DNA of 10,255 nucleotides from Promethearchaeati archaeon (GTDB lineage: Archaea; Asgardarchaeota; Heimdallarchaeia; Heimdallarchaeales; Heimdallarchaeaceae), in NCBI GenBank assembly GCA_013166775.1, contig JABLTJ010000053.1, forward strand, positions 1 through 10,255. Reading direction: 5' to 3'. Below the pieces are notes generated by a model. It ran no database searches. It saw only the letters and a program-made list of their open reading frames with translations, and was not told where the DNA came from. Each line of letters starts with the position of its first letter. Position 1 is the first letter of the stretch. Below, piece after piece: positions 1-10,255 of this stretch. The translations under genes and the position numbers were made by a program.

Positions 1-1
1 A

Positions 2-442
2 GGAGTATATGCTGTAATAATAACTGCAAGCTCTGCATATTTCCTTTCTTTGCTTTGGTGGGGAACTGAAGCAATTATAGATTCCAGGAAGAAGAAGAAA
101 GAGAAAAAACCAATACTACAAAACATTTCGAAGGGTTTAGTTGCTGGAGTCTTAATACTGAATGCAATCATAATAGGAATTTTCGTTCCGATGTCGCGTT
201 CAAAAATCTTACTTGAAACCGAAACAATTTCCGATTTGGGAGGTTTAATTACTTTACCGATAATCGTTATTGTTCTAATTGCTGGAATGATAATTCTCAG
301 TGTCTTATCTTGGATAGGAATAGGAAACACAGATAGAAAACCATATGGAAAACTGTGGGAAAGAATTCACTATCTTATCCTGATTGTTTTAAGTACCGCA
401 TTCATTTTTGCTTTCGCTTACTGGCACTTTCTAGGATACTAA
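2..442 (+). CDS. C-terminal part of a multi-pass membrane protein (5' end outside window); tail resembles membrane-anchored serine hydrolases of the beta-lactamase-related family
   Basis: The frame is open from position 2 (GVYAVIITASSAYFLSLLWWG...), so the TTG at 50 is probably internal. About four hydrophobic segments. The terminal ERIHYLILIVLSTAFIFAFAYWHFLGY recalls the RIHY...YW-x-LG tail of membrane-anchored serine hydrolases (family call from memory, tentative). Confidence 0.6.
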   Translation, partial: GVYAVIITASSAYFLSLLWWGTEAIIDSRKKKKEKKPILQNISKGLVAGVLILNAIIIGIFVPMSRSKILLETETISDLGGLITLPIIVIVLIAGMIILSVLSWIGIGNTDRKPYGKLWERIHYLILIVLSTAFIFAFAYWHFLGY

Positions 443-452
443 AATAAACATC

Positions 453-490
453 GGTTCCATCTTTTGGAACCTCTCATTTTTATTTTTCTG
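453..490 (+). terminator. 7-5-7 hairpin plus T-rich tract between convergent genes
   Basis: GGTTCCA-tcttt-TGGAACC (453-471) followed by tctcatttttatttttctg, 10 nt after the stop at 442. Confidence 0.55.
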
Positions 491-492
491 TT

Positions 493-2325
493 TCATTTTT
501 TAATAAACTCATAGTATTTCCGGATGAAATCATCCCATTCAGAAAGTTGTTTAAGTTGCTTTTCGGTTCTCATTGTTAATTTTTCTGCTAATCTATACAA
601 CCCTTTTTCATCTGCTATTTTTTGTGTTTCAACTAGAAGAATTTTTGCTTTCTCAAAATCAAGATCGACCATGGATTTCTGAGCTTTTAACCAATGTGTC
701 AGTATTTGCAAATTATTAGCTTCAAGTCTAAGATGATATACATTTTGTTTCTTGGCTAAATCAGTTAACTCTCCTAGATAGTGTTCTAATTCTTCTAATA
801 CTTGAATATCTCCTGACATGCTGAATTCATTCATTAATAACTCACATAAATTGATGAGAGCAATAATATGAAAACCAAATCTTGTAAATTCTTCTTCAAC
901 AACTTTAATTAAAATGTCAACTGCTTTCATCCAGTCTCTTGGACGGGTACTATTTTTTAAAACTAATGCATGGGCTGTTTGATTCATTAGCTCAAAATGA
1001 TTAGTAGGATGAAGTTTAACAAATGCTTCAAGTTCTTTTTGATATTTGATGTATAATGGTTCATCGTTTTTGTCTATTGAGATTTGTATTAATCTAAACA
1101 ATGATCGGGCAATGTTAAGCTCAGCATTAAATCTTCTAAATAATTCCAAGGATTTGTTTACATATTCCAAAGCTAGATTATAATTTCCCTTCATATGATA
1201 TGCTTTTCCCATTTCGATTAGAAAGAAAGGCTCACTTACTACATTTTTGTTATACTTGAACATTTCAAGAACAGAGTGAGATGTTTCTATTACTTTGTCA
1301 AATTCTCCTTTATCAAAAAGTGCATTTACTAAGAAAAGTGAGAATATATTTACGCCATAAGCATCATCCATTTGCTTTGAAAGATTAACTGCTTCAGTCA
1401 TTTGCTCAACAGCAGTATCAATGTCTCCTTCTACCCATTCAATGATTGCTTTTCCGAGGAGAACAAGAGCTTTTTCTTTATGTGTTGTTTCGTGTTCTAA
1501 TTTGGGTAAAATTTTTTTGAAAATTGCTATTGCTTTCTCTGGTTCTCCACTTTGTCTATATATCATAGCTTTGAAATAAACCATCCAATCATGCGGTATT
1601 CCTAATTTCTTGAAATATTCTATCGATATATCAGTATATTTCATTGCAAGAGTAAATCTACCAATTCCTCTATAGCTTTGAGCTAAATTCGAAGCAAAAC
1701 TTGCTTTCCAAATTTCACTTTTTGTATCTTTTGCTAGTTGAAAACCAGCTTGGTAATGATCAATAGCATCCTCAAAAGCATCAGATTGAAACTCACAAAG
1801 ACCAAACAATCGATAATAATACAATTGCATTTGTATGTCATTAAATGATTGAATTAATGAGTAACCAGATTTTGCAGTTTCTAAAGCAAGTTTAGCTTTA
1901 CCCATCCAACTTAAACAAGCACCTTTAATGAAGAATAACCATGATTTACGAATTCGAAAATCGTATTCATCTTGATTTAGAATTTCTTCAAATTTATTTT
2001 CAGTTTCTTCAACTTGAGTAATAGATTTCTTGTACTGTTGACCAAGTAATAAACATCTAGCCTCTATTATGTGAGTATCTATTAACAGTAATTTATCATT
2101 TAATACTTCACTTTCAGAAGTAATCGTTTTTATAATTACTAAACCCTTTTCCCAAAATCCCATACTAGCTGTAAAAAGTGCCTTGATTATTTTTGCTCTA
2201 ATTAGTAATACGTTTTGTTGTTCTTTCTTTTCAAACTCCTCTAGTTTTTCAAGAGCTTCCTTAATTTTACCTTCATTTCCTAATTTGATTATTTCTTGTA
2301 GCTCTTTATTCTTCCCATCTAACAA
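493..2325 (-). CDS. Tetratricopeptide repeat (TPR, MalT-like) protein, 610 aa
   Basis: Repeated TPR helix pairs (e.g. LGKAIIEWVEGDIDTAVEQMTEAVNLS, MGKAYHMKGNYNLALEYVNKSLELF). TTG start with a GGGGA SD-like motif at 2337-2333. Confidence 0.88.
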   Translation of the reverse strand: MLDGKNKELQEIIKLGNEGKIKEALEKLEEFEKKEQQNVLLIRAKIIKALFTASMGFWEKGLVIIKTITSESEVLNDKLLLIDTHIIEARCLLLGQQYKKSITQVEETENKFEEILNQDEYDFRIRKSWLFFIKGACLSWMGKAKLALETAKSGYSLIQSFNDIQMQLYYYRLFGLCEFQSDAFEDAIDHYQAGFQLAKDTKSEIWKASFASNLAQSYRGIGRFTLAMKYTDISIEYFKKLGIPHDWMVYFKAMIYRQSGEPEKAIAIFKKILPKLEHETTHKEKALVLLGKAIIEWVEGDIDTAVEQMTEAVNLSKQMDDAYGVNIFSLFLVNALFDKGEFDKVIETSHSVLEMFKYNKNVVSEPFFLIEMGKAYHMKGNYNLALEYVNKSLELFRRFNAELNIARSLFRLIQISIDKNDEPLYIKYQKELEAFVKLHPTNHFELMNQTAHALVLKNSTRPRDWMKAVDILIKVVEEEFTRFGFHIIALINLCELLMNEFSMSGDIQVLEELEHYLGELTDLAKKQNVYHLRLEANNLQILTHWLKAQKSMVDLDFEKAKILLVETQKIADEKGLYRLAEKLTMRTEKQLKQLSEWDDFIRKYYEFIKK

Positions 2326-2427
2326 AGATGTTTCCCCAAGAATTCGTTTAACTCATTTATAATTATTAATGAACAATTTTGATTGATAATTTTAAATATT
2401 GTTGAAAAAAACTATCGAAAGGAACCT

Positions 2428-3036
2428 TTAGCTACGTTTAATTTTTATTTCATCTTTCTTTTCTATCATTTTCTTTTCTTTAAGAAATTCCTCAGTTTCT
2501 GATTCAAGAACATCTAATTTGAATTCTCTCTCTATAGTTCGTTCTCTGCTTGCGAGTTCAGCTTCTAAAAGATATAAGAAAGTTTGTTGTTGATTACTCT
2601 CTTGTGAAAGATGAATGATTGTATCTATCTCATTGTTAAGTTGTTCAAAATCTTCATCTGTGATTTCATCTATTGATCCTGAGGAATCTATATCAAAAGT
2701 AGTTATAACAAGATTAAGAATAGACTCCATTAAAGAAGAATTCTGAGTTATTTTTTCACTAAAAGAAATAATTAATCGTTTCAGTTCTTTTTCTCCAATT
2801 AATGCTATCTCACCTGGAGTAATTTTTTTCCAAGGAAAACTTGTTTTCTTTACATCTCTTATTTTTCTAGTAATTTTTTTTTGATCTGATTCAGTTTTTG
2901 GCTTTGATTCAATTTTTGCCAGTCTTTCTTCTAACTCTTTCATTCTTTTTTTCTTACGTTCGTAATAAGCTCTTTGTCTATCAGCGTTTGTTTTATATTT
3001 TCTTGGTCGTCCACCTTTGTTCTTTTCTTCTGACAT
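2428..3036 (-). CDS. Putative DNA-binding protein, 202 aa: AT-hook-like GRPRK motif, bZIP-like basic region with short zipper, C-terminal coiled coil
   Basis: ATG with a strong GTGAGGT SD (3049-3043). N-terminus GGRPRKYKTNADRQRAYYERKKKRMKELEERLAKIES; charged helical C-terminus. Confidence 0.75.
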   Translation of the reverse strand: MSEEKNKGGRPRKYKTNADRQRAYYERKKKRMKELEERLAKIESKPKTESDQKKITRKIRDVKKTSFPWKKITPGEIALIGEKELKRLIISFSEKITQNSSLMESILNLVITTFDIDSSGSIDEITDEDFEQLNNEIDTIIHLSQESNQQQTFLYLLEAELASRERTIEREFKLDVLESETEEFLKEKKMIEKKDEIKIKRS

Positions 3037-3153
3037 TTTTTTACCTCACATATATTACTTTTAAATCGATACTTAAAAGAGTTTCGTATTGTTACAAAAG
3101 ACTTATAAGGTTTCGTAACAAAGTATTGTAACAAGACAAAAAGGAGAAGTTAT
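3037..3153. promoter_or_regulatory. Divergent promoter with repeated operator-like sites
   Basis: Minus-strand TTTAAAA (3065-3059), plus-strand TTATAA (3103-3108), SD AGGAG (3142-3146). Repeats: GTTTCGTA at 3081 and 3110; GTATTGTWACAA at 3086 and 3123. Confidence 0.6.
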
Positions 3154-3981
3154 ATGACTGAAAAAAATATTGAAATAAATTTAGAGAGACTACCAATTGG
3201 AATTAAATATCTCAAAGAAAGAGATATGCCTAAAGATTTCAATACCATAAAGAATCCAAAAGCACTTTCCTTTTGTGATGCGGCAAGATTACTGCATGAA
3301 GAAGACCACCCAAATGGATTAGTTGTGACATTGGAATCATTAAAAGCATGTAAATGGTGTCCTGTAAGTCTTGGTTTAAAGAAACCAGAGACAGGTTTAG
3401 AGAAGAACATAGATCTTCTTTTTGATGATCTAAATCAAGGAGTTCATATTTTTAATACTATAGACAAAGTAACTGAACCAGATGTTGTTACATTAGTCAG
3501 TGATCGTGAAAATTTTGAAAAACTGATAGAGACCATTGGATTAGATAATTTTACCAGGGAATATTTTGACCAAATAAACTTCAATGCACTCTCATTGTTT
3601 ACTGGAGTAGAGTTTTCTTCAAAACGAGAGAAAAGAAAACGCAGGCGTAAGTTACGTAGCATTAGGTTCTTCCAATGGTTGTTTGCTTCAAGATTCGCAT
3701 TTAACAATAAACTCATGACCTGGATTCTCACAGCATTATTGAAGCAATACTGGTTCTCTCGAATGATGGATCCAATACTTAGAAAATACAGTACTGGCAT
3801 GTCTTATTGTTATACAGCTTCTGCCATCCCATTAGTTACTCAAAAGGCAAATGTAGTTTTGGCTGAATCAGGACCAATAACTTGGGGTAAATTAGATAGA
3901 GACTCTCTACTTGTTGGTTTACCCAATTCATTATTTGAGACTCTAGAATCTAAAAGTACACTTCAACTGATAAAGGATTAA
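3154..3981 (+). CDS. DUF169 (COG2043)-like protein, 275 aa
   Basis: The motif order PIGIK...FCDAAR...CKWCPVSLGL...EPDVV...C...IP...K-x-N...LLVGLP matches the DUF169 pattern as I recall it; SD AGGAG upstream. Confidence 0.7.
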   Translation: MTEKNIEINLERLPIGIKYLKERDMPKDFNTIKNPKALSFCDAARLLHEEDHPNGLVVTLESLKACKWCPVSLGLKKPETGLEKNIDLLFDDLNQGVHIFNTIDKVTEPDVVTLVSDRENFEKLIETIGLDNFTREYFDQINFNALSLFTGVEFSSKREKRKRRRKLRSIRFFQWLFASRFAFNNKLMTWILTALLKQYWFSRMMDPILRKYSTGMSYCYTASAIPLVTQKANVVLAESGPITWGKLDRDSLLVGLPNSLFETLESKSTLQLIKD

Positions 3982-3986
3982 TAATT

Positions 3987-4025
3987 GTCGAAGTTCATCT
4001 TCGACTCATTTCTTTTTCTATTTTT
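3987..4025 (+). terminator. 7-5-7 hairpin plus T-rich tract
   Basis: GTCGAAG-ttcat-CTTCGAC (3987-4005) followed by tcatttctttttctattttt, 5 nt after the DUF169 stop. Confidence 0.55.
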
Positions 4026-4249
4026 TCATTCCTTAATGAACTCGTAATATTTCCGGATGAAATCATCCTACTGGGATAATTGACCCATTAATTTTTTTTG
4101 TTGTGGGTCAACTTCTCCGCAAGTCTATACATGCCTTATTCGTCAACTATCTTCCAAGTACTCTCAAGAAGTGTTTTTGCTTTTTGGAAATCAAGCTCTA
4201 CCACAGATTTCTGAGCTTTTAACCAATGGGTCATTATTTGCAGGTTGTT
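4026..4249 (-). pseudogene. 3' remnant of a TPR gene paralogous to 493..2325
   Basis: Translates as NNLQIMTHWLKAQKSVVELDFQKAKTLLESTWKIVDE*GMYRLAEKLT/QQKKLMGQLSQ*DDFIRKYYEFIKE*. About 53 of 74 aa (hand count) are identical to the C-terminus encoded by 493..717. Internal stops at 4136-4138 and 4068-4070; 1-nt deletion near 4104. Confidence 0.92.
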
Positions 4250-4722
4250 TACTCAGATTCCTTAATGGGTTCTTTTTCAATAGTCTCAGACTCAAGTTCC
4301 AGTTCTGGATCTGGTTCAAGCACATATTCAGTTACTGATTTCTTTCCTGTATCCTTAAAATCAATGGCATCTCCACCACAATCATAGCAAAACTTGGCAT
4401 TATCAGGCAAAGGTATTTTGCAACTATCACACATTTTTGCTCCCCTAACAGGGACACCACAGTTTGCACAAAACATAGCCTTGTCTTGGATTAGTTTCTC
4501 ACATTCGAAACACTTTCGTTTGTCAGCAAAGACTGTACCTTTCATCTTTTCAAACTGATCTATGCATTTTTCCTCGATTTTACCTTCAAGCTCAGCCCAT
4601 TGGGTTTTATATCTTCGGTTCAAAGAAAACCTTCCTAAAAGCGAAGCGAGAATACCTGAGAGAATACCTCCAGCTAAACCAATACCTGCCATGATTCCTA
4701 TTGTTACCCAATTTATTACCAT
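4249..4722 (-). CDS. Membrane-anchored double zinc ribbon (DZR) protein, 157 aa
   Basis: Gly-rich N-terminal TM helix; four CxxC pairs (CFEC, FCANCG, CDSC, FCYDCG); acidic tail; SD GGAGT at 4737-4733. Confidence 0.88.
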   Translation of the reverse strand: MVINWVTIGIMAGIGLAGGILSGILASLLGRFSLNRRYKTQWAELEGKIEEKCIDQFEKMKGTVFADKRKCFECEKLIQDKAMFCANCGVPVRGAKMCDSCKIPLPDNAKFCYDCGGDAIDFKDTGKKSVTEYVLEPDPELELESETIEKEPIKESE

Positions 4723-4789
4723 TTTTATATTTACTCCATATTAGATTGATTTTATTATACTTTTTTTTACTTTTAACCTAAATTATACT

Positions 4790-7276
4790 TTAATTCTCTT
4801 TTTGCGATTCAACTTCCTTAAAATCATCAGCGTCTTTTTTAATGACAGTACCACAGATATAGCAATAAGGACCAATAGAGATTGTTTCGCATTTTGGACA
4901 ACAAGCATCTTTTTTCATTTCATCCAAGAGATCCTTAACTAAATCTTTGATTTTACCTTCAGTCTCCTTTTCAACTTCATCCTTAATATCTGGTGATTTG
5001 TCAGGTGTCTCGTCTGGAATTGGTTGCTCTGTTGTAGGTTTATCTGGAGTTAGTTCTGGAGGTAATTGTCTTTCTGAAGGAATTTCACTATCTGGAGGAG
5101 GAATAGATTCATTAGAAGGAGGTGGTTGACTTAAAGACTCCTCGGGAGTTGAAGGTTCAGAAATTTTAGACCTTCGAATTCTCGGTCTGAGACCACCACC
5201 GGATTGAACAATCTGAGCTCCAATAATTATCCCACTAATAGTAATGGAAATAACTATCGCTGAAACATAAGCAATAATATTTTCTGCTATAATTAAATCA
5301 GATATTTGAAATGGATGATTGAGAGGATCAGTAGGATCACGTCCTTTATTAATTTCCTCTAAATCAGTAAAACCATCTCCATCTGTGTCAGGATTAGTTG
5401 GATCAGTTATATATCCATCAAGCCCTTCTTGGATTTCTTCATCATCATTTATTCCATCGCTATCGCTGTCTGCAAGCCAAGGATTCGTTCCATTAAGGTA
5501 TTCATCGTAATTAGTTAAGGTATCTAGATCAGGATCACCTGAAGCATCATTAACAAGAGGATTTAGATTATTAACAACTTCCCAACCATCGGGCATAAGA
5601 TCATTATCAGTATCAAAATCATTAGGATCTGTATTTTCAAGATATTCATTATAGTTAGTGAGATTGTCAAAGTCAGGATCACTTGCTGAATCATTCAATC
5701 TTGGATTAAGAGAGTTAGTTACTTCCCAAGCATCAGGCATCAAATCATCATCACTATCACTTTTATAGAAATATGTATGGTGAATCATTAACTCATCATA
5801 ATTGGATAGTCCATCTAAATCCAAATCTTCAATTGAATCATTGAATAGAGGATTGAGTCCTACTTGTACTTCTTGTCCATCGAGTATTAAATCATCATCA
5901 GAGTCAGCATCGGTACTATTTGTACCATAAAATTCCTCAGTTAAATCATCCAAATAATCACAATCACTATCTAATTGTCCCGTATGAAAAATAGAACCTC
6001 CAAAACAATGCCATTGCTCTGGACCAGAAGAAACTACACCCGTAAAACCATAGCAATATAGTGTTTGATTTTGCATTCCTATCATTTCTAAAATACCATC
6101 ACTATCTAAATCAACTAAAGCTTGAGTAGAACGAAAAACCATAGTTGATGTAAAATTCCATTCTTCTCCACCTGTGTGATTAAGACAGTATAGCTTGTAA
6201 TCATCAGAGCCTATCAGTACTTCTAATGTGCCATCACCATCTATATCAGCAATACTAGGTGAAGAATAAACAAAATAACCTGTTGTGTAGCTCCATTCTA
6301 CACTGCCAGTGTGATCAAAGCAGTAAAGATTGTAATCTAAAGATCCAACTACTACTTCTAAAGTACCATCAGCATCCAGATCTGCGATTACAGGTGAAGA
6401 TTTGATTTCGAGAGATGTTGTATAACTCCACTCTAAACCTCCAGTATGGCTAATGCAATAGAAAACATTATCATATGATCCTATTAAAACTTCTAAAGTA
6501 CCATCGTCATCTAAATCAGCTACTGCAGGTGTAGAAACAATGCTATCACCTGTTGTATAACTCCACTCTATTACCCCTAAGTGATTCAAACAATATAGTT
6601 TATTATCAGATGATCCAAACAACACTTCTAAGGTACCGTCTGCATCCAAATCAGCAATACAAGGAGATGAATCTATTCTATCACCCGCTATGAAACTCCA
6701 TTCCATACCGCCAGAGTTATTTAAACAGTAAAGCTTGTAATCCCAGGATCCAAACAACACTTCTAAACTATCATCACCATCTAAATCAGCTACTGCTGGA
6801 GAAGTACGAATAGTGCTACCTGCCTGATAGCTCCATTTCAAACCACCTGAATGATTAAGACAATACATTCTTTTATCATCTGATCCAATTAAAACCTCAA
6901 GAGTTCCATCACCATCAAGATCAGCTGCTGCAGGAGAAGTAGAATATATACAATCATATGTCCTAAAAAACCATTCCCTAATGCCATAATTATTCAAACA
7001 ATAAATTTTATGATCAACTGAACCGATTAAAACCTCTAATGAACCATCTCCATCAAGATCAGCTACAAAAGGTGTATTTCCATAAAACATTTCTGTATAG
7101 CTCCATTTTTCATAGACTCCCATTGCCTCAGGGAGAAATATATAATCATTATTATCAGATATTTTTGCTTCTACTTCAATTGGTTTAATAGAAGCCACTC
7201 CTATTTCTAGTATTATTATCAGCAAATAACAACTTATGATGATTTTTTTTATTTTTGGTGAATTTTCTTGTCTCAG
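4790..7276 (-). CDS. Single-pass surface protein: signal peptide, 8 FG-GAP-like propeller blades, TSP3-like Ca-binding repeats, TM helix, Pro/Glu/Ser/Thr-rich linker, zinc ribbon
   Basis: Eight SP-x-x-ADLDGDG-x-LEV repeats; D-x-D-x-D-G/L repeats; TM IIAYVSAIVISITISGIIIGAQIV; C-terminal CPKC...YCYICG. The ORF track starts at 7225, but the frame is open to 7285, and a CTG at 7276 with SD GAGGGAG restores a basic signal-peptide n-region (start uncertain). Confidence 0.88.
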   Translation of the reverse strand: MRQENSPKIKKIIISCYLLIIILEIGVASIKPIEVEAKISDNNDYIFLPEAMGVYEKWSYTEMFYGNTPFVADLDGDGSLEVLIGSVDHKIYCLNNYGIREWFFRTYDCIYSTSPAAADLDGDGTLEVLIGSDDKRMYCLNHSGGLKWSYQAGSTIRTSPAVADLDGDDSLEVLFGSWDYKLYCLNNSGGMEWSFIAGDRIDSSPCIADLDADGTLEVLFGSSDNKLYCLNHLGVIEWSYTTGDSIVSTPAVADLDDDGTLEVLIGSYDNVFYCISHTGGLEWSYTTSLEIKSSPVIADLDADGTLEVVVGSLDYNLYCFDHTGSVEWSYTTGYFVYSSPSIADIDGDGTLEVLIGSDDYKLYCLNHTGGEEWNFTSTMVFRSTQALVDLDSDGILEMIGMQNQTLYCYGFTGVVSSGPEQWHCFGGSIFHTGQLDSDCDYLDDLTEEFYGTNSTDADSDDDLILDGQEVQVGLNPLFNDSIEDLDLDGLSNYDELMIHHTYFYKSDSDDDLMPDAWEVTNSLNPRLNDSASDPDFDNLTNYNEYLENTDPNDFDTDNDLMPDGWEVVNNLNPLVNDASGDPDLDTLTNYDEYLNGTNPWLADSDSDGINDDEEIQEGLDGYITDPTNPDTDGDGFTDLEEINKGRDPTDPLNHPFQISDLIIAENIIAYVSAIVISITISGIIIGAQIVQSGGGLRPRIRRSKISEPSTPEESLSQPPPSNESIPPPDSEIPSERQLPPELTPDKPTTEQPIPDETPDKSPDIKDEVEKETEGKIKDLVKDLLDEMKKDACCPKCETISIGPYCYICGTVIKKDADDFKEVESQKEN
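5320..5975 (-). repeat. About nine thrombospondin type-3-like acidic repeats (intragenic)
   Basis: DSDCDYLDDLTE, DSDDDLILDGQE, DLDLDGLSNYDE, DSDDDLMPDAWE, DPDFDNLTNYNE, DTDNDLMPDGWE, DPDLDTLTNYDE, DSDSDGINDDEE, DTDGDGFTDLEE. Confidence 0.8.
6045..7110 (-). repeat. Eight ~135-bp (45-aa) tandem FG-GAP-like blade repeats (intragenic)
   Basis: Periodic protein motif, also visible in DNA (e.g. gatccaaacaacacttctaa near 6612 and 6747; catctaaatcagctactgc near 6508 and 6778). Confidence 0.9.
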
Positions 7277-7328
7277 TTTTCTCCCTCAATATTCTATATT
7301 ACGTCTTTTTTTTCGATTTTTCTTTCTC

Positions 7329-10255: not shown

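Follow-up and report, generated by a model that had tools for sequence, protein, structure and literature searches.

A heimdallarchaeial family of small helical proteins with a bZIP-like head, a candidate operator in the own promoter and a TPR partner gene

The window, i.e. the whole stretch of DNA that was analysed, comprises 10,255 nucleotides. Its minus strand carries a gene for a 202-aa protein (P0001; 2428..3036, stop codon included, as given by the ORF list and its translation), called the regulator below after its presumed role. A second gene, here called the partner gene, lies 102 nt downstream on the same strand (493..2325) and encodes a 610-aa all-TPR protein with a MalT-like TPR region. 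The 117-nt intergenic region contains repeats around a TTATAA word, among them a predicted operator (O1; 3082..3099, unstranded). A Shine-Dalgarno-like GTGAGGT (3043..3049, minus strand) is located 7 nt before the ATG and is kept as GTGAGG or GTGAGA in orthologs.

The regulator is composed of a short N-terminal head and a larger helical domain, all encoded on the minus strand. The head starts with an AT-hook-like arm, GGRPRKY (residues 8-14; 2995..3015), that is non-helical in the AF2 model. It is followed by the basic region NADRQRAYYERKKKR (residues 17-31; 2944..2988), which aligns with the basic regions of HapX and Pap1 and is modelled as a helix with a pLDDT of 81-92, and by a short zipper-like helix MKELEERLAKIESK (residues 32-45; 2902..2943) of about two heptads that stops before Pro46. 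The C-terminal all-helical domain (residues 66-202; 2431..2841) comprises AF2 helices 74-79, 82-117 and 127-201. In the model as a whole (pLDDT 74.5), residues 1-16 are non-helical, residues 17-43 form a single helix and residues 45-65 a disordered linker. Invariant positions in the subfamily alignment (A1) are found in all parts of the protein: G9, R10, P11 and R12 in the arm, R20, Q21, A23, Y24, E26, R27 and K29 in the basic region, and W69, K71, E146, Q149, L156, E158, A159, E160 and R166 in the C-domain. A family-wide motif, LYLLEAELASRER, lies inside the 75-residue C-terminal helix according to the model and the alignment. The C-domain is probably the part responsible for dimerisation or partner binding. 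Homodimer prediction for the full-length protein with alignment A1 gave 0.23 and 0.27, against a mark of 0.42.

A Foldseek search of the AF2 model against the PDB returned no match at E ≤ 0.001, and its top matches were generic helical hairpins (TraM, 2q0o, with a probability of 0.97 but an E-value of 0.5). Scans with NCBIfam, PHROGs and PADLOC gave nothing significant for the 202-aa regulator. The ESM Atlas look-alikes of residues 1-60 were small hypothetical proteins of viruses and bacteria; at 0.83-0.84 they stay under the 0.9 level and count as leads only. The label 'phasin', attached to one homolog by one source, was dismissed as an automatic coiled-coil annotation.

The partner protein is matched by TPR models alone in Pfam (TPR_12, 4.4e-17; TPR_MalT, 2.4e-12), where neither an HTH nor an NTPase domain was detected. 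A homologous TPR gene of about 610 aa is located downstream of the regulator gene, on the same strand, at 13/13 subfamily loci with at least 900 nt of downstream sequence, and the TPR sequences diverge to about 24-29% identity. Co-transcription of the two genes of the window is uncertain, since both a T7 tract and a TATA-like word are present in the gap between them. In the same genome, a paralog (paralog 1) immediately follows a homologous TPR gene of 670 aa, and another short paralog has a convergent TPR gene. As the pairing is kept in these two paralog pairs with another gene order, the link between both genes appears functional and not merely transcriptional. It is probably physical, and by analogy the TPR protein may act as a sensor or modulator of the regulator. 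A subfamily with members of 280-303 aa neighbours an actin homolog, not a TPR gene. A decayed TPR fragment is also present about 1 kb away.

The archaeal, Asgard-like character that the earlier note had attributed to the protein is borne out by its homologs, which belong to the Heimdall group. All 55 full-length homologs (about 200 aa) are Heimdall/Asgard proteins annotated as 'hypothetical protein'. An exhaustive phmmer search of 1.84 billion representative proteins gave 35 matches, all of them family members of about 200 aa or fragments thereof, with no eukaryotic relative among them. The best 120 matches of an N-terminal profile search were all Asgard except for one odd repeat protein. A GTDB-wide pattern scan (one genome per species) confirmed 34 loci, 33 in the Heimdall group and one on a Conchiformibius contig. 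The head was present in 32 of 300 genomes sampled evenly from the phylum, all in the class of the window. The carriers fall in three families (21/28, 8/11 and 2/21), and the highest copy number in a genome is six. The head was found in 0/15 genomes of the sister families of the same order and in none of the other classes searched. The result is an unannotated basic-helix family without a Pfam, NCBIfam or PHROG model. No paper describing the family or any Asgard bZIP-like factor was found in the literature searched; the present analysis established its TPR pairing, the fixed operator position near -61, the inner operator bases specific to each subfamily, the Tyr(+8) clade and the range across the phylum.

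The earlier note had proposed a YAP-type bZIP-like basic region at 2905-3015, with its Asn and first zipper Leu spaced as in bZIP factors. The ORF and the coordinates were reproduced, and residues 17-44, NADRQRAYYERKKKRMKELEERLAKIES, map to 2905-2988. When residues 1-60 were searched against 177,635 PDB sequences, the top match was the Yap-type bZIP HapX (7aw7_D), at a marginal E-value of 0.053. N17-S44 and HapX are identical at 13/28 positions, ungapped from Asn17. With profile A2, built on the 26 closest heads of the family, HapX was found at E = 1.7e-5, and a profile of all subfamilies (A3) ranked HapX first (0.001) and Pap1 second (0.016), values to be read in the knowledge that short basic and coiled-coil segments yield optimistic E-values. 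Below HapX and Pap1, generic coiled coils follow in both profile lists. A shuffle control was performed with profile A2: the HapX segment scored 27.3 bits, compared to a mean of 1.8 for the shuffles (sd 1.3, maximum 10.8), and 0/1000 shuffles reached the HapX score. The score dropped to 14.0 after shuffling the basic part alone and to 6.1 after shuffling the zipper alone. Thus, the match rests on the order of the residues and not on their composition, and both halves contribute. The distance from the Asn (position 0) to the first Leu is +18, the canonical bZIP register, and all Pfam bZIP matches of the family share one offset, so the likeness and the register described in the earlier note hold. 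The Gln at +4, Ala at +6 and aromatic residue at +7 that are diagnostic of Yap proteins represent a derived fungal state, however, and the Yap-specific share of the likeness is therefore convergent and hardly inherited.

Whether the protein is a bZIP is a separate matter, and there the evidence points the other way. The profile searches suggested in the earlier note gave no Pfam bZIP match for the 202-aa window protein, even at E ≤ 10. Within the family, bZIP_1 (PF00170; 17/27 heads) and bZIP_2 (PF07716; 11/27) are the most often matched Pfam families, with a common ungapped offset. For ten family sequences scanned singly, the scores amount to 12-19 bits, with a best of 18.5 for bZIP_1 and 19.4 for bZIP_2, all under the gathering thresholds of 27.6 and 22.3 bits, respectively. 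The best E-values over 27 members are 7.7e-4 (bZIP_1) and 4.5e-4 (bZIP_2).

The basic signature of bZIP factors is N-x2-A-A-x2-[CS]-R, or N-x2-A-Q-x2-F-R for the Yap type, in which Ala(+3) contacts bases. The window protein carries N, R, Q, Y and Y at positions 0, 3, 4, 7 and 8 and deviates from both signatures. Over 133 members, position 0 is N80/D22/K20, i.e. Asn in 60% and otherwise D, K or R; position +3 is R131, where bZIPs carry Ala; position +4 is Q67/K59; position +7 is Y131 and position +8 is Y67/R62. Along with GRPR and R(+3), the A(+6), Y(+7) and ERKK are invariant features of the head. The basic region and zipper share one helix in a fixed register (Leu at +18 in 124/133), and conserved hydrophobic heptad positions are limited to +18 (L), +22 (V/L/I) and +25 (L/I/M), while at +29 a Leu occurs in 37 of the 133 members and a Pro in 26. 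A bZIP has a leucine zipper of about four or more heptads that forms a parallel dimeric coiled coil; here, about two heptads are present.

Two reservations made in the earlier note, a Tyr in place of the invariant Arg at +8 and a zipper of two heptads before a Pro, were both justified; the AF2 helix spans residues 17-43 and ends before Pro46. Its suggestion to verify whether orthologs keep the Arg was answered in the negative: Tyr occupies +8 throughout the window subfamily, and it is the paralogous subfamilies that keep N...R at 0 and +8. In a maximum-likelihood tree, all Tyr/Leu(+8) proteins fall in one group (86/88) that is nested among Arg(+8) groups, so the orthologs of the window protein are without Arg(+8). 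Judged from this tree, the root of which is uncertain, Arg(+8) is probably ancestral, and the window subfamily is best described as a derived, Tyr(+8), TPR-paired branch. On these sequence comparisons the protein seems bZIP-like in its presumed mode of action, yet membership of the bZIP family does not follow from them.

The AT-hook-like motif of the earlier note stands in part. A GRPR arm does precede the basic region, with R in 133/133 and P in 114/133 members, and weak Pfam AT_hook (PF02178) matches occur in 7/27 members (best E 6.2e-4; scores of 15.0 and 15.4 bits against a gathering threshold of 17.4 bits). The window protein, which reads GGRPRK and not RGRP, has no Pfam AT_hook match. 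Like the HMGA-type minor-groove motif described by PF02178, the arm has a G-R-P core with flanking basic residues and, as in an AT-hook, is placed next to A/T tracts, here those of the predicted operator; yet it occurs as a single copy fused to a basic helix.

The predicted operator O1 is TTTCGTATTGTTACAAAA (TTTCGTA-TTGT-TACAAAA), positioned at -63..-46 from the start codon and described by the pattern TTTYGTA-N4-TACRAAA. This pattern recurs at about -61 from the start codon, with at most two mismatches (mostly 0-1), in 18/18 subfamily genes, which span both subfamily clades, share 46-100% protein identity and have diverged flanks. In the promoter alignment of the window clade (A4), the region from about -100 to -35 is near-invariant, in contrast to its flanks and even to the genes upstream, which vary. 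The TTATAA word (3103..3108, unstranded), bracketed by repeats, is conserved in the window and at loci L005 and L036 and would serve as a TATA-like box; in the sister clade, TATTTAAAGG or TATATAAAGG stands here. Because TATA-like words are present on both sides of the operator, the operator may lie between TATA and start site or over the BRE. Further upstream (3110..3141, unstranded; repeat families D1-D3, I1 and I2), two degenerate sites are located, GTTTCGTAAC (3110-3119) and TATTGTAACAAGACAAAA (3124-3141). The former matches at 9/10 positions and is possibly an extra or cross-talk site, the latter has one mismatch to TTTYGT-N6-ACRAAA, and the sister clade has a perfect second operator site at -118. 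A reading in which the promoter holds four degenerate copies of GTTACGTAAC was rejected, as the footprint across orthologs fits TTTYGTA-N4-TACRAAA instead.

Beyond the subfamily, TTTYGT-N6-ACRAAA was found with at most one mismatch upstream of 35/40 family genes, versus 12 sites in 238,457 background positions; since the pattern was derived from the same promoters and the orthologs are kin, these enrichment figures overstate independence, and reversed patterns are equally rare. The exact O1 sequence occurs once in the 3.85-Mb genome, as does its reversed control, so its uniqueness is without statistical weight. The promoter of paralog 1 contains GTTACGTAAC, with a classic TTACGTAA core, which is likewise found once in the genome. 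The inner bases of the operator differ by subfamily: A-N4-T in that of the window and a GC-rich CYCRRG in the actin-linked one (e.g. TTTCGTCTCAGGACAAAA). Hence, the outer half-site tracks the invariant residues of the protein and the inner bases track the subfamily, as direct recognition by the family product predicts. The half-sites are separated by an N4 spacer with their centres about 11 bp apart, compared to abutting half-sites for bZIPs, so the grip on DNA may differ from the bZIP fork.

Taken together, we consider it probable (roughly 65%) that the window protein belongs to an undescribed, Heimdallarchaeia-only family of small all-helical DNA-binding autoregulators with a bZIP-like head, an operator in their own promoter and a TPR partner. 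The head would consist of the flexible GRPR(K)Y arm, a continuous basic helix (RQxAY[YR]ERKK) and about two coiled-coil heptads. In a dimer, each head would grip one half of TTTYGTA-N4-TACRAAA (3082-3099), the palindrome that borders the TATA-like box in the promoter of the regulator gene. The constant outer TTTYGT would be recognised by the invariant residues while the GRPR arm occupies the minor groove of the A/T flank, and the variable residues at positions 0, +4 and +8 would pair with the subfamily-specific inner bases. As the zipper is too short to hold the dimer, the long C-terminal helices probably do so. The regulator would act on its own transcription, most likely as a repressor, and probably on that of the TPR gene behind it as well; autorepression via promoter occlusion is the favoured mode. 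The ever-present TPR protein would bind the regulator, sense a signal and modulate the regulator's action. The likeness to bZIP factors is most plausibly that of a basic-helix module which was either built independently or borrowed from mobile elements.

Nearly all transcription regulators known from archaea belong to the bacterial type, with a helix-turn-helix or ribbon-helix-helix, and regulators combining a basic helix with a coiled coil, such as GvpE and AmzR, are rare exceptions in archaea. GvpE, the haloarchaeal gas-vesicle activator, has been likened to a bZIP protein (Kruger et al. 1998, cited in PMC6737238). A basic region and a leucine-zipper-like helix were proposed for its DNA binding, and it resembles the regulator in being archaeal and without an HTH. 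GvpE differs in its haloarchaeal origin, its size and gene context and the absence of a GRPR arm, and the searches performed here revealed no sequence relation. AmzR is an archaeal repressor of which the paired N-terminal basic helices bind promoters in a mode called reminiscent of bZIP/bHLH; it is a PAS-GAF one-component sensor, and its dominant purified species of ~116 kDa was read as a dimer (10.1101/2025.05.05.652248). It thus shows that promoter binding by basic helices exists in archaea, in a protein that is unrelated to the regulator in sequence and architecture. Pfam detected no PAS or GAF domain in the 202-aa regulator, and the presumed sensor, the TPR protein, is a separate gene.

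The pairing itself recalls TPR-based regulator systems. In RRNPP proteins the TPR sensor is fused to an HTH, and MalT combines TPRs with a STAND NTPase and a LuxR HTH; Rap proteins act on a separate DNA-binding protein. As in these systems (PlcR, AimR, Rap and MalT), a large TPR sensor-like protein would be functionally coupled to a DNA-binding element in the gene pair described here. The DNA binder is, in contrast, a separate bZIP-like protein and not a fused HTH, and homology is limited to generic TPR. No gene for a signalling peptide was seen. With the TPR gene as an obligate neighbour, the two genes may form a split sensor-regulator pair of a kind not seen before.

A first alternative is genuine homology with the eukaryotic bZIP domain, the regulator being either an ancestral relic in Heimdallarchaeia, the archaeal class closest to eukaryotes, or the outcome of an ancient transfer, with the arm and the C-domain as lineage-specific additions. 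Several observations agree with this. The family profiles rank Yap-type structures first and second among all PDB sequences, bZIP_1 and bZIP_2 are matched most often and at one offset, the canonical Asn-Leu spacing is accompanied by an order-dependent match of both the basic and zipper halves, and the family is restricted to Heimdallarchaeia. In addition, the paralogous subfamilies with N...R at 0/+8 make the Arg look ancestral, and the classic TTACGTAA core lies in a paralog's promoter. The resemblance to the fungal Yap/Pap1/HapX bZIPs (PDB 7aw7, 1gd2) also covers the continuous basic helix with a heptad Leu in the same register, shared Q-R-A-aromatic and E-R-K motifs and presumed palindromic targets.

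The differences nevertheless weigh heavier. Compared to Yap bZIPs, the regulator possesses in addition a GRPR arm and a helical C-domain of 135 aa; it has about two heptads versus four or more, Arg(+3) and not the base-contacting Ala, Tyr(+8) and not Arg, a variable Asn, and half-sites that are N4-spaced and not abutting, and its family is a prokaryotic one, limited to a single class of archaea. Pfam scores stay under the thresholds and are lacking for the window protein, the E-values are optimistic for segments of this kind, and the features that drive the best matches are the derived Yap state and would be convergent even if the domains were related. No eukaryotic protein surfaced in the exhaustive search, and the distribution is patchy even within the class. 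A reading of the protein as a bZIP is therefore not supported, and we regard common descent with the eukaryotic factors as unlikely.

A further argument against bZIP homology is that the arm-plus-basic module occurs without a zipper outside the archaeal family. The earlier note had cautioned that GRPRKY and NAERQRAYR-type motifs also exist elsewhere, and phage and bacterial proteins indeed carry the module. It was found, from GRPRKY to AYRERKK, in two viral contigs by a pattern scan of IMG/VR and in one bacterial contig (Conchiformibius). In one viral contig (L039) the module forms the C-terminus of a 73-aa ORF, in the other (L040) it makes up a 44-aa ORF between the genes of the small and large terminase subunits, and in the bacterial contig (L072) it is the C-terminus of a 315-aa ORF adjoining a DUF927 gene; a zipper is absent in each case. 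These loci follow the pattern GRPRKY-x-NAxRQKAYRERKK, with 62-86% identity over 21-26 residues (residues 8/9-29 for the viral loci and 6-31 for L072). The GRPRKY-NAERQRAYRERKK proteins of phages and bacteria thus have the same arm-plus-basic module as the Heimdall regulator, but in these phage and mobile-element forms it is terminal or stands alone, unlike in the regulator, where a zipper and a helical C-domain follow. A tblastn search of phage and plasmid collections with the 48-aa head gave no match, a negative of little weight because the low-complexity filter probably masks the Lys/Arg-rich query.

It is distinctly unlikely that the protein is no transcription factor at all but a coiled-coil scaffold, a nucleoid or RNA-binding protein or an adaptor of the TPR protein, with the palindromes being bound by something else. 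Such a role would suit a protein of mostly long helices without a recognisable fold relative, one homolog of which is named 'phasin' in one source, and the DNA-sequence specificity is indeed only predicted. Yet the palindrome occupies a fixed place in the family promoters, its inner bases change with the protein subfamily, and each genome-unique palindrome is located in the own promoter of a family member. The basic residues are moreover near-invariant, which is unexpected of a non-specific polycation. Least probable of all is a role as DNA-binding adaptor in a two-gene cassette of mobile or selfish nature, such as that of a ParR-like centromere binder or an addiction-module autoregulator instead of a cellular, signal-responsive regulator: the family is patchy and multi-copy with a variable gene order of the pair, a decayed TPR fragment lies nearby, the head module is common to phage and mobile-element proteins and one paralog pairs with an actin-like gene, but no integrase, transposase or replication gene was present near the loci examined, PADLOC yields only a generic TPR model, and the pair is about 46-100% identical within the genus while the flanking genes vary by species, as vertical descent predicts.

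On the preferred reading of a lineage-specific autoregulator, each family member comes with a predicted private operator, which lends itself directly to the design of tests of binding, of structure and of swapped specificity. Such tests would also make a pre-eukaryotic origin of bZIP-like DNA reading experimentally approachable, although convergence, or a module common to the family and mobile elements, is what the evidence favours at present. The boldest interpretation, which we hold to be improbable, is that the heimdallarchaeial GRPR-basic-zipper family is a genuine prokaryotic bZIP relative and that, at the same time, the window subfamily forms a split one-component system of a new kind, its bZIP-like autoregulator being governed by a TPR sensor encoded separately. 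If the family were a bZIP relative, bZIP DNA reading would predate eukaryotes and would have been inherited from, or exchanged with, their nearest archaeal lineage.

One further protein, P0129, was considered as a fusion of regulator and TPR protein and dismissed, as it consists of low-complexity tandem repeats and has no Pfam match. This 632-aa protein contains five or six tandem copies of NAERQKAYRERKK.

Within the same genome as the window, a 670-aa homologous TPR gene is followed by a 188-aa paralog of the bZIP-like regulator (L006 1134-3789; G000:C64). The sequence GTTACGTAAC (L006 3194-3203), which contains the classic TTACGTAA core, is located 20-29 nt upstream of the start codon of this paralog and occurs nowhere else in the genome. 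As a 9/10 copy of GTTACGTAAC is present in the promoter of the window regulator (3110-3119), cross-talk between this regulator and the 188-aa paralog is possible.

A decayed copy of the TPR-gene 3'-end was identified at window positions 4100-4260 (4026-4249 in the earlier note), based on both tblastn (TPR residues 537-584 matched with 77% amino-acid identity) and DNA alignment (about 79% against positions 540-760). The stop of a zinc-ribbon gene immediately precedes this copy, an arrangement that suggests that the remnant was left by an older duplicated regulator/TPR cassette that has since been disrupted. Window 4249-7757 (-) encodes two membrane-anchored double-zinc-ribbon proteins of 157 and 142 aa (Pfam DZR) that are paralogous to each other. 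Between both lies an 811-aa repeat-rich surface protein, which also carries a zinc ribbon at its tail end.

A DUF169 protein gene (window 3154-3981 (+); PF02596, 8.9e-12) is divergent from the regulator. The intergenic region with the predicted operator is common to both genes, and the DUF169 gene could be co-regulated in the window; this neighbor is not kept at orthologous regulator loci.

A 301-aa paralog with the head GRPRKY...DAERKKAYRERKK is directly followed on the same strand by a 378-aa actin homolog (L007 3789-5857; G000:C97, about 141.8-143.9 kb). In this actin-linked subfamily, palindromes of the TTTYGTC-N4-GACRAAA type come in pairs, one near -78 and the other near -32.

The basic module was also found outside the archaeal family. 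A GRPR-basic module without zipper is carried by phage and mobile-element ORFs, namely a 44-aa ORF flanked by the terminase small and large subunit genes (viral contig L040, 721-855), a 73-aa viral ORF (L039 2354-2575) and a 315-aa ORF overlapping the start of a DUF927 gene on a Conchiformibius contig (L072 1640-2587). P0129, a low-complexity, 632-aa protein (L075 498-2396; Logan SRR30339709), looks eukaryote-like; it has neither GRPR arm nor Pfam match and repeats the basic motif (T/S)NAE(R/K)QKAYRERKK five or six times in tandem.

In a same-genus genome, one ortholog (L016; G021:C133:43375-43971) contains an in-frame TGA within the matched region and may be a pseudogene or reflect a sequencing error; a second, intact copy is present in that genome.
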